From: Sediminibacterium sp.
GTDB taxonomy: Bacteria; Bacteroidota; Bacteroidia; Chitinophagales; Chitinophagaceae
DNA length: 64,000 nucleotides
Assembly (NCBI GenBank): GCA_041798205.1
Contig: JBHCAK010000013.1
Span: forward strand, 13,647-77,646
Direction of reading: 5' to 3'
Shown here: piece by piece, positions 1 through 64,000 of the stretch
Layout of the letters: each line of letters opens with the position of its first letter
How positions within the stretch are numbered: position 1 is the stretch's first letter
Position numbers and translations under genes: made by a program
The notes under the pieces: model-generated
Database searches by the model: none
Told to the model about the DNA's origin: nothing
Seen by the model: only the letters and a program-made list of their open reading frames with translations

Positions 1-541
1 AAAAAGCGCCTGCGTCGCCGATAGTGCCCACTGATTTTCCTTTATAAGTGGCGCCGATGCTTTGACAGGCATCTTCAAGGAAAACAAGTTTGTGTTCTGC
101 GCATATTTTTTTCAGTGCATCGATATCGGCCATGCTACCGCACATATGTACAGGCATGATGCATTTTGTCTTTGGGGTAATGGCCGCTTTTACTGCATCG
201 GGATTGAGTGTGAGGGTTTCATCCACATCTGCCAGCACAGGTATGGCACCCACGCCAAGTACTGCTTCAAAACTGGCCACAAATGTGAATGTGGGCATGA
301 TCACTTCATCACCAACACCAATGTTCAATGCGGTCAGAGCTGTTGTAAGGGCTGTTGTACCACTGGAAGTAAGCTGCGCATATTTGGCACCAAATACTTT
401 GGTAATGGCTTCTTCCAGTTCCTTCGCTTTCCAGATCCCTTTACGGGGTCCGTCGAAACCATAACGCATCAGTATACCGGTTTCCAATACATCATTGATC
501 TCTTTTCTTTCTTCGTCGCCAAAAAATTCGTATCCGGGCAT
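1..541 (-). CDS. DegT/DnrJ/EryC1/StrS PLP aminotransferase, KdnA-like (runs off the left edge)
   Basis: Not in the ORF track. Manual minus-strand translation from ATG at 541: MPGYEFFGDEERKEINDVLETGILMRYGFDG...SSGTTAL...GDEVIMPTFTFVASFEAV...PVHMCGSMAD...LEDACQSIG, open to the window edge. Confidence 0.9.
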   Translation of the reverse strand, partial: MPGYEFFGDEERKEINDVLETGILMRYGFDGPRKGIWKAKELEEAITKVFGAKYAQLTSSGTTALTTALTALNIGVGDEVIMPTFTFVASFEAVLGVGAIPVLADVDETLTLNPDAVKAAITPKTKCIMPVHMCGSMADIDALKKICAEHKLVFLEDACQSIGATYKGKSVGTIGDAGAF

Positions 542-606
542 ATCAATTTCAATTAAAAGTTAGGGATGGGAGTTAGAATTCACCTGCATTCAAACCCGCC
601 GGGCCA

Positions 607-614
607 CAAAGGTA
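607..614 (-). promoter_or_regulatory. Bacteroidota sigma70 -7 element (TACCTTTG) for the aminotransferase gene
   Basis: Exact TAnnTTTG match on the minus strand upstream of ATG 541; back-to-back with the + strand element at 632-639. Confidence 0.6.
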
Positions 615-631
615 GAGAAACTTAAGTAGAC

Positions 632-639
632 TATCTTTG
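632..639 (+). promoter_or_regulatory. Bacteroidota sigma70 -7 element (TATCTTTG) for the DsbA-family gene
   Basis: Exact TAnnTTTG match 4 nt before ATG 644. Confidence 0.65.
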
Positions 640-643
640 CAGT

Positions 644-1303
644 ATGGAACCTTCGTTGATTTACTGTTATGATGCTTACTGTGGTTGGTGTTACGGGTTC
701 AGTCCGGTGATGAAACAAATTGCAATCCATTATCCGCAAATACCCATTGAAGTTTTATCCGGCGGTATGATCCTCCCCAAAGAACCTGTTCATATTGGCG
801 CCACAGCCGGGTATATCCGGCAGGCGTATAAAACTGTTGAGGATTATACCGGTATCCGGTTCGGAAATGACTACCTGTGGCATGTCAATCATCCCGACCT
901 GAGCGACTGGTATCCCAATTCTGAAAAACCTGCCATTGCCCTGTGCATTTTCAAGACTTTTTTGCCTCACCGGCAACTGGAATTTGCAGCCGATCTCCAA
1001 TACGCGCTGCATTATGAAGGCCGCGATCTTACCGATGATGAAGCATACAGGCACCTGTTGGAAAAATATGGGATCGACGGAAAGATATTTTACAACAAAC
1101 TCAAAAGCGAGGAATACAAAGTGCAGGCACATTATGAATTTTCGCTGGTGAAGCAATTGCAGGTAACCGGTTTCCCCTGCCTGTTATTACAGGAGTCGGA
1201 CAGTAAATTCCATTTACTGGCAAGGGGTTATACAGATTACGAAACGCTTCAAACCAGGCTGGATTCAGCCTTGAAAGAGATCGTATTCACACGCAGCAAA
1301 TAA
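644..1303 (+). CDS. DsbA/FrnE-like thioredoxin-fold protein (cytoplasmic)
   Basis: N-terminal YDAYCGWCYGF (CxxC), cis-Pro motif GFP near the C-terminus, no signal peptide. Confidence 0.85.
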   Translation: MEPSLIYCYDAYCGWCYGFSPVMKQIAIHYPQIPIEVLSGGMILPKEPVHIGATAGYIRQAYKTVEDYTGIRFGNDYLWHVNHPDLSDWYPNSEKPAIALCIFKTFLPHRQLEFAADLQYALHYEGRDLTDDEAYRHLLEKYGIDGKIFYNKLKSEEYKVQAHYEFSLVKQLQVTGFPCLLLQESDSKFHLLARGYTDYETLQTRLDSALKEIVFTRSK

Positions 1304-1861
1304 TCAGAACAACATCTCCTGTGGAGGCTTTACTCCCTGCATGCGGATGTAGATGGTGCATTGCCCGCGATGGTGTGTCTGGTGCTCGAAAGCCTTCTGA
1401 AGCATGGCGTACCTGGTTGCAGGGAAATTGAATATCTTCACTGTTTCCCAGAGTTTCGACATATCCATGTTTTTGATGTTATTGATAGCATAATCATAAC
1501 TCTTATTCACATAATAGTATACAGAATCCTTGCTTTGAGCGGTTTTTGATTTTTCCAGTCCAAACAGAACAGGAGGAGGGTACAACATGGGAGTACCGAT
1601 TGCTGTTGCTGTAAGACCTATGTTGGCAGTAGCCAGGTGCAGCATTTGTTCAGCAAAACTTCGGATACTATCGTTCGGCCTTTTGTCATATTTATCTGCC
1701 GGCATAACAGCCAGGTAAGCATTGGTATATGTTTTGGCCCTTTCCCAGTCGCGTACCAGTTGTGCCCGTACACTGTCGGCCGGAAGGTCCTGTGCGCAGA
1801 CAGGTTGAACAGTTGCTGCAAGCAGCAACAGCAGAGAAAAACAAATCAAAAGCTTTTTCAT
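1304..1861 (-). CDS. DinB-family protein with signal peptide
   Basis: Sec-type signal MKKLLICFSLLLLLAATVQPVCA; DinB His motifs EQMLHLA and FEHQTHHRGQ. Confidence 0.85.
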   Translation of the reverse strand: MKKLLICFSLLLLLAATVQPVCAQDLPADSVRAQLVRDWERAKTYTNAYLAVMPADKYDKRPNDSIRSFAEQMLHLATANIGLTATAIGTPMLYPPPVLFGLEKSKTAQSKDSVYYYVNKSYDYAINNIKNMDMSKLWETVKIFNFPATRYAMLQKAFEHQTHHRGQCTIYIRMQGVKPPQEMLF

Positions 1862-1977
1862 GTTATCGGTTTTAGTAGAAGAATAAAAGTAGCGAATCGG
1901 TTTTTTAATTCAAAACCGTTCAACTAGTTATTTACCCGATTTTCCCCTTACTTTGCACCTCTTAACATTAAGTTTAT

Positions 1978-2391
1978 ATGGAGTACAGCAAATTGATTTC
2001 GGTAACCGGTATAGCCGGTTTATTTGAGCTGGTTGGCAGTAAAACCGATGGCGCCATCGTGCGCTCTCTCGACGATAAAAGCACCAAATTCGTAAGCAGC
2101 CGGGTACATAATTTTTCTCACCTGGAAAGTATTGAAGTCTACACCGTTCGTGAAAATGCAAACCTGGTCGAGGTATTCCAGGCCATGAGCAAAAGCAAGG
2201 AAAAACTGCCTTCTGAAAACGATGCCAAAGCTGTAAAAGCTTATTTTCAAAAAGTTTACCCGGATATGGACTTCGATCGTGTGTACGCAAGTGACATGAA
2301 GAAAATGATCAAATGGTTCCATATACTAAAAGCCAACCAGGTAGAATTGAAGTTGAGCGAAGAGGATGAAGGAACACCTGCAGAAGCCTGA
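1978..2391 (+). CDS. conserved Bacteroidota protein (DUF5606-like)
   Basis: ISVTGIAGLFEL, SHLESIEVYT and DFDRVYASDMKKMIKW patterns typical of this family; acidic tail. Confidence 0.75.
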   Translation: MEYSKLISVTGIAGLFELVGSKTDGAIVRSLDDKSTKFVSSRVHNFSHLESIEVYTVRENANLVEVFQAMSKSKEKLPSENDAKAVKAYFQKVYPDMDFDRVYASDMKKMIKWFHILKANQVELKLSEEDEGTPAEA

Positions 2392-2471
2392 TTAAAATCA
2401 ACGCAGCCTCCTTCACAAAAACGCAAAATCACGCAGGCCTTTCCTTATCTTGTGGCTTCGAAGCCACCATT

Positions 2472-5366
2472 ATGAAGAAATTTGTCTTATCTGCGCTGAT
2501 CCTCATCGGGAGCCTGTCGGTTTTTGCCCAGTCATTTTATGAAAAAACCCCGGCAGCCGAACGCTGGGTAAAAAAGAAGTTCCGAAAATTATCGAAAGAC
2601 CAGCGTATTGCGCAATTGATGATCATCAGGGCGCATAGTAATCTTGGCCCGGAGCATGTGGCGCAGGTAACAGAGCTGATCAAAAAATACAATGTAGGCG
2701 GACTCTGTTTTTTCCAGGGGGGACCGGTACGTCAGGCCCTTCTTACCAATTATTACCAGTCCATTACCAAAACACCCCTGGTGATCGCAATCGATGGCGA
2801 ATGGGGATTGGGCATGCGGCTCGACAGTGTGATCAGTTTCCCACGCCAGCTGATGATGGGAGCAATGGCCGATGCATCACTTATTTATAGGTTTGGCAAA
2901 GCAGTGGGAGAACAATGCAGGCGCCTGGGCATCCAGGTGAACTATGCGCCGGATGTTGATATCAATAACAACCCTATGAATCCCGTGATCAATGAAAGGA
3001 GTTTTGGTGAGGACAAGTACAAGGTGGCCGCTTATGGTGTACAATATATGAAGGGTATGCAGGACGCAGGAATAATGGCATGCGCCAAACATTTTCCGGG
3101 CCATGGAGATGTGGCGGTTGATTCGCACAAAGACCTGCCTGTCATCAACAAAACACGTGCTCAGCTGGATGAGCTGGAACTCTATCCTTTCCGCGAACTG
3201 ATAAAAGCTGGAGTGGGCAGTATGATGATTGCACATTTGTCCATTCCTTCCATCGATACTACTTCCAATTTACCTACTTCCCTTTCGGTAAAAAACGTAA
3301 CGGGACTCCTGCGCAATGAATTGGGTTACCAGGGTATTTCATTTACTGATGCGCTGGAAATGCAGGGTGTTGCCAAATTCTTTCCAAAAGGAGATGCTTC
3401 GGTAATGTCATTGATCGCAGGTAATGATATGCTTTGCCTGCCCGGCGATATTCCAGGCAGTATTGCCAAAGTAAAAGAAGCCATCAAGGCAGGAAAACTA
3501 AACTGGGAATCTATTAATGAAAGAGTGAAGAAAGTGCTACTGGCAAAATATCACCTCGGACTGAATAAGCCATCCTTTATTGACACCAGCAACATCGTTA
3601 ACGACCTCAATGCACAAACCAGTCAGCTCAAACAATTGATAGCTGCCAACGCGCTTACTTTGCTGCGCAGGGATAATCCGGGATTATTGCCCTTACAGGC
3701 AGGCAAAGTTGCTTATGTTGGCATCGGTATTTCGAGGCCTAATGTATTTGCCGGCAGGCTGAAGCAGGACTTTAGCGCTGACCTTTTTTTCTTTGATGAA
3801 AAAAATAACAACGCGGCCGGCATCCTTCAGCAATTGCACGGTTATGATGCAATTGTAATGGGATTGCACAACTATAGCCGCGTACCGGCCAACGACTTTG
3901 GCCTGAGCACAGTTACCAGGGATTTCATCAACCAATTACAACAACCCAATACCATTAGTTTTGTATTCGGGAATCCCTATGCAATAAAATATATTGCCGA
4001 TCCAAAAAACCTGGTGGCCTGTTATGAGAACGACGATATTACCCAGGAAGCTGCGGCCAACCTGCTGCGGGGCAAAATAAAAGCCACAGGAAAATTGCCT
4101 GTAACGGTGAGTGGCCAGTTGAAATTTGGCGATGGTATTGTGTACAACAATTATTTTCCTGAAGCTAATCCCGAATCCGTAGGAATACAGCGTGTGGCGC
4201 TTGAGGGGATTGACCATATTGCTGCCGATGCCATTGAAAAAGGCGCAGCCCCCGGTTGCGTGGTGCTTGTGGCGAAAGACGGTAAGCTGGTATACCACAA
4301 GGCTTTCGGTTATACCAGTTTCGACAGGATGGAGCCCATGCGCACAGATATGGTATTCGATCTCGCATCTGTTACGAAAGTATCAGCTACCACAGTATCC
4401 ATTATGAAATTGCTTGAGGAGGGGAAAATAAGCCTGGATAAAACACTGGGAGATTATCTTCCCTGGGTAAATGGATCGGACAAAGCGCCGTTGAAACTCA
4501 AGGATGTTTTATTGCATCAGGCCGGGCTGGTTCCTTTCATTTCTTTTTACCGTGAACTGATCGATACCGTTACGGGCAAACCCCTGCCACAATATTTCAG
4601 CGATTCAAAAAATATACAACACCAATACCGCGTCGCAGAGAACCTTTATTTGCGCAACGACTGGGAAGATACCCTTTACAAACGCATATTGCAGAGTAAA
4701 TTGGGCGCTCAGGATAAATATGTGTATAGCGACAATGATTTTATTTTCCTGGGTAAGGTTGTGGAAGCCGCCAGTGGTAAAGCACTGGATGAATATGCAA
4801 GAAACGTTTTCTATGAACCCCTCCACATGACCAGCGCTACTTTCAAACCAAGAGAGCGAATGCCATTGCAAAATATTGTACCAACAGAAGACGAAAAACA
4901 TTTCCGCATGCAATTGATCCGCGGAGACGTGCACGATGAAGGAGCTGCATTGTTTGGAGGGGTAGCGGGTCATGCCGGTTTATTTAGTAATGCTTATGAC
5001 CTGGCACAGTTATACCAGATGTTACTGAACGGAGGTGAGCTCAACGGCATCCGTTTCTTTCAAAAAACAACAGTGGATCAATTTACTGCTTATAATAGTC
5101 CGGTTAGCCGGAGGGGACTGGGATTCGACAAACCCGAGAAAGACAATGCCGCACGTAAAGACCCCTATCCTTCGGCCAGCGTGTCGCCGGAAACATTCGG
5201 ACATACCGGTTTTACGGGTACTTGTGTTTGGGTGGATCCGAAATATAAACTGGTATATATTTTCCTGTCAAACCGTGTAAATCCAACCCGCAACAACAAC
5301 AAACTGAGCCAGTTGAATGTACGTTCAAATATCCAGGAAGCCATTTATAAAGCAATCATACGATAA
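2472..5366 (+). CDS. GH3 beta-N-acetylglucosaminidase fused to a C-terminal serine hydrolase (beta-lactamase/AmpC fold)
   Basis: Signal peptide; GH3 motifs AIDGEWG, KHFPGHG, FTDAL; C-terminal ASVTK (SxxK), YSD, HTGFTG. Confidence 0.9.
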   Translation: MKKFVLSALILIGSLSVFAQSFYEKTPAAERWVKKKFRKLSKDQRIAQLMIIRAHSNLGPEHVAQVTELIKKYNVGGLCFFQGGPVRQALLTNYYQSITKTPLVIAIDGEWGLGMRLDSVISFPRQLMMGAMADASLIYRFGKAVGEQCRRLGIQVNYAPDVDINNNPMNPVINERSFGEDKYKVAAYGVQYMKGMQDAGIMACAKHFPGHGDVAVDSHKDLPVINKTRAQLDELELYPFRELIKAGVGSMMIAHLSIPSIDTTSNLPTSLSVKNVTGLLRNELGYQGISFTDALEMQGVAKFFPKGDASVMSLIAGNDMLCLPGDIPGSIAKVKEAIKAGKLNWESINERVKKVLLAKYHLGLNKPSFIDTSNIVNDLNAQTSQLKQLIAANALTLLRRDNPGLLPLQAGKVAYVGIGISRPNVFAGRLKQDFSADLFFFDEKNNNAAGILQQLHGYDAIVMGLHNYSRVPANDFGLSTVTRDFINQLQQPNTISFVFGNPYAIKYIADPKNLVACYENDDITQEAAANLLRGKIKATGKLPVTVSGQLKFGDGIVYNNYFPEANPESVGIQRVALEGIDHIAADAIEKGAAPGCVVLVAKDGKLVYHKAFGYTSFDRMEPMRTDMVFDLASVTKVSATTVSIMKLLEEGKISLDKTLGDYLPWVNGSDKAPLKLKDVLLHQAGLVPFISFYRELIDTVTGKPLPQYFSDSKNIQHQYRVAENLYLRNDWEDTLYKRILQSKLGAQDKYVYSDNDFIFLGKVVEAASGKALDEYARNVFYEPLHMTSATFKPRERMPLQNIVPTEDEKHFRMQLIRGDVHDEGAALFGGVAGHAGLFSNAYDLAQLYQMLLNGGELNGIRFFQKTTVDQFTAYNSPVSRRGLGFDKPEKDNAARKDPYPSASVSPETFGHTGFTGTCVWVDPKYKLVYIFLSNRVNPTRNNNKLSQLNVRSNIQEAIYKAIIR

Positions 5367-5405
5367 GCAGTAACAAATGCTAACTTCGTATATACCAAAC
5401 CCTTA

Positions 5406-7148
5406 ATGTCAATATATATGAAGCCGCTCTTACGTTCTGCCATAGCTTTTGTATTGCTGGTGGCCCTCCTTGCTTCCTGCAAGCATCCTGTCCCCAAACA
5501 GGCCAAACTGATTCCGAAAACCGCATCGGTTGTTTTGGTATTGGATATCCAGGCCATGCAGGATAAGTTGCAGAAAGGAGGCATCAGTACCGACTCCCTG
5601 TTTGCTAAATTCTTTCGAAGTAACCTGGACGATTCGATCCATAAAGCAACACTGAATGATTTGCGCAACAATGCCGGCATTAACTGGAACGGCCAGCTTT
5701 ATTGTTTTACCGCGAATAAAAGCAGTGGCAAGGTTGGTGAAATGATCACTGTATTCAATGTATTGGGCAACCTGAGCGATCCGGCCAAATGGGAAGCTTT
5801 TCTGAAAAAGCAGGGTGAGCTGAAAGACAAGGAAATAAAAAAAGAGAATGGCTATTCTTATATATTACCTGAAAGCGGAACCATGGTATCCTGGAATGAT
5901 CATTATGTAATGGCCACTATTTACAACAGGAATATAAAACCCGTTTATGATTCGATAACGGGTAGTTTTAGAATGCCGGAAACAGGTAATAATACAGAGA
6001 GCCTGAAAGCAGAAGTGAGCAGTTATTATGCACTGAAAGAAGATGAGTCACTGGCAAGTGTAAACCTGTTCACCAACCTCTTCAGGGAAAAGGCAGACGG
6101 ATATGCTTTCACCAGCTCTAACAGCTACCTGGGCATGCTCAATATGATGCCGATACAATTACCAAAACTGGAAGAATTTGTGAAAGACAATTATTCTGCT
6201 TCCACACTCACATTTGAAGACGGGAAAATACTCGCCAAAACAACCAACTATCCCAACGAACTACTGAGTGCTTTGTGTAAACAATACCCCAGTCCCTCAG
6301 TGAACCTCTCTCTGGTAGATCACTTCCCCACACAGCATATCAACGGTTTCCTGCTTTTTGCTTTCAATCCCGAGATCATCAGTGGTTTACTGAAGCAGAT
6401 GGAAGTGGAAGGCATGGCTAACAACCTGCTTCAGAAATCGGGCCTTAGTACGGAAGATTTCTATAAAGCCATGAAAGGCGATATTGCTGTTATTGTGTCG
6501 GATATTGGTATGAAACAACCAGAGCCCCAAAACAAGACTGATGAGTTGAGCATGACGCGCAGTAAACCTTCGTATAAAATGATCGTGAACATTCCCGTAG
6601 GTGATAAGAACAGTTTTTTCAAACTGATGGACCAGGCAACACAACACGGAGTCGTAAACAGACAGGGTAATATATTCAAAGGCAGCGGGTTATTGTCTAT
6701 GTTCGGTTTATACCTGCAGGGCGATGAAAAGAACCTGGTACTGGCAAGCGATTCCCTTACTTATACCCAATATATTGCCGGTTTGGAAAAAGCTGCCATA
6801 CAGCCGGACATACTGAACAGATTCAAAGACAAAACCGGCGTATGTTATTTCGACATTGCACAAACCATCGGCAGCTTGTCTGCCGGTGATACTGCTTCCA
6901 GCTACCGGCAATCCATGACAACTGCAAGAGAAACTTTCAAAGACCTGATTGTTACCTCCGATAAATTCGACGGAAAATCATCACGTGCTATTTTTGAAGT
7001 GCGCATGCAGGATGAAAAGCAGAACAGCCTGGTAACCCTTACCAGTCTGCTGACTGATGTGGCAGTTGATATGCGTAAACAAGCCAGGAAAGAAAAAGCC
7101 CTGGATATTTTCCCCGGGGGAATGCCTGCGATCATCCGCACCAATTGA
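5406..7148 (+). CDS. DUF4836-like lipoprotein (start may be 5418)
   Basis: Lipobox LLASC after a hydrophobic stretch; IPKTASVVLVLD N-terminal pattern; first gene of an apparent three-gene unit. Confidence 0.7.
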   Translation: MSIYMKPLLRSAIAFVLLVALLASCKHPVPKQAKLIPKTASVVLVLDIQAMQDKLQKGGISTDSLFAKFFRSNLDDSIHKATLNDLRNNAGINWNGQLYCFTANKSSGKVGEMITVFNVLGNLSDPAKWEAFLKKQGELKDKEIKKENGYSYILPESGTMVSWNDHYVMATIYNRNIKPVYDSITGSFRMPETGNNTESLKAEVSSYYALKEDESLASVNLFTNLFREKADGYAFTSSNSYLGMLNMMPIQLPKLEEFVKDNYSASTLTFEDGKILAKTTNYPNELLSALCKQYPSPSVNLSLVDHFPTQHINGFLLFAFNPEIISGLLKQMEVEGMANNLLQKSGLSTEDFYKAMKGDIAVIVSDIGMKQPEPQNKTDELSMTRSKPSYKMIVNIPVGDKNSFFKLMDQATQHGVVNRQGNIFKGSGLLSMFGLYLQGDEKNLVLASDSLTYTQYIAGLEKAAIQPDILNRFKDKTGVCYFDIAQTIGSLSAGDTASSYRQSMTTARETFKDLIVTSDKFDGKSSRAIFEVRMQDEKQNSLVTLTSLLTDVAVDMRKQARKEKALDIFPGGMPAIIRTN

Positions 7149-7166
7149 TCTTTTCGGAACGCATAA

Positions 7167-7826
7167 ATGATAGCTATGGATATTGTATTGCAGCAGGTTA
7201 TTCCACTACCGTTAAAAGATAAATTGGTACAGAAACCGTCAGATGTATGGAATACCATCCGCACTTTCAAAGAAGGACAATGGATTAAGATAAAGGCTCC
7301 GAGTGGTACAGGCAAAACAACACTTGTGCATACCTTGTACAAGTTGAGGCACGATTACGAGGGCAGTGTATTATGGGGTGATCATCTGCTGACTGATGTT
7401 GAAGCAGCAGAACTGGCTTTTTTGCGCCAGCAAAAAATCAGCATTGTTTTCCAGGACCTGCGTCTATTCCCTCACCTCACCGCGTGGGAGAATATAGAGC
7501 TCAAAAGGGTTCTGCCCTCGCCCCTTTATTACGAAGCTGAAATGATCGATGTTATGGCAGCTGAACTGGGGGTGACAAATATACTTCACCAACGGGCAGG
7601 CCTGTGCAGTTATGGAGAGCAGCAACGCATAGCCATCATTCGCGCACTCATGCAACCTTTTGAATGGCTGATCATGGATGAACCTTTCAGTCACCTTGAC
7701 AAAGCCAACACTGCCAGGGCCGCTGCATTGATTGCGCACGAATGCAGCAAAAGAAAGGCCGGTTTTATTATAACTGATCTCGATGAAGATGCACATTTTA
7801 CCTATTCAGCTGAACTTAGTTTATAA
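7167..7826 (+). CDS. ABC transporter ATP-binding protein
   Basis: Walker A APSGTGKT, Q-loop IVFQ, signature CSYGEQQR, Walker B LIMDEPFSHLD. Confidence 0.92.
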   Translation: MIAMDIVLQQVIPLPLKDKLVQKPSDVWNTIRTFKEGQWIKIKAPSGTGKTTLVHTLYKLRHDYEGSVLWGDHLLTDVEAAELAFLRQQKISIVFQDLRLFPHLTAWENIELKRVLPSPLYYEAEMIDVMAAELGVTNILHQRAGLCSYGEQQRIAIIRALMQPFEWLIMDEPFSHLDKANTARAAALIAHECSKRKAGFIITDLDEDAHFTYSAELSL

Positions 7827-7843
7827 CAGGTTAGCATACCATC

Positions 7844-9040
7844 ATGGATAAACTGAAAAAATTATTAACCAAACTTATTCATTCAAGCGCCGGCCGGTCA
7901 CGTTTTGTAATGGCCGTTCTTGGACTGTCGGTAGCCATGGTATTGATACTTGCAGCAGTTCAGATACAGGTCAACTATAATGATCTCCTGCACAGCAAGA
8001 ATAACCAGGATAGTATTGCCAATTTCCTGGTGGTCAATAAACGGCTTACCGATCGTAATATTGGCGCCACTTCACTCTCCGATGCTGAGATTAATAATTT
8101 AAAACAACAGGCTTTTGTTCAATCTGTCGGATTGCTGACACCCAGCAGGTTCAAAGCATCTATTCAAAGCAATAGTGACCGGTTCCCTTTTTATACTGAT
8201 ATCGCATTTGAAAGTGTGCCCAATGAATTCATTGATGTAACCAGTAAAGACTGGCATTGGGAGGAAGGGTCTCAGTTTGTGCCGGTTATTGTACCCAATA
8301 TGTTCCTGGACTTTTACAATTTTCAGTTTTCATTTTCCCAAAGTCTTCCCCAGCTTACCCAACAGGTGGTAAAAATGATCATTTTCAAGATCAATCTTTA
8401 TGGTCCGGGTGGTATCACCAGTTTCCAGGGAAGGGTGGTGGGCTTCAGCGACCGGGTATCTTCCCTGCTGATACCACAGGAGTTCATGGATTGGGCTAAC
8501 CGCAATATGTCCGGCGGCGTACAGGTCAAACCGTCAAGGGTTATTATCAGGACTGCTGATCCGGGTAATCCTGCCCTGGTTGAGTTCCTCAAGAAAAACG
8601 GGCTGGGCACCGATGCCGATAAAACCCGTTTCAGCCGGTACCGGCAGGTAGTAGACCTGGTAGTGAATATTTCAGGTATAACTGGATTCGTGCTATTGTT
8701 ATTCGCCCTGCTTGTTTTTACCCTTTTTATTCAGCTTACCATTGCTTCCTGCAGTCGGGAAATCATATTGCTGATTACACTTGGGGCTGCTCCCAGGCAG
8801 TTGGAACGTTTTTTGATGAGTCGCTTCTTTCCGCCCAATGTATGGATAATAATGGGGTCTATTTTATTATTAACTGTTTTTCAATATATTACGTATAAAT
8901 TCCTTGAAAAACAGCACATATTTATCCATCCCTGGCCCTCTGTCTATACAATCCTTGCTGCGATTGTTTTACTGGTGGTAATAGGCTTGGTAAATCGTTT
9001 CAGTATCAGAAAACACATTAACAAAACAGGTTTTGAATAG
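7844..9040 (+). CDS. FtsX/MacB-like ABC permease
   Basis: One N-terminal TM, a large periplasmic domain, then three C-terminal TMs; directly follows the ATPase. Confidence 0.75.
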   Translation: MDKLKKLLTKLIHSSAGRSRFVMAVLGLSVAMVLILAAVQIQVNYNDLLHSKNNQDSIANFLVVNKRLTDRNIGATSLSDAEINNLKQQAFVQSVGLLTPSRFKASIQSNSDRFPFYTDIAFESVPNEFIDVTSKDWHWEEGSQFVPVIVPNMFLDFYNFQFSFSQSLPQLTQQVVKMIIFKINLYGPGGITSFQGRVVGFSDRVSSLLIPQEFMDWANRNMSGGVQVKPSRVIIRTADPGNPALVEFLKKNGLGTDADKTRFSRYRQVVDLVVNISGITGFVLLLFALLVFTLFIQLTIASCSREIILLITLGAAPRQLERFLMSRFFPPNVWIIMGSILLLTVFQYITYKFLEKQHIFIHPWPSVYTILAAIVLLVVIGLVNRFSIRKHINKTGFE

Positions 9041-9088
9041 AGTAGTCGGGTCAATTTTTCCACATTTTGGGGATAAAACTGCGGAAAA

Positions 9089-9107
9089 CACGGTATAAAA
9101 AACCGTG
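9089..9107. promoter_or_regulatory. 6-7-6 inverted repeat CACGGT-ATAAAAA-ACCGTG, candidate operator
   Basis: Perfect 6-bp arms in the intergenic region upstream of the lipoprotein/TCS cassette. Confidence 0.4.
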
Positions 9108-9334
9108 AAAAAACGTTAAAAATTCAGTGTTTTTATTTCACCCGGTTCCTTATTTCTTCCGAGTTTTGTAAAGACCGTAAATACACCTTGTAGGTTTTGA
9201 GCGTCTGTTTAGTCGTATTTCCGAAAAATCACTTATCTATTTTAACCAATACCTGTTGTTTAACCAGATAGGCACTATATTTTTAAATTTTAAAATTATC
9301 CTTGACATAACCGAAACCTAAAAATTTACTTTAG

Positions 9335-9829
9335 ATGAAAAAGATTAACTTAATGAGCGGCTTTATGATGCTCGCCGTGGTTGCTACGCTCTTCGTAGCC
9401 TGCCAAAAAGAGCAGAATGGCGTTTCTCCTCAGAATGGAACTGCTGCAGTTAAAGCAAATGAATCAGTTTCCGGCGTTGCTGTAAACGGTTCGGGTGTTG
9501 ACGGTTTCATTACTGGAGATGCTGCTACGCAAATGCACAATGCTTATGTGCAGGCAAACCCTAACGGTACACAGTATGTTGTTTTCAAGATCAAGGACCT
9601 GGAAGGATTCCTGCAGATATTGAAAAGCAAATTAAAATCTGACAACGTATATGTAAATTTTGGGGTATACACTGCTCAGACAGCTAATAATCCTGCCAAT
9701 ATTGGCAAGACGACTGTTTATTTTTCTGGTGATGACAACAGGGTGAAAAATGGTTCAGTACAAAGCAATGAGGTTGCACCAACAGCTACATCAACAGATT
9801 ATTTAAACCACGGAGGTATTTGGCCGTAA
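9335..9829 (+). CDS. small uncharacterised lipoprotein with C-terminal NHGGIWP
   Basis: Lipobox FVAC (Cys23) followed by QKEQ, a low-complexity linker and a compact domain; stop is 3 nt before the next ATG. Confidence 0.85.
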   Translation: MKKINLMSGFMMLAVVATLFVACQKEQNGVSPQNGTAAVKANESVSGVAVNGSGVDGFITGDAATQMHNAYVQANPNGTQYVVFKIKDLEGFLQILKSKLKSDNVYVNFGVYTAQTANNPANIGKTTVYFSGDDNRVKNGSVQSNEVAPTATSTDYLNHGGIWP

Positions 9830-9832
9830 TTC

Positions 9833-10495
9833 ATGGAAGCTACTATCTATTTGTATTTCCAAATAATTAGCCTCACTTTAGCGATCTTTTTTTATACAAA
9901 AACCCGGGATAAAATGCTTAAATATTTTATCCCGTTTTTGTTATTAACTGTAATCGTTGAATTGCTGGGTATTTGGTTTAGTTATAAGAGTATCAAGAAT
10001 TATTGGCTGTACAATATTTTTACATCCATTGAATTCATCTTTTATTCTTTCCTTTTCTATCTTCATTTCAGACGACCTGTCTTTAGGAAAATAGCATTGG
10101 GCTTTATTCCATTTCTTATTCTTTGTGATGTAATAAATCTTGCTTTTATACAGGGTACAAGGTATTTTCATACCTATACATTTTTGCTTGGCTCTTTTTT
10201 TATTGTCGTGTTCTGTTGTTTTTTCCTGTATGAATCCATCCTGCCAGAGCACATCAATCAGCACCTTTCCAAACAACCTTTCTTCTGGATCTGTATCGGG
10301 CTGCTCATTTTTTACCTGGGATCGGTTATTATCAATGCCTTATTTGAATATCTTCGAACGAACGATTTGCAGCAGGAAGGGAAGAAGATTTATGGCATTA
10401 TTAACCATACTTTAAATGTACTTTTGTACAGTTCATTCAGCGTCTCATTTTTTCTATGCCGAAACAACAGGAAGACATACTCATCACCATCGTAA
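9833..10495 (+). CDS. stand-alone polytopic membrane protein (~7 TM)
   Basis: About seven hydrophobic segments, NYWLYN and PFFWICIGLLIFY motifs, no cytoplasmic signalling domain; overlaps the kinase start by 40 nt. Confidence 0.8.
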   Translation: MEATIYLYFQIISLTLAIFFYTKTRDKMLKYFIPFLLLTVIVELLGIWFSYKSIKNYWLYNIFTSIEFIFYSFLFYLHFRRPVFRKIALGFIPFLILCDVINLAFIQGTRYFHTYTFLLGSFFIVVFCCFFLYESILPEHINQHLSKQPFFWICIGLLIFYLGSVIINALFEYLRTNDLQQEGKKIYGIINHTLNVLLYSSFSVSFFLCRNNRKTYSSPS

Positions 10496-11241
10496 TTGCT
10501 TCTGTATTCCTTGTACTGATTGGTTTCTTCCTTTTGCTCATTGTTTTTATCTTTCTGCGTCGTCAGCGGAAATTTCAACAGGAAAGAGATGAAATGAAAA
10601 ACCGTTTCGATCAAACGATCCTGAAAACCCAACTTGAGATACAGGAACAAACTTTCGGTCATATCAGTCAGGAAATACATGATAACATCGGACAGGTCTT
10701 AAGCCTGGTAAGGCTGAACCTTAGTACTTTCATGGATGGCGTTTCAGAAGATAAGTTTGAGCATACCGACCAGCTCCTGGGGAAAGCCATCAAAGACCTC
10801 CGGGACCTCAGCCATAACCTCCAGTCCAACCGTATCACCGACATTGGAATATTAGAATCAATTCGCCAATTAATGGCTACCTTGCAGAAGACGGGACGTT
10901 ATACTACCAGCCTGGAAATTGCGGATAGCTTCGCAGGGGTGAATAAAGATACAGACCTGATCCTCTTCAGGATGATACAGGAGATCATCAATAATATCAT
11001 CAAACATGCTTCTGCTACGGCCATTGATATAAAAATCGACGGCGACCCAACCAATACCCGGATAGTGATCACAGATAACGGGATTGGATTCGATACGGAA
11101 AAATTGAGAAAAACCGGGCATGGAATCGGTTTACAGAATATTTTTAACAGGGCAAAAATGATTCATGCAACTGTTGATATCAAAAGCACCCCCGGAAGCG
11201 GCACAGCTATTACCTTACAGATTAAACCCAACAGGCCTTAA
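10456..11241 (+). CDS. sensor histidine kinase (HisKA_3/NarX type) with a single TM and no sensor domain
   Basis: H-box ISQEIHDNIGQ, N-box QEIINNIIKHA, DNGIGF, GIGLQNI. Confidence 0.93.
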   Translation: MPKQQEDILITIVIASVFLVLIGFFLLLIVFIFLRRQRKFQQERDEMKNRFDQTILKTQLEIQEQTFGHISQEIHDNIGQVLSLVRLNLSTFMDGVSEDKFEHTDQLLGKAIKDLRDLSHNLQSNRITDIGILESIRQLMATLQKTGRYTTSLEIADSFAGVNKDTDLILFRMIQEIINNIIKHASATAIDIKIDGDPTNTRIVITDNGIGFDTEKLRKTGHGIGLQNIFNRAKMIHATVDIKSTPGSGTAITLQIKPNRP

Positions 11242-11243
11242 CT

Positions 11244-11891
11244 ATGACCCGAGTTGCTTTAGTAGATGACCATGAATTACTCCGATCAGGACTTGCTGCC
11301 ATCATCAATTCCTTTGATGGCTATAACGTTATTATGCAGGCAGGGAATGGTAGGGAGTTCATTGACCAGCTAGGCCAGGACAGTCCTCCTGACATTGTAC
11401 TGCTCGATATTACCATGCCCGTGATGGACGGCTTTGAAACAGCCGAATGGATCAAAAAAAACCTGCTTACCACCAGGGTACTTGTGCTGAGCATGCTGGA
11501 GAACGATATTGCTATTATACGCATGATGAAAAACGGTGCAAGGGGTTATTTGCTGAAAGACAGCAAGCCCAAAATATTCAAACAGGCGCTCGACAACATC
11601 CGCGATACCGGCTATTTTATCAATGAACTGATCAGCGATAAGCTTATGAACTATATCAGTAATGGCAATACTTTTGCCGTTAATGCCCCTTTCGGCTCTC
11701 TGTCAGACAACGAAGTGCATTTCCTGCGTCTTATCTGTTCAGATAAAACCTACAAAGAGATTGCGGAAGAAATGTGTGTAAGCCCCAGAACAGTAGATAG
11801 TTACCGCGATAACCTCTTCAAAAAACTGGATATTAAAACAAGGGTTGGACTGGCCATCTTTGCCATGAAACACAACCTGGTTGAAATGTAG
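11244..11891 (+). CDS. NarL/LuxR-family response regulator
   Basis: REC domain (LVDDH, LLDITMP) plus LuxR HTH (TYKEIAEEMCVSPRTVDSYRDNLFKKL). Confidence 0.95.
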   Translation: MTRVALVDDHELLRSGLAAIINSFDGYNVIMQAGNGREFIDQLGQDSPPDIVLLDITMPVMDGFETAEWIKKNLLTTRVLVLSMLENDIAIIRMMKNGARGYLLKDSKPKIFKQALDNIRDTGYFINELISDKLMNYISNGNTFAVNAPFGSLSDNEVHFLRLICSDKTYKEIAEEMCVSPRTVDSYRDNLFKKLDIKTRVGLAIFAMKHNLVEM

Positions 11892-11906
11892 TCAACATGG
11901 CAAAAT

Positions 11907-12167
11907 TTACGTGAGGCTTTCATCATCCCATTGCTTCTCTATGAAAGCGACGCAAAAATTCCCTTCACTTTCATAGTAATATGATTTTCGGGACCTTTCA
12001 TAACGAATAGGTGCACCGAACTCCCGCATAATAGCCAGGTATTCGAAAAGCGTGGTTTCCGACATCCCCATTTTTGCTGCAAAAACAGCAGGATTACCCG
12101 TTGCCTTTAACCTGATCATAAAATCGATCCGTTTCAGTTTATGAATAAACATACGTCCCATTCCCAT
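11907..12167 (-). CDS. small winged-HTH protein (HTH_11-like, no WYL domain); start probably near 12167 rather than 12218
   Basis: KRIDFMIRLKATGNPAVFAAKMGMSETTLFEYLAIMREFGAPIRY...SYYY pattern. Confidence 0.7.
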   Translation of the reverse strand: MGMGRMFIHKLKRIDFMIRLKATGNPAVFAAKMGMSETTLFEYLAIMREFGAPIRYERSRKSYYYESEGNFCVAFIEKQWDDESLT

Positions 12168-12275
12168 AACACGACATTTTTGTAAAGTCCAAATTAACAG
12201 GTTCCGGCTTTCCCGCAAACAGGTATAAATACCCCTTTTTTACATGCATCCGTATGAATTCAGTTAACTTAGCCT

Positions 12276-14573
12276 ATGCGTCTCTCCACCATTATCCTCT
12301 GCCTGTGCTTATCCATCATTCATCTGTCTGAAGCCCAGCCCCCACCCATTGGTTATTGGAGGGAACACCTTAACTACCGTTCTACCATCCAGGTATTAAA
12401 AGCCGACCAGCTCTACTGTGCCACTGCCACCAACTTGTTCGTTATAGATGCGAATGATGAAATGAACCGCTATAGCAAGATAAACGGCCTCAACGATATT
12501 GGCGTTCGCTGCATCGGTTGGGATGGAGCATCAGCTCAACTGGTTATCGCATACAACAATAGTAACCTGGATATTTTCAAACAGGGCTCAATAAAGAATA
12601 TCGGCGATATCAAACGCAGTACCATCACTGGTGACAAAACCATCAATCATATTTTCTGCAGGAATGGCTTTGCTTATTTATCCAGCAACCTGGGTATTGT
12701 TGTTGCTGACCTGAACAAGTACGAGATCAAAGACACCTGGTTCATTGGCGCTAGCGGTGCACAAGTGAAAGTAAACGCTGTTGCAGCCGACGCTTCGTTT
12801 ATTTACGCAGCCACAACAGAAGGGTTGAAAAAAGCGCCGCACAATACAGATCCATCAGATTACCATAACTGGATAACCCTCGGCAGCAGCAATGGCTTAC
12901 CCGGCGGAGCGTTTTCCAGTGTAGCAGTGATCAATAACCAGGTGATCACCCAACAAAAAGATTCTCTTTTCCAGTCCGCAGGTAATAGCTGGAACCTGCT
13001 CTATACCGATCCATCCTGGAACATTCTTTCCATCACAGCTTCAGAAAACAAGCTGATGGTTTGTCAGCAAAACAATGCAGGCATAGGGCGCGTGATTCAA
13101 CTATCAGCTGCCGGCAGTATAGAAAAAATCATTTCTGACCCTGCTTTACTCGTCAGGCCTTTATCAGCTATTGCTGATAGCGATAAATGCTGGATTGCAG
13201 ACAGCCTCCACGGACTCAGCAAGTTTTCTGCAACAGGGGTTACCCAATTCGTTCCTAATGGTCCCCCAGGTATTGCCAGTGGTGAAATGTCCAGCAATGG
13301 CCGGCAATTTTTTGCAGCTGCCGGGAGCATCAATGATGCTTGGCAATACCAGCGCAACCACAGCGGGGTTTTCCGGTTTTCAAATAATGAATGGAGTTTT
13401 TATAGGTTCGATAATACTCCCGCGCTAAGCAATATTTTCGACTTCATTACCGTCGCCATTGATCCTGTTGATCAAACAGCCTGGGCCGGTAGTTTTGGTG
13501 GAGGTCTCGTGCATTTTAAAAATGGGTTTTCAGCTGTTTACCAGGGCAGCAATAGTGCTTTGCAGCCCGCTTTAACAGATCCGAGGAGCTATAGGGTAGG
13601 CGGACTGGCTTTTGACCAACACAATAATCTCTGGATGAGTAATTATGGAGCGGCAAAGGAATTAGTGGTCCGCAAAGCAGATAGTTCATGGAAGGCTTTC
13701 ATCGTTCCATTCCTGCATGCAGAAAATGCTGCGGGACAGTTGTTGATTGATGATGCTGACCAGGTATGGATCATCAGTCCGAAAGGCAACGGTATTTTCT
13801 GTTACAATCATGGCCCTTCCATTGATAATACCAGCGACGATCAATGGAAATTCTACCAGCAGGGCAAGGGTAAAGGAAACTTACCCAGTAACACGGTATT
13901 GTGTATGGTAAAAGACAGGAATGGATTCATCTGGATAGGAACCGACAAAGGTATCGGCATTATACAATGCGCTGGCAATGTATTTGGATCGCAGGGATGT
14001 GATGCCTTATTGCCCGTTGTACAGCAGGATCGCTATGCCGGACTATTGTTCCGCAACGAAATAGTACAATGCATGGTAGTAGATGGTGCAAACCGGAAAT
14101 GGGTTGGAACCAAAAACGGACTTTGGCTGCTTTCACAGGATGGTACTTCCGTTGTTTACAGGTTTAACAGCGATAACAGTCCGCTTTTGAACAACGACAT
14201 CAAAAAATTGACCATTGATCCACTCACAGGCGAAGTGTTCATCGCCACTGCCGCCGGCCTCTGTAGTTTCAGAAGTACAGCTACTGAAGGGACTTCTATT
14301 AACCAGGATGTACTCGTATTCCCCAACCCTGTACCACCAGGCTATCATGGAACCATTGCCATCAGGGGCCTTGCCAATAATTCCCTCGTAAAAATTGCCG
14401 AATTGAATGGAAGGCTGGTCTACCAAACGCGTGCGTTGGGAGGCCAGGCCATTTGGGATGGACGTACTTACCTGGGCAACAGGGTAGCAAGTGGTATTTA
14501 CCTGGTCATTGTACGCAATGACACAGGCGATGAAAAGATCGTCACTAAAATTGCCATCACATCAGGTCGTTGA
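12276..14573 (+). CDS. porZ: PorZ-like T9SS component (beta-propellers plus T9SS C-terminal sorting domain)
   Basis: Signal peptide; WREHL start; repeated propeller blades (NNLW, DQVW, GFIWIGT, NRKWVGT); CTD VFPNPV...GIYLVIV. Confidence 0.8.
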   Translation: MRLSTIILCLCLSIIHLSEAQPPPIGYWREHLNYRSTIQVLKADQLYCATATNLFVIDANDEMNRYSKINGLNDIGVRCIGWDGASAQLVIAYNNSNLDIFKQGSIKNIGDIKRSTITGDKTINHIFCRNGFAYLSSNLGIVVADLNKYEIKDTWFIGASGAQVKVNAVAADASFIYAATTEGLKKAPHNTDPSDYHNWITLGSSNGLPGGAFSSVAVINNQVITQQKDSLFQSAGNSWNLLYTDPSWNILSITASENKLMVCQQNNAGIGRVIQLSAAGSIEKIISDPALLVRPLSAIADSDKCWIADSLHGLSKFSATGVTQFVPNGPPGIASGEMSSNGRQFFAAAGSINDAWQYQRNHSGVFRFSNNEWSFYRFDNTPALSNIFDFITVAIDPVDQTAWAGSFGGGLVHFKNGFSAVYQGSNSALQPALTDPRSYRVGGLAFDQHNNLWMSNYGAAKELVVRKADSSWKAFIVPFLHAENAAGQLLIDDADQVWIISPKGNGIFCYNHGPSIDNTSDDQWKFYQQGKGKGNLPSNTVLCMVKDRNGFIWIGTDKGIGIIQCAGNVFGSQGCDALLPVVQQDRYAGLLFRNEIVQCMVVDGANRKWVGTKNGLWLLSQDGTSVVYRFNSDNSPLLNNDIKKLTIDPLTGEVFIATAAGLCSFRSTATEGTSINQDVLVFPNPVPPGYHGTIAIRGLANNSLVKIAELNGRLVYQTRALGGQAIWDGRTYLGNRVASGIYLVIVRNDTGDEKIVTKIAITSGR

Positions 14574-14577
14574 AAAA

Positions 14578-17016
14578 TCAATCCCTGTCGGGCATTTTCG
14601 TTTGTTTGTAAAATGCTGCCCTGCGCGGGGCAGGGAAAGGGACATGGTCTCCCTTCAAGCCATGCCAGAGCACTTTATTGAATTCAAGATCTGGCACCGC
14701 ATCTTCCTTTGCCAGGTCAAACTTCTCCGACCTTCTTTGCCATTCGTTCATGGCCGTATTTTTTTCGTTGAAGTCGACATTGGATGGTCTTGCTGTAAAT
14801 CCTCTGGTATCGGGCGTTGCCGAAAAAGAACGCCACATGGGTGTAGCTGCTGCATCATACTGACTCATCGGCGGAATCCCCAGGATCAGTTCTATGGTAC
14901 GAAGCATGGAAGAAGTAGAATACATGGTATGGTCTACAAAATTCCGTTTCACATAACCCCCTGCTACATAGGCGGTACTCCTGTGTGCATCTACATGATC
15001 TGCACCGTTCTGTGCATCATCTTCCAGGATGAATACGGCTGTCTCCTTCCAGATAGGGCTCTTGCTCAGGTATTCAATGAACATACCTACCGCCAGGTCG
15101 TTATCGGCCACATGGGCGTATGGGGTAGGCCTTCCTTTACGCATGCCTTCGGTATGATCGTTTGTAAAACGCAGACTGTTGAAACTGGGTACCTGGTTGA
15201 TCGCCAGCAAAGAGTCGAAATCGCGCTTCCACTGCTGAAAACGGGTAGTATCTCTTACAGTACCGTCGAAGCTGGTGTAATAGGGACAGAAATGTCCCTT
15301 CAATACCGGTATATTGGGTTTGTAATTATCGGCAAATTCACCATAGGTACGGTAACTGACCCCTGCTTTCTTGCAATGGTCCCAGATAAATCCGCCCTTA
15401 TTATTGGCAATAGGCCGGTTGCCTTCCGAATCATAACTGCCTCCACGTCCGCCATAACCTGCTACCCATGTTTTCTCCAGATAATCCGTTGCATAGGCAC
15501 CGGTACTCCAGTTATGTCCGTCGGCACTCACTTCCCCGTCCACATAAAAATTATCGAGCAAAACAAATTCTTTTGCCAGCGCATGTTGGTTAGGTGTGAT
15601 GTGTTCGTCAAACAATACCAGTGAAGGATCTCCATTGCCTTCTTTGATATCACCCAGTACCTGATCGTAGGTCCTGTTCTCCTTGATCATATAAAATACA
15701 TATTTGATCGGGCTCTTATCCCTTACCTTTTGTGGAATGGGATTGCCCTCTTCACCCTGTGTGATCATTTCCTTTTCCTTGCTGTAAGGTGTATTACTAT
15801 ATACCTGCCTTGACCATGCAGCCAATGTTTGCGTTTTTGGCTCATCAATAATACTCATGGCCCCCTTGAACAGGGCTGCTATGTATTGTACTTCTTTGGG
15901 TTTATTCGGATCGCCCTGCTGGTACACCACTTCTTCTTTGGCACGCCTGTTTCCAAACGGATTGGGCCCATTCGGATTGGCCATAGACGAGAACCCTTTT
16001 CCATTGGCCACAAATATCTTTTTACCGATCACTTTTACGTTGGTAGGATACCATCCTACCGGAATAAAACCCTTGCTTTTGCTGGCCCCAGGCTCGCTCA
16101 CATCGAATACCGAAAGGCAGTTATTATCGGCATTGGCAATATAAAGGGTTTTTTCATCACTGCTCAACGCCAGTCCATTGGTTGTAGATCCACTGGGTGC
16201 ATCGGAGTACAAGGCTGCATTCAGACTTTCAATAATCTTCTTTTCCGCCAGGCTTACTACAGAAACCGCATTGTCGTTCGCATTGGCTACAAACAGGTAT
16301 TTGCCATTATTAGTCAACACCATTTCATTGGGGTTATCTCCAACCGGTATTTCTGTTTTAATATTCCTGCTTTCCGTATCAAAAACATATACCTTATCGC
16401 AGCCCCAGCAACTGATGTACAACTCTTTTGCATCGGGCGATAACAGGCAGGTATAAGCTTCTCCACCAAGGGCAAAGGGTTCGGATGCTTTTTTTGTTTT
16501 GAGGTCAATGATGTACAGAGCATTGTTTTCTTTTGTCACCACATACATCAATTGTTTTTTGTTGTCTATTTCAATACCTGCCGGTGAAATTTTATTGGGC
16601 CATTTTTTTCCCAGCACGATTGTATCCTTGAGTATCAGTTTTGTATTTTCAATAGCATATTCCACAATCCAGTTGTCGTTTCCACCGGATGCATACAATT
16701 TCTTTTCATCATGACTGAATTTCAGGCCATACCAGCTTTTGGCTATTACAATATTGTCCAGCACTGTTTCAGTGGATGGGTTGATCAGCTGGATGCTTTG
16801 TGTTCCCTGTCCGTTATTGGTTACAGCCATCAGTTTTTTAGACCTGCTTACTGCTATATTCAATGGCAGATCACCCAATGGCAAACTGCGTCCTACAGGT
16901 GATAAGGTCCATCCGTTGGGAAGCATCACTGTTTTCACCCCCTGTTCAGGAGTTGTTTGAGCCGTAGCGGCTATCGCAAACAGAGAAACTATTGAATATA
17001 ATAACGTCTTTTTCAT
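14578..17016 (-). CDS. YncE-type beta-propeller / alkaline-phosphatase-superfamily (phosphoesterase) fusion
   Basis: Signal MKKTLLYSIVSLFAIAATAQ (start 17016); YVTN-like repeats; KENRTYD, DNFYVDG, NDHT and EDDAQNGADHVDAHRS motifs. Confidence 0.85.
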   Translation of the reverse strand: MKKTLLYSIVSLFAIAATAQTTPEQGVKTVMLPNGWTLSPVGRSLPLGDLPLNIAVSRSKKLMAVTNNGQGTQSIQLINPSTETVLDNIVIAKSWYGLKFSHDEKKLYASGGNDNWIVEYAIENTKLILKDTIVLGKKWPNKISPAGIEIDNKKQLMYVVTKENNALYIIDLKTKKASEPFALGGEAYTCLLSPDAKELYISCWGCDKVYVFDTESRNIKTEIPVGDNPNEMVLTNNGKYLFVANANDNAVSVVSLAEKKIIESLNAALYSDAPSGSTTNGLALSSDEKTLYIANADNNCLSVFDVSEPGASKSKGFIPVGWYPTNVKVIGKKIFVANGKGFSSMANPNGPNPFGNRRAKEEVVYQQGDPNKPKEVQYIAALFKGAMSIIDEPKTQTLAAWSRQVYSNTPYSKEKEMITQGEEGNPIPQKVRDKSPIKYVFYMIKENRTYDQVLGDIKEGNGDPSLVLFDEHITPNQHALAKEFVLLDNFYVDGEVSADGHNWSTGAYATDYLEKTWVAGYGGRGGSYDSEGNRPIANNKGGFIWDHCKKAGVSYRTYGEFADNYKPNIPVLKGHFCPYYTSFDGTVRDTTRFQQWKRDFDSLLAINQVPSFNSLRFTNDHTEGMRKGRPTPYAHVADNDLAVGMFIEYLSKSPIWKETAVFILEDDAQNGADHVDAHRSTAYVAGGYVKRNFVDHTMYSTSSMLRTIELILGIPPMSQYDAAATPMWRSFSATPDTRGFTARPSNVDFNEKNTAMNEWQRRSEKFDLAKEDAVPDLEFNKVLWHGLKGDHVPFPAPRRAAFYKQTKMPDRD

Positions 17017-17112
17017 GTGTTGCAGTTTAGGGAATGGTAAAAGTACAAACACGGCTGTAACCACTCCGGTTATATCGGCGAATTAATGCTTTGGTAATAT
17101 AAAAAATCCGGG

Positions 17113-17691
17113 TTATTGCTTGGCGTATTCGTAAAACCGAACCACTTTGAAGCGAAGCATTTTTTTTTCGCCGGGTATTACCCGGTATTGCACCTGCCGC
17201 ATCTTTCCGGTAGGCCTGGCATTGAGGCTATCAGAGGTATAAAGGGGGTAGCGGCGCATGAGCATGCCTTCCATCAAATTAAAATCGTCAAACCCCTTGT
17301 AACCCTCTCTCAATTTCTGATCATCCAGTATATCGGGGAAAATGATCGGGTTTACCGTCCGGTTTTTATCGGAACTGATACCTATTACTGTTCCTTTTTG
17401 CAAAGAATCTCCTGAATAAACATACAGGACCAGATCGGGGTACCCATCGTTGTTAAGATCATCGATCTCTGCTTTCCGCAGTCTGCCTTTGACTTCAATG
17501 CTGAATTCCCGCATCTGGTTTTCAAATCCAATCGGGTTGATGGTGGCATCATTTCTTCCGGGGTTCCTGTTGGCGCAGGTAATCCTGTAACCTACTTTGC
17601 CAATTTTTACTGTAGTATCCATTCGCCTGGCCTGGCCCTGTACCAGCAACACACCAATGCAACAGCATAATAATAGAAGAAAGCGTTTCAT
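17113..17691 (-). CDS. PliI-like secreted lysozyme-inhibitor family protein
   Basis: Signal peptide MKRFLLLLCCC; AEIDDLNNDGYPDLVLYVYSGDS, GYKGFDDF and RRYPLY...TGKMRQVQY resemble PliI-annotated proteins as I remember them. Confidence 0.55.
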   Translation of the reverse strand: MKRFLLLLCCCIGVLLVQGQARRMDTTVKIGKVGYRITCANRNPGRNDATINPIGFENQMREFSIEVKGRLRKAEIDDLNNDGYPDLVLYVYSGDSLQKGTVIGISSDKNRTVNPIIFPDILDDQKLREGYKGFDDFNLMEGMLMRRYPLYTSDSLNARPTGKMRQVQYRVIPGEKKMLRFKVVRFYEYAKQ

Positions 17692-17748
17692 GAATATCCC
17701 CGGTTTAATCAAGGGCGTCAAGGTATAAAATATTCTTCATACCCTCAT

Positions 17749-20700
17749 TTACATATTTCTGCGGTATTGTCCGCCTACCTCATACAATGCATGTGTTATC
17801 TGGCCGAGTGAGCAGTATTTCACAGTTTCCATTAACACTTCAAACAGGTTTTCATTCCGCATAGCGGCTTCCTTGAGTTGTTTGAGCCGGCGGACAGAAT
17901 GACCTTCGTTCCTTTTCCAGAAAGCATGCAGGTTTTGTATCTGCTGCTCTTTTTCCTCCGTGGTAGAACGGATCACTTCTCCGGGCAAGGTAGTGGGACT
18001 TCCCTTCTTATTCAAAAACGTGTTGACGCCAATCAGTGGCAATTCACCGGTGTGTTTCAGGGTTTCGTAATACAGGCTTTCTTCCTGTATCTTATTGCGC
18101 TGGTACATCCTTTCCATAGCACCCAATACACCACCTCGTTCCGTAATACGATCAAACTCTGCCAATACCGCTTCTTCCACCAGGTTGGTCAGTTCTTCTA
18201 TGGCAAAACTGCCCTGGATAAAATTTTCAGTCTTGGCCGACCCAAGTTCCCTGTTGATGATGAGTTGAATGGCCATAGCTCTGCGTACGCTTTCTTCGGT
18301 TGGTGTGGTAATTGCTTCGTCGTAAGCATTTGTATGAAGACTGTTGCAATTATCATAAATGGCATACAGGGCCTGTAAGGTGGTACGGATATCGTTGAAA
18401 TCTATTTCCTGTGCATGCAGACTGCGGCCGCTGGTTTGTATATGGTATTTCAATTTCTGCGAGCGGTCGTTCCCATTATATTTGTTCTTCATGGCCTTTG
18501 CCCAGATGCGTCTTGCTACACGGCCTATGACGCTGTATTCGGGGTCCATACCATTGCTGAAGAAAAAAGATAGATTGGGAGCAAAGTCATCAATATGCAT
18601 GCCCCGGCTCAGGTAATATTCCACATAAGTGAATCCGTTTGCCAGCGTGAAGGCCAGTTGTGTAATGGGGTTGGCGCCTGCTTCGGCGATATGATAGCCG
18701 CTGATGCTTACACTGTAAAAATTACGCACTTTATGATCGATGAAATACGACTGCACATCTCCCATCAATTTCAATGCAAATTCAGTAGAAAAAATGCAGG
18801 TATTCTGTGCCTGGTCCTCCTTTAAGATATCTGCCTGTACCGTTCCGCGAACCTGCGACAATGCTTCAGCCCTGAGTTGTTCGTAAATATTCCGTGGCAA
18901 CACTTCTTCGCCACTCAAACCCAGCAGCTTTAGTCCGAGTCCGTTATTACCTTCAGGCAGCCGTTCAGGTGAGGCAGGATTATAATAATGCGGCCTGGGC
19001 AGGTGTTTGTATTTTTTCTCCAGCGCATCTTCAACCAGTGGCCATTGGTGATTGGTTTCTATCCATTTCTCACAAAGTTGGTCAATCGCAGCATTCATGA
19101 AAAAGGCCAGCAGTATGGGGGCCGGTCCGTTGATGGTCATGCTCACAGAAGTCTTCTGATCGCAGAGATCAAAACCACTGTATAGTTTTTTGGCATCATC
19201 CACGGTAGCAATGCTCACGCCACTGTTGCCTACCTTACCATAAATATCCGGGCGGTTTGCCGGATCCTCTCCGTATAAAGTAACACTATCGAAAGCAGTG
19301 GATAAACGTATGGCAGGTTGTCCCAACGACACATAGTGAAACCGTTTGTTGGTTCTTTCCGGGCCGCCTTCACCCGCGAACATTCGGGTAGGGTCTTCCC
19401 CCTGTCTCTTCAGTTCAAATACACCCGCTGTATAGGGAAATTCTCCGGGCACATTTTCCTGTAACTGCCAATGCAGGATATCTCCCCAATCTTTGTATTT
19501 GGGTAATACCAGTTTAGGTATGCGCGAACCACTCAATGAAACTGTGGTCAGCGGTTGCCGTATAACCTTATCACGTACCTGGTATTCAAAGAAATCGGAC
19601 TTGTATTTGGCAACCAGATCCGGCCATTGCTGAATCAGTTTTCTGCATGTTGCATGCAGTTGTGCATCTAATGAAACATAGATTTTTTGCAGTTCTGTTT
19701 TCAGTTCGCCTCTTACTTCCTGCATTGTGCCCTGTAGCTGGTAAAGTTTTGAAGCGATCATTGCCTGCTCTCTTACCCATGTATCGTAAGACCTGTTATT
19801 ATCGGTGATCTCTGATAAATAACGAACTCGTTTGGGCGGGATGATCTGTGAACGGGTTGTGGTGTCTTTATCATGTGCATGGATCTCAATCTTGCCGAAC
19901 GCCACACCTGTCTTTTCTTTCAATATCACCATCAGTTTCTCGAACAGTTCATTTACCCCGCTATCATTGAACTGCGCAGCAATGGTACCTATCACCGGTA
20001 GCTCTTCATTTTTGGCATCCCATAAACCATGATTGCGCTTGTATTGTTTGCGTACATCATGTAGGGCATCCAGAGCCCCTGCCTTATCGAATTTATTGAT
20101 GCATACCAGGTCGGCATAATCCAGCATATTGATTTTTTCCAACTGCGATGCAGCGCCATATTCGGGTGTCATCACATAGAGACTCACATCGCAATAGTCA
20201 AGTATGGAGGCATCGCTTTGTCCCACACCTGCCGATTCTAAAATGATCAGGTCAAATGCCGCAGCCCTGCAAACATCAATAGCATCCTGAACATATGCAC
20301 TTAATGCGGTATTGTCATCCCTTGTAGCCAGGCTGCGCATATACGCCCTCGGATGTGAGATAGCGTTCATCCTGATGCGGTCGCCCAATAAAGCGCCCCC
20401 CGTTTTTTTCTTGGAAGGGTCTACTGAAATAACTGCCAGCGTTTTATCTTCAAAAAGATTCAGGAAGCGCCGCACAATTTCATCTGTTACGCTGCTCTTA
20501 CCTGCACCACCTGTACCGGTAATACCCAGAACAGGAGATTGCTGCCGGTTGACGGGTGATGGCTTATTTTTTATGGTTGGCCTTTCACCGGTATTTTCTG
20601 CATTGGTAATTTCGCGTGCCAGCTTGCGGATGTCCTTCGCTTCTCCAAGTGTCATAGGATGTTTGTAAATACCATTGCCATTCAGGCCAAAATCACATTG

Positions 20701-21111
20701 CCTGATCACATCTTCAATCATGCCTTCCAGGCCCATGTGGCGTCCGTCATCGGGACTGTAAATCTTTGTAATACCATACCGGTGCAATTCCCTGATCTCT
20801 TCAGGCAGAATGGTTCCACCGCCGCCCCCAAAGATTTTGATGTGCCCGCAACCATTCTGATCCAGCAGGTCTTTCATGTATTTAAAGAATTCCACATGCC
20901 CGCCCTGGTAGCTGGTAATGGCAATACCCTGAACATCCTCTTCTATGGCACATTCCACAATATCAGCTACGCTCCGGTTGTGCCCGAGGTGAATGATCTC
21001 TGCCCCCTTTGCCTGCAATATGCGACGCATAATATTAATGGCAGCGTCGTGACCGTCGAAAAGGCTGGCAGCTGTAACGATCCTGATCTTATGTTGGGGT
21101 TGATAAGCCAT
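17749..21111 (-). CDS. icmF: fused isobutyryl-CoA mutase with MeaB-like GTPase (IcmF)
   Basis: N-terminal B12 domain FDGHDAA; GTPase GTGGAGKSS and ESAGVGQ; mutase domain RMFAGEG with Phe (ICM type), ISGYHI. Confidence 0.92.
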
Positions 21112-21133
21112 ATGCTATAGTTAGTGTAGACGG

Positions 21134-21141
21134 CAAAATTA
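21134..21141 (-). promoter_or_regulatory. -7 element TAATTTTG for icmF
   Basis: Exact TAnnTTTG match 22 nt upstream of the ATG. Confidence 0.6.
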
Positions 21142-21236
21142 CAATATTGCAGGCAATAGTTAACAACTGTTAGTTTTAATAACTGCTTCTTTTTGAATAG
21201 CAAATCTTCCTATTTTGGGTCTCCAAATAGAACCTT

Positions 21237-22211
21237 ATGTCTTTCGAAGTTGTTGTTGACAGGTCTGCCCAATATCCTGCTATTACTTTAAAAAATACTG
21301 TATCCGGATCTGAAGCTGAAATTTATGGTTTCGGAGCGCTTCTGAATGCTTTTCGCTTGCCCGTGAAAGGTCGCTTACTGAATGTTGTGGACGGTTTTAG
21401 TTCTGTGGCCGATGCAACCGACAATATTACCAATGGCTTCAAGAGTGCCAAATTAAGCCCTTTTGTCTGCCGCCTCAATAACGGCACTTATACTTTCGGA
21501 GAAAAACAGTATAAGGTAAACAGTTTTTATATGGGCGATCATGCCATTCATGGGCTCCTCTACAATCGGTCTTTTGAAATAATAAATACCAGCGTTGATC
21601 TGAATCATGCTGCTGTGCAGCTTCAATATAAATACAGTGGCGCCGATGAAGGATATCCATTCTCATTTACCATGCAGGTAGCCTGGAAACTGGAACCCGG
21701 TAAACAAACTGGCGACCGCCTTACTGTAACAACAAGTTTCACAAACAATCATTCTCTCCCCATTCCCCTGGCCGATGGATGGCATCCATATTTTACGCTG
21801 GGAACTGGGCTGGATGCCTGCTCACTTCAATTCAATACCGGCATGCAGGTAGCATTCAGCAGTGATTTGCTTCCCACCGGCAATATCATAGCTGATGAAC
21901 GGTTTGTACACAGCATTTCTATGAAAGGGATTGAACTGGATAATTGTTTTTTATTGGATCCATCAAAAGAACCCTCCTATTGTTTGTTGAAGAACGGAAC
22001 GGTGAGCCTGCTGATTGAGCCCGATGCTTCCTATCCTTATTTGCAGATCTATACACCCCCGCACCGCAAAAGCATTGCAATTGAAAACCTCACAGGTGCA
22101 CCCGATACTTTTAATAATGGGATCGGGCTGATGGTATTGAATGCGGGGGAAAGCAGGAACTTTGTAACCAGCTATACGGTAATGTCTGACGCGATGATCT
22201 CTGATACCTGA
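21237..22211 (+). CDS. aldose 1-epimerase family protein
   Basis: HAIHGL, GWHPYF, LQIYTP, AIENLT motifs. Confidence 0.9.
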   Translation: MSFEVVVDRSAQYPAITLKNTVSGSEAEIYGFGALLNAFRLPVKGRLLNVVDGFSSVADATDNITNGFKSAKLSPFVCRLNNGTYTFGEKQYKVNSFYMGDHAIHGLLYNRSFEIINTSVDLNHAAVQLQYKYSGADEGYPFSFTMQVAWKLEPGKQTGDRLTVTTSFTNNHSLPIPLADGWHPYFTLGTGLDACSLQFNTGMQVAFSSDLLPTGNIIADERFVHSISMKGIELDNCFLLDPSKEPSYCLLKNGTVSLLIEPDASYPYLQIYTPPHRKSIAIENLTGAPDTFNNGIGLMVLNAGESRNFVTSYTVMSDAMISDT

Positions 22212-22260
22212 TGTGATGTTCACATTTTTTATATGTACAAATCAAATCAGGCACCAGTTA

Positions 22261-22641
22261 TTATCCGGCCGCTGTTATACTGATCTCCACATTCACTCCC
22301 TTCGGCAATCCTTTTACCGCAACAGTTTCACGGGCGGGATAAGAGCCGATGAAATAAGAGCCATATACTTCATTCACTGCTGCAAAAAGTCCCATATCAC
22401 TCAGGAAAATGGTGGTTTTTACAATGTTGGCGAAACCAAGTTTGGATTCTTCCAGTATGGCGGCTATGTTTTTCATTACCTGGTGTGTTTCTGCCTGTAT
22501 ATTAGACATTTCCAGTGCACCCGTTTCAGGAACAATGGCCACCTGGCCACTCACGAATAAGAAGCCATTTGCTTTCACCGCCTGGCTGTAAGGGCCAATA
22601 GGGGCAGGCGCCTTTGCAGTTTCTATCGTTTCTTTAGACAT
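22261..22641 (-). CDS. ridA: RidA-family reactive-intermediate deaminase
   Basis: APAPIGPYSQA, VSGQ, PARETV, LPKGVNVEI; start MSKE at 22641. Confidence 0.92.
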   Translation of the reverse strand: MSKETIETAKAPAPIGPYSQAVKANGFLFVSGQVAIVPETGALEMSNIQAETHQVMKNIAAILEESKLGFANIVKTTIFLSDMGLFAAVNEVYGSYFIGSYPARETVAVKGLPKGVNVEISITAAG

Positions 22642-22694
22642 ATAGACTGATTTGATTCTTTGCAAATTGATGTATTTCTATCATCCGGCCAACC

Positions 22695-22702
22695 TAAATT
22701 TG
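22695..22702 (+). promoter_or_regulatory. -7 element TAAATTTG
   Basis: Exact TAnnTTTG match 20 nt upstream of ATG 22723. Confidence 0.6.
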
Positions 22703-22722
22703 CGTTTTAATTCAAACCGGCC

Positions 22723-23328
22723 ATGCACATTGCCATCAATGCAGATCCGTTACAAAAAGAAGCCATCCTTCAAAAAGGCATTCCGGCTAAAGTTGACATA
22801 AGCTGGATGCAGACAGGAATGGAGATACCTGCTGCCGATGCCTATTTCGATTTTTCGGAAACGCATAGTCTGTTCAGTATTATAAAAGACAAACCGGTTT
22901 TTGTAAATGAAGTATTGCTTACAGGCAACCAGTTGCCGCATAACTGCATTCGTGTAAATGCATGGAGCAGTTTTCTCGAAAGGCCTTTGCTGGAAATTGC
23001 CGCAGCGTATACAAACAGTGAAGCAGCAAATATCCTGCAAACGTTGGAATGGAAATACCAATGGACGCCTGATGAGCCTGGCTTTATCGCGGCAAGAATG
23101 GTGGCCATGATCATCAATGAAGCGTATTTTGCACTGGAACAACAAGTGAGTTCGAAAAAAGAGATAGATACTGCCATGAAACTGGGTACCAATTATCCGA
23201 TGGGCCCTTTTGAATGGGCTGAAAAGATAGGCCTCCGGCGCATCTATCATTTACTGAAAACACTGGAAAAAGAAGACAAACGGTACAAAGCTGCCGGATT
23301 ATTGGAAAAAGAAGCCCTGCAACCCTGA
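22723..23328 (+). CDS. 3-hydroxyacyl-CoA dehydrogenase C-terminal-domain protein (degenerate N-terminus)
   Basis: PGFIAARMVAMIINEA and IDTAMKLGTNYPMGPFEW; no GxGxxG motif. Confidence 0.8.
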   Translation: MHIAINADPLQKEAILQKGIPAKVDISWMQTGMEIPAADAYFDFSETHSLFSIIKDKPVFVNEVLLTGNQLPHNCIRVNAWSSFLERPLLEIAAAYTNSEAANILQTLEWKYQWTPDEPGFIAARMVAMIINEAYFALEQQVSSKKEIDTAMKLGTNYPMGPFEWAEKIGLRRIYHLLKTLEKEDKRYKAAGLLEKEALQP

Positions 23329-23329
23329 G

Positions 23330-24007
23330 ATGCCAACCATTTTACATATAGATACGGCCACAGAACGGGCTGGTGTTTGTATCAGCCAGGATGGCCGGGT
23401 TTTACACCAGTTCGAAAGCCTGGAACAAAAAAACCATGCTGCTTTCATTCAGCCGGCTATTCAAAACCTGCTACTGGAATCGGGGCTCACGCTACCTGCA
23501 GTTGATGCGGTTGCCGTTACATCCGGACCGGGTAGTTATACCGGTCTGCGGGTTGGGCTGGCCTCGGCAAAAGGTATTTGTTTTGCACTTGATAAACCCC
23601 TGATTCTGTTGAACACGCTGAAGGTAATGGCTTCAGCGATCAGAGCAAAGATGGATACTACGGACCTGGTCTGCCCAATGATTGATGCACGCAGAATGGA
23701 AGTTTTCACTGCAGTATACGATGCTTCTTTACAGGAAATTTTGCCTCCCCGGGCAATGATACTGGACCAGGATGCTTTTGGCAACCTGCTGAAAAACAGC
23801 CGGGTTCATTTTTGTGGCAACGGTATACAAAAATTCAAAAGCCTGACCAGCCACTCAAATGTCGTTTTTAACAATTCCACCCACCATGCCAGAGATATGG
23901 TGGAACTGGCAGAAAAAGCCTTTGAAAGTCAGTCTTTTGCCAACCTTGCTTATAGCGAACCTTTTTATGTCAAAGAGTTTTTTGATGGTTTGGGGCGATC
24001 AGAGTAA
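23330..24007 (+). CDS. tsaB: tRNA t6A biosynthesis protein TsaB
   Basis: LHIDTA, GPGSYTGLRVG, PMIDARRMEV. Confidence 0.95.
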   Translation: MPTILHIDTATERAGVCISQDGRVLHQFESLEQKNHAAFIQPAIQNLLLESGLTLPAVDAVAVTSGPGSYTGLRVGLASAKGICFALDKPLILLNTLKVMASAIRAKMDTTDLVCPMIDARRMEVFTAVYDASLQEILPPRAMILDQDAFGNLLKNSRVHFCGNGIQKFKSLTSHSNVVFNNSTHHARDMVELAEKAFESQSFANLAYSEPFYVKEFFDGLGRSE

Positions 24008-24113
24008 TATTTTTTTTGTATTCACAAAAATTATACTATAAAACCCAAACAATGTTGTAGCTTTACAGGTGCAATTTTAGTTTTTTAACCCCCCAATTAT
24101 AACTTTTATTGTC

Positions 24114-24449
24114 ATGAGTCAATCATTGCAGTCCGTTGTTTTGAACAACGGTAAAGCGCAGATAAAAGTTGATTTCTTGCACACCAAGAAAGCAGCCCTT
24201 ATCCTGCGTTCTGTGAACCACAAGCTTCGCCAGCAGATCATTAAATTGTTGGATGATCACCAGAAAATGACGGTTACAGAAATCTATGTCAAATTAAGGC
24301 TTGAACAATCCGTAGCGTCTCAGCACCTTGCCATCCTCAGGAGGGCCGGTATTGTTAGTACTGCACGCGATGGAAAATTCATCTTTTATTCTGTGAATTA
24401 TACCCGCCTCGCAGAAGTAGTTGGTTTTGTTGAAACATTGGTAGCCTGA
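24114..24449 (+). CDS. ArsR/SmtB-family regulator (cysteine-free)
   Basis: NHKLRQQII, EQSVASQHLAILRRAGIV HTH. Confidence 0.88.
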   Translation: MSQSLQSVVLNNGKAQIKVDFLHTKKAALILRSVNHKLRQQIIKLLDDHQKMTVTEIYVKLRLEQSVASQHLAILRRAGIVSTARDGKFIFYSVNYTRLAEVVGFVETLVA

Positions 24450-24464
24450 TACCTAAAATAAATT

Positions 24465-25883
24465 GTGATGTTTGTAAAGCAGTTGTATACGGGCTGTCTG
24501 AGTGAAGCCGCCTATTATATTGAGAGTGAGGGAGAAGCCGCAGTAATTGACCCCCTGCGTGATATTGAAGAATACCTTCAACTGGCGAGGGAGCGCAATG
24601 CAAACATCAAATATATTTTTGAAACACACTTTCATGCCGATTTTGTAAGCGGCCATCTTGATCTCGCAGCTGCAACAGGAGCGGCCATCGTATATGGTCC
24701 GGGTACCAGGACCAGCTTCCCGGTGCACGTTGCCAAAGACGGCGAACTATTTTCTATTGGCCGGTTGAAAGTGCAGGTATTGCATACACCGGGTCATACC
24801 CTTGAAAGCAGTTGTTATTTGCTCAAAGATGAAACCGGTAAAGATCATGCCCTGTTTACAGGCGATACATTGTTTGTGGGGGATGTTGGCCGTCCGGATC
24901 TTGCACAAAAAGGAGAAGAACTTACCATGAATGACCTTGCAGGTATGCTCTATGAGAGCCTGCGGGCAAAGATCCTTCCCTTGACAGATGATGTGATCAT
25001 TTACCCGGCTCACGGAGCAGGAAGCAGTTGCGGTAAAAACCTCGGTACCGAAACTTATAGTACGGTTGGCGAACAAAAGATGACCAATTATGCATTGGCT
25101 TCACAAACCAAAGAGGAGTTCATCAAGGCTGTGACGGATGGATTAACAATGCCGCCTCAGTATTTTCCCGTCAATGCCCAGATCAACAAAGAGGGGTATG
25201 AAAGCCTCGATGCCCTGCTTCAGAAAGGTATGCAGGCACTGGATATTGAATCATTCAAACAGAAAGCGCAGGAAGAGGGCGCCCTCATATTAGACACCCG
25301 CAAAGCCGCTGTGTTTACACAGGGCTTTGTGCCGGGGTCTGTAAGCATCGGCCTGGAGGGCCGTTTTGCTGAATGGGCCGGCAGCTTGTTGCCATTTGAC
25401 AAGCCCCTGTTGCTGGTAACAGAAGCCGGACAGGAAAGAGAAACCATTGTTCGCCTTGCACGGGTGGGGTTTGAGAAATTTGAAGGCCACCTGGCAGGTG
25501 GTTATGAAGCCTGGCTTGCAGATGGGCAAAAGATTGATATGATCATCGACGTGGAAGCAGATGAACTGGCCATGGATATGCCCTTCGATTCCAACCTGGT
25601 AATCGTGGATGTAAGAAAGTTAACCGAATATGCTGATGGTCATATCAGCGAAGCCGTTAATATCCCCCTTGAAACATTGACCGATCCGGCCAGCATGGCC
25701 GACCTGGATGAGCACCATAATATTTATGTACACTGTGCCGGTGGTTATCGTAGCGTCATCGCTTTATCACTCATCAAAAGACAAGGTATTCACAACCTGC
25801 GCAACATAATAGGCGGATGGAGTAAGATCAAAGAATTGCCCGATAAATTCCGTATTGAAAAAAGTACGGAAGTATTGAATTAA
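24465..25883 (+). CDS. MBL-fold hydrolase / rhodanese fusion (persulfide dioxygenase-like)
   Basis: THFHADF, HTPGHT, FTGD, PAHGAG; two rhodanese-like domains, the last with HCAGGYRS. Confidence 0.9.
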   Translation: MMFVKQLYTGCLSEAAYYIESEGEAAVIDPLRDIEEYLQLARERNANIKYIFETHFHADFVSGHLDLAAATGAAIVYGPGTRTSFPVHVAKDGELFSIGRLKVQVLHTPGHTLESSCYLLKDETGKDHALFTGDTLFVGDVGRPDLAQKGEELTMNDLAGMLYESLRAKILPLTDDVIIYPAHGAGSSCGKNLGTETYSTVGEQKMTNYALASQTKEEFIKAVTDGLTMPPQYFPVNAQINKEGYESLDALLQKGMQALDIESFKQKAQEEGALILDTRKAAVFTQGFVPGSVSIGLEGRFAEWAGSLLPFDKPLLLVTEAGQERETIVRLARVGFEKFEGHLAGGYEAWLADGQKIDMIIDVEADELAMDMPFDSNLVIVDVRKLTEYADGHISEAVNIPLETLTDPASMADLDEHHNIYVHCAGGYRSVIALSLIKRQGIHNLRNIIGGWSKIKELPDKFRIEKSTEVLN

Positions 25884-26764
25884 CGGATCATCAGGTGTCC
25901 GAACTTCTCTTCGTCATATGCAAACTTCCATCTGCGGTGACTCCACAAATAATTGTCGGGAATCTTTTTTACCGAGGCTTCTATTTTGTTGACCAGTAAT
26001 CTGGTCAATGCACCATTTGGGTAACTTTTAGGCTCTGTGGTTACCAGTTCCATATCTACTCTATAATACCCCCTTTTTAATTTGTAAAAATGAGCATACA
26101 CAACAGCTGTATTGTTCACTTTCGCGCCTTTTTCCGGCCCCCTGACAAAGGGAGCAGGCTTGCCGAAAAAAGGGGTCCAGTAGGCTTTATCCGGCCCGCC
26201 CGGATTCTGATCAGCCACCAGTATCAGTGCATACTCACTGTGGATGTATTTATGAAAATCACGCCTGAATTCAGTAGCAGGTACGAGTAATGTACCGAAT
26301 TTGGTTCTAAGCCTGTATACCAGTTTATCGAATATTTTATTCGACAGGGGCATGTACACTACTACAAAAGGAAACTTACTGTCCAGTGCCACACCCAGGT
26401 TGGCAAACTCCCAATTGAAATAATGCCCGCTAATTATCTGTACGTTTTGTCCGCTTCCATATAATTGGTTCAACACTTCAATATTGGTGGAAAACCGTTT
26501 CCGGAATTCTCTCTCGCTTATTGAAAGTAATTTGATGGACTCAATGAAAGAATCGATAAAGTTATGATAGAATTTTTTAGCTATGCGTGTCTTTTCCGCC
26601 TCATTTTTTTCCGGGAATGCAATTGCCAGGTTGCTCATCACTACTTTCTTCCTGTAACCGATCACATAATAAACCAGCAGATAAATTCCATCACTCAATA
26701 AATAAAGTATACGCCAGGGCAGCAGCGACAATGAATAAAAGAAGGCATAAACAATATAATACAT
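25880..26764 (-). CDS. lipid A late acyltransferase (LpxL/HtrB family)
   Basis: N-terminal TM, GHYFNWE (HX4E), VADQNP, YLWSHRRWK. Confidence 0.9.
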   Translation of the reverse strand: MYYIVYAFFYSLSLLPWRILYLLSDGIYLLVYYVIGYRKKVVMSNLAIAFPEKNEAEKTRIAKKFYHNFIDSFIESIKLLSISEREFRKRFSTNIEVLNQLYGSGQNVQIISGHYFNWEFANLGVALDSKFPFVVVYMPLSNKIFDKLVYRLRTKFGTLLVPATEFRRDFHKYIHSEYALILVADQNPGGPDKAYWTPFFGKPAPFVRGPEKGAKVNNTAVVYAHFYKLKRGYYRVDMELVTTEPKSYPNGALTRLLVNKIEASVKKIPDNYLWSHRRWKFAYDEEKFGHLMIR

Positions 26765-26773
26765 GCGAATAAT

Positions 26774-28369
26774 TTAGAGTATGATGTTTTGCAGTAAAGG
26801 GCTTTTCTCCTGGTGATCTGTATTATAATGCAAGCCCCTGCTTTCTTTCCTGAACTGTGCTCCTTTCACAATCAGGTATCCAACAGTGATCAGGTTACGC
26901 AGCTCACACAACTGGGGCGATACTTTGGTGAAACGGTAAAGATCTTCTGTTTCGGTAAACAGCAGGTCAAGCCTTTTCATGGCCCTTTCCAAACGCACAT
27001 CAGTCCGCACAATACCTACATAATCGCTCATGATCTGTTGAAGCTCTTTCTGACTTTGGGTAATCAGGATCATTTCCCTCGGATCAGTGGTACTCAATGC
27101 TTTCCAGTCGGGTATATTTTCTTCAAAAGCAATGGAGTCTATGTTGTTCACGGCATCGAGAAAACAACGATGGCCGAAAACCATGGCTTCCAGCAGGCTG
27201 TTGCTGGCAAGTCGGTTGGCTCCATGCAGACCTGTACTGGCACATTCGCCGCAAGCGTACAGGTGTTGAATGGAAGTCCTGCCCCATTCATCCGTCTTGA
27301 TACCGCCACAACTATAATGCGCTGCAGGCGAAACCGGTATCATGTGCTGCATCACATCGATGCCAATGCTCATGCACTTCTGGTAAATATTGGGGAAATG
27401 CCTCAGGAATTTCTCCCTGTCCATTTCCCTGCAATCGAGGTACACATATTCGGTACCGGTACGTTTCATTTCGTTATCTATGGCCCTGGCTACAATATCC
27501 CGTGGGGCCAGGTCTTTCCGCAGATCGTATCGTTCCATGAAAGCTTCTCCATTCCTGTTGCGCAGGATGGCTCCGTCGCCCCTCACCGCTTCCGTGATCA
27601 GGAAAGAAGGAGAAATACCTGGTTCATATAAGGCCGTTGGATGAAACTGGATGAATTCCATATTCTCAATCCTGCCCTTGGCGCGATAAACCATTGCCAG
27701 CCCATCCCCCGTAGCAATACGTGGATTAGTAGTGGTTCTATAGGCCTGTCCGCAACCACCCGAAGCCAGCAATGTGATTCTGGCCAGTATTTTCTCTATC
27801 TGGTTGGTATGTTCATTCAATACATATACGCCATAGCAGGTAATATCTGGTGTGGATTTTGTAACCAGGTAACCCAGGTGATGCTGTGTAATGATGTCAA
27901 TCACATAACAATGGTGAATGAGCGTAATATTGGCCACTTGCTTCATCTCTTCCAACAAAGCCCTTTCAATCTCTTTACCGGTAACATCTTTGTGATGAAG
28001 GATACGATTCTCACTATGGCCGCCCTCTTTGCCCAGGCTGTATTCGCCTTTCTCATCCTTATCGAACCGCGCTCCATATTCAATGATCTCTTTGATGCGT
28101 TCCGGTCCTTCTTTTACCACAATTTCCACTATCTGTTCATTACACAACCCATCGCCTGCAATCAGCGTATCTTCAATATGTTTTACATAACTATCGTTCT
28201 CTTCATCCCATACCCCCGCCACGCCTCCCTGCGCGTATTTGGTATTGGTTTCATCTACACTCGTCTTGGTAATAACCGTAACCTGTTTCAGCGGATGTTG
28301 CTTGGCCGTTTTCAATGCATACGTCAATCCCGCAATACCCGATCCTATTACCAGAAAATCTGTCCGCAT
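26774..28369 (-). CDS. nadB: L-aspartate oxidase
   Basis: IGSGIAG, AQGGV, EGGHS, QFHPT, LAPRDIVAR, HGANRLASNSLLE. Confidence 0.96.
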   Translation of the reverse strand: MRTDFLVIGSGIAGLTYALKTAKQHPLKQVTVITKTSVDETNTKYAQGGVAGVWDEENDSYVKHIEDTLIAGDGLCNEQIVEIVVKEGPERIKEIIEYGARFDKDEKGEYSLGKEGGHSENRILHHKDVTGKEIERALLEEMKQVANITLIHHCYVIDIITQHHLGYLVTKSTPDITCYGVYVLNEHTNQIEKILARITLLASGGCGQAYRTTTNPRIATGDGLAMVYRAKGRIENMEFIQFHPTALYEPGISPSFLITEAVRGDGAILRNRNGEAFMERYDLRKDLAPRDIVARAIDNEMKRTGTEYVYLDCREMDREKFLRHFPNIYQKCMSIGIDVMQHMIPVSPAAHYSCGGIKTDEWGRTSIQHLYACGECASTGLHGANRLASNSLLEAMVFGHRCFLDAVNNIDSIAFEENIPDWKALSTTDPREMILITQSQKELQQIMSDYVGIVRTDVRLERAMKRLDLLFTETEDLYRFTKVSPQLCELRNLITVGYLIVKGAQFRKESRGLHYNTDHQEKSPLLQNIIL

Positions 28370-28396
28370 ATACTTTTAATAACTGCTTATGAATAA

Positions 28397-30406
28397 TCAC
28401 ACCATGGGCTCTACCCAGGCGCCGTGTTCTTTCAACAGGTTGATCAGTTCATCAACCGCCACTTCACTTTCCACATTCCGTTTTACAATCTCTTTTCCTT
28501 TGTACAGGGTAATTCTGCCAACACCGCTTCCTACATAACCGAAATCAGCGTCGGCCATTTCTCCCGGTCCGTTTACAATACATCCCATGATGGCAATTTT
28601 AACCCCTTTGAGATGGTTTGTGACCTCCCGTATCCTCGCTGTTGTTTCCTGCAAATCAAATAAAGTGCGGCCGCAACTGGGACAGGAAATATATTCTGTT
28701 TTGGATATCCTGGTACGTGTTGCCTGCAGGATAGTGAAAGCCGTAGAATTGATGAATTGTTCTACAGTGGCATTGTTCATATAATTCCTGCCGCTCGTAC
28801 TGCTTTTATTCCCGGCCAGTTGTTCATAGCCGCCTGTTGTCAGGCCAAAGCATACGCCGTCGCCAAATCCATCCAATAATAAAGCTCCTGCTTCGGTGGC
28901 AAAATGGATCAGGTGCTCATCAGTTGTATTCCAATGACTATCTACTACTAATACTACCGGGTTATTGATGTTCCTGTTCTCCAGTTCCATGAACATCCGG
29001 CGTACCGCGGGCATGGCATGACGCTGCCTGCTGCTGAGACAAAGCACTACTGACGGGTCATTGGCCAGTTCATCCAGGTAAGTAAAATCATTCACCGTAG
29101 TTTCGTCGCTGAAGCAATCGAAAAGCACAAAATTTTTCGTGTGCTTTAGTTCAGCGGCAACAAATCCGGATGCTTCATAGATGGGGAAATATTTTTCCTT
29201 ATCGGTTGCAAGCGCCCATGCAGCTGGATAAGTAATTACTTTCAAAGTGCCGGGTAAAGCGAAGTCCAGCAACTGGTTACCAGTAAATACATAATCGGCG
29301 GCCAGGTCGCTGATATTCCATTTATCCAGGTTTTCATTGTATTGATAACCGATGCTTTCCAGGTCAGCCGGTTTGATTTTGTTCAGCTTGCTCAGGTCGG
29401 CAATCACAACCGGTACCTGTTTGCTGCCTATATTTCCGACTTCAAAACTTTCCCTGCGCTGGTAAGTAAAGGGACTATATGGTATTTTTTTAATTGAAGG
29501 GATGGATGTTTCAGTTAGTCCTATCCCCTGATAACGTTTTACCAGATCTTTACATACCGGTATTTCAAATTCAGGATCTTCTGTCAGGCTGACACGGATA
29601 GTGTCTCCAATACCGTCTTCCAGCAAGGTTCCTATACCTGCAGCGCTTTTGACCCTTCCGTCTTCTCCATCTCCTGCTTCGGTAACGCCTAAGTGTAGCG
29701 GATAACATTCACCGAATTCCGCATCCATTTGTTGTATGAGCAGGCGGTAAGCCTGTACCATTACTTGCGGGTTACTGGCTTTCATGCTCAGTACAATATT
29801 GTGATAACTTTCATTTCTTGCGATCCTGAGGAATTCCATCGCACTTTCCACCATTCCCATGGGTGTGTCTCCATACCGGCTCATGATGCGATCGCTTAGT
29901 GAACCATGGTTAGTGCCAATACGCATGGCGGTTCCATATTCTCTGCAAATCTTTACAAGCGGAGTAAAACGTTCCCGGATGCGTTCAATTTCTTCTATAT
30001 ATTCTGCATCGGTATACTCCAGCAGTTCAAATTTTTTCTTATCCACATAATTGCCCGGGTTCACCCTTACTTTTTCAACAATACGGGCTGCAATTTCGGC
30101 GGCATTGGGAGTAAAATGGATATCGGCTACAAGAGGCGTGTGGTATCCTCTTTTGTGCAATTCATTTTTAATGTTAAAGAGGTTCTCTGCCTCTTTTTTG
30201 CTGGGAGCGGTAATGCGAACCAGTTCTGCACCGGCCTCAATACAACGGATGCTTTGTTCAACCGTTCCAATGGTATCCATGGTATCTGTGGTGGTCATGG
30301 TCTGCAGCCTGATAGGGTGACCATTCCCCAGCAAAAGATCCCCGATTCCCACTTCTCGGGTCTGTAAGCGTTTATATTGGGTAAGTGAATTACAGTACAA
30401 TTGCAT
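28397..30406 (-). CDS. ispG: (E)-4-hydroxy-3-methylbut-2-enyl-diphosphate synthase, long three-domain type
   Basis: LVADIHF, RVNPGN, GTNHGSL, DTIRVSLT, CPSCGR, MGCIVNGPGE; start MQLYC at 30406, downstream of the promoter. Confidence 0.95.
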   Translation of the reverse strand: MQLYCNSLTQYKRLQTREVGIGDLLLGNGHPIRLQTMTTTDTMDTIGTVEQSIRCIEAGAELVRITAPSKKEAENLFNIKNELHKRGYHTPLVADIHFTPNAAEIAARIVEKVRVNPGNYVDKKKFELLEYTDAEYIEEIERIRERFTPLVKICREYGTAMRIGTNHGSLSDRIMSRYGDTPMGMVESAMEFLRIARNESYHNIVLSMKASNPQVMVQAYRLLIQQMDAEFGECYPLHLGVTEAGDGEDGRVKSAAGIGTLLEDGIGDTIRVSLTEDPEFEIPVCKDLVKRYQGIGLTETSIPSIKKIPYSPFTYQRRESFEVGNIGSKQVPVVIADLSKLNKIKPADLESIGYQYNENLDKWNISDLAADYVFTGNQLLDFALPGTLKVITYPAAWALATDKEKYFPIYEASGFVAAELKHTKNFVLFDCFSDETTVNDFTYLDELANDPSVVLCLSSRQRHAMPAVRRMFMELENRNINNPVVLVVDSHWNTTDEHLIHFATEAGALLLDGFGDGVCFGLTTGGYEQLAGNKSSTSGRNYMNNATVEQFINSTAFTILQATRTRISKTEYISCPSCGRTLFDLQETTARIREVTNHLKGVKIAIMGCIVNGPGEMADADFGYVGSGVGRITLYKGKEIVKRNVESEVAVDELINLLKEHGAWVEPMV

Positions 30407-30424
30407 AGCACGATCGATGTGCTG

Positions 30425-30432
30425 CAAAATTA
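30425..30432 (-). promoter_or_regulatory. -7 element TAATTTTG for ispG, using the TAA stop codon of the upstream gene
   Basis: Exact TAnnTTTG match overlapping the class D beta-lactamase stop codon. Confidence 0.55.
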
Positions 30433-31266
30433 GCGTTTCCCTTCCAGGAATCCCTGTTGTTTCAGGATGGCTTTCAGTATATCAAGCCTGATAGGCGTCA
30501 TTTTGGTGTCTGCCGGTCCTTCTACGTTCATAGCAAAGAAGTAAGGATGATGATTCTCCTCAATCCATCCTATCATCCAGCCTAACGCATTGCCGTTGGA
30601 AAGGAATCCCCAGCCACTTTTATAGCTGAGCTGGTAATTGGCATTGCTTTCCTGCAACATGGCCTTTTTAACTATTTCCTGGGTACGTTTCTGAAAATGC
30701 AGCTGACCGAAATACAATTGTTTTACCAATCCCATTTGTTCATCTGCTGTAATTTTCAATGTATTGTTCAGCCAGAAAGTATCAACGGCGCCTCCAATGA
30801 GGTGGTTACCATATTTAAGACTGTCCAGCCAGTGCTGCATGGTGTCTTTACCAATCCTCCTGGCTACTTCCTGGTAATAAGGTATTGCTGAGGCCTTGAA
30901 TGCTTCCAGCATAGTCAGGTCTTTATTCCACAACTTTGCTGTATCGCCGTTGGGGTATTTGCGTATGATCCCATCCCATTTGATGACCATTTTATCATCA
31001 ACGATCTTTCCAGTTTCAAGGCCAACAAGACTATTTACGATTTTGAATGTAGAGGCAGGCAGGTAAGCTGAATCCCTGAACCTTTCAAGATTATAAATGG
31101 TGAATTGCCCTGTTCCATTATCGTAAAGACCGAATGTGCCTTTTACATGTTTTGCATCGAAATATTGTTTGAAACTGTTATTGATGGTAACATTATTCGG
31201 CGAACAGGCTGAAATAACCCATATTGAAATAACAGCGATACAAGCCGTCAGAGATCTGTTCTTCAT
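30430..31266 (-). CDS. class D (OXA-like) serine beta-lactamase family lipoprotein
   Basis: Lipobox ISAC; PASTFK, SAIPYYQ, YGN, FWL, KSGWG, GWMIGW motifs. Confidence 0.88.
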   Translation of the reverse strand: MKNRSLTACIAVISIWVISACSPNNVTINNSFKQYFDAKHVKGTFGLYDNGTGQFTIYNLERFRDSAYLPASTFKIVNSLVGLETGKIVDDKMVIKWDGIIRKYPNGDTAKLWNKDLTMLEAFKASAIPYYQEVARRIGKDTMQHWLDSLKYGNHLIGGAVDTFWLNNTLKITADEQMGLVKQLYFGQLHFQKRTQEIVKKAMLQESNANYQLSYKSGWGFLSNGNALGWMIGWIEENHHPYFFAMNVEGPADTKMTPIRLDILKAILKQQGFLEGKR

Positions 31267-31284
31267 GTGTTGATTTTATGGTCT

Positions 31285-32472
31285 TTATTTCAATACCTTC
31301 AATTCTTTACCTACTTTGGTAAACGCAGCTATTGCCTTATCGAGATGCGACTGTTCATGTGCAGCGCTTAATTGCACACGGATACGGGCAAGTCCCTTGG
31401 CTACAACAGGAAAAAAGAAACCAATGACATAAACGCCTTCATCCAATAGTTTAGCCGCAAAATTTTGTGCTACCAGTGCATCGTACAGCATGATGGGCAC
31501 AATCGGGTGATCGCCGGGTTTGATGTCGAATCCCGCCTCGGTCATTTTACTTCTGAAATATTGGGTATTGTACTCCAGTTTATCACGCAGTTCAGTGGTT
31601 TCGGTAAGCATATCAAGCACAGCAATGGAAGCGCCAACAATAGAAGGCGCCAATGTATTGGAGAACAGATAGGGCCTGCTTCGCTGGCGCAGCAGTTCAA
31701 TCACTTCTTTCTTACCCGAAGTAAAACCACCGCTGGCGCCTCCCAGTGCCTTTCCCAGTGTTCCGGTAATGATATCGATCCTTCCCATTACATTCTTGTA
31801 TTCATGTGTGCCACGGCCGGTCTTACCCAGAAAACCTGAAGAATGGCATTCGTCGATCATTACAATGGCACCATACCGGTCTGCCAGGTCACATATCTTA
31901 TCCAGCTGTGCAATAGTACCATCCATACTGAACGATCCGTCGGTTACTATGATACGGCTTCTGCAACCGGCAGTTTCTTTCAGTTTGGCCTCCAGGTCTG
32001 CCATGTTATTGTGCTCGTAACGGAACCTTTGTGCTTTACACAAACGCACACCATCGATGATGGAAGCATGGTTCAGCGCATCACTGATGATGGCATCCTC
32101 TTCATTGAACAAAGGTTCAAATACGCCGCCGTTGGCATCAAAGGCTGCCGCATACAGTATGGTATCTTCTGTTCCCAGGAATTGGGCAATCTTCTGCTCC
32201 AACTCCTTGTGAATATCCTGGGTACCACAAATAAAACGCACACTGCTCATACCGTAGCCATGCGTATCAATAGCTTCATGAGCTGCCTTGATTACTTTGG
32301 GATGGGATGATAATCCGAGGTAATTATTGGCGCAGAAGTTCAGGACTTTTTTCCCGTTCACCACTATTTCGGGACCCTGTTCGCTGGTAATAACCCTTTC
32401 TTTTTTGAATAATCCGGCTTTCTCTATTTCCTGTAATTCCTGGCCAATCCGGTTAATGAAGTTTGTATTCAT
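31285..32472 (-). CDS. kbl: glycine C-acetyltransferase (2-amino-3-ketobutyrate CoA ligase)
   Basis: NFCANNYLGL, SVRFICGT, LNHASIIDG, TLGKALGG, RIRVQLSAAH. Confidence 0.96.
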   Translation of the reverse strand: MNTNFINRIGQELQEIEKAGLFKKERVITSEQGPEIVVNGKKVLNFCANNYLGLSSHPKVIKAAHEAIDTHGYGMSSVRFICGTQDIHKELEQKIAQFLGTEDTILYAAAFDANGGVFEPLFNEEDAIISDALNHASIIDGVRLCKAQRFRYEHNNMADLEAKLKETAGCRSRIIVTDGSFSMDGTIAQLDKICDLADRYGAIVMIDECHSSGFLGKTGRGTHEYKNVMGRIDIITGTLGKALGGASGGFTSGKKEVIELLRQRSRPYLFSNTLAPSIVGASIAVLDMLTETTELRDKLEYNTQYFRSKMTEAGFDIKPGDHPIVPIMLYDALVAQNFAAKLLDEGVYVIGFFFPVVAKGLARIRVQLSAAHEQSHLDKAIAAFTKVGKELKVLK

Positions 32473-32527
32473 GGTCGAGATATTTCGACCGCGAAGATAT
32501 TTTATTTACACAACAAAACGATGATCC

Positions 32528-33250
32528 TTACTTCTCAATGCCCAGTAATTCAACTTCGAAAATGAGTGTAGATCCGGGGGGTATGGTTCCGGCAGCGTTG
32601 TCGCCATAAGCAAGATCAGCCGGTATATACAGTTTCCATTTACTGCCAATCGTCATCAGTTGCAACGCTTCCTGCCATCCTCTGATCACCCTGTTCAGCG
32701 AAAAACTCGCAGGCTCTCCCCTGTCAACAGAGCTGTCGAACACTTTCCCATCTATGAGGGTACCATGGTAATGGCATTTTACCTTATCCTTCAGCGTTGG
32801 CCTGGTAGTGTCTTTCCCGGCCCTCATTATTTCATATTGCAACCCGTTCGGCAATGTTGTTACACCTGTTCTTTTACCATTAGCTGCCAGAAAAGCCCTT
32901 CCTGCCTGTTTTACAACAATCGCTTTTTCGGCAGCAGCTTTTTGCTGGTATTTTCCAATACACTCATCCAGCGCTGTTTCTTCGATCAGTAATTTCTTAT
33001 GCTGCAGTACATCGGCCATAGCTTTCTGTACTAGTGATAAGTTGAGTTTGTCAAACCCGGAATTCTTCAGGTTTTGTGCAATACGAACACCCAATGCATA
33101 ACTGGCGCTGTCTGTATTACTTTTAAAAGGATTCGCAATTGCAGTCGGTTTCGTTTTTGTTGTTTTTACAGGCGTTTGTGGTTTTTTCGTCTGTGCAAAA
33201 ATATTTCCGATACATAACATGCAGCCGGCAATAAGAATCGTTTTTTTCAT
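32528..33250 (-). CDS. FKBP-type peptidyl-prolyl isomerase (FkpA-like)
   Basis: Signal peptide; SYALG, GLQYE, HYHGTL, FDSS, VIRGW, LIFEVELL. Confidence 0.93.
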   Translation of the reverse strand: MKKTILIAGCMLCIGNIFAQTKKPQTPVKTTKTKPTAIANPFKSNTDSASYALGVRIAQNLKNSGFDKLNLSLVQKAMADVLQHKKLLIEETALDECIGKYQQKAAAEKAIVVKQAGRAFLAANGKRTGVTTLPNGLQYEIMRAGKDTTRPTLKDKVKCHYHGTLIDGKVFDSSVDRGEPASFSLNRVIRGWQEALQLMTIGSKWKLYIPADLAYGDNAAGTIPPGSTLIFEVELLGIEK

Positions 33251-33312
33251 TGGTGTGGTTTGAAGGTCCCAAAACAACAATATTTATTTGATTGCACCAA
33301 GAATAAGCCTGG

Positions 33313-34647
33313 TTATCCGTTTACTAATGCATTCATGGCCTTGTGTATTTTCTCAAAATCGAACCCGGCAATCGCTTCCTGCATCATACCTGTAATCTGT
33401 TCGTTACAAAGGTTACCAATACTGCCTTCATGTACGTGGTTCACAGTAGTTGCATGGGTGAATTTGCCTTCTTCTATTGTCATTCCTACCTGCTTGTATG
33501 CGTCACGAAAAGGGGTCCCTTGTAATACCAGCTTGTTCACTTCTTCTACACTGAAAGCATATTTGTATTTTTCATCTGCCAGTATCTGTTCTCGTACGCT
33601 GATATTTTCCAGCATCATTGCAGCCATCTTTACACAATCTTTCAGCGTTTGAAATGCCGGGAACAGGTGCTCCTTGAGCAATTGCAGGTCCCTATGGTAT
33701 CCCGAAGGGAGGTTGGTGGTCATGAGCATGATCTCATTGGGCAACGCTTTGATGCGATTGCAATGCGAACGGATCAGTTCGAATACATCGGGATTCTTTT
33801 TATGAGGCATGATGCTCGACCCCGTGGTGAGCTCTGCCGGAAAACTAATGAAATCAAAATTCTGGTTCAGGTACAAACAAGCATCCATGCTCAGCCTGGA
33901 TAGCGTATCAGCCAGGTTGGCCAGCGCCATTGCCGTGATACGCTCTGCTTTGCCTCGCCCCATTTGGGCATATACCACATTATAATTCAAGTCGGAAAAT
34001 CCAAGGAGTTGGGTAGTCAGTGTTCTGTTGATAGGGAAAGAAGAACCATAACCAGCAGCCGACCCCAACGGATTTTTATTCACTACTTTGAACGCTGCCT
34101 GCAATGTAATCATATCATCTGCCAGGCTCTCTGCATATGCGCCGAACCAAAGTCCGAAAGAAGATGGCATGGCCAGTTGCAGGTGGGTATAACCAGGTAA
34201 AAGATATTGTTTGTATTTCTCGCTTTGTCTGATCAGCAATTGGAAAAAAGACTCCACAACTTCTACCAATGCTTCTATTTCGTAACGCAGGTAAAGTTTT
34301 ACATCTACCAGAACCTGGTCATTACGACTTCTCGCACTGTGTATTTTTTTTCCTGCATCGCCTAATTTGCGGGTAAGCAATAATTCTACTTGCGAATGCA
34401 CGTCTTCAACGCCCGGCTCAATTACAAATGACCCATCCTTACAAAGGGCATAAATATGTTTCAACTCCTCAATAATGGAATCGGCTTCTGCCTGCGTGAG
34501 CAAACCAACTGTTGCAAGCATTCTAGCATGGGCTATTGAGCCCAGTGCATCGAAAGGAGCCAATAACTGATCGAACTCCGGGTCTTTTCCCACGGTAAAT
34601 TCCTCTACTGCATCCGATACATTTGTGTTTTTTTGCCACAGTTTCAT
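33313..34647 (-). CDS. argH: argininosuccinate lyase
   Basis: RSRNDQV, PGYTHLQ, TGSSIMPHKKNPD. Confidence 0.97.
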   Translation of the reverse strand: MKLWQKNTNVSDAVEEFTVGKDPEFDQLLAPFDALGSIAHARMLATVGLLTQAEADSIIEELKHIYALCKDGSFVIEPGVEDVHSQVELLLTRKLGDAGKKIHSARSRNDQVLVDVKLYLRYEIEALVEVVESFFQLLIRQSEKYKQYLLPGYTHLQLAMPSSFGLWFGAYAESLADDMITLQAAFKVVNKNPLGSAAGYGSSFPINRTLTTQLLGFSDLNYNVVYAQMGRGKAERITAMALANLADTLSRLSMDACLYLNQNFDFISFPAELTTGSSIMPHKKNPDVFELIRSHCNRIKALPNEIMLMTTNLPSGYHRDLQLLKEHLFPAFQTLKDCVKMAAMMLENISVREQILADEKYKYAFSVEEVNKLVLQGTPFRDAYKQVGMTIEEGKFTHATTVNHVHEGSIGNLCNEQITGMMQEAIAGFDFEKIHKAMNALVNG

Positions 34648-34665
34648 TTGTTTCGTTTTATCGTT

Positions 34666-35739
34666 TTATAAAACCTGGTCAAGCAGCCTGGTGTATAATG
34701 CAATTCCTTCTTCAATTTCTGAGAGATAAATAAATTCATCTGCCGTATGGCTTCTGGCAGAATCCCCTGGTCCCATTTTCAACGTGGTAAAAGGCATCAG
34801 CGCCTTATCGGAAGTCGTGGGTGATCCATAATAGGTTCGCCCAAGCCTGGTTCCAGCCTGTACCAGCGGATGATCCAGACCAATAGAAGTGGAACGCATA
34901 CGCAAACTCCTGGGTTGTATATCGCTGCGAACATTGGTTTTGATGATTGACAGCACTTCTTCAAATGTATAACATTCATTCACCCTGACATCCACTACAA
35001 AATGACAGGAAGATGGTACTACATTATGTGCCTTGTTTTCCGTTTCTATCACAGTAACCGTCATTTTAACCGGCCCCAGCAAAGGAGATGTTTTATCGAA
35101 CCGGTAACGACGGAACCATTCTATATCGGGTAATGCTTTGTACAAAGCGTTGTCTCCCTCTTCCCTTGCTGCATGCCCTGCTTTACCCGCAGCTATTACA
35201 TCCAATACCAATAGGCCCCTTTCCGCAACAGCCATCTCCATTTGTGTTGGTTCGCCAACAATGCCAAATGCTATCGGAGGCAATTCCGGAACAAGTATTT
35301 CAATACCGTTCCTGCCCGATATTTCTTCTTCTGCGGTAGCAGCCAGTACAATATTATAGTTAAGGTCTGCCCTTTCATAATAGTGTAGAAAAACGGCTAT
35401 CAACGATACCAGCGAACCGCCAGCGTCGTTACTGCCCAATCCAAATAATTTCCCTTTTTTTACCAATGGTTGAAAGGGATCTAATGTATATGCTTTGTTA
35501 GGTTTTACCGTATCGTGATGGGAGTTAAGCAGCACCGATGGTTTGGCAGGATCGAAATGCTTATTCCTTGCCCATACATTGTTGAGATGTCGCTTTACCG
35601 GCACCTGCCTGGATTGCAGGAATTGTTCCAGCAATGCGGCTGTTCCGTCTTCTTCTTTGCTGAATGAAGGAATGGTTATCAGTTGCTGTAATAACCCAAT
35701 AGCATCCTGTACTAATATGGAAGATTCCTGGCTGCTCAT
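34666..35739 (-). CDS. argE: M20 metallohydrolase, ArgE-type N-acyl-citrulline/ornithine deacylase
   Basis: NSHHDTV, GSNDAGG, EEE, GEPT, SHTADE; arg operon context. Confidence 0.85.
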   Translation of the reverse strand: MSSQESSILVQDAIGLLQQLITIPSFSKEEDGTAALLEQFLQSRQVPVKRHLNNVWARNKHFDPAKPSVLLNSHHDTVKPNKAYTLDPFQPLVKKGKLFGLGSNDAGGSLVSLIAVFLHYYERADLNYNIVLAATAEEEISGRNGIEILVPELPPIAFGIVGEPTQMEMAVAERGLLVLDVIAAGKAGHAAREEGDNALYKALPDIEWFRRYRFDKTSPLLGPVKMTVTVIETENKAHNVVPSSCHFVVDVRVNECYTFEEVLSIIKTNVRSDIQPRSLRMRSTSIGLDHPLVQAGTRLGRTYYGSPTTSDKALMPFTTLKMGPGDSARSHTADEFIYLSEIEEGIALYTRLLDQVL

Positions 35740-35742
35740 AGA

Positions 35743-36528
35743 CTAATCTATTTGAATAGTAGTGCCTGCCTGTCCGGTCACCAATTGTTGCAATTGTTCT
35801 GCTTTCCCAATAATGACTTTATGTACCCCGCTTCGTAAGGCTGTAAAAGCATTATCCAGCTTGGGTATCATTCCTGCAAAGATCAGTTCTTTTGTTTTCA
35901 GCTCGGTATAATAATCCGGGTTGATTTTTCCGATGACCGTGCTGTCATCTTTGGCATCCAGCAACACTCCGCTTTTCTCAAACGAATAGATCAATTCAAC
36001 CCGGTACAGGCTGCTCATTGACCTGGCTATTTCCTGCGCAATGGTGTCTGCATTGGTATTCAGCAATTGTCCCTCTTTATCATACGTAATAGGAGCCAGC
36101 ACAATAGTCATATTCTGCTGTAAAAGTGCATGCAGCAATGATATATTCACCTGGTCCACATCTCCTACAAAACCATAGTCGACGCTTGCGTGCTTCCTTT
36201 TGTGGGCCAGGATAGCGTTGCCATCGGCGCCACATAACCCTATTGCATTACAGTTGTTCATTTGCAGCCCGGCCACGATGTTCTTATTGATATAGCCGGC
36301 ATATACCATGGTTACTATTTTCAGGGTTTCTGCATCGGTAATCCTTCTCCCTTCTATCATTTGCTGTTCAATACCCAGGGTAGCCGCCAGTTTTGTGGCC
36401 AGTTTTCCACCCCCGTGTACCAGTATCTTATGCCCTTTCAGTGAAGCGAATGATTGATTGAATGAAGCCAGTTTATCTTCATCGTCTATGATATTACCGC
36501 CAATCTTGATCACATATAAGCTGTTCAT
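35743..36528 (-). CDS. argB: N-acylglutamate kinase
   Basis: VIKIGG, VHGGG, NTNADT, GMIPKL. Confidence 0.95.
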   Translation of the reverse strand: MNSLYVIKIGGNIIDDEDKLASFNQSFASLKGHKILVHGGGKLATKLAATLGIEQQMIEGRRITDAETLKIVTMVYAGYINKNIVAGLQMNNCNAIGLCGADGNAILAHKRKHASVDYGFVGDVDQVNISLLHALLQQNMTIVLAPITYDKEGQLLNTNADTIAQEIARSMSSLYRVELIYSFEKSGVLLDAKDDSTVIGKINPDYYTELKTKELIFAGMIPKLDNAFTALRSGVHKVIIGKAEQLQQLVTGQAGTTIQID

Positions 36529-36539
36529 GCCAGTAAATT

Positions 36540-37505
36540 TTATTTTCCGGTTTTAAGCAGTTCAGATAATACCGACTGAGCAGCCCATACCCTGTTGCCG
36601 GCTTGTTGTGTAACCAAACTGTGCTGGCTATCCAGTATTTCATCACTCAACTCAACATTTCTTCTCACAGGCAAGCAATGCATCACTTTCGCATTATTGC
36701 TTTTCTGTAGTTTTTCTTCGGTGAGCATCCAGGCCGGATCGTTTTCGTAAACCTTTCCGTAATCTGTATAAGTGCTCCAGTTTTTCACGTACACATAATC
36801 TGCATCTTTCAACGCTTCATCCTGGTGATGAGTAATAGTTGCACCTTTGGTAAACTGTTCTGCCAGTTCATAATCATGGGGATGAGTGATCACAAAATCT
36901 GCTTCACCCCATGCGTTCACCCACTGGGCAAAACTGTTGGCCACACATTGCGGCAAAGGCTTGACATGTGGCGCCCACGTAAGTACAATCTTTGGTTTGC
37001 GCTTTGTATCAAGTGAACGGCAATGCTCCCGGATGGTAATGATATCAGTCAGCGACTGTAATGGATGCAGTGTAGCGCTTTCCAGGCTTACCACCGGCAC
37101 CCCGGCATATTTGATGAACTGATTGATGAACATTTCACTGTAATCATCTTCCCTGTTCTTAAGAGACGGGAAAGTGCGTATGCAAAGAATATCAAAATAC
37201 TGCCCCAGTATCGGCGCAGCATCTTTTACGTGCTCTACCGTATTACCACTCATGATGGCTCCTTCTTCAAATTCCAGCGCCCATCCCTCCTTGTCCACAT
37301 TGAATACAATGGCTTCCATACCTAAGTTATGTGCTGCCACCTGTGTACTCAGTCTGGTACGAAGACTTGGATTCAGGAACAATAAACCAATCCGTTTATC
37401 TGCACCAAGATTTCTGTCCATAAAGGGGTTGGCTTTGTATACCAATGCCTTTTCAACCAGTGCATTGATATTGGGAACATCATAGACGGAGATAAACTGT
37501 TTCAT
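36540..37505 (-). CDS. argF: N-acyl-ornithine carbamoyltransferase (ArgF'), N-succinyl type predicted
   Basis: NPSLRTR, GWALEF, GNTVEH, HPLQ, TWAPH, HCLPVRRN. Confidence 0.92.
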   Translation of the reverse strand: MKQFISVYDVPNINALVEKALVYKANPFMDRNLGADKRIGLLFLNPSLRTRLSTQVAAHNLGMEAIVFNVDKEGWALEFEEGAIMSGNTVEHVKDAAPILGQYFDILCIRTFPSLKNREDDYSEMFINQFIKYAGVPVVSLESATLHPLQSLTDIITIREHCRSLDTKRKPKIVLTWAPHVKPLPQCVANSFAQWVNAWGEADFVITHPHDYELAEQFTKGATITHHQDEALKDADYVYVKNWSTYTDYGKVYENDPAWMLTEEKLQKSNNAKVMHCLPVRRNVELSDEILDSQHSLVTQQAGNRVWAAQSVLSELLKTGK

Positions 37506-37531
37506 TGCTTATTATGTTATACTGAATACTA

Positions 37532-38692
37532 TTATGCGTTTTCTGTTGCGTGTGTTGTTATTTCTGCAATGGCTTCCTTCAATACTTCCAGGAATTCATC
37601 TACCTGTTTACGGGTAATGGCCAGGGAAGGCAACAGGCGGATCACATTGGGTTTGGCTTCACCGGTGAAAACATTATGATCAAATAACAATTTTTTCTTC
37701 AGGTCTTTCAACGACTCAGGTACATCAAAGCCAATCATCAGGCCGCGACCCCGCACATTTTGCAGGCCATCAATCGCTTTAAGCCTGTTTAGAAGATATT
37801 GTCCTCTTTGTTTGGCCACTTCAATCAACTGCTCTTTCTCTATCACTTCCAGCACCGCCAATGCTGCTGCGCAGGCCAGTTGGTTCCCTCCAAAAGTAGT
37901 GCCCAGCATCCCGTGCTTGGATTTTATATGGGGCGCAATGAGTATGCCACCGATTGGGAATCCATTACCCATACCTTTCGCCATGGAATAAATATCTGCT
38001 TTCACACCGGCATAATCGTGGGAAAAGAACATTCCGCTTCTGCCATAACCGCATTGCACACTATCGGCTATATATACTGCACCATATTCGTCGCATAATT
38101 GCCTGATGAGTTGTAAAAAAGATTCACTGGCAATATTGATGCCGCCAACGCCCTGTATACCTTCAATGATCACCGCGGTAATCTCTTTTCCTTCTTTTGC
38201 AAAACAATCCCGCAAAGCCTGCTCATCATTGAAAGGAAGGAAAATAACATTGTTTGTTTCATTCACCGGGGCCACAATCGACTTATTATCGGTAGCAGCA
38301 ACAGCCAGTGATGTTCTGCCATGGAATGATTTATTGAAGGCAATCACTTTCTTCCGGCCGGTATGAAAGGACGCGAGTTTAAGTGCATTCTCATTTGCTT
38401 CTGCGCCGCTGTTACAAAGGAACAACTGGTAATCCTGCTTACCACTTACTTCACCCAGTTTCTGAGCCAGCTCCTGTTGAATGGGGATATGAATAGAATT
38501 GGAATAAAAAGCAATCTTCTCCAATTGTTCTTCTACCCGGCGAACCCAATGGGGATGCGTGTGTCCGATACTGATAACAGCATGACCGCCGTACATGTCC
38601 AAATACTGTACTCCGTTTTCATCCCATACATAAGAGCCCAGTGCTTTTGTAATGGTGATGTCGTTGATTGGGTAAACGTCGAATAATTTCAT
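37532..38692 (-). CDS. argD: N-acylornithine aminotransferase
   Basis: CNSGAEANE, FHGRT, EGIQG, DSVQCG, MAKGMG. Confidence 0.93.
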   Translation of the reverse strand: MKLFDVYPINDITITKALGSYVWDENGVQYLDMYGGHAVISIGHTHPHWVRRVEEQLEKIAFYSNSIHIPIQQELAQKLGEVSGKQDYQLFLCNSGAEANENALKLASFHTGRKKVIAFNKSFHGRTSLAVAATDNKSIVAPVNETNNVIFLPFNDEQALRDCFAKEGKEITAVIIEGIQGVGGINIASESFLQLIRQLCDEYGAVYIADSVQCGYGRSGMFFSHDYAGVKADIYSMAKGMGNGFPIGGILIAPHIKSKHGMLGTTFGGNQLACAAALAVLEVIEKEQLIEVAKQRGQYLLNRLKAIDGLQNVRGRGLMIGFDVPESLKDLKKKLLFDHNVFTGEAKPNVIRLLPSLAITRKQVDEFLEVLKEAIAEITTHATENA

Positions 38693-38704
38693 GGTCTTTC
38701 CTTA

Positions 38705-39685
38705 TTAAAAATAGTTTGCTTTCAATTTCAATCCGGCTGTTTCTTCCAGTCCGAATAACAGGTTCATGTTTTGCACTGCTTGTCCGCTCGCACCTTTGAG
38801 CAGATTATCTGTTGCAGTATGTACTGCTATCTTATCACCATGTTTTTCAACATGAATCAGACATTTATTGGTATTCACCACCTGCTTCAGGTCTATCATG
38901 GTATCGCTTACATGGGTAAACGCAGCATTTTTGTAAAAATCCATATACCATTGTTTCACTTCTTCTGAAGAAGCCTTGCAATCGATCACCGAACTCACAT
39001 AAATGCCCCTGGTAAAATCGCCGCGCCAGGGAATAAAATGAACATCTGCCGTATCACTGCCTTGTAATTGTTGCAGGCTTTGACGGATCTCACGTATATG
39101 CTGGTGTTGTAATGTTTTATATGCCTGTACATTATTGGCCCTCCAGCTAAAATGTGACGTAGCATTCAGCCCCTGGCCCGCACCGGTTGATCCGGTAATC
39201 CCGGTGCTATATACATCTGCCAGTATACCCGCCTTGGCCAATGGCAGCAAACCCAATTGTATGGTAGTGGCAAAACAGCCTGGGTTCGCAATGTTTTCTG
39301 CTGCTTTGATCTTTTCCCTGTTCAATTCCGGCAGTCCATAAACAAATTTCCTGTTGCCAATGGATGCTTGCGCCGCCAGCCTGAAATCCTGCGAAAGGTC
39401 AATTACCCTGATCTTTCCCGGAACAGGATGCTGTTCCAGGAATTTCCTGGCATCGCCATGTCCTACACAAAGGAACAGCACATCTATATCATCACTCAGC
39501 GAACCTGTAAAATGAAGGTCTGTTTCACCAGCCAAATCTGCATGTATCTTACTGACCGGGTTGCCTGCATTGCTCATGCTGTGTATGAATACAATGTCAA
39601 CATGGGGATGATTGATCAGCAGGCGAATCATTTCTCCACCTGTATATCCTGCGCCACCAACGATACCCGCTTTGATCTTTTTCAT
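38705..39685 (-). CDS. argC: N-acylglutamyl-phosphate reductase
   Basis: GGAGYTG, ANPGCFAT, GSTGAG, DNLLKGASGQA. Confidence 0.96.
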   Translation of the reverse strand: MKKIKAGIVGGAGYTGGEMIRLLINHPHVDIVFIHSMSNAGNPVSKIHADLAGETDLHFTGSLSDDIDVLFLCVGHGDARKFLEQHPVPGKIRVIDLSQDFRLAAQASIGNRKFVYGLPELNREKIKAAENIANPGCFATTIQLGLLPLAKAGILADVYSTGITGSTGAGQGLNATSHFSWRANNVQAYKTLQHQHIREIRQSLQQLQGSDTADVHFIPWRGDFTRGIYVSSVIDCKASSEEVKQWYMDFYKNAAFTHVSDTMIDLKQVVNTNKCLIHVEKHGDKIAVHTATDNLLKGASGQAVQNMNLLFGLEETAGLKLKANYF

Positions 39686-39688
39686 GAC

Positions 39689-40882
39689 TTACTGGTTGCT
39701 TTCTTTTATATTGTGATAGATAGAGGTCTGATTTCCGAATATCTTCGAAAAACCCCTTACATCTTCTCCGGTCCAGCCATTGTTCATCTCTCCGTACTTA
39801 CCAAATTTGCTGCTCATGAGGTCGTATTTCGATTCAATTCCGATGATCTGAAAATGATAAGGATGCAATTGCACAAACACATCCCCCGTAACATTAGCCT
39901 GTGAATTTTCCAGGTATGCCTCAATATCTCTCATTACAGGGTCAAGGATCTGCCCCTCATGTAACCAGTTGCCATAGAACTGCGCCAGTTGGTCTTTCCA
40001 ACTCAACTGCCATTTGGTTAATACGTGTTTTTCCAGCGCATGGTGCGCTTTCAATATCACCATTGGCGCTGCAGCTTCAAAACCAACCCGGCCTTTGATA
40101 CCGATGATGGTATCGCCTACGTGTATGTCTCTGCCAACGCCATAAGCACCGGCAATGGTTTGCAGGTATTGAATGGCCTGTGACGGATGATCGAATGGCT
40201 GGTCATTCACCATTTTCAATTCCCCCTTTACAAAACCCAGCTTCACTTCTTCAGAACCTGTTTTGCTAACCTGGGTAGGCCAGGCTTCTTCGGGCAACAT
40301 GCCTTTCGAATGCAGCGTTTCTTTGCCGCCAACGCTGGTTCCCCAGAGTCCTTTATTGATAGAGTAAGCGGCTTTGGCAAAATTCATTTCCACTCCTTTA
40401 GATTTCAGGTAGTCTATCTCTTCTTCCCTGCTCAACCTCAGGTCCCGTATGGGGGTAATGATCTCCACACCGGGAATCATGATATGGAAAATCATGTCAA
40501 AACGAACCTGGTCATTGCCCGCACCCGTACTTCCATGCACTACCGCAGCAGCATTCAGTTTTTTGGCATGTTCGGCAATATGCAAAGCCTGACTCAGGCG
40601 CTCGGCACTCACACTAAGCGGATAAGTATTGTTTTTCAGCACATTTCCAAATACCAGGTATTTAATGATACTGTCGTAATAGCTTTTTACAGCATTTACA
40701 GTAGTATGTGTTTTTACACCCAGCTTATACGCATGCTGTTCTATCTGTTTTAATTCCGCTTCATTGAAACCACCTGTATTGACTATTACACTGTGTACTT
40801 CATATCCCTTCTCCTCTGTGAGGTATTTCACACAATACGAAGTATCGAGACCGCCGCTGAATCCAAGAACTACTTTTTGCAT
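39689..40882 (-). CDS. argG: argininosuccinate synthase
   Basis: GFSGGLDTS, HGSTGAGNDQVRF, GRVGFEAAA. Confidence 0.96.
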   Translation of the reverse strand: MQKVVLGFSGGLDTSYCVKYLTEEKGYEVHSVIVNTGGFNEAELKQIEQHAYKLGVKTHTTVNAVKSYYDSIIKYLVFGNVLKNNTYPLSVSAERLSQALHIAEHAKKLNAAAVVHGSTGAGNDQVRFDMIFHIMIPGVEIITPIRDLRLSREEEIDYLKSKGVEMNFAKAAYSINKGLWGTSVGGKETLHSKGMLPEEAWPTQVSKTGSEEVKLGFVKGELKMVNDQPFDHPSQAIQYLQTIAGAYGVGRDIHVGDTIIGIKGRVGFEAAAPMVILKAHHALEKHVLTKWQLSWKDQLAQFYGNWLHEGQILDPVMRDIEAYLENSQANVTGDVFVQLHPYHFQIIGIESKYDLMSSKFGKYGEMNNGWTGEDVRGFSKIFGNQTSIYHNIKESNQ

Positions 40883-40905
40883 TTTATATCTGGTTTTGAA
40901 AATGA

Positions 40906-41616
40906 TTATAGGTGAAAGAAATAATGAAAAAATGATTTAGGCTTGCTCTCAGAACCAGATCCCCCGTTCTCTTTTTTTCTGAACAGGTTTAATAACCTGC
41001 TTTGTTTGATTTTCATGAACCTTTCCCAAAGCTTCGATTTGCTGTTGAACTCTTTGGTGGTTTCCTCCGGTGTATAATGGTCTGCCGGATCGTAGAGCAT
41101 GGCTGTACACATGCAGTTCTTCCTGTCTTTGCTCATCAGGATATCGTAATTGACACAGCTCTTACAGCCAGCCCAGAATTCTTCATCATCTGTGAGTTCA
41201 CTATAAGTAACCGGTTCATAACCCAGTTCGCTATTGATTTTCATTACAGCCAGCCCGGTGGTTAACCCAAATATTTTTGCATTCGGGTACTTTTCCCTCG
41301 ACAGATTGAAAATGGTTCGCTTGATGAGTTTGGCCACCCCGCTTTTCCTGAAAGGGGGCGCAACGATCAGTCCGCTGTTGGCAACAAACTGTTCATGTCC
41401 CCATGCTTCAATATAGCAAAACCCCACCCAGGTGCCATCTGGCAACAAAGCGATCACAGCCTTTCCCTCGGTCATTTTTTGGGCAACATAATCAGGACTC
41501 CGTTTGGCAATCCCGGTACCACGCGCTTTGGCAGATGCTTCCATCTCATCAGTGATGGTTTGCGCATAGTGTGTGTCGCCACTATTGGCTACACGGACTA
41601 TAATATTTTGTTCCAA
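40906..41616 (-). CDS. GNAT-family acyltransferase, first gene of the arg operon (TTG start)
   Basis: GFCYIE, SGLIVAPPFRKSGVA (acyl-CoA motif A), FWAGCKSC...CMCTAM; operon position. Confidence 0.85.
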   Translation of the reverse strand: MEQNIIVRVANSGDTHYAQTITDEMEASAKARGTGIAKRSPDYVAQKMTEGKAVIALLPDGTWVGFCYIEAWGHEQFVANSGLIVAPPFRKSGVAKLIKRTIFNLSREKYPNAKIFGLTTGLAVMKINSELGYEPVTYSELTDDEEFWAGCKSCVNYDILMSKDRKNCMCTAMLYDPADHYTPEETTKEFNSKSKLWERFMKIKQSRLLNLFRKKENGGSGSESKPKSFFHYFFHL

Positions 41617-41680
41617 CTTGAGAAAATTAATAAGTGAAAAAGAAACACTTTTCTATCGAAGATTTCCGGGGGATTTTCCA

Positions 41681-41716
41681 CTGATAGGGGCAAGTGCCAG
41701 TTGCTCGTCCTATCAG
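41681..41716 (-). promoter_or_regulatory. leader hairpin CTGATAGG...CCTATCAG (8-bp stem plus inner 4-bp stem)
   Basis: Perfect 8-bp inverted repeat with an internal GCAA/TTGC stem; overlaps the leader-peptide stop codon. Confidence 0.6.
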
Positions 41717-41784
41717 CAACCACGTCGGGGAGAGGGGTTACTGAGACGTGCAACCAAATTAATATGTGTAAACACTTGTTTCAC
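41713..41784 (-). CDS. putative arg-operon leader peptide MKQVFTHINLVARLSNPSPRRGC (23 aa, GTG start)
   Basis: Manual translation; Arg codons CGT, CGA, CGT with the CGA-CGT pair two codons before the TGA. Confidence 0.55.
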   Translation of the reverse strand: MKQVFTHINLVARLSNPSPRRGC

Positions 41785-41846
41785 TTGTTGAATGCCTTTT
41801 CAGTGATTTGAAGGTGTAAAATTAGTATAGTTTGCAATAAATCTGC

Positions 41847-41868
41847 CCAAATTTTTATGAAAATTTGG
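41847..41868. promoter_or_regulatory. palindrome CCAAATTTT-TATG-AAAATTTGG upstream of the arg leader
   Basis: Perfect 9-bp arms with a 4-nt spacer, between the upstream terminator and the leader ORF. Confidence 0.4.
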
Positions 41869-41911
41869 TTAAGGGGCAGTAGAACACTCGGACTTACGCC
41901 TGTTAGCATGT

Positions 41912-41940
41912 AAAAAGCCGCCCTGCATAAGCAAAGCGGC
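41912..41940 (-). terminator. intrinsic terminator of the outer-membrane protein gene
   Basis: Minus strand GCCGCTTTGC-TTAT-GCAGGGCGGC (10-bp stem with 2 G-U pairs) followed by TTTTT. Confidence 0.8.
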
Positions 41941-41967
41941 CTGGGGATATATACAAGCAACACATGA

Positions 41968-44835
41968 CTATTCAATGCCACCGGGCCTTCCGCCACCCAT
42001 CTGCATCATCTCCCCCACTTTTCTTTCATTACCCCTGAAAAACTGGTGCATGGGGTTGTTATCGTGGTCGCCACGCTGCTGGCTCCCTGCTCCGAAGCGA
42101 CGCAGGTTATAAGTAAAGCTGATCATAAAATAGCGGGTCAGTATTTTATTCCGCACATCCTGCCAGCCGGTGCCGGTAACCTGGCGGGTAAGCGCTACAT
42201 TCTGGTTAAGCAAATCGAAAACATAGAACTTTAATTCGCCTGCTTTGTTCTTCAACATTTGTTTTGACAGACTGACATTCCACAAAGGGATGCTGGTATT
42301 GAAACCTGTACTGCGTCCGCTGCTGTAAGTATAGGCAAAATCGGCAGACAGTATCCATCCATTCCTGGTATAATAAGTGGCTTCGGTAGTAGCTTCCTGT
42401 GTGAGTGTATTGTTATCCTGTTCAGGTTTCAACGTATACCTCGCCATAGTATAAGTGGACGTATAGAAAAAGTTCATGTCAAAATTGTCTTTCAGATTAG
42501 TGGTCCAGGCAATGGTTCCGCCCAATGAATGGTTACGGGTATAATTGCTGAGCCCATTGATCAATGTCTGGCTCTGGCTGCCCGACAGGTTGGCCCGGAG
42601 ATTCATGTTGCTTTTGGGCGATTTCATCTGGAAGCCGTAATTGAAAAAACCATTGATGTTATAGGTGCCATCAAGGTTAACGGGCTTTACCATCTGTCCT
42701 CCGTTGGCCAGCAATGTGGTAGCATTCTCGATATCATGCTCCACCACGCTGGCATTCACCGTAGCAAAAATGAGTTTTCCATTGGCAGCATCATAAGAAT
42801 TATACAACATCCGGAAACTATGCGTGAATTGCTGCTTCAAATCAGGATTACCCACTTTGATGTTCAACGGGTTACTGTTGTCAACCACAGGTTGTAACTG
42901 GTCGATACCGGGCTGTCCTGTTCTTCCATTATAAAAAAACCTGAGGTTGCGGGTCTTGCTGAATGCATAACTAAAATTAGCTGTGGGTGAAAGGTTCACA
43001 TAATCTTGCGCAAGCGTGCTGTCTTTGGTAAGGTTATGGCTGCTGCGATTACCTAATTGCAGTCCCGATCCTATACTGAAATTCATTTTTGCATTCTGAA
43101 TCCGGTAGTTCAGTGAAAAACGACTGGCCTGGTAGGTATTTTCAAAAATATTACTCAGGTTCACAACGGGTAAATCATAATTGTCCGAAACTTTGTTATA
43201 ATTGTAGGTATGCTTTCCCGACGTGTTCCTATTGCCTGAATAATTATAATTCAGTTCGATGAGTTGATGCTTGTCTATCGGTTCTGTATAGGAAACTGTT
43301 GTACTGATACTCCTGGTTTCGGGATTGCTATTGTATACCTGATTTATGGTATCGACCCGTTCAGGCCTGTTAAAATTGGCAAATGTGTGCGTAACAGAAT
43401 TATTGGTACCCGAACCATTGTTCGTATTATGACCCAGGTTCAGGTTCAAAGAAAATGTGCGGCCTCTTTTGGCAAACCTGTGGCGGAATGTGGCATCTAT
43501 TGAAGCATTATATCCCGTGTTGGTACGGGTAGTTCGGAAAACAGAATTACTGATATCTACCAAACTACCTCCCTTACCGCTTCCATAAGAAACATTGGTT
43601 TGACCTGATTCGGTATTGGTTTGCTGAAAACTGATATTGGGTCTGACGATCAATGAATTGCTTGAGTCGAACTGATGTTCGATGTTGAGATCTATACGAT
43701 GGTTTTTGTTGTGTGTAGCTGAAGACTGGTATGACCTGGTGAAAATAGATGAATCCGGAGTCTGTGTGAGCGTTTGCGCATAGCTGTTCTGTTCCCGGTA
43801 AGTACGCTGGTCGTTGTAAAAATAGCTGCCCGATACCTGTGTTTTCCGGCCCCAGGTATCCTTGAAATTGGCGCCTCCTGCCCAGGTATTGACCAGGCCG
43901 CCCCCGCCCATTCCTGCTCCCCCACGATTGACTGCCCCGCCCAATCCACCACCACCTAATGAGCCAAGTATGTCCTTTATCGTGAAATTTTGTTTGTTTG
44001 TATTATTGCCTTGCCCCAGTAAAGTGATCTGTTGGTCGCCATTCATCCGGCTCAGGTTAAAACTGTTGTCGTATAATCCTTCTTCCGTATTCGCACCAAA
44101 ACCGGTCGATGCCTTGCCAAAATATCCTCTCCGCTTATCTTTTCGTGTGGTAATATTGATGGTCTTGACCCTATTGCCATCATCAAAGCCTGTAAAAGCA
44201 CTCTGGTCACTCAGGGCATCGAATATTTGTATCTTATCAATGATATCCGGAGGCAGGTTTTTAGTTGCCATTTTAGGATCGTCACCAAAGAATTTTTTCC
44301 CGTCTACCAATATCCTTTGTACCTGTTCACCCTGCGCTTTCACATTTCCATCCTTATCCACTTCCATACCGGGTATTTTTTTCAATAGATCTTCAGTCAC
44401 TGCATTGGGCTTGGTCTTAAAAGCAGAAGCATTCACCTCCAACGTATCCTTTTTCATTTGTATCGGCGACTGTGTAACTGTTACCATGCCCAGGTCATTG
44501 GCAGCCTGTTTCAGGTAAATCGTTCCCAGGTTTACAGCAGTATTATTTTTTGAAAAACTCAACCTGCGGGTAAAAGTTTCATAGCCCTGAAAATTGATAC
44601 GCACCAGCATGTCGCCGAAAGGAATACCACTGACAGAGAAAGTTCCGTCGGGCCTGGTAAGACTATATGCTTCAATCGAAGAATCTCGCACACCAAGAAC
44701 AGTAACAGATGCATCCTTCATTGATTGTTTCGCAACTGTATCCACCAGTTTCCCACTGATACTTGCAGTGGATTGCGCTACAACGCCTGCCGAAGAGAAC
44801 AATAGTCCGATAACTATTAAGAATGATCTGCTCAT
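41968..44835 (-). CDS. outer-membrane beta-barrel protein with N-terminal carboxypeptidase-regulatory-like domain (TonB-receptor-like)
   Basis: Signal MSRSFLIVIGLLFSSAGVVAQ (start 44835); EDLLKKIPG, ILVDGKKFF, IDKIQIFD plug-like motifs; GNPDLK; C-terminal YFMISFTYNL. Confidence 0.85.
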   Translation of the reverse strand: MSRSFLIVIGLLFSSAGVVAQSTASISGKLVDTVAKQSMKDASVTVLGVRDSSIEAYSLTRPDGTFSVSGIPFGDMLVRINFQGYETFTRRLSFSKNNTAVNLGTIYLKQAANDLGMVTVTQSPIQMKKDTLEVNASAFKTKPNAVTEDLLKKIPGMEVDKDGNVKAQGEQVQRILVDGKKFFGDDPKMATKNLPPDIIDKIQIFDALSDQSAFTGFDDGNRVKTINITTRKDKRRGYFGKASTGFGANTEEGLYDNSFNLSRMNGDQQITLLGQGNNTNKQNFTIKDILGSLGGGGLGGAVNRGGAGMGGGGLVNTWAGGANFKDTWGRKTQVSGSYFYNDQRTYREQNSYAQTLTQTPDSSIFTRSYQSSATHNKNHRIDLNIEHQFDSSNSLIVRPNISFQQTNTESGQTNVSYGSGKGGSLVDISNSVFRTTRTNTGYNASIDATFRHRFAKRGRTFSLNLNLGHNTNNGSGTNNSVTHTFANFNRPERVDTINQVYNSNPETRSISTTVSYTEPIDKHQLIELNYNYSGNRNTSGKHTYNYNKVSDNYDLPVVNLSNIFENTYQASRFSLNYRIQNAKMNFSIGSGLQLGNRSSHNLTKDSTLAQDYVNLSPTANFSYAFSKTRNLRFFYNGRTGQPGIDQLQPVVDNSNPLNIKVGNPDLKQQFTHSFRMLYNSYDAANGKLIFATVNASVVEHDIENATTLLANGGQMVKPVNLDGTYNINGFFNYGFQMKSPKSNMNLRANLSGSQSQTLINGLSNYTRNHSLGGTIAWTTNLKDNFDMNFFYTSTYTMARYTLKPEQDNNTLTQEATTEATYYTRNGWILSADFAYTYSSGRSTGFNTSIPLWNVSLSKQMLKNKAGELKFYVFDLLNQNVALTRQVTGTGWQDVRNKILTRYFMISFTYNLRRFGAGSQQRGDHDNNPMHQFFRGNERKVGEMMQMGGGRPGGIE

Positions 44836-45097
44836 AAGCTGCTGATTCAATATAACAAACGAATGTTTTCTCCTTAACCAGGCAGCAGGGTTTAGTCGAT
44901 GCAGATGGAAAACTACTGTTATAACTGGTAATCTCATCAAATAATCGGTGAAATAAAGCACAAAAAGGGCGGTCGCGAAACAGTCGGGACAAATTCGGAT
45001 TTGCCTACCGATTTGTTAAGAAATAGAAAATATGCTGCAGGTACAGTATTTTTACAGTCTCAATACCTGCATTTTTTAACCACAACAACACGTAAAG

Positions 45098-45436
45098 ATG
45101 AGAAAGCCATTTCATGCTTATCCCTTTTTGATTGCAAGCGTAGTTCTGGCCGCTTGTTTTTTCACCAGTTCCTGTTCCAATAACACACATGCCGAAGCAG
45201 AAAAGAAAGACAGTTCCGGCACACATAAAGACATCATGAGTCCTGAATTCAGGTTCACTGCAGAAATACTGGACAACAAGAAAGATCCTTCCTGCGGCAT
45301 GCCTGTAACTGCCGGCGTTTCCGATACCGCGCATTATCACGGTAAAGTGATCGGATTCTGTTCAAAAGAATGCAAAGATGAGTTTTTGAAGAGCCCTGAT
45401 AAATACATTACAGTTGCGGAAATGAAAACAAAATAA
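45098..45436 (+). CDS. YHS/TRASH-domain lipoprotein
   Basis: Hydrophobic N-terminus with TSSC lipobox; DPSCGM...YHGKVIGFCSKECK. Confidence 0.8.
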   Translation: MRKPFHAYPFLIASVVLAACFFTSSCSNNTHAEAEKKDSSGTHKDIMSPEFRFTAEILDNKKDPSCGMPVTAGVSDTAHYHGKVIGFCSKECKDEFLKSPDKYITVAEMKTK

Positions 45437-45449
45437 GTGGTCTGATTAT

Positions 45450-45488
45450 AAAATGCCATTCAGTAAATCACCTGCTGAATGGCATTTT
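45450..45488. terminator. bidirectional intrinsic terminator between convergent genes
   Basis: 14-bp perfect inverted repeat AAAATGCCATTCAG / CTGAATGGCATTTT with A/T tails on both sides. Confidence 0.85.
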
Positions 45489-45490
45489 TA

Positions 45491-48400
45491 TTAGCTGAAA
45501 AGGTATTCCACGTCTTCCCTGGTAAGACTCTTCACAAAGCCTTCGTCGTCGGTAATTAATTCTCTTGCCAGGCTGCGTTTTCTTTCCTGTAACTTAAGGA
45601 TCTTGTCCTCCACGGTATCTGTACAGATCATCCGGTAAGCAAAAATATTTTTGGTTTGCCCAATGCGGTGGGTTCGGTCAATCGCCTGTTGTTCCACAGC
45701 CGGGTTCCACCAGGGATCTACAATGTATACATAATCAGCAGCAGTAAGGTTCAAGCCCACACCTCCTGCTTTCAATGAAATGAGAAAGACACGGCAATTC
45801 TCATCGTTCTGAAAACGATGGATGGCTCTTTCCCTTTCCGCTACCGTACTGCTTCCGTCGAAATATTCATAATCAACACCCAGTTCTTTCATTTTTTCTT
45901 TGATCAGTGCCAACATGCCCAGGAACTGCGAGAACACCAATGCTTTGTGGTTACTGATGTTTTCGGTGATCTCCCGTCCAATCTCTTCCAGCTTTACTGA
46001 AACATTGGGATATCGTTCGTCTTCTTTCACAATAGCGGGACTATCACAAATCTGTCTCAATTTCATCAGCCCCTGTAAAATGGTGAGCTGTGATTTTTGT
46101 ATGCCCTGGTTCTCTACAACACCCAATATCTTATCGCGGTAATCGTTTCGGTAGGCGTCGTATATCCTTCGCTGTTCTTCTCCCATTTCGCAGAACAGTA
46201 CCATCTCTTGTTTCTCGGGCAGGTCTTTGGCCACTTGTTCCTTGGTTCGGCGAAGGATAAAAGGGTATAATAGTTTGCGCAGGTGTTCTTTTTGTTCCTT
46301 TTCGCCGAATTTATCGATCGGGATCGAGAACTCCTGCTTGAAAAATTCTACGCTGCCCAACATGCCCGGGTTAAGAAAATTCATCTGGGCATAAATATCA
46401 AATGTATTGTTTTGCAGAGGGGTACCACTCAGGCATAACCGGTTCTTTGCCCTCAGCAGTCCCGCCGCCTTGGTTACCTTACTACCCGGATTTTTAATGG
46501 CCTGACTTTCGTCGAGTATCACATAATCGAATTGTATCTCTGCAAATTGTCTGATATCGCTTCTCAAAGTGCCATAGGTGGTAATGATCACATCAACACC
46601 ATCCACTACCAGGTTTTCTTTCGACCTGCTACCGCCGTGGTGGATATTAAAACTGAGCGTAGGTGTAAATTTGGTGATCTCGTTCTGCCAGTTGTACATA
46701 AGTGTAGTGGGACAAATCACCAGTGCCTTGATATTGGCATTTTCTTCTTTGAGATGATGGAGGAAACTCAATGCCTGTATGGTTTTACCCAAACCCATAT
46801 CATCTGCCAGTATGCCCCCCCCATTGTACTTCGCGCAGGTAGTTGAGCCATTGAAAGCCACTTTCCTGGTATGGGCGCAGGATCGACTTCAGGTGGGCCG
46901 GTGCTGGTATTTCCTTGATGGAATGGTTGTCGCGCAGCCTGTCGTACTTTTCCTCCAGCTGGAAAGAAAGTTCTTCCTCATCCCGTTGGAGGTATAACTC
47001 TTCTATGATGCTGAAATGATATTTGCTCAGCTTCATGGTGCCTGTTTTACCTTCACCTACGCGGAATAACAGCGAATATTTTTTGATCCATTCTTCCGGA
47101 AGAATACCCAGGGTGCCGTCGTTAAGCTGTACAAACTGTTGTTTGTTGGCCAGCGCTTTTTTCACTTCATCAACCGTTACTTTCTGTTCCCCGAACTGTA
47201 TCTGCACTTTGGCATCGAACCAGTCGGTATTGCTGCTGATGAAGATTTTAGTGGAAGGCTTGGCTGTATTGAAGCGAAATCGCTTCAGCGCTTCAAATCC
47301 ATACACCGGAACATTCATTTCATTCGCCGCATCCACGAAAAGGAAGAACCAGTTATTTTTCAGCACTTCTGTTCCTTTCAATGCCAATACATCGCTATCT
47401 ACGGGTTTCACAAAATGAGAGTGCAGCGATTCTATCTTCTGTACAAATTCCTTCTCTGCTTCCAGGTTCCTGTAGATCACCAGTAGTTTATCTGCGATGG
47501 GCAAAATGATCTTCTCTTTATCAGTGCTGCGCACATCGTAGCCCTTGTAAGTAAAAACAGGCTGGAAAAGCAGGTAATCTCCCTTCTCTTTCAGTACCAC
47601 TTTCATTTCTGGTTTGATATCCTTCACCTCTTCTTTCTGCACATTACTGAAATGAACATTGTATTCCTTGGAAAGCGGTAGGATGAATTGCTGCAATTGT
47701 ACCGCCCAGTCCTCCGCAGCAATGGTCATCTTACCAACAGGCAGAAATTTTTCAAGCACAATGATATCCTCCGTCCGGTTCCAGGTAAAGAACTGGTTAT
47801 GGTATTGGAAGAGTAACGCGGAACCATTTTCGTTATCGGCGATATTGAGGTTTGCAAGGGGTAATTTTACCCTGCATTCAACCACATACTGATGATTGCT
47901 GTAATTCACTTCAAACTCAGGACTGATGAATTGCGTTGCCAGTTCTGCCTGTTGCATATTGGCAGTAGTGAACGCTTTTCCTTGTGGCAGAAAGAAAACA
48001 AAAACGCTGTCGGACAGATCAAGAAAGAGTTTTTTTATTTTGGGATGAAGGTATTCATTGATCAGGTGCCTGGTCTCTTCCGGCAATTCATCATTGTGCT
48101 GCTGGATGATATTTTCCCAGATGCCGCTGAAAGGTGAATTCCTGTTCAGGTAACGATTCACTTCAGCTGGCAATAATTTACGCAGTTGCTGCAGCAGCAT
48201 TTTATCTTCTTCGCCGAAAGCTTCCGTATTGATGTATTTACCCAGATCGAGTTTCGCAACCTTGCCAGCATAGTGCTCGCCTGTTTCGTCTGCTTCTCCC
48301 TGCACTGCATCCAGTTGCGTGTAAGGATATTGCTGTTCACTGGAGTTGATCACAATACCCAGTTTCAGCAGTTGTCTCTCTGTTTCTTCTTCCTCTTCCA

Positions 48401-49250
48401 GACTAGGTACTTTTTCTTCCACCGGCTTCTGTTGTACAGCGGCACCCTGGTTCAATGATACTCTTTTAATAGAAGCGTCCAGGACGCGAAGAAAAGGCTT
48501 GCCATCGTTATACGTGAATTCAAACTTTCCCCGCAGGTCGTCTTCCAGTGAATAGCCATAGAGAGCCAGCAGTTTGTTCTTTTCTTTGTCCCAATTGCGG
48601 ATGCTGTCGAAATAATTAGGCCCGTAATTGTGCAATAGTTGTAATAATACAATGCATTTATGCACACAGAGCGGATGAGCATTATCTGATTTGCAGGTAC
48701 AACTTGTATCGAAATTCCGCTCCTCGTTTTTTTGGATAACTACCCTGAAATTTTCCCCTTCGTATTCGAGTTCCGCCACTACCCGCTCGTCTTTTGCTTC
48801 AAGCAGACTGGAACGGCTGCTGCGCAATAGGTTTTCAGCCGATTCAAAACTGGCCGGCGATGCCAGCATCCTGATCAGTTTCAGATCAAGCTGTTTCATT
48901 TTCACCACCGTATGTTTCTGATCGTAGACAGATTCCTTATCACCCAGCAGGTTCTTGTCAAGCAGGTCTTGTAAAAAGAAAAGGGCTGCTGCTTTGTGGC
49001 GGCATATTTCTGAGAGATTATACGGACAGGTACAACGAAGCGACAAGGTTTTAGGGTCTTTGAACTGGTTAATGTGTACTTTATAGAAAGTTGCATAGCC
49101 ATCATCTTTCACCCTCAATACCACGGAGGCCATCAGATCGTCGTATTCTACCAGCTCTACGTTGCCTAAGGCATGGATCTTCTTCCCCCTGCGAATCACT
49201 TCTTCGGTGCCACTGTTATAGATATGTTTGACTAAATATGGTAAGGCCAT
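45491..49250 (-). pseudogene. SWIM-domain SNF2/DEAD-box helicase, frameshifted at a G8 tract (46815-46822)
   Basis: Upstream frame (start MALPY, 49250) has two SWIM fingers and ends LREVQWGGHTGR*; downstream frame continues GGILADDMGLGKT, LDESQ, LSGTP, SLKAGGVGLNL. Removing one G gives a continuous 1252-aa ORF. Confidence 0.85.
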
Positions 49251-49377
49251 GTTTTGTCGGGAATTAGGTTCCGGCCTGTTTGTTTCAAACAGGGCAATTT
49301 GCAAAAGTAAAGGAAAGCAGGGCAGTTACCGAAACTTAATGGAAAGAATGTGGATGAAATGTTTGTTAAGATCATCA

Positions 49378-50106
49378 TTAACCCGTGTACCCCACCAGGT
49401 CGCCATTACGGTAAACCGGTAAAATATTGGCCTGGTCGGGTGTTACACAATATTCAAGGTCGGCCTCCAGCCCGTACGATGCCAGCCTGTGCCAGTGGGT
49501 CGTTTTCCTGATGAATTGCTTCATATCGTCTTTATGCAGCTTGTACATATCTGCAGCCATCAGGCTGCTGTCGCAATGAATGGCAAAATGGTCTTTCACC
49601 CGCTCAATAACCGCTCCAGCGAATAAAGCATCTTCGAGATTGAAACGGTCTTTCCAGGCAGAACAGCCTAATACTACATTTTTACGTTGTTCTGCCAGGT
49701 GGTCGCATACGGCCGATAGATTGGGAAATGATCCTGTAATCACTTCTGATGCACCATTGTTCAATGCCATATGCAAGAGTCTGGTCCCATTGGTTGTAGT
49801 AAGTACCAATGTTTTTCCTTCAATAAAGGAACGGGGGTACTCGGCGGGGGAATTGCCGTGTGCCAGTCCCTCGATCACTTTTCCGTCCCTTTCACCCGCA
49901 GTGATACCACCGGTGGTTTTTCCAATCTGGATGCATTTATCCACACTGTCTACCGGTATTACGCGGGTTGCACCGTTGTATAACGCCGTAGCAATGGTAG
50001 AAGTGGCGCGGAATACATCGATCACTACCACAATACTGTTCGATATATCATAAATGTCGAGAAGGCGGGGCGATACAACAGTAAATAAGCTGGGTTTCTG
50101 ATTCAT
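49378..50106 (-). CDS. 2-phosphosulfolactate phosphatase family (ComB-like)
   Basis: VVVIDVFRATSTI, GNSP, LTTTNGT, NLEDALFAG; start MNQKP at 50106. Confidence 0.9.
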   Translation of the reverse strand: MNQKPSLFTVVSPRLLDIYDISNSIVVVIDVFRATSTIATALYNGATRVIPVDSVDKCIQIGKTTGGITAGERDGKVIEGLAHGNSPAEYPRSFIEGKTLVLTTTNGTRLLHMALNNGASEVITGSFPNLSAVCDHLAEQRKNVVLGCSAWKDRFNLEDALFAGAVIERVKDHFAIHCDSSLMAADMYKLHKDDMKQFIRKTTHWHRLASYGLEADLEYCVTPDQANILPVYRNGDLVGYTG

Positions 50107-50113
50107 ACGGATG

Positions 50114-50121
50114 CAAAGATA
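50114..50121 (-). promoter_or_regulatory. -7 element TATCTTTG for the ComB-like gene
   Basis: Exact TAnnTTTG match 7 nt before ATG 50106. Confidence 0.65.
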
Positions 50122-50136
50122 AAGTCCGGAAGGAAC

Positions 50137-50164
50137 AAAAGGGCCAGCCTGGAAAGGCCGGCCC
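50137..50164 (-). terminator. intrinsic terminator downstream of ssb
   Basis: Minus strand GGGCCGGCC-TTTCCA-GGCTGGCCC followed by TTTT. Confidence 0.7.
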
Positions 50165-50409
50165 TGCACAAAAAGAGCCGTGTCACAAAGAGGGCTGGTT
50201 TCTGGACCATAGGGGTTATTCGGTCCACTCAGCAAACAACTTTGGACACCCACTACAACCTGTAGTTTCCTGCAATATGACCACTCACATGCTAACCCTC
50301 ATCGGTCAAATACAGACAGGTTATATGCCTCTTTTTTTGCAACCAAACACAAGGAACTAATAACAACGGGTTTTCCAGCTATAAATTACAGCAGTAGGGT
50401 AAACCAGGT

Positions 50410-50751
50410 TCAGGGAGATTTTTTACCCAACAGGAGCATTTCATTGACCTGTATTTCGGTAATAAATTGTCTGCTCCCTTCTTTATCCGTGTAGCGGCGA
50501 TGGACCAGTTTACCTTCAATGGCAATCTCACTTCCTTTGATCAGGTACTTTTCAGCAATGTCGGCCAGTTTGTTCCAGGCTACTACATGATGCCATTGGG
50601 TATCGGCTACTTTTTCTCCTGTTGCATCGCGATAATGTTCATTGGTAGCAATGCGCAGGTGCGCTACTTTTTTGCCTGAATCAAATTTTTTGATCTCAGG
50701 GTCCAGGCCAAGATGGCCAATCAATTGTACTCTGTTCCTGATCGTGTACAT
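50410..50751 (-). CDS. ssb: single-stranded DNA-binding protein, short form without acidic tail
   Basis: NRVQLIGHLGLDPE, QWHHVVAW, KGSEIAIEGKL; ends LLGKKSP. Confidence 0.92.
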   Translation of the reverse strand: MYTIRNRVQLIGHLGLDPEIKKFDSGKKVAHLRIATNEHYRDATGEKVADTQWHHVVAWNKLADIAEKYLIKGSEIAIEGKLVHRRYTDKEGSRQFITEIQVNEMLLLGKKSP

Positions 50752-50852
50752 AATCGTGGTTTTACATCATTTGAAATTGGTCAGCGCTTGCGGAACGCTG
50801 CATCACTTGCAAATATGAAGGGAAGAAAAGGCCTGAACCGGCATTTAACCAT

Positions 50853-50878
50853 GTATACCCGATTATAATCGGGTATAC
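50853..50878. repeat. 26-bp perfect palindrome GTATACCCGATTATAATCGGGTATAC
   Basis: Self-complementary with no spacer; lies in the divergent ssb / Zn-ribbon intergenic region. Confidence 0.9.
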
Positions 50879-50950
50879 CCGGATATGGTTCACCAGGAAG
50901 AAACAGGTATAAATACCTGATTACATAAAAACCGTATTTATACGCATGGG

Positions 50951-50971
50951 TTAACGGTAAAGTACCGTTAA
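50951..50971. promoter_or_regulatory. 9-3-9 palindrome TTAACGGTA-AAG-TACCGTTAA, candidate operator
   Basis: Perfect 9-bp arms 21 nt upstream of ATG 50993. Confidence 0.5.
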
Positions 50972-50992
50972 TTTTCAGATTCAATTTCTATT

Positions 50993-51361
50993 ATGAATCC
51001 AACTGAACGACAGTGTCTTTATTGCAGGAATGCGCTTCGTGGAAGATCCGACAAAAAGTTCTGTAACGATTATTGCCGCACTGCACACAACAACCAACGC
51101 TATGCCCACACCAATCACCAGATGCGCAGCATCAATAATATACTGAAAAGGAATCGGCAGATACTTGCGGACTGTCTTGCTGCAGCCTGCCGGGCCAGGC
51201 TGTCGAAGCAACAGTTATATACTATGGGTTTCCATTTCGGCTACCACACTCATACTTTTTCCGACAAAAAAGGAAATACCTATCATTTTTGTTATGATAC
51301 CGGGTATCTTCCCCTCGGTTCCGAAAAATTGCTTGTGGTGAAAAATAAATCCGCTTATTGA
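50993..51361 (+). CDS. DUF2116-like Zn-ribbon protein
   Basis: CLYC...[13 protein letters not shown]...NN, then [12 protein letters not shown] and GFHFGYHT...FCYDTGY. Confidence 0.75.
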
Positions 51362-52440
51362 AAAGGGATCTTAGTCACTTTCGCTTTAAGAAGTGTATTG
51401 CGTATCTCAATGAATATTTCACTGTCGATAGAAGCATGATCAGTTGTCACATAACCCATACCGACTGCCTTGTTCAGGGAAGGGGCCTGTGTGCCGCTGG
51501 TTACTTTTCCGATGGTATTACCAGATACATCTTTGATCAGGTAATCGTGACGGGGAATCCCTCTTTCAATCATTTCAAAACCTACCAGTCTGCGCTTTAC
51601 ACCTCCGGCTTTCTGTTGTTCCAGTATATTTCTTGCAGTGAAATCTTTCGTGAACTTGGTAATCCATCCCAGTCCGCCTTCCAATGGCGAAGTAGTATCG
51701 TCAATATCATTCCCGTACAGGCAGTATCCCATTTCCAGGCGAAGGGTATCTCTTGCTCCCAGGCCAATGGGTTTGAGTCCCTGGGGGGTACCAATTTCAA
51801 AAATGGCATTCCATATCTTGTCAGCTGCCCCATTACTGTCTTCAAAATAAATTTCAATTCCTCCCGATCCGGTATAACCCGTAGCGCTCACCAGCACATT
51901 ATCCACTCCCGCAAATTTTCCTTTGGCAAAAGTGTAATACTTCAGGTTCATGATATCCATATCGGTCAGGGGCTGTAATATTTTGGTGGCATTAGGCCCC
52001 TGGATAGCCAGCAGGCAGGTCTTATCACTGATGTTGTGCATTTCCACTTTCCGGGTATTGTACCGGGATATCCAGCTCCAGTCTTTTTCTATGTTGGAGG
52101 CATTCACCACCAACATATAGGTTTTGTTTTCTTCAATACAATACACAATCAGGTCATCCACAATACCACCCTGTTTATTAGGCAGGCAACTATACTGTGC
52201 CTTACCATTGCTGAGCTTGGAAGCATCATTGGAGGTAACACGCTGGATCAGGTCCAGTGCATCCGGACCTTTCAATATTAACTCACCCATGTGACTGACA
52301 TCAAAAATTCCGGCATTCCTGCGTACCGCCGCATGTTCATCATTGATTCCACTGTAACTGATAGGCATATTGTAACCGGCAAAAGCAGCCATTTTTGCAC
52401 CCATGGCAATGTGTTTCTCTGTAAAAGGGGTATTCTTCAT
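51355..52440 (-). CDS. gcvT: glycine cleavage system aminomethyltransferase T
   Basis: [39 protein letters not shown]; start MKNTP at 52440. Confidence 0.96.
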
Positions 52441-52552
52441 ATAGTCGTCGGTGATTGTCCGGGGCAAAAATAAGTGAAAGCAGGGTACTAAAAGGGAAGA
52501 ACCCCATTTTGAGAACAAAACGGAGTTCTTTCTTTCCCAACTTCAACCGAGT

Positions 52553-54775
52553 TTACAAAACCATCTGCATCATGATGAGTCTTGCATTATCCAATGAAAT
52601 ATCCAGTCCTTCTTCTTTTTTTGCCGTATGCTCATTTGCCGGCGCGGGATGCTGGGAAGGCTTTTCCTGGTAAGTAGTGGTTTTCTGATAATGATAACGA
52701 GTGGTGTCTACCGGTTTATCCAGCTCTTTCTTCAATTCTTCCGCTTCTTTTTGTCTTTTCTCATATTCCTTACGCAATTCATCCCTGCTTTTTTTGTATT
52801 GCTCTACCGCGTTATTTTCTTCCCCGTTGTTCTCATCGTCTTTCCGTTCTTCTTTTTTATTAACCCTTTCCAGTCCACCTGCAGTCATGATATATTCTAC
52901 ATTACTGTCCCAGTTTTCATAATCGTTCCAGTCGTCTCCCCAGTCCCAGTCGTTATGATTCACATGAAACCAGCTGAGCCTGTTTACCACCTTTCTGTCG
53001 ATCACAATTCTTTTTCCTACAGGTACCTGTACCATTACTTCCACCCGCTGGTTGCGGAATTTGGTACCACGCTGGAGTGAGAAACCCCTGTCGAGCCAGA
53101 TGGTACTGTCTTCCTGGTTAATTCCGTAGTTGATCTCTTTCACATTTGTCATGGCGCTGCCTTCATCCTTTCCGCTGCTGTACTTGGTAGCTGCAATATG
53201 ATAAATGGAATCTTTGCTTTTAAGGATGCGCAGCCGCACATTGTTGAGGAAAAGACTGTCGTCGCTAATGGACATTACCCCATCTATTTTCCCCAGCCAT
53301 CCGCCAATGACTTTTACCTTGCTGTCGGGCACACTGACAATCAATTTACCGCTGCTGGGTTGCTTAATGGTATATTCCTGTTTATCCCTGGCGCTGGCAT
53401 CGAAATTACGCGCAATGGAAACCGCCAGCATGATACCGCAGAACAATCCTATACACCACAGGCCGGCGAAAGTGAAGCCAAGGAACTTATTGCCCGATTT
53501 AACACCCATGATCCTGCGGATGATCCATATGATGAATGCAACTACCGGAACACCGAGAAACAGCAATAAGGTTGCCCATGCCAGGAAGTTTTGTCCTACT
53601 CCTTCCAGGAAAAAATCTTTCAGGGGAAATACGCCAACTCCTGCCACCATGAACGCCAGTAAGGTAACCAGCAGTGCAAATGCAAGTATGCCCGCTATGA
53701 AAAGGAAGAAAGCCTTGAAGATGATACCTATTGCATTGCCCAGCCGACTGCCACCCTTTCTGCCAACCCGCCCTGCTTCTGCGCTGAATTGCTGGCTTTT
53801 CTGGCTCAGGGTTTGTCCGAATTCCTGCCCGAACTGTTGTGCTTTTTCCTTGAATTCGCCACCCCATTTTTCTGCACGGCTTTTAAACCCCTCCAGGTCT
53901 TCCTGAATGGTATTCTTGATGGTATTGAGGTCTACTTTCTCTCCACGCATTTCCAGTTTATCCGATGCACTTTTGGCTTCAGGGATCACTGCCCAGAGTA
54001 TGGCATATGTAATGAATAGTGTTCCGCCGAAAGATCCGAAAACAATGCCGGGGAATGGATTATAATCGAACCAGAAAGCATGCCTGAATATGGAAGTGAA
54101 TATGCCTACCACCAGTGGCAGAACAAAGATCAACCGTGGTATCCACACTGCTATATCAAAATAAGCAGCCAATCCGCTCGCCACACCGGCGATTACTTTT
54201 TCATCGGGATTGCGATACAGTCGCTTTGTAGTGATGGTATTTTCCAGTCGTCTCGAAGGCAATATCACCCATAGAAGGATATACAGGAGTATACCGGTTC
54301 CCGCGCCAAAAGTGATGAGTGCAAATACCAGGCGAACGATGGTGGGGTCGATGCGCAGATAGTTGGCCAGTCCGCTACATACGCCTCCCAGTATTTTATC
54401 GTTTTCATCTCGGTAAAGACGACCTCTCGGACCATCTCCCGGGGCTTCATGATAACTCTTACTTTGCTGTTGCTTGGTTTCTTCTCCTAATTGGGACTGT
54501 ACTTTGCTTTCATCCCCTTCAAAATCTTCGGGGCGGCCCATGCTTCCGATGATATTGTTCACATCTTCATCTGTAATACAGGTACTGCCTTTTTTCAAGC
54601 TGTCGCCAAACAATTCTGCAATGCGTCCTTCAATATCATTGATGATTTCATCGCGTCCCTCTTCATTGGCAAAGAACTTACGCAAGCTTTCCACATACTG
54701 TTTCAGCATGTCGTAGGCCGATTCCTCGATGGGAATCACCCTGCCCTGGAAGTTTATGTTAATTACCTTTTTCAT
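52553..54775 (-). CDS. PspC-domain membrane protein (two PspC repeats, TM segments, extracytoplasmic C-terminal domain)
   Basis: RLYRDENDKILGGVCSGLANY and RLYRNPDEKVIAGVASGLAAY repeats; EMRGEKVDL. Confidence 0.9.
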   Translation of the reverse strand: MKKVININFQGRVIPIEESAYDMLKQYVESLRKFFANEEGRDEIINDIEGRIAELFGDSLKKGSTCITDEDVNNIIGSMGRPEDFEGDESKVQSQLGEETKQQQSKSYHEAPGDGPRGRLYRDENDKILGGVCSGLANYLRIDPTIVRLVFALITFGAGTGILLYILLWVILPSRRLENTITTKRLYRNPDEKVIAGVASGLAAYFDIAVWIPRLIFVLPLVVGIFTSIFRHAFWFDYNPFPGIVFGSFGGTLFITYAILWAVIPEAKSASDKLEMRGEKVDLNTIKNTIQEDLEGFKSRAEKWGGEFKEKAQQFGQEFGQTLSQKSQQFSAEAGRVGRKGGSRLGNAIGIIFKAFFLFIAGILAFALLVTLLAFMVAGVGVFPLKDFFLEGVGQNFLAWATLLLFLGVPVVAFIIWIIRRIMGVKSGNKFLGFTFAGLWCIGLFCGIMLAVSIARNFDASARDKQEYTIKQPSSGKLIVSVPDSKVKVIGGWLGKIDGVMSISDDSLFLNNVRLRILKSKDSIYHIAATKYSSGKDEGSAMTNVKEINYGINQEDSTIWLDRGFSLQRGTKFRNQRVEVMVQVPVGKRIVIDRKVVNRLSWFHVNHNDWDWGDDWNDYENWDSNVEYIMTAGGLERVNKKEERKDDENNGEENNAVEQYKKSRDELRKEYEKRQKEAEELKKELDKPVDTTRYHYQKTTTYQEKPSQHPAPANEHTAKKEEGLDISLDNARLIMMQMVL

Positions 54776-54796
54776 TTTCTGTTCGGGTTTTGTTGG

Positions 54797-55162
54797 TTAA
54801 GGTTGGGATTGGTTGGGTTCGGATGTTGGATCTGTAGGTGGTTGGGTTAACGCATGTACTGCATCGGCTAGTTCCTGCCAGGTTCTTTCCAGTTCGCCGT
54901 AGAAATCAAGTCCTTTTTCTGTCATCACAAAATATTTCCTGGGCGGACCGCTATTGCTTTCTACCCAGCGGTAGGTTAACAAGCCTGCATTTTTCAATCG
55001 CGTGAGCAATGGGTACAAAGTGCCTTCCAATATATGCAGGTTGGCAGCTTTCATCCGGTCCACAATATCACTGGGATATACTTCGCCCTGGCGAATGATG
55101 GACAAAATGCAAAACTCCAATACGCCCTTTCGCATCTGACTCTGTGTGTTCTGAATATCCAT
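54797..55162 (-). CDS. PadR-family transcriptional regulator
   Basis: MRKGVLEFCIL, EGTLYPLLTRL, GPPRKYF. Confidence 0.95.
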   Translation of the reverse strand: MDIQNTQSQMRKGVLEFCILSIIRQGEVYPSDIVDRMKAANLHILEGTLYPLLTRLKNAGLLTYRWVESNSGPPRKYFVMTEKGLDFYGELERTWQELADAVHALTQPPTDPTSEPNQSQP

Positions 55163-55237
55163 ATCCGGAGTTTTTAGGTTCCGTTTTCCGCGCTACACGG
55201 AAATGAGGAACCGCTGTGAAAAAATGAATGATCTCTG

Positions 55238-55432
55238 TTAAGCCAGCAAAAATCTTCTGCCATTTCTTACTTTCCTGCTACGCTCAAGATTCCAGTAATC
55301 TGCTGCAGTGAAAACCGGTTTGGTATCGGCTGTGTGAATGCCGGTAGCAAGGGTCTCTTTCACTTCCTCAACCAAATTACAGATATCGTTCTTTGCAAGC
55401 GTTGCTAAGAAATTTGTTTGTGTCGTTTTCAT
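55238..55432 (-). CDS. small hypothetical protein (64 aa) upstream of padR
   Basis: ATG 55432 follows an A-rich leader downstream of a promoter-like element; contains FTAADYWNLERSRK. Confidence 0.6.
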   Translation of the reverse strand: MKTTQTNFLATLAKNDICNLVEEVKETLATGIHTADTKPVFTAADYWNLERSRKVRNGRRFLLA

Positions 55433-55497
55433 ACTGTTTTTATTAATAGTGTTTTTAAATGCTGTTCTCATTGACAACACAAAGATGGGATATTATT

Positions 55498-55522
55498 TGG
55501 TACTATGCAACACATAGTACCA
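55498..55522. promoter_or_regulatory. 10-5-10 palindrome TGGTACTATG-CAACA-CATAGTACCA, candidate PadR operator
   Basis: Perfect 10-bp arms covering the -33 region of a minus-strand promoter (CATCTTTG -7-like element 20 nt past the central TTG). Confidence 0.6.
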
Positions 55523-55692
55523 GTTTTTTTTTAGTAATATGCAGAAGACTGTAACTGGCAAAACTTAATTGTATGATAATCAATTTATTATTCAACCAAG
55601 GGATATTTGGTTCTTACATAAACGGCTTTTTTTGCTGATGATCGGTGCCGGATAATTTATGTTGATAAGCACAAAAAGCTTTGCTTTGCATT

Positions 55693-55708
55693 ATCGTATA
55701 AATACGAT
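55693..55708. promoter_or_regulatory. ATCGTA-TAAA-TACGAT palindrome, candidate ArsR operator
   Basis: Perfect 6-bp arms 5 nt upstream of the arsR ATG. Confidence 0.6.
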
Positions 55709-55713
55709 TAAAT

Positions 55714-56049
55714 ATGGCAACTCCGAAAACAGAAGCTTTTACGCCACAAGAACAGCACCTGGCATCTTTTGCAAAAGCGATCGCACATCCGGCGCGGATC
55801 GCTATTTTAAAAGTGCTGGCCGATCGCAATGCATGCATCTGCGGTGAGATCGTAGAAGTATTACCCCTTGCACAGTCCACCGTTTCTCAACACCTGAAGG
55901 AACTTAAGAATGCGGGTCTGATCAATGGGAGCATCTATGGGCCACGCAGTTGTTATTGCATTAATTGGGAAGCATTCGATCAATTCGCTGAAACATTTTC
56001 ACTGCTCTTTCAAAACCTGAAAGACAGGCAAACACAACATTGTTGTTAA
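55714..56049 (+). CDS. arsR: arsenic-responsive ArsR repressor
   Basis: [32 protein letters not shown]-terminal HCC. Confidence 0.9.
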
Positions 56050-56064
56050 ACCAAATCATTATAA

Positions 56065-56913
56065 ATGAAAACCGAAAACGAATTAAAAGCGCTTGTAAAA
56101 GAGAAATACAGTGAGATAGCCGAGCAATCGCGCGACCAGAACCTCTCTTCTTGTTGTGGCTCTGGTTGTTGCAGTACGGAATTATACAATCTCATGAGTG
56201 ATGATTACGCCCAACTGGAAGGCTATGTAGCGGATGCTGATCTGGGATTGGGTTGTGGGCTCCCCACTGAATTTGCACGTATCAAAAAGGGAGATGTAGT
56301 AATTGACCTGGGAAGTGGCGCCGGCAACGATTGTTTTGTAGCACGTGCCGTCACTGGCGAAACGGGTAAGGTTATTGGTATAGATTTTACCGAAAAAATG
56401 ATAGAGAAAGCGAGAAACAATGCTGAAAAACTAGGCTTTCATAATGTGGAGTTCCGTTTGGGAGATATTGAACGAATGCCAGTTTCGGCGAATATAGCAG
56501 ATGTAGTGGTCAGCAATTGTGTATTGAACCTGGTGCCCAATAAATATAACGTACTCACAGAAGTACACCGGGTGTTGAAGCCGGGTGGTCATTTCAGTAT
56601 TTCCGATATTGTGCTGGAAGGAACACTTCCTGCTAAACTCAGAGAAGCAGCTGAAATGTATGCGGGCTGCGTAGCCGGAGCAGTACAGAAGTCAGTCTAT
56701 CTTGAGTTGATCAGCCAGGCGGGCTTTAACAATATCGTTATCCAAAAAGAAAAAAACATTTTACTGCCTGATGATATTTTATCGAATTATTTCTCATCAC
56801 AAGAAATATTGTCATTCAGGAACAGTAGCGCCGGTATTTACAGCATAACCGTTTATGCAGAAAAGCCTTTACAAAAAGAGACTACTTGTTGCGAACCAGG
56901 CTGCTGCAATTAA
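56065..56913 (+). CDS. arsM: arsenite S-adenosylmethionine methyltransferase
   Basis: SSCCGSGCC, LGLGCG, DLGSGAGND, VVVSNCV, YAGCVAG, C-terminal CCEPGCC. Confidence 0.92.
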   Translation: MKTENELKALVKEKYSEIAEQSRDQNLSSCCGSGCCSTELYNLMSDDYAQLEGYVADADLGLGCGLPTEFARIKKGDVVIDLGSGAGNDCFVARAVTGETGKVIGIDFTEKMIEKARNNAEKLGFHNVEFRLGDIERMPVSANIADVVVSNCVLNLVPNKYNVLTEVHRVLKPGGHFSISDIVLEGTLPAKLREAAEMYAGCVAGAVQKSVYLELISQAGFNNIVIQKEKNILLPDDILSNYFSSQEILSFRNSSAGIYSITVYAEKPLQKETTCCEPGCCN

Positions 56914-56960
56914 TGTTTTTATCCATCAATCATTCGTTAAAAAAATATGCTAACTATATC

Positions 56961-57353
56961 ATGAAAAAGAAACTCCTTTTCGTTTGCATTGAAAACAGCA
57001 ACCGCAGCCAGATGAGCCAGGCTTTCGCCACCATCTATGGAGGTGATGCTGTTGAGGCTTTCAGTGCGGGCAGTAAACCCAGTGGCATAGTAAACTCAAA
57101 AGCCATTGAGGCCATGAAAGAGTTAGGATATGATCTCAGTCGGCACGACAGCAAATCCTTACAGGAAGTAGAACAATATGCTCCTTTCGACGCAGTGATA
57201 ACAATGGGTTGCGGCGATGCCTGTCCCTGGATGCCTGCCAAACAGTTCATCGACTGGCAAATACCCGACCCCAAACACATGGAACCTGCAGCCTTCAATC
57301 AAATACGCGATATGATCGGGGAGAAAGTGAAACAACTCATTGACTCCCTCTGA
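56961..57353 (+). CDS. arsC: arsenate reductase, LMW-PTPase fold
   Basis: P-loop CIENSNRSQM, SAGS, MGCGDACP, DWQIPDP; start MKKKL at 56961. Confidence 0.88.
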   Translation: MKKKLLFVCIENSNRSQMSQAFATIYGGDAVEAFSAGSKPSGIVNSKAIEAMKELGYDLSRHDSKSLQEVEQYAPFDAVITMGCGDACPWMPAKQFIDWQIPDPKHMEPAAFNQIRDMIGEKVKQLIDSL

Positions 57354-57356
57354 GGT

Positions 57357-57716
57357 TTACTGCTGGCTGCCTCCTTTTCCGAGGATGGCTTCTATAATGG
57401 AAGTGAAGAAAGACACCACCAGGCTGAATAACAATGCCGGTACCCAGCCGTCGACAGCAAACCCCGGCACCAGGGAAGCGGCAAATTTTACAATGAGGAT
57501 ATTGATCACCAACAGGAACAATCCCAATGTCAATAAAGTAATGGGTATGGTGAGTAATATCAGGATAGGTTTTACAAAACTGTTCAGCAAGCCCAATACC
57601 AGCGCCACCAATAAGGCGGTAGCAGTGCCGTTTACGTGTATGCCCTTCAATATATACGCTGCAACCAATATGGCTACTGCCGTTGCAACGGTCTTGGTAA
57701 AAAAACGTCCTATCAT
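57357..57716 (-). CDS. 4-TM phage-holin superfamily IV / YvlD-like membrane protein
   Basis: VKPILILLTIPITLLTLGLFLLVIN pattern, four hydrophobic helices. Confidence 0.8.
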   Translation of the reverse strand: MIGRFFTKTVATAVAILVAAYILKGIHVNGTATALLVALVLGLLNSFVKPILILLTIPITLLTLGLFLLVINILIVKFAASLVPGFAVDGWVPALLFSLVVSFFTSIIEAILGKGGSQQ

Positions 57717-57726
57717 GAAGTTCAGT

Positions 57727-59007
57727 TTATATCACCGTTAACTCATAAAACGCTTCGGGTTGCAGGTATTTCTCCGCCAATTCCTGCAATGCTTCCGGAC
57801 TCACTGTTCTAATAGTTGCTATGGTATTATAAAAATAAGTTTCCTCCAGGTTGTTCAACACATAACTTTTCCACCTGGCAATGATCTGGAAAGGGCCGTC
57901 CAGGTCTCCCAGCAAAGAACCCATCATATAATTGCGTACCAAATTAAGTTCTTCTTCCGGCACCGGTTCCCTGCGCAGGAGCGCCATTTCTTTGTACACT
58001 TCTTCAATGGTTGCTTCACATACATCCCTGCCTGCTTCCGTACTGATCATCCACGCACTGTTGTGTATGTGGTTTTGCAAATAGCTGTGTATGCCATAGG
58101 TATAGCCTTTGTCTTCCCGGATATTACTCATAAGCCTTGAACCAAAAAAACCGCCGAACAGGCTGTTCAACACCTGCACTTTGGGGAAATCAGGATGATG
58201 CCTGTTGGGGAAAGGACGTGCTATGCGGATAGCTCCCTGCACACCATTCGCATCATTGAGGATATGGTATTTCCTTTCATCGGCCGCTTGCAGGTTGTAT
58301 ACGGTTTCAGGCAACGGTTGTTTATTCAGCGGCAGGTAGCCAAAGGCGCTGTTCAGTTGTTGCTGAATGTCTCCCGGTAATTTTCCAGCTGTGAATACCA
58401 GGCATTTACCTTCAACATAAAAACGTTTGTAAAAGACTTTCAGTTCATCCCGCTGCAATTGGTTGTAATCCAGCGTGGATGTATATCGTCCGTATGGATG
58501 GTGAAACCCATAAAGGTATTCATCGATCAGGCGATTGGCAATAAAATCACATTTCTTCAGGTTTACTTCCAGCCGTTGTTTTTGGTTCTGTTTGTAAATA
58601 GCCAGTTCTTCTTCAGGGAAGATACTTTCAGTGATCAATTCGGCCACTACCGGTAAGAGGTGATGCAAATGCTTTGCCAGGCAATGCAACGAAATAGTGG
58701 CCGTTTCATTATAACACTGCCGGTTCAGATAGGCACCATAAAATTCAAAATGTTCGTTGATGGCAAAAGCATTTTTTTGCTTTGTTCCGTTCTTCAATAA
58801 AAAGTTAGTGGTGGCCGCTACGATATTATTTTGTTCATACCAGTTGCCGGCATAAAAAACCCACTCGATCATGACCACTTCCTCTGCGCCGGCATCAATC
58901 GTATATACGGGTACTCCATTATCTAAATTAAACCGCTCACAGGGTTTCAACCGCAAATCAAAATCCACCGCATCTACTATTCCTGGGGCCTTCTTCCTAT
59001 TGAGCAT
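57727..59007 (-). CDS. M16 (pitrilysin) family protein lacking HxxEH
   Basis: M16 fold motifs LNSLFGGFFGSRL and IREDKGYTY; ATTNFLL at the zinc-motif position. Confidence 0.85.
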   Translation of the reverse strand: MLNRKKAPGIVDAVDFDLRLKPCERFNLDNGVPVYTIDAGAEEVVMIEWVFYAGNWYEQNNIVAATTNFLLKNGTKQKNAFAINEHFEFYGAYLNRQCYNETATISLHCLAKHLHHLLPVVAELITESIFPEEELAIYKQNQKQRLEVNLKKCDFIANRLIDEYLYGFHHPYGRYTSTLDYNQLQRDELKVFYKRFYVEGKCLVFTAGKLPGDIQQQLNSAFGYLPLNKQPLPETVYNLQAADERKYHILNDANGVQGAIRIARPFPNRHHPDFPKVQVLNSLFGGFFGSRLMSNIREDKGYTYGIHSYLQNHIHNSAWMISTEAGRDVCEATIEEVYKEMALLRREPVPEEELNLVRNYMMGSLLGDLDGPFQIIARWKSYVLNNLEETYFYNTIATIRTVSPEALQELAEKYLQPEAFYELTVI

Positions 59008-59008
59008 A

Positions 59009-60253
59009 TTATCTGGTGGGTTTACTGTAATAAAAGATCGTGTTGCTGTTGTTCTCATCAAAGATCGACTGGCTGTACTCCAGTATATCCTGCGCCGTTA
59101 CGGCCTGGTATTTTGCCAGTTCGGTATTCATCAGTTGCGCATCGCCCAGCAGTTCATACATGGCCAGGCTGCCGGCCCGGCTCATTACGCTCATGTCTTC
59201 AAATGCAATGACACTTTCTGTTTTGTTCTTTACTTTTTGCAACTCTGCATCACTTACGTTTTCCGATCTTATACGGGCAATTTCTACATCCACGGCTGCG
59301 GAAGCCGTTTCCATGTTCACTCCTTTCACCAGCTTGCCTTCAATGGCCAGCAAACCCGCATCTATACTTCCAAAATGATAACAATCAAGGTTAGAAAATA
59401 ATTTCTGCTCCTTCACCAATGCCTGGAAGAGCCGCGATGATCCGCCTCCTCCCAGTATTTCCGTGATCAGGTCCGCCGCATAATACCCTTTATCAAGGCG
59501 TCCGGCCATATGCCAGGTTTTGATGAATGCATCGAGCGGAACATTGGCATGATAAACAGCCTTCCTGGATGCCGTTTGCGGTGGCTCTGCGGGCAATTTT
59601 CGTATGTATTTCTCTCCCGTGGGAATGTCACCAAACCATTTTTCAGCCAATATCCTGATCTTATCCGTTTGCACATTCCCTGCCACTACCAATATGGCAT
59701 TCACAGGACGGTAATGCCTGAAGAAAAAAGCTTTCACGTCTTCTATCCTGGCATTTTCCACATGCGACAATTCCTTACCAATGGTCATCCAACGATAGGG
59801 ATGCGTGGTATAGGCCAGTTCCCGCATCTTATGCCATACATCTCCATAAGGCTTGTTGATATAATGCTCTTTGAACTCTTCGCTAACTACTTTGCGTTGC
59901 ACATCAAGACTCTTCTCGCCGAAGGCCAGGCTCAGCATCCGGTCGCTCTCGAGCCAGAAAGCCGTCTCAATATTTTGTGCCGGCAACTGGCAATAATAAT
60001 TCGTGAGATCGTTGGTGGTATATGCATTGTTTTCACCTCCCGCTCTCTGAAGCGGCTCATCATAATCTGCAATATTGGTGCTGCCGCCGAACATCAGGTG
60101 TTCGAATAAATGAGCAAAACCTGTCCGGGATGGATCTTCATCTCTCGCACCCACGTCATACATAATATTCACAACAGCCATGGGAGTGGAAACATCTTCA
60201 TGTACCAGTACCCTCAATCCATTCCCCAATACAAAACGGTTAAACTGAATCAT
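59009..60253 (-). CDS. M16 (pitrilysin) zinc peptidase
   Basis: GFAHLFEHLMF (HxxEH), NAYT, LESDRM, GGGGSSRL. Confidence 0.93.
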   Translation of the reverse strand: MIQFNRFVLGNGLRVLVHEDVSTPMAVVNIMYDVGARDEDPSRTGFAHLFEHLMFGGSTNIADYDEPLQRAGGENNAYTTNDLTNYYCQLPAQNIETAFWLESDRMLSLAFGEKSLDVQRKVVSEEFKEHYINKPYGDVWHKMRELAYTTHPYRWMTIGKELSHVENARIEDVKAFFFRHYRPVNAILVVAGNVQTDKIRILAEKWFGDIPTGEKYIRKLPAEPPQTASRKAVYHANVPLDAFIKTWHMAGRLDKGYYAADLITEILGGGGSSRLFQALVKEQKLFSNLDCYHFGSIDAGLLAIEGKLVKGVNMETASAAVDVEIARIRSENVSDAELQKVKNKTESVIAFEDMSVMSRAGSLAMYELLGDAQLMNTELAKYQAVTAQDILEYSQSIFDENNSNTIFYYSKPTR

Positions 60254-60288
60254 ATTCCTGTAAAAGCCGCAAATTAGGCATTTCTGTA

Positions 60289-61482
60289 CTACCGCCTGAT
60301 GTCTTTGATATCAAGGGTAAGCACCGTGGGTGAATTATTCCTGAAAACGATCACTTTCACTTTCCCCAGCGAATTCTGGAAAAGGTTCTTATACACCTGT
60401 ATATTTTTGGAGAAATTAGACTCCACCGAAAAAATGATATCGCCTGTTTTGAACCCTGCTTTGTCGCCGGGTGAATCCTTGATGACATCAATAACCCTGA
60501 TCTCTCCATCAAGCATATAAATGCCAAGACCGGTATAAGAATAATCGAACGACTCGGTATAATGTGCATTTGGTTTGATATAAATACTACGCTCAGGATA
60601 ATTCAGGATCACATTGAAACGGCGCATGATGTCATTGCCTATGAGACCGCCCAGCAAAGGATAAGAAGTGACATTGAAATCATCTTCAAAAATATGTATG
60701 GGTACTTTGCGGAACTTATACGGCCCTATTTTCACCGACTTGATCACTGTTATCTGCATCTGCTTCTTTCCCCCCAATCCTTCTGCCTGCGTGGCATAGT
60801 ATCTCCGCTTTTTTTTCATGAACATACTGTCTTCCACAAAATCTTTCGACAAGAGAAAGCAAAGGCCGGCCCCCGTATCAAAAATGAATTTGCCGTTGAT
60901 TTCCCTTTCGTCGCCAATAGTGGCATGCTGCAATGCCAGCGTTGAAAAATCCGGTTTCAGTATGTATCCTCCACGAGGGTATTTCAAGATACCCGGACTG
61001 AAAATTTCAATCATCTGTTTATCATAATCGATCATCACAATATGCCTTCTCAGGAAACTGTACCCGATAATGCCGTCTATTTTTATACCATATACGCTGG
61101 TGAGCAGGTCATAATCATTGATGTGGAAATCGAGGTGTTCCGTTACCAGGCCGGGTAATTTTAAAGTATGGTTATACGCAAATTCCACCGTTTTCATGCC
61201 TGCAATTCCACGAATGGTTTTGTCGCTCCTGGAAAGTTTCAGCTGTAAAGCCACGGCTGTGGAAGAATCCAGCGAAATGCCGCCGCTTCCGGTATCCAAT
61301 ACAAAATTGAGCGAATCAGACGAATTATCTACCTGTCCCTTTACAATTACAATACCCCCGCTGAGTTGTGTAAAAGAGAACCTGGTGAGAAAATGCGATT
61401 GCGGGGCTACAAATTCTTCCTGCGCTTTGAGCGAAGAAAATACCGGTAACAGCAGTATAGTGGCGAGCAATATCCGTTTCAT
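60289..61482 (-). CDS. secreted tandem aspartyl protease with C-terminal PDZ domain
   Basis: Signal peptide; FVLDTGSG and FIFDTGAG motifs; PDZ GLGIY...SPGDKAGFKTGD. Confidence 0.88.
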   Translation of the reverse strand: MKRILLATILLLPVFSSLKAQEEFVAPQSHFLTRFSFTQLSGGIVIVKGQVDNSSDSLNFVLDTGSGGISLDSSTAVALQLKLSRSDKTIRGIAGMKTVEFAYNHTLKLPGLVTEHLDFHINDYDLLTSVYGIKIDGIIGYSFLRRHIVMIDYDKQMIEIFSPGILKYPRGGYILKPDFSTLALQHATIGDEREINGKFIFDTGAGLCFLLSKDFVEDSMFMKKKRRYYATQAEGLGGKKQMQITVIKSVKIGPYKFRKVPIHIFEDDFNVTSYPLLGGLIGNDIMRRFNVILNYPERSIYIKPNAHYTESFDYSYTGLGIYMLDGEIRVIDVIKDSPGDKAGFKTGDIIFSVESNFSKNIQVYKNLFQNSLGKVKVIVFRNNSPTVLTLDIKDIRR

Positions 61483-61570
61483 GCAAATTCAATATAAGCT
61501 TAATTATTAATACCACCTCATTTACTTTATGGGTGGTATATCCGGCACTTATTTATCATCCATATCATCC

Positions 61571-61578
61571 TACCTTTG
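61571..61578 (+). promoter_or_regulatory. -7 element TACCTTTG for mqnC
   Basis: Exact TAnnTTTG match; supports start 61604 rather than 61529. Confidence 0.65.
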
Positions 61579-61603
61579 CCTTCCATGCTTTAAATGTGCG
61601 GAT

Positions 61604-62728
61604 ATGCAATTAGCCGATTTATACCAGAAAGCCCTGGGTTTTGAGTTCCTGTCAGCCGAAGAAGGCATGTTCCTTTTCGAACAGGCCCCGCTTGCCGAAC
61701 TGATGTATATAGCCGATGAGATGCGTAAAAAGCAGGTGCCTCATGGCAAAGTAACCTGGCAGATAGACCGTAACGTGAATACGACCAACGTATGCATTGC
61801 CAATTGTAAGTTCTGTAACTTCTACCGCATACCGGGTCATGCTGAAGCTTATATCACAGAAATGCCTGTTTATCGGAAGAAGATCGAAGAGACTTTCAAA
61901 TACGGTGGCGATCAGCTTCTCCTGCAAGGCGGGCATCATCCCGGCTTAGGGCTGGACTTCTATACCCGTACTTTCCGCCAGTTAAAACAGGAATATCCCG
62001 CACTGAAACTGCATGCGTTGGGTCCCCCCGAAGTAGCCCATATCTGCAAGCTGGAAAAAATGAGTCACCATGATGTGTTGGTGGCTTTGCAGGAAGCAGG
62101 ACTGGATTCCCTTCCCGGCGCGGGCGCCGAGATATTGGTAGACAGGGTTCGCCGACTTATTTCCAAAGGCAAATGCGGGGCCGATGAATGGCTCGCGATC
62201 ATGCACGAAGCCCACAAACTCAATATCACTACCAGCGCCACCATGATGTTCGGTCATGTGGAAACGCTCGAAGAAAGGTTCATTCACCTGATACGTATCA
62301 GGGAAATACAAAACATGAAACCTGAATCGGCCAAAGGGTTCCTGGCCTTTATCCCCTGGACCTTCCAGGATGTGGATACTTTACTTGCCAAAATCAGGGG
62401 GGTACACAACCTTACTACGCCAGATGAATACATTCGTATGATCGCCATCAGCCGCATCATGCTGCCCAATATCAGGAACATCCAGGCCAGCTGGTTGACT
62501 GTTGGCAAACAAACTGCCCAGATATGCCTGAATGCCGGCGCCAATGATTTTGGCAGTATTATGATTGAAGAGAATGTAGTAAGTGCAGCCGGTGCACCGC
62601 ACCGCTTTACTTACAAAACCATACAGGATGCGATCCGGGAAGCTGGTTTCGAACCCCAGTTGCGCAACCAGCAGTATGAGTGGAGAACCATTCCCGAAAC
62701 CATACAGGAGCAAGTGATCGATTACTGA
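61604..62728 (+). CDS. mqnC: radical SAM enzyme, CofH/MqnC family (cyclic dehypoxanthinyl futalosine synthase)
   Basis: DRNVNTTNVCIANCKFC, LLQGG, SLPGAGAEIL, TMMFGH, FIPWTFQ, GANDFGS. Confidence 0.8.
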   Translation: MQLADLYQKALGFEFLSAEEGMFLFEQAPLAELMYIADEMRKKQVPHGKVTWQIDRNVNTTNVCIANCKFCNFYRIPGHAEAYITEMPVYRKKIEETFKYGGDQLLLQGGHHPGLGLDFYTRTFRQLKQEYPALKLHALGPPEVAHICKLEKMSHHDVLVALQEAGLDSLPGAGAEILVDRVRRLISKGKCGADEWLAIMHEAHKLNITTSATMMFGHVETLEERFIHLIRIREIQNMKPESAKGFLAFIPWTFQDVDTLLAKIRGVHNLTTPDEYIRMIAISRIMLPNIRNIQASWLTVGKQTAQICLNAGANDFGSIMIEENVVSAAGAPHRFTYKTIQDAIREAGFEPQLRNQQYEWRTIPETIQEQVIDY

Positions 62729-62742
62729 TTTTTTTCCTGCAG

Positions 62743-62768
62743 TGTAACATAACAGCCCTTCGTCCGTA
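62743..62768 (+). promoter_or_regulatory. ECF-type promoter TGTAAC-N16-CGTA upstream of the ECF sigma gene
   Basis: AAC (-35) and CGT (-10) with 16-nt spacing, the classical ECF layout; probably autoregulatory. Confidence 0.6.
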
Positions 62769-62783
62769 TTAATAGTCAGCACC

Positions 62784-63269
62784 ATGACTGAAAAAGAGTA
62801 CAACGACTGCGTCACACAATATGCCGATAATGTCTATCGCTTTATCGTGAAAAACCTCCGGCACGAGGAAGATGCCAGGGATATTGTGCAAACCGCATTC
62901 GAAAAACTCTGGCGCAACCGGGAACAGGTAGAGACCGGGAAATCGAAATCCTACTTGTTTACTGTTGCCTATAACCAGATGATTGATCATATCAGGAAGG
63001 TGAAAAGGATAGAGTTGAAAGAGGTATTCCATGAGGACGGAAAGACCAGCTATCAACCGCACAACAATACCAAAAAAACATTGATGGAAGCCCTGAACCG
63101 ACTGAATGAAACCCAGAAAAGCCTGGTAATGCTGAAAGATTATGAAGGATACAGTTATGAGGAAATTGGCCAGATCATGAACTTGAATGCGAGCCAGGTT
63201 AAAGTATACCTCCATCGCGCAAGATTGTCGCTTAAAAATTACTTGGTGAAACCGGAAAATGTATTATAA
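62784..63269 (+). CDS. ECF RNA polymerase sigma factor
   Basis: EDARDIVQTAFEKLW (region 2), YEGYSYEEIG...VKVYLHRAR (region 4). Confidence 0.95.
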   Translation: MTEKEYNDCVTQYADNVYRFIVKNLRHEEDARDIVQTAFEKLWRNREQVETGKSKSYLFTVAYNQMIDHIRKVKRIELKEVFHEDGKTSYQPHNNTKKTLMEALNRLNETQKSLVMLKDYEGYSYEEIGQIMNLNASQVKVYLHRARLSLKNYLVKPENVL

Positions 63270-63277
63270 AACCTGTA

Positions 63278-64000
63278 ATGAACATTGATCAACATAATTA
63301 CGAAGAATTTTTCCTGCTCTACCTGGATGGGGAATTGACGCCTGCCGAAAACAGGGCTGTGGAAGCATTCATAGTAATGCACCCCCACCTGGCGGCGGAA
63401 CTGGATATGTTGAAACAGACACTCTTATTGGCCGGGGAAACAGTTGTCTTTTCCGATAAAGCCACTTTGTACAAACCCGTTCCGGCAACGGAAGATCATT
63501 ACGAGGAACAGTTGCTCGATTATATCGATGATGAACTCAGTGCATCAGCAAAAGAAGCTATTGAAAAATTGGTATCTGAAAATGCTGCTGCGCACAGTTC
63601 CCTTTCCCTGCTGCAACAAACAAAGCTGAACGCTGCTGAAACCGTTGTATTCCCTTATAAAGACAGCCTTTATCGTTCAATAGGCAGGAAAAGGCCGGTT
63701 ATCTATCTCCGCTGGCAGCGCGTAGCCGTGGCCGCCGTCGTTATAGGTTTTGGGTTGATATTGTGGTTCATACCGGGTTCTGACCGGCGGAGTAAGGTTA
63801 CTGAAACTGCATTGATTAACACTTATCATCCTGCCACCGATAAAATCCAAAAAGGCCCTGTAACCGCTTCGGCATTGAATGAGCCGCCGGCAACTTCACA
63901 CCATGCCACTAAGAGCATTGTTCCGTCAATGATATCCCGGCGGACAGTTATCAGCGTACAAACTGATCAGGATAAAAAAATCCCTGCCCCTGCCTTTGAA
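63278..64000 (+). CDS. anti-sigma factor with duplicated N-terminal helical domain and one TM (runs off the right edge)
   Basis: Not in the ORF track. MNIDQHNYEEFFLLYLDGEL...; TM VAVAAVVIGFGLILWFI; frame open to 64000. Confidence 0.85.
   Translation, partial: MNIDQHNYEEFFLLYLDGELTPAENRAVEAFIVMHPHLAAELDMLKQTLLLAGETVVFSDKATLYKPVPATEDHYEEQLLDYIDDELSASAKEAIEKLVSENAAAHSSLSLLQQTKLNAAETVVFPYKDSLYRSIGRKRPVIYLRWQRVAVAAVVIGFGLILWFIPGSDRRSKVTETALINTYHPATDKIQKGPVTASALNEPPATSHHATKSIVPSMISRRTVISVQTDQDKKIPAPAFE

Follow-up and report, generated by a model that had tools for sequence, protein, structure and literature searches.

A lipoprotein, a stand-alone seven-helix protein and a single-helix kinase: a widespread Bacteroidota gene module that looks like an envelope sensor

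Four co-directional genes at positions 9335-11891 of the forward (+) strand of the window, a stretch of 64,000 nucleotides from a Sediminibacterium sp. contig, encode in this order a lipoprotein, a seven-helix membrane protein (7TM protein), a HisKA_3 histidine kinase and a NarL/LuxR-type regulator, and they belong to a module that is real and widespread in Bacteroidota. With moderate confidence, the cassette is read here as one copy of a so far uncharacterised signalling system, distributed across the phylum Bacteroidota, that consists of a three-component sensor and a regulator. The module has the look of an envelope sensor rather than of peptide signalling between cells. Two-component kinases lacking a sensor domain are common, and their signal input is a long-standing question. 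In the present case, a large family of sensor-less kinases, found in a fifth of the sampled Bacteroidota genomes and often in multiple copies, is accompanied by two fixed partners, both of them without a family description or a solved structure, and literature searches for a description of the module returned nothing. The strict architecture and a short invariant tail are simple experimental handles. Defining the module would annotate thousands of “hypothetical” genes and add a receptor type to bacterial signalling, and could reveal the envelope or environmental cue monitored by soil, freshwater and marine Bacteroidota.

Gene arrangement, domain content and upstream elements

According to the ORF analysis of the window, the genes are separated by a 3-nt gap, a 40-nt overlap and a 2-nt gap, and the four-gene layout and spacings given in the initial annotation are exact (Table 1). 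Its description of a HisKA_3 kinase with one transmembrane (TM) helix and no sensory domain also agrees with Pfam and with the single hydrophobic helix found in gene 3, whose H-box reads EIHDNIGQ. Because it has this single membrane helix and about 8 periplasmic residues, the kinase cannot sense outside the membrane by itself. The best NCBIfam models of the regulator are of the UvrY/NarL type, below their equivalog cut-offs; with HisKA_3 and HATPase_c domains in the kinase and REC and GerE domains in the regulator, the two constitute a HisKA_3/NarL-type two-component pair.

Table 1. Features of the cassette and its upstream region, in coordinates of the window
Feature	Position	Strand	Description	Basis
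Upstream block	9085..9107	+	AAAACACGG-N9-CCGTG with inverted repeat CACGG/CCGTG; candidate operator	7-species upstream alignment
-7 box	9161..9168	+	GAGTTTTG; candidate Bacteroidota-type -7 promoter box	Inferred; TTTG at 9165-9168 invariant in 7 related upstream regions
Gene 1	9335..9829	+	164-aa lipoprotein of an undescribed small-protein family	ORF
Signal peptide and lipobox	9335..9403	+	LFVA-C23, then QKEQ	Read from sequence; 72/72 orthologues
Alpha/beta core	9482..9739	+	Compact; helix, strand, helix, strand, strand; residues ~50-135	AlphaFold2, pLDDT about 90
C-terminal tail	9803..9826	+	L-N-H-G-G-I-W-P, hallmark motif of the family	Conservation in orthologues
Gene 2	9833..10495	+	220-aa stand-alone seven-helix membrane protein of an undescribed family; N-terminus outside, C-terminus inside	
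Hairpin	9905..9944	+	Terminator-like; 12-bp stem, 6-nt loop and T-run; inside the 7TM ORF, 70 nt after its ATG	
Gene 3	10456..11241	+	261-aa minimal histidine kinase; overlaps gene 2 by 40 nt	Pfam
Kinase TM helix	10480-10557	+	One hydrophobic helix, residues ~9-34, about 8 residues before it	
Kinase HisKA_3	10660-10827	+	Residues 69-124	PF07730, E 2.5e-07, 31.6 bits, cut-off 24
Kinase HATPase_c	10960-11229	+	Residues 169-258	PF02518, E 2.9e-15
Gene 4	11244..11891	+	215-aa NarL/LuxR-type response regulator	Pfam and NCBIfam
Regulator REC	11253-11591	+		PF00072, E 4.1e-23
Regulator GerE	11697-11864	+	Helix-turn-helix	PF00196, E 4e-13

The AT-richness first attributed to the whole cassette does exist, but only in the 7TM gene and the upstream spacer. 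The GC content of this gene is 0.336, compared with 0.451 for the genome, a value within the bottom 1.4% of 660-nt windows; those of the lipoprotein, kinase and regulator genes lie near the genome mean. Since all four 7TM paralogues of the genome share a GC content of 0.33-0.35, the bias is ascribed to a protein rich in Phe, Ile, Tyr and Lys, and a foreign island is ruled out as its source.

Upstream of gene 1, AAAACAC and the GT of CCGTG in the candidate operator are invariant in seven related species. The consensus of the Bacteroidota-type -7 promoter box is TAnnTTTG, and a candidate box of this type lies between the candidate operator and gene 1; a sigma-70 promoter scan gave nothing above chance. 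Another motif, TGCGG(A/G)AAAnnCGG, occurs twice in the window and was discarded, as 16 of 100 shuffles equal that. Sequencing runs labelled “RNA?” supplied no operon evidence, consisting of DNA-like 7-28 kb contigs with a flat depth identical to that of the genome.

The hairpin early in the 7TM gene has an MFE of -17.8 against a gene median of -3.4, a value that on its own is not unusual compared with other genes of the genome. Of 70 orthologues, 35 have it, with synonymous Arg and Pro codons that covary, and it is enriched at the same position across the whole 7TM family. This conserved element may uncouple the expression of the first gene from that of the others.

The seven-helix protein and its kinase across Bacteroidota

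The initial annotation had noted a protein of about seven TM helices without an output domain. Indeed, AlphaFold2 predicts seven helices with pLDDT mostly above 90, and the protein has no output domain, no match in Pfam or NCBIfam and no relative in PDB. Lys and Arg are biased to the inner side (8.6 inside vs 2.7 outside), consistently in 100 of 102 members; this uniform bias rules out an inverted topology, which might otherwise have explained the small proteins without signal peptides described below. Clustering at 50% identity divides the family into about 3,200 groups, and almost all of them have a length of ~215 aa. Among the 401 Bacteroidota genomes sampled, 86 carry the family; 55 of 178 genera are represented, and a single genome may have up to seven copies.

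The order 7TM, kinase, regulator was found in all of the 30 diverse loci sampled first, and the kinase starts at the end of the 7TM gene in at least 80 of 91 loci, three of the remainder being cut off by the locus end. The overlap between the two genes is conserved across the family, mostly at -4 to -67 nt, and from this they are predicted to be translationally coupled. In other Bacteroidota classes, the partner kinase is of the TM-PAS-HisKA-HATPase_c form, again with a single N-terminal helix. Because different kinase types are all single-helix proteins, the constant feature is a 7TM protein plus a single-helix kinase and not one kinase subfamily. In the genome of the window, only three kinases are of the minimal form (~261 aa, core from about residue 55), and all three follow a 7TM gene.

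The 7TM protein stands alone in all loci examined, and the top 150 representatives of the family, proteins nearly all of ~215-220 aa, include no fusion to a kinase. Such a direct fusion is topologically impossible, since the 7TM protein ends inside and the kinase helix begins outside; a programmed frameshift joining the two is ruled out on the same ground, as with an eighth helix the kinase would end up extracellular. Natural fusions of the lipoprotein to the 7TM protein were likewise lacking in a collection of 5.8 billion proteins searched with an artificial read-through query, all matches covering the 7TM half (51-59% of the query), and two apparent cases (L014 and L078) were artefacts of masked N runs.

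In the clade of the window, the whole neighbourhood (DUF4836-ABC-FtsX ... PorZ) is syntenic, so that synteny of the cassette there reflects vertical inheritance, and the argument for a module therefore rests on paralogues and distant loci. Three such cassettes exist in the genome, with different tails on their small proteins (YLNHGGIWP, PPYNSGQGMP and ...QYPLCPPNC...), and an HMM of the small protein matches only three genes in the genome, directly upstream of 7TM genes. Far outside the lineage, too, genes for the small protein and 7TM genes co-occur with the kinase and the regulator. Co-occurrence elsewhere and conservation of the tail were the two points on which sequence could have spoken against the initial annotation, and on both it speaks in favour.

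The 7TM protein resembles a receptor rather than an enzyme, because a buried Glu in helix 2 (E43) is the only near-invariant polar residue across the family, an outer loop, FIQG, is also conserved, and the weak Foldseek matches are GPCRs: almost all of the top 50, obtained with a 386-aa fusion model as query, are of this kind, with E 0.013-0.5, TM-scores of at most 0.44 and rmsd of 6-8 Å. The lack of any catalytic-type motif beside E43, and of any transporter or enzyme family match, bears on a further model, in which the 7TM protein is an enzyme or transporter whose activity is monitored by the kinase as in BceAB-BceS. Bce-type systems are an established case of kinases that sense through a partner transporter, and every orthologous locus has, immediately upstream, genes for an ABC ATPase and an FtsX-type permease. 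These genes are, however, absent beside the two paralogous cassettes and in distant loci, and this flux-sensing role is held to be extremely improbable.

Seven-helix modules that feed histidine kinases are known as 7TMR-DISM (PF07695), common in Bacteroidota, and a kinase of this class is present in the same genome. There the module is fused to the kinase, usually after a large extracellular domain, whereas here it is a separate protein of 220 aa. Homology between the two is not demonstrable: hhalign aligned the 7TM family with 7TMR-DISM_7TM over 149 columns in register at a probability of 16% (E 0.0016), and the PF07695 profile matched one of 65 family members (E 0.0028).

The small protein and its C-terminal tail

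Directly upstream of the 7TM gene, lipoprotein orthologues were collected from 72 different species. The lipobox Cys is present in all 72, mostly followed by QK[EDA]; the sequences from this Cys on are CQKEQ, CQKDQ or CQKAE. The published surface-export signal of Bacteroidota consists of K-(D/E)2 or Q-A-(D/E)2 just after the lipidated Cys (PMC5080379). With one acidic residue after the Lys, C-Q-K-E-Q matches this signal in part only, which is how the initial annotation had put it (PMC5080379). Residues 24-47 and 140-153 are predicted to be disordered tethers, with ~33 and ~17 disordered residues flanking the compact domain. The small protein has no match in Pfam, NCBIfam or PDB, and Foldseek with its domain gave no PDB match at E<0.6.

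The tail is the best-conserved part of the small protein. The C-terminal N-x-G-x-x-x-P motif first seen in the single sequence is conserved in 71 of 72 orthologues as [LFM]-N-H-G-x-[ILVM]-x-P (...YLNHGGIWP in the window), and N158, H159, G160 and P164 never vary in an alignment of 75 sequences with a mean column identity as low as 36%. Related tails occur phylum-wide, in the form hydrophobic-N/D-x-G-x-hydrophobic-x-P(P) or C-P-P-x-C. The “N.G..CPP” variant that the initial annotation had mentioned for other Bacteroidota exists as well, for example as NRGVLCPTEC, NHGGLCPP and PCPPFC. In a model of the lipoprotein alone, AlphaFold2 pairs the tail with its own domain at low confidence (pLDDT 62-67); judging from this model, the conservation of the tail might be purely structural.

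Export of the small protein is not constant. Of 86 homologues, 45 lack a signal peptide, 12 are lipoproteins and the remaining 29 carry a signal peptide or anchor, and the export-signal state flips at least 15 times on the tree of the 7TM protein, whose topology stays constant. These observations weigh on the proposal of cell-cell or contact signalling in the manner of Agr or Com systems, in which the lipoprotein or its C-terminal peptide would be a self-made signal and the 7TM protein its receptor. Here, as in AgrBDCA and ComQXPA, a signal-like gene is clustered with genes for a membrane protein, a kinase and a regulator, the three paralogous cassettes with different tails could give orthogonal channels, and ComP/ComA of ComQXPA are also of the HisKA_3/NarL type. 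However, the signals of those systems are hypervariable, while here, as seen across 72 species, no part of the protein is better conserved than the tail; the lipoprotein is membrane-anchored by its lipid, and about half of the family (45/86) lacks an export signal. AgrB and ComQ are processing enzymes, whereas no gene of the cassette is devoted to processing, modification or export. Similarity to peptidases or prenyltransferases was found in none of its four genes, and sequence leaves room for a cryptic peptidase role of the 7TM protein. In addition, AgrC and ComP carry their own polytopic sensor, unlike the one-helix kinase here, and no docking was predicted by AlphaFold2 for an artificial fusion (see below). 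This step of the initial annotation is consequently given up as very improbable, and the small protein is probably not a released signal.

A different role for the small protein would be that of an output. It would be the main induced envelope-protective or stress product, like LiaI/LiaH, whose genes precede liaFSR, and the 7TM protein a LiaF-like inhibitor of the kinase. Being the first gene of the operon, downstream of a conserved candidate operator and right before the terminator-like hairpin, gene 1 could yield a short, abundant transcript, and a role independent of the compartment would tolerate loss and gain of the export signal. Against this, a domain of 85 residues whose terminal motif is strictly conserved, and which pairs strictly one to one with each 7TM paralogue, looks more like a cognate subunit than a general stress protein, and no similarity to the PspA or LiaH families is present; such an output function is thus judged quite unlikely.

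Possible mechanism and comparison with known systems

The three-component sensor favoured here implies a physical complex and a direction of information flow, both of which we infer, together with the role of the small protein. Most likely, the 7TM protein lies against the helix of the kinase within the inner membrane and is the source of its input, whether by way of a periplasm-facing pocket or as a reporter on the condition of membrane or envelope. Phosphorylation of the NarL/LuxR-type regulator by the kinase would then change transcription, and autoregulation via the conserved upstream repeat is likely. The idea that the 7TM protein is the detached input partner of the sensor-less kinase, already put forward in the initial annotation, is the most economical reading. 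The small alpha/beta protein, present here as a lipoprotein on flexible tethers, most likely has a SaeP-like role as an accessory subunit, either co-sensor or modulator.

A more specific form would make the small protein a tethered ligand, whose invariant tail plugs a periplasmic pocket of a GPCR-like seven-helix receptor and so switches the single-pass kinase. With disordered residues on both sides of its domain, the lipoprotein could span the periplasm from the outer membrane, and whether its tail is engaged would tell the cell about the spacing or integrity of the envelope; the ratio of ligand to receptor would be set by the hairpin inside the 7TM gene, and the module would be a new class of two-component receptor, a bacterial parallel to tethered-agonist receptors. 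The lipoprotein and 7TM protein were modelled by AlphaFold2 as an artificial read-through fusion (window 9335-10492, TAA read as Q, 20 paired and 76 unpaired rows). The 7TM bundle was confident, the tail had pLDDT below 50, and neither domain nor tail docked, contrary to what the initial annotation would lead one to expect, with the reservation that the 2-residue artificial link may itself bias the docking result. Moreover, since the small proteins are both exported and signal-less, a single shared site on one face of the 7TM protein hardly explains both forms. Mutual information between tail class and 7TM columns was uninformative, its top columns being scattered clade markers, and the outer loops have no Cys. 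The tethered ligand is considered unlikely.

The closest layout is found in Staphylococcus aureus, where saePQRS encodes a lipoprotein, a membrane protein, an intramembrane kinase and a regulator (PMC5083920, PMC3748130). The statement that no characterised example exists was therefore too strong, the layout being the same in saePQRS with unrelated proteins (PMC5083920, PMC3748130). Both are four-gene operons for a lipoprotein, a polytopic membrane protein, a kinase with almost no extracellular part and a regulator, and two extra proteins act on the kinase in the Sae system (PMC5083920, PMC3748130). The differences are considerable. Genes 1 and 2 of the cassette lack any family match, and it is by this absence from Pfam, NCBIfam and PDB that they are set apart from SaeP and SaeQ; the organisms belong to different phyla and have different kinds of envelope; the Sae pair, SaeS/SaeR, is HisKA/OmpR rather than HisKA_3/NarL; and SaeP has nothing equivalent to the hallmark tail. 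Nor is SaeQ known to be a seven-helix protein. The membrane protein here, unlike SaeQ, appears to be an obligate partner, predicted to be translationally coupled to the kinase.

Feedback of the SaePQ kind is an alternative that deserves weight. The small protein and the 7TM protein would together switch the kinase towards phosphatase and reset the system after induction, with the stimulus, such as membrane perturbation, acting on the kinase helix. In gene order and in the kinds of protein encoded, the cassette agrees with saePQRS (PMC5083920, PMC3748130), autoregulation is suggested by the conserved upstream repeat, and the hairpin after gene 1 would permit separate dosing of the first gene. 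The Sae kinase and regulator, however, also work without SaePQ, and such kinases occur alone, whereas the minimal kinase goes with a 7TM gene in three of three cases in the genome and is rarely found without it elsewhere, which, with the predicted translational coupling, points to an obligate partner. The proteins are also unrelated to SaeP and SaeQ, judged by the absence of any family match. A feedback pair is considered unlikely.

LiaFSR and VraTSR of Firmicutes share with the cassette a minimal-sensing HisKA_3 kinase, a NarL-type regulator and an adjoining gene for a membrane protein that controls the kinase (PMC3543457, PMC10269926). LiaF differs in not being a seven-helix protein and in having its own family domain, which is absent here, the 7TM protein having no family match and a predicted seven-helix topology; LiaS has two helices and a HAMP domain. 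These systems also have no small partner with a conserved tail, and the order of the Lia accessory genes is different. In layout, then, the module is best read as a three-component sensor analogous to SaePQRS or LiaFSR.

For the lipoprotein, parallels are known in NlpE-CpxA and RcsF-IgaA of Enterobacteria, where a flexibly tethered lipoprotein reports the envelope state to a signalling protein of the inner membrane; the Cys pairs of NlpE loosely resemble the C-P-P-x-C tails of the family. Those proteins are unrelated to the present ones, their lipoproteins are not encoded in the kinase operon and they have no seven-helix partner. In one species (L069), only a remnant of the lipoprotein gene is left, and the regulator is absent as well.

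Composition and topology of the cassette

The cassette of lipoprotein, 7TM, kinase and regulator genes is probably an auxiliary-protein-dependent two-component sensing system that includes two undescribed protein families, and it is widespread in Bacteroidota. The ORF coordinates reproduce the spacing described in the initial annotation: 3 nt separate genes 1 and 2, genes 2 and 3 overlap by 40 nt, and 2 nt lie between genes 3 and 4. The kinase had also been described rightly as a sensor-less, one-TM protein of the HisKA_3 type: Pfam assigns HisKA_3 and HATPase_c domains to it, and ~8 N-terminal residues are followed by one hydrophobic helix, an RRQRK stop-transfer sequence and, directly, the kinase core. 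The lipoprotein and the 7TM protein have no family matches in Pfam or NCBIfam. The lipoprotein precursor is textbook-like, with ...LFVA-C23-QKEQ at the N-terminus and ...YLNHGGIWP at the C-terminus. The AT-rich stretch noted earlier is real but limited to the 7TM gene and the upstream spacer. Because low GC is common to all four 7TM paralogues in the genome (0.336 for the 7TM gene of the cassette versus 0.451 for the genome) and is not seen in the kinase, regulator and lipoprotein genes, the AT-richness is a product of 7TM protein composition and does not point to recent transfer.

Features of the cassette, its paralogues and its surroundings (window coordinates unless a contig or locus is named)
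Feature	Position	Strand	Remarks
Gene 1, lipoprotein ORF	9335-9829	+	ORF call
Gene 2, 7TM ORF	9833-10495	+	ORF call
Gene 3, kinase ORF	10456-11241	+	ORF call; HisKA_3 + HATPase_c (Pfam)
Gene 4, regulator ORF	11244-11891	+	ORF call; REC + GerE (Pfam)
DUF4836, ABC ATPase and FtsX-type permease genes	5406-9040		upstream of cassette
HTH-like ORF	11907-12218	-	small, convergent
Conserved upstream block	9076-9170		AAAACACGG-N9-CCGTG (9085-9107), more GTG/CAC repeats, invariant TTTG (9165-9168)
Motif TGCGG(A/G)AAAnnCGG	9080-9093 and 12204-12217		second match inside called start of HTH-like ORF
Terminator-like hairpin	9905-9934		within 7TM ORF, 70 nt past start codon; then T-run (to 9944)
Second cassette	C18:76398-78998		small protein without signal peptide, C-terminus ...QYPLCPPNCSPGGALL
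Third cassette	C4:324415-327762		small-protein tail PPYNSGQGMP, then two tandem 7TM genes
Tandem 7TM pair of third cassette	C4:324949-326367		ahead of kinase
Lipoprotein gene remnant	L069:3700-3990		...YFNHGSI-stop

The 7TM protein is modelled by AlphaFold2 with seven helices, mostly at pLDDT >90. By the distribution of K and R residues, the C-terminus and loops 1, 3 and 5 face the inner side (mean K+R 8.6 versus 2.7; consistent in 100 of 102 members), from which the N-terminus is predicted to be out and the C-terminus in. The kinase helix must pass from outside to inside, and therefore a simple or frameshift fusion to the 7TM protein would misplace the kinase; this accounts for the constant separation of the two genes, and a frameshift 7TM-kinase fusion is excluded by the predicted topology. 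In a broad alignment, positions L36, E43 (in the middle of helix 2), F151, W152 and Y199 are near-invariant, and conservation is also good in the outer loop FIQG and at the inner P-x-F-W. On its cytoplasmic side, helix 7 ends with a Cys, C209, that is invariant in orthologues. Foldseek matches are nearly all GPCRs, all weak, and kinship to 7TMR-DISM_7TM could not be demonstrated.

Distribution in the genome, the clade and the phylum

Three cassettes are present in the window's own genome, the other two lying on contigs C18 and C4. An HMM built for the whole small-protein family (that of the gene 1 product across Bacteroidota) matches only the small-protein genes of these three cassettes in the genome, and minimal kinases of ~261 aa are also just three in number, all coming directly after a 7TM gene. 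Besides the tandem pair of the third cassette, tandem or triple 7TM genes are found at loci of other genomes (L113, L122, L141, L154, and L164), and such tandem genes suggest hetero-oligomeric receptors.

Orthologous loci were collected from 80 species-level genomes, chiefly of Sediminibacterium and other Chitinophagaceae. Gene order is syntenic in the 80 genomes: DUF4836, ABC ATPase, FtsX permease, spacer, lipoprotein, 7TM, kinase, regulator, and PorZ. Taken alone, this synteny inside the clade demonstrates vertical inheritance only. The DUF4836, ABC and FtsX genes, which adjoin the cassette upstream in essentially all 80 loci and are missing beside the paralogous cassettes, may represent a target of regulation or else synteny kept by vertical descent alone. 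The downstream neighbor is PorZ (type IX secretion), and the HTH-like ORF between it and the regulator is present solely in the nearest relatives, L001, L020, and L080. A word-seeded search for close relatives gave more than 335 for the 7TM protein (≥59% identity) and only 21 for the lipoprotein. At locus L069, from a Sediminibacterium genome, only a remnant of the lipoprotein gene is left and the regulator gene is also lost, with the 7TM and kinase genes kept, a pattern suggestive of joint module decay.

Furthermore, when 1.84 billion representatives were searched with a profile, the 7TM family came to ~3,200 clusters at E ≤ 0.001, of which 931 reached E ≤ 1e-10. Almost all are ~215 aa long, and no kinase fusion was found in the top 150 representatives. 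The sole member with a 250-residue cupin-like N-terminal extension before the 7TM part, P0186 (461 aa), may reflect two genes merged during gene calling or, alternatively, a rare fusion. The family occurs in 86 of 401 Bacteroidota genomes, which represent 55 of 178 genera, and a single genome has at most seven copies. Synteny of the 7TM gene with a kinase, a check suggested in the initial annotation, holds elsewhere: the kinase starts where the 7TM gene stops in at least 80 of 91 loci from this sample, and three of the remaining loci end before a downstream kinase could show. In other Bacteroidota classes the partner is a TM-PAS-HisKA-HATPase_c kinase of 520–690 aa, again with a single N-terminal helix. 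Since the kinase type varies but the single helix is constant, the invariant core consists of the small protein, a 7TM protein encoded on its own and a kinase with one helix.

The small protein and the mode of sensing

Across the phylum, the small-protein gene stops 1–40 nt ahead of the 7TM start. Its conserved C-terminus, or tail, takes either the form hydrophobic-N/D-x-G-x-hydrophobic-x-P(P), such as PMNYGNIGRPP, QNHGGLIPP, YDLGGLKP, and FDIGNLWP, or a form with Cys, such as NRGVLCPTEC, NHGGLCPP, PCPPFC, and PCPPWC; the ending N.G..CPP, given in the initial annotation for other Bacteroidota, was thus correct. A Cys is found at 7TM alignment column 208 in 24 of the 42 partners of Cys-type tails, an association confounded by phylogeny. 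Among the clade orthologues, a recognizable lipoprotein gene is present in 72 loci, all with a lipobox, and 71 of them end in [LFM]-N-H-G-x-[ILVM]-x-P, so that the proposed C-terminal motif is conserved. In 75 aligned sequences, whose mean column identity is 36%, N158, H159, G160, and P164 do not vary, and the stretch immediately ahead of N158 is variable and predicted to be disordered. The AlphaFold2 model has an 85-residue helix-strand-helix-strand-strand core (pLDDT about 90) with disordered tethers, and the tail is modelled as a short strand against its own domain (pLDDT 62–67). Nothing similar was found by Foldseek or PDB sequence search, and seven diverse members had no matches in Pfam and NCBIfam.

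The cassette is, on balance, most likely a three-component sensor, in which the kinase would receive its input from the 7TM protein in the membrane, with the small protein as a cognate accessory subunit and the NarL-type regulator as the output. The closest characterized layout is saePQRS (PMC5083920, PMC3748130), and LiaFSR comes nearest in the class of its kinase and regulator; in both cases the resemblance is one of analogy and not of homology. A SaePQ-like feedback role is a rather unlikely alternative, and it is improbable that the small protein is the output of the system. The gene cassette noted at the outset is borne out and its interpretation is supported in part, but the secreted or contact signal is not. 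Peptide or contact signalling between cells is very improbable, because the tail is conserved rather than variable, the cassette has no processing or export gene, and 45 of 86 small proteins lack a signal peptide (against 29 with a signal peptide or anchor and 12 lipoproteins). Moreover, this export trait switches at least 15 times along the maximum-likelihood phylogeny of the 7TM partners, counting well-supported branches only, and certain well-supported sister pairs differ in it. An artificial lipoprotein-7TM read-through fusion, feasible as both ORFs lie in one frame with TAA-TTC between them, was modelled by AlphaFold2 without docking of the lipoprotein on the 7TM protein. No natural fusion of the two was found among close relatives; apparent fusions at two loci were masking artefacts. 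Flux sensing is the least probable of the readings considered. The main difficulty is the variation of the export trait against a constant 7TM topology, because of which a single docking site shared by the whole family is hard to picture.

Upstream block and hairpin within the 7TM gene

Judged from its sequence, the conserved upstream block is a candidate operator with a candidate Bacteroidota -7 promoter box. A comparable palindrome, CGGG-A5-CCCG, lies upstream of the C18 cassette. The TGCGG(A/G)AAAnnCGG motif has two matches, as also in 16 of 100 shuffles.

The hairpin in the 7TM gene has an MFE of -17.8 versus a gene median of -3.4, and in 35 of 70 orthologues the corresponding site folds at ≤ -10. 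MFE alone does not set the hairpin apart, since 35% of the genome's GC-richer genes are equally low. Synonymous codons covary with pairing kept: Arg CGG/AGG with Pro CCG/CCT (AU 32, CG 6), and Asn/Asp codons with Ile codons (AU 26, GC 9, UA 4). None of 500 shuffles matches the observed pairedness, covariation score or number of cells with changes on both sides; slid controls are lower in pairedness but not in covariation score. A clade including L049 has a different stem, of 17 bp, at the same place. Of 53 strong cases phylum-wide, 32 have the strongest local hairpin of the 7TM gene inside its first 120 nt, and these early stems include a 25-bp perfect one in L139 and a 16-bp one in the C18 paralogue. 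The element may be an attenuator or a 3′-end hairpin, with gene 1 expressed apart from the 7TM, kinase and regulator genes.

Four public sequencing runs labelled "RNA?" (X1, X12, X13, and X19; one host-like "organism A") contain 7–28 kb contigs identical to the genome, with flat depth over window 8700-12500; therefore, the bacterium or its DNA is a regular passenger in the samples.

Follow-up and report, generated by a model that had tools for sequence, protein, structure and literature searches.

Arginine biosynthesis is the textbook case of control by the ArgR repressor, as opposed to attenuation, and the arginine operon of this Sediminibacterium genome raises the question of how the pathway is governed where that repressor is missing. 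The stretch of DNA analyzed here (64,000 nucleotides, hereafter the window) carries no argR, as the first-pass annotation had remarked, and the ArgR C-terminal domain is likewise absent from the whole 99.98%-complete genome. What the window does hold, on its minus strand, is an operon with the gene order GNAT-argG-argC-argD-argF'-argB-argE-argH (gene identities from NCBIfam matches), preceded by a short ORF that reads GTG AAA CAA ... CGA CGT GGT TGC TGA and is separated by 96 nt from the TTG start of the operon (Table 1). The 23-codon GTG ORF with its arginine codons, the TGA in the 5' arm of a stem, the U-rich stretch that follows and the TTG operon start had all been described in the first-pass annotation, which took them for a candidate arg attenuator. 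All of these elements are present, and the reading itself gains support from the conservation of the ORF frame and from covariation in the stem, the two lines of evidence that the annotation had proposed to look for. Judging from the comparative sequence evidence set out below, we consider it probable that the element acts as a ribosome-mediated arginine attenuator in place of the ArgR repressor.

Table 1. Features of the arginine operon, its leader and the adjoining region, in window coordinates.
Feature	Position	Strand	Remarks
Intrinsic terminator of the upstream outer-membrane-protein gene	41912..41942	-	GGCCGCUUUGCU/UGCAGGGCGGCU stem, then UUUUA; -20.5 kcal/mol
Putative Bacteroidota-type -7 promoter box TAATTTTA	41817..41824	-	32 nt 5' of the leader start codon
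Leader ORF, 23 codons, GTG start, TGA stop, unannotated	41713..41784	-	Peptide VKQVFTHINLVARLSNPSPRRGC, then stop; frame conserved in relatives
Putative sensor dicodon CGA CGT	41722..41727	-	Both codons read by tRNA-Arg(ICG) only
Stop-codon hairpin, 36 nt	41681..41716	-	P1 CTGATAGG/CCTATCAG, 8 bp; AC bulge; one G-C pair; A bulge; P2 GCAA/TTGC; loop CTGGCAC
Conserved single-stranded box GUGGAAAAUCCCCC (GTGGAAAATCCCCC)	41668..41681	-	Consensus GUGRAAAA-N-YCYCC; directly 3' of the hairpin; conserved in alignments
G-poor, U-rich spacer	41617..41680	-	Weak AU hairpin and U-run (41653..41622); reaches the operon start
First operon gene, GNAT acyltransferase (ArgA substitute)	40906..41616	-	Weak GNAT Pfam matches; TTG start at 41616
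argG, argC, argD, acetylornithine-type carbamoyltransferase (argF'), argB, ArgE/DapE-family deacylase, argH	33313..40882	-	NCBIfam matches

Since the terminator of the outer-membrane-protein gene stands upstream of the leader, the arg operon forms a separate transcription unit. This terminator was found by sequence reading and folding and is absent from the list returned by a consensus terminator scan. On the basis of the -7-like box, transcription is predicted to start 5' of the leader ORF. The Bacteroidota promoter consensus to which such a box belongs is well established, and a TAnnTTT[GA] box is present, mostly 25 to 35 nt 5' of the leader start, in 35 of the 37 loci examined. At the downstream end of the leader region, the GNAT gene (92% identical to its counterpart in S. 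magnilacihabitans DSM 22423) begins with a TTG GAA start that is kept across relatives. Closer inspection of this initiation region (41636..41614, minus strand) shows that the start codon is TTG in most relatives and GTG or ATG in some, and that a TT[AC]AATTTT box is conserved at about -20 to -10 before it; the region is weak and U-rich and may have a role in control. Elsewhere in the window, between ispG and a glycine C-acetyltransferase-like gene, a 278-aa ORF on the minus strand (30430..31266) with STFK, YGN and KSG motifs and a signal-peptide-like N terminus looks like a class D (OXA-type) beta-lactamase.

In one genome alone, the leader is suggestive only. Short ORFs of 15 to 60 codons that end 60 to 150 nt upstream of a gene and carry two adjacent arginines (RR) within their last six residues occur in 73 of the 3,165 upstream regions of this genome (2.3%), so that the significance of the leader has to come from its conservation. 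ORF ends of this kind with a CGA-CGN dicodon are found in four of the 3,165 regions (0.13%), and the three besides the arg leader, which lie upstream of a DnaJ-domain protein, upstream of a response regulator and in a spurious frame, look like chance occurrences and were discarded. Across the orthologous loci, the frame ending in the CGA-CGY dicodon is open in 97 of 113, encoding peptides of about 15 to more than 40 residues; start-codon assignments for some relatives in this set are crude, and the loci are phylogenetically related, such that their counts overstate independence. In each of the 28 loci for which enough upstream sequence was available, the frame that closes with R-R-G-[CF]-TGA has no other stop over 72 nt or more, and an ATG or GTG start is found 57 to 105 nt upstream. 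A start motif, [AGT]TG-AAR, which was located without regard to frame, shares the frame of the Arg dicodon in 36 of 42 unique loci, compared with about 14 expected by chance. Conservation does not extend to the third arginine codon of the ORF in the window, the CGT at codon 13 (the other two, CGA CGT, are codons 20 and 21), which had been counted as part of the arginine signal in the first-pass annotation. Neither Pfam nor NCBIfam contains a family for three representative leader peptides. On the opposite strand, a 72-aa ORF (41573..41791, plus strand) runs antisense to the leader and the hairpin; it is probably spurious, arising from the near-palindromic, stop-poor sequence of the leader.

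The second conserved part of the element is the hairpin in which the ORF ends. Its 5' arm CTGATAGG (41716..41709) contains the TGA (41715..41713) and pairs with the 3' arm CCTATCAG (41688..41681). The folding energy of -12.1 kcal/mol is matched by 13 of 1,000 shuffled sequences, and in an alignment of 70 sequences the hairpin is 97% paired, whereas slid registers are only 31 to 49% paired. Compensatory changes are found in 4 of its 13 pairs, with a covariation score that was reached by none of 500 shuffles. One P1 pair is U-A in 40 sequences, U.G in 22 and C-G in 3, a series that argues for an RNA structure on this strand, not a DNA operator. When 61 related genomes were searched at the DNA level, 31 gave a match, all of them of the same genus, and a conserved core of about 60 nt (up to 95% identical) is embedded there in diverged flanks. 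This core starts exactly at CGA CGT, and its variable positions are third positions of codons (CGT/CGC, GGT/GGA). The element is also present in Ferruginibacter, Lacibacter, Ginsengibacter and other Chitinophagaceae. Of 301 genomes from the order that were scanned with a covariance model (R1), 16 contain it, 15 of them within the family, with one strong copy per genome, and all 15 strong matches (E ≤ 3.2e-11) as well as one weaker match lie just 5' of the GNAT gene. At the arg-operon loci, the stop codon always occupies the same place in the 5' arm and the Arg dicodon is in frame; in the hairpin-bearing classes, this stop codon is always UGA. A search of Rfam over 41400..42100 gave no credible match at E ≤ 10.

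The bulges of the hairpin (AC and A) and the GUGRAAAA-YCYCC box that follows it are almost invariant across genera, and this near-invariance of bulge and flanking bases points to a constraint beyond pairing. The box is not coding, because its indels are not multiples of three; for the same reason, and because the ORF lengths are erratic, we rejected a second coding uORF starting from the GUG at the base of the hairpin. We regard the box as a candidate Rho-loading or pause element. A homologous arrangement is found before a second GNAT gene of this genome (genome G000, contig C3:175906-176436, plus strand; locus L185:1324-2040), a stand-alone paralog of 177 aa and 51% identity that none of the other genomes shares among the 61 from the genus. 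This gene is preceded by a leader and hairpin of its own, in which the TGA lies in the 5' arm of CTGACAGG...CCTGTCAG and is followed by GTGAAC (18.8 bits with model R1), and its leader tail, ...APRY-stop, contains a single AGG and no RR dicodon. This copy has probably been acquired or is decaying. It was considered as a natural control and rejected, since it is unique to this genome and thus uninformative on the mechanism.

Other leaders lack this hairpin and retain the ORF. Family members without the stop-codon hairpin keep leader ORFs before GNAT, with the ends ...VRRPRI-stop, ...VRR-stop, ...SRR-stop and ...RPRRPRR-stop, in which CGA-CGN always lies 0 to 4 codons before the stop. Several of these variant leaders place the stop codon in or beside the 5' arm of another hairpin. 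Read together, these sequences suggest that the ORF is the constant feature and that this hairpin is one variant. Loci L130, L132-L137 and L141, from other Chitinophagaceae genera, carry a different arg leader of 42 to 44 aa (MQKNLTI..RGVFPVQ.RTVF..VRR-stop), whose ORF crosses one or two terminator-like hairpins with U-runs and ends in CGA CGT TGA, a layout that recalls pyrBI-type coupling. In another Bacteroidota class (family f48; loci L169 and L179-L184), 21-aa leaders with the pattern MQF.LAHRI...IPRRR-stop precede GNAT and end in CGG CGG CGG TAA; here, a long-range helix AUAGGAUUGA/UCAAUCCUA is predicted between ORF codons 7 to 10 and a conserved box about 50 nt past the stop. A box ACAYAU[CU]A, located about 15 to 20 nt past the leader start (41768..41756, minus strand, in the window), is conserved across leader classes, the distant f48 leaders (CACAUAGG) included; it may serve as a partner in alternative pairing or reflect a constraint on the peptide (T/L-H-I).

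We then turn to the arginine codons themselves. The genome has four tRNA-Arg genes, with anticodons ACG, CCG, CCT and TCT only, and hence CGA, CGU and CGC are all read by tRNA-Arg(ICG), which decodes CGA by a weak I.A wobble. The codon census comprised 74 unique tails that were located by the hairpin alone, so that it is not circular with the CGACG search. RR is present in 72 of these 74 tails, and 185 of their 203 arginine codons (91%) are ICG-read. CGA, the rarest arginine codon of the genome at 5.5%, makes up 51% of the arginine codons in the tails. At the core positions, CGA is found in 60 of 67 cases, followed by CGT or CGC in 53 of 54, while the neighboring "PRP" arginine is AGA or AGG in 13 of 53 cases. 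With CGA-CGY prevailing at the core and AGA or AGG admitted at the "PRP" arginine, the pattern suggests that selection acts on the codons as well as on the amino acid. RNA-level constraints could nonetheless contribute part of the CGA conservation.

ArgR is absent from 35 of 36 family and order genomes, while the control genomes, including Bacteroides thetaiotaomicron, have it. In the region upstream of GNAT in 40 genomes sampled across the phylum, ArgR is found in four, always encoded directly upstream of GNAT and without a leader; at least 13 of the 40 have an Arg-tailed short ORF (e.g., MQFTLAHNIVRIPTPRFPRRR-stop, with CGG CGG CGG), and all of these are without ArgR. An argR upstream of GNAT and an Arg-tailed leader were never found together in this sample. 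Since the genomes with ArgR lack the leader and those with the leader lack ArgR, the two appear to replace each other.

As to the output step, no coupling of the hairpin to the operon by base pairing was found. The first-pass annotation had stated that a strong GC stem with a U-tail is missing, which holds: the best terminator-like hairpin of the spacer, the AAGTG/CACTT stem described there, has an energy of -2.9 kcal/mol, is equaled by 5 of 20 shuffles and, while present in the window, is not conserved according to RNAalifold. Of 94 loci, only 37 have a terminator-like hairpin with a U-run (dG ≤ -4). Applied to the entire leader region, RNAalifold yields the stop-codon hairpin alone and no conserved terminator/antiterminator pair, and constrained folds give no competing helices, the small downstream hairpin forming whatever the state of the stop-codon hairpin. 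On these grounds, we rejected a classical antiterminator/terminator switch. The first-pass annotation had named translational or Rho-dependent control as possible. Simple translational masking of the start site is not supported: the state of the hairpin leaves the predicted accessibility of the GNAT start region unaffected (mean change in unpaired probability 0.006 over 77 loci), and masking of the start by a freed 3' arm was rejected accordingly. A starvation-induced frameshift at CCC-CGA into the +1 frame was also discarded. In the window, this frame runs without a stop across hairpin, spacer and GNAT start, but only 20 of 96 unique loci have it open as far as that start (16 of 96 for the +2 frame). 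The long-range helix GUGGAAAA:UUUUUCAC, present in some Sediminibacterium, was rejected as a conserved feature because RNAalifold does not recover it.

The same genome encodes leaders with strong GC-rich, U-tailed terminators on contigs C7 (minus strand, gene starts 132459 and 141485) and C11 (plus strand, gene start 63726), where the genes that follow encode 285 aa (leader peptide MRLFAHIHHHHFLPKG), 474 aa (MKQLINKHWWWHTNSVRGL) and 280 aa (MKTAIANTFFFFFYYFFIQRSRVVFAKA), each peptide ending at a stop codon. These are presumably his, trp and phe attenuators, and since they end in canonical GC-rich terminators, the arg leader is built differently. What its spacer has in common among relatives is length and composition. 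The spacer measures 96 nt in the window and is confined to 85 to 119 nt elsewhere, and it contains more C than G in 88 of 88 unique spacers, compared with 50% of upstream regions genome-wide; beyond the hairpin, the G content is 7 to 16%. The genome also has rho (634 bits). A C-rich, G-poor spacer in a genome that encodes Rho leads us to favor Rho-dependent termination or mRNA decay as the output step.

From these features we infer how the leader would respond to arginine, that is, where the ribosome stalls, in which direction the switch works and by what step it acts on the operon. A ribosome would translate the leader ORF within a transcript begun upstream. When charged tRNA-Arg(ICG) is scarce, it would stall when one of the two sensor codons, CGA or CGT, occupies the A site. 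Counted from the first base of the CGA, the hairpin begins 11 nt downstream and would thus lie 5 to 8 nt past the codon in the A site, at the mRNA entrance, where it can stay folded. When arginine is plentiful, the ribosome would reach the TGA inside the 5' arm and melt the hairpin, since a TGA in the A site puts this arm inside the ribosome; in this way, the hairpin would report whether the ribosome has stopped at the Arg codons or has reached the stop codon. That hairpin formation would depend on ribosome position follows from this geometry and from ribosome footprint sizes, which are well established. The folded hairpin would correspond to the ON state of the operon and the melted hairpin to the OFF state, in which the C-rich 3' arm and the YCYCC box would be exposed to Rho or RNase, so that the transcript would terminate prematurely or decay within the G-poor spacer, ahead of any use of the weak TTG start. 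Some relatives have a real intrinsic terminator, which would add to this OFF step. The weak point of such a hungry-codon model is that the hairpin should refold quickly once the ribosome leaves the stop codon, so that a brief opening would have to suffice for termination.

This refolding problem would be solved by a long-lived ribosome at the stop codon, as expected if the leader were a nascent-peptide arrest sensor of free arginine, in which the P-R-x-R-R-G-C/F peptide blocks release at the UGA, the ribosome keeps the hairpin from closing and, at high arginine, the operon is off. In agreement with this idea, the peptides of the hairpin-bearing classes keep P-R-[PR]-R-[RP]-G-[CFY]-stop as a C-terminal motif at the amino acid level, and UGA is invariable in these classes. 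However, the tails vary by class (RRG[CF]-stop, RRRPGC-stop, RRPRI-stop and VRR-stop, with RRR-stop in another family), and they differ so widely that no single arrest motif emerges; moreover, a purely peptide-level sensor would not predict core codons constrained to CGA and then CGY next to an arginine that uses AGA or AGG. We therefore think peptide arrest unlikely. The near-invariance of the bulges and of the GUGRAAAA-YCYCC box, which exceeds what pairing needs, could alternatively mean that a trans-acting factor, either an RNA-binding protein or a riboswitch-like small ligand, binds the hairpin and boxes and is the real arginine sensor, with the ORF delivering ribosomes or being secondary; in the same vein, no alternative RNA structure accounts for the switch. 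The chances of this being so seem slim, given that there is one element per genome, that the arg-operon loci have a fixed stop position and an in-frame Arg dicodon, and that hairpin-less lineages keep the Arg-dicodon ORF, while a 36-nt hairpin is small for an aptamer and has no match in Rfam.

The remaining explanations dispense with the ORF altogether. An inverted repeat (CTGATAGG...CCTATCAG) near the promoter region, in a clade without ArgR, might be thought a DNA operator for a transcription factor to which the ORF is incidental. This we hold to be very improbable, as the P1 pair with 22 U.G and 3 C-G sequences would, in its U.G form, be a mismatch on DNA or on the other strand, some 100 nt separate the predicted -7 box from the repeat downstream of it, and the in-frame ORF and its codon bias would be left without explanation. 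As to a functionless coincidence of chance ORF and chance hairpin, the frequency of RR-tailed short ORFs in this genome's upstream regions (2.3%) makes the thought a natural one, but conservation across genera despite diverged flanks, together with covariation, frame conservation and codon bias, reduces its probability to almost nothing.

Should the arginine attenuator be confirmed, arginine would join the amino acids that are sensed via tRNA charging by a translating ribosome, and the regulation of the pathway in ArgR-less Bacteroidota would be accounted for: the whole family, and apparently several other Bacteroidota lineages, have no ArgR and carry an Arg-codon leader where others have argR. 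Consisting of two codons and one hairpin, it would also be a very small, well-conserved element in which to study how, with no classical terminator, ribosome position is converted into a decision on transcription or mRNA stability, and this in a phylum where Shine-Dalgarno initiation is not used. Genome annotation, in turn, gains a small-ORF family and an RNA motif that are now missed. Attenuation itself is known; what is new here is its ribosome-mediated form proposed for arginine, with a CGA-CGY sensor and a single stop-codon hairpin and without the classical terminator pair. In the open-access full texts that our search covered, no leader peptide of a Bacteroidota arg operon is described; a Flavobacterium psychrophilum transcriptome paper speaks of leader-peptide attenuation upstream of amino acid operons in general terms only. 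It is tempting to go further and to speculate that Bacteroidota which have lost ArgR control arginine synthesis with a family of Arg-tailed leaders, that in the Chitinophagaceae version a single stop-codon hairpin, with no terminator/antiterminator pair, gates the access of Rho or RNase to a C-rich tract according to whether the ribosome stalls at CGA-CGY or reaches the stop, and that this would be a distinct, minimal architecture for amino acid attenuation and the first attenuator of a bacterial arginine biosynthetic operon, a fuller claim that we advance tentatively, as possible and somewhat short of probable.

How does the arg leader compare with known systems? With the classical attenuators (trpL, hisL, pheL, thrL and leuL) it shares a short ORF before an amino acid biosynthetic operon, predicted in this case to lie within the 5' leader transcript, with cognate codons near the stop and, as proposed, an RNA structure decided by the position of the ribosome; as in trpL, there are only two tandem control codons near the end of the ORF. 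It differs from them in the amino acid, arginine, in having no Rfam match and in lacking a conserved terminator/antiterminator, its sole conserved structure being the hairpin that contains the stop codon. Because alternative terminator/antiterminator hairpins were looked for and not found, the arg leader would be attenuator-like in its working and yet lie outside the classical structural class. ArgR with its ARG boxes plays the same role, feedback control of arg genes, but does so as a protein repressor on DNA; in other Bacteroidota, argR lies exactly at the place of the leader, directly upstream of GNAT. The fungal arginine attenuator peptide (the arg-2/CPA1 uORF; Pfam Leader_CPA1) is likewise an upstream ORF of about 24 codons before an arginine biosynthesis gene, which it controls according to the arginine supply, as is proposed here. 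In contrast to the proposed leader, it works by way of its nascent peptide and of free arginine, stalls at the stop codon, blocks eukaryotic scanning and is independent of codon choice; the sequences show no similarity, and the Pfam scan gave no match.

On the side of the output step, mgtL/mgtA, corA and tnaC offer precedents in which translation of a leader ORF gates the access of Rho to a C-rich site beside the ORF, as we propose for the arg leader. These systems sense other signals (proline/Mg2+, tryptophan), and in tnaC it is a ribosome stalled at the stop codon that shuts Rho out, whereas in the arg leader a role for Rho is suggested by composition and by the presence of rho. A close parallel in logic is orf34 (speFL) of the Salmonella speF-potE operon. 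[quoted passage not shown] This leader belongs to gamma-proteobacteria, is unrelated in sequence to the arg leader and controls a polyamine gene, not arginine synthesis. Its Arg codons stand at positions 12 and 13 of 34 and not at the end, it senses ornithine too, and any Arg codons work, while CGA-CGY appears to be selected in the arg leader. The logic, nevertheless, would be the same in orf34-speF and in the proposed arg leader: a pause at Arg codons keeps the hairpin and the message active, and a ribosome that reaches the stop codon removes the hairpin and renders it inactive.
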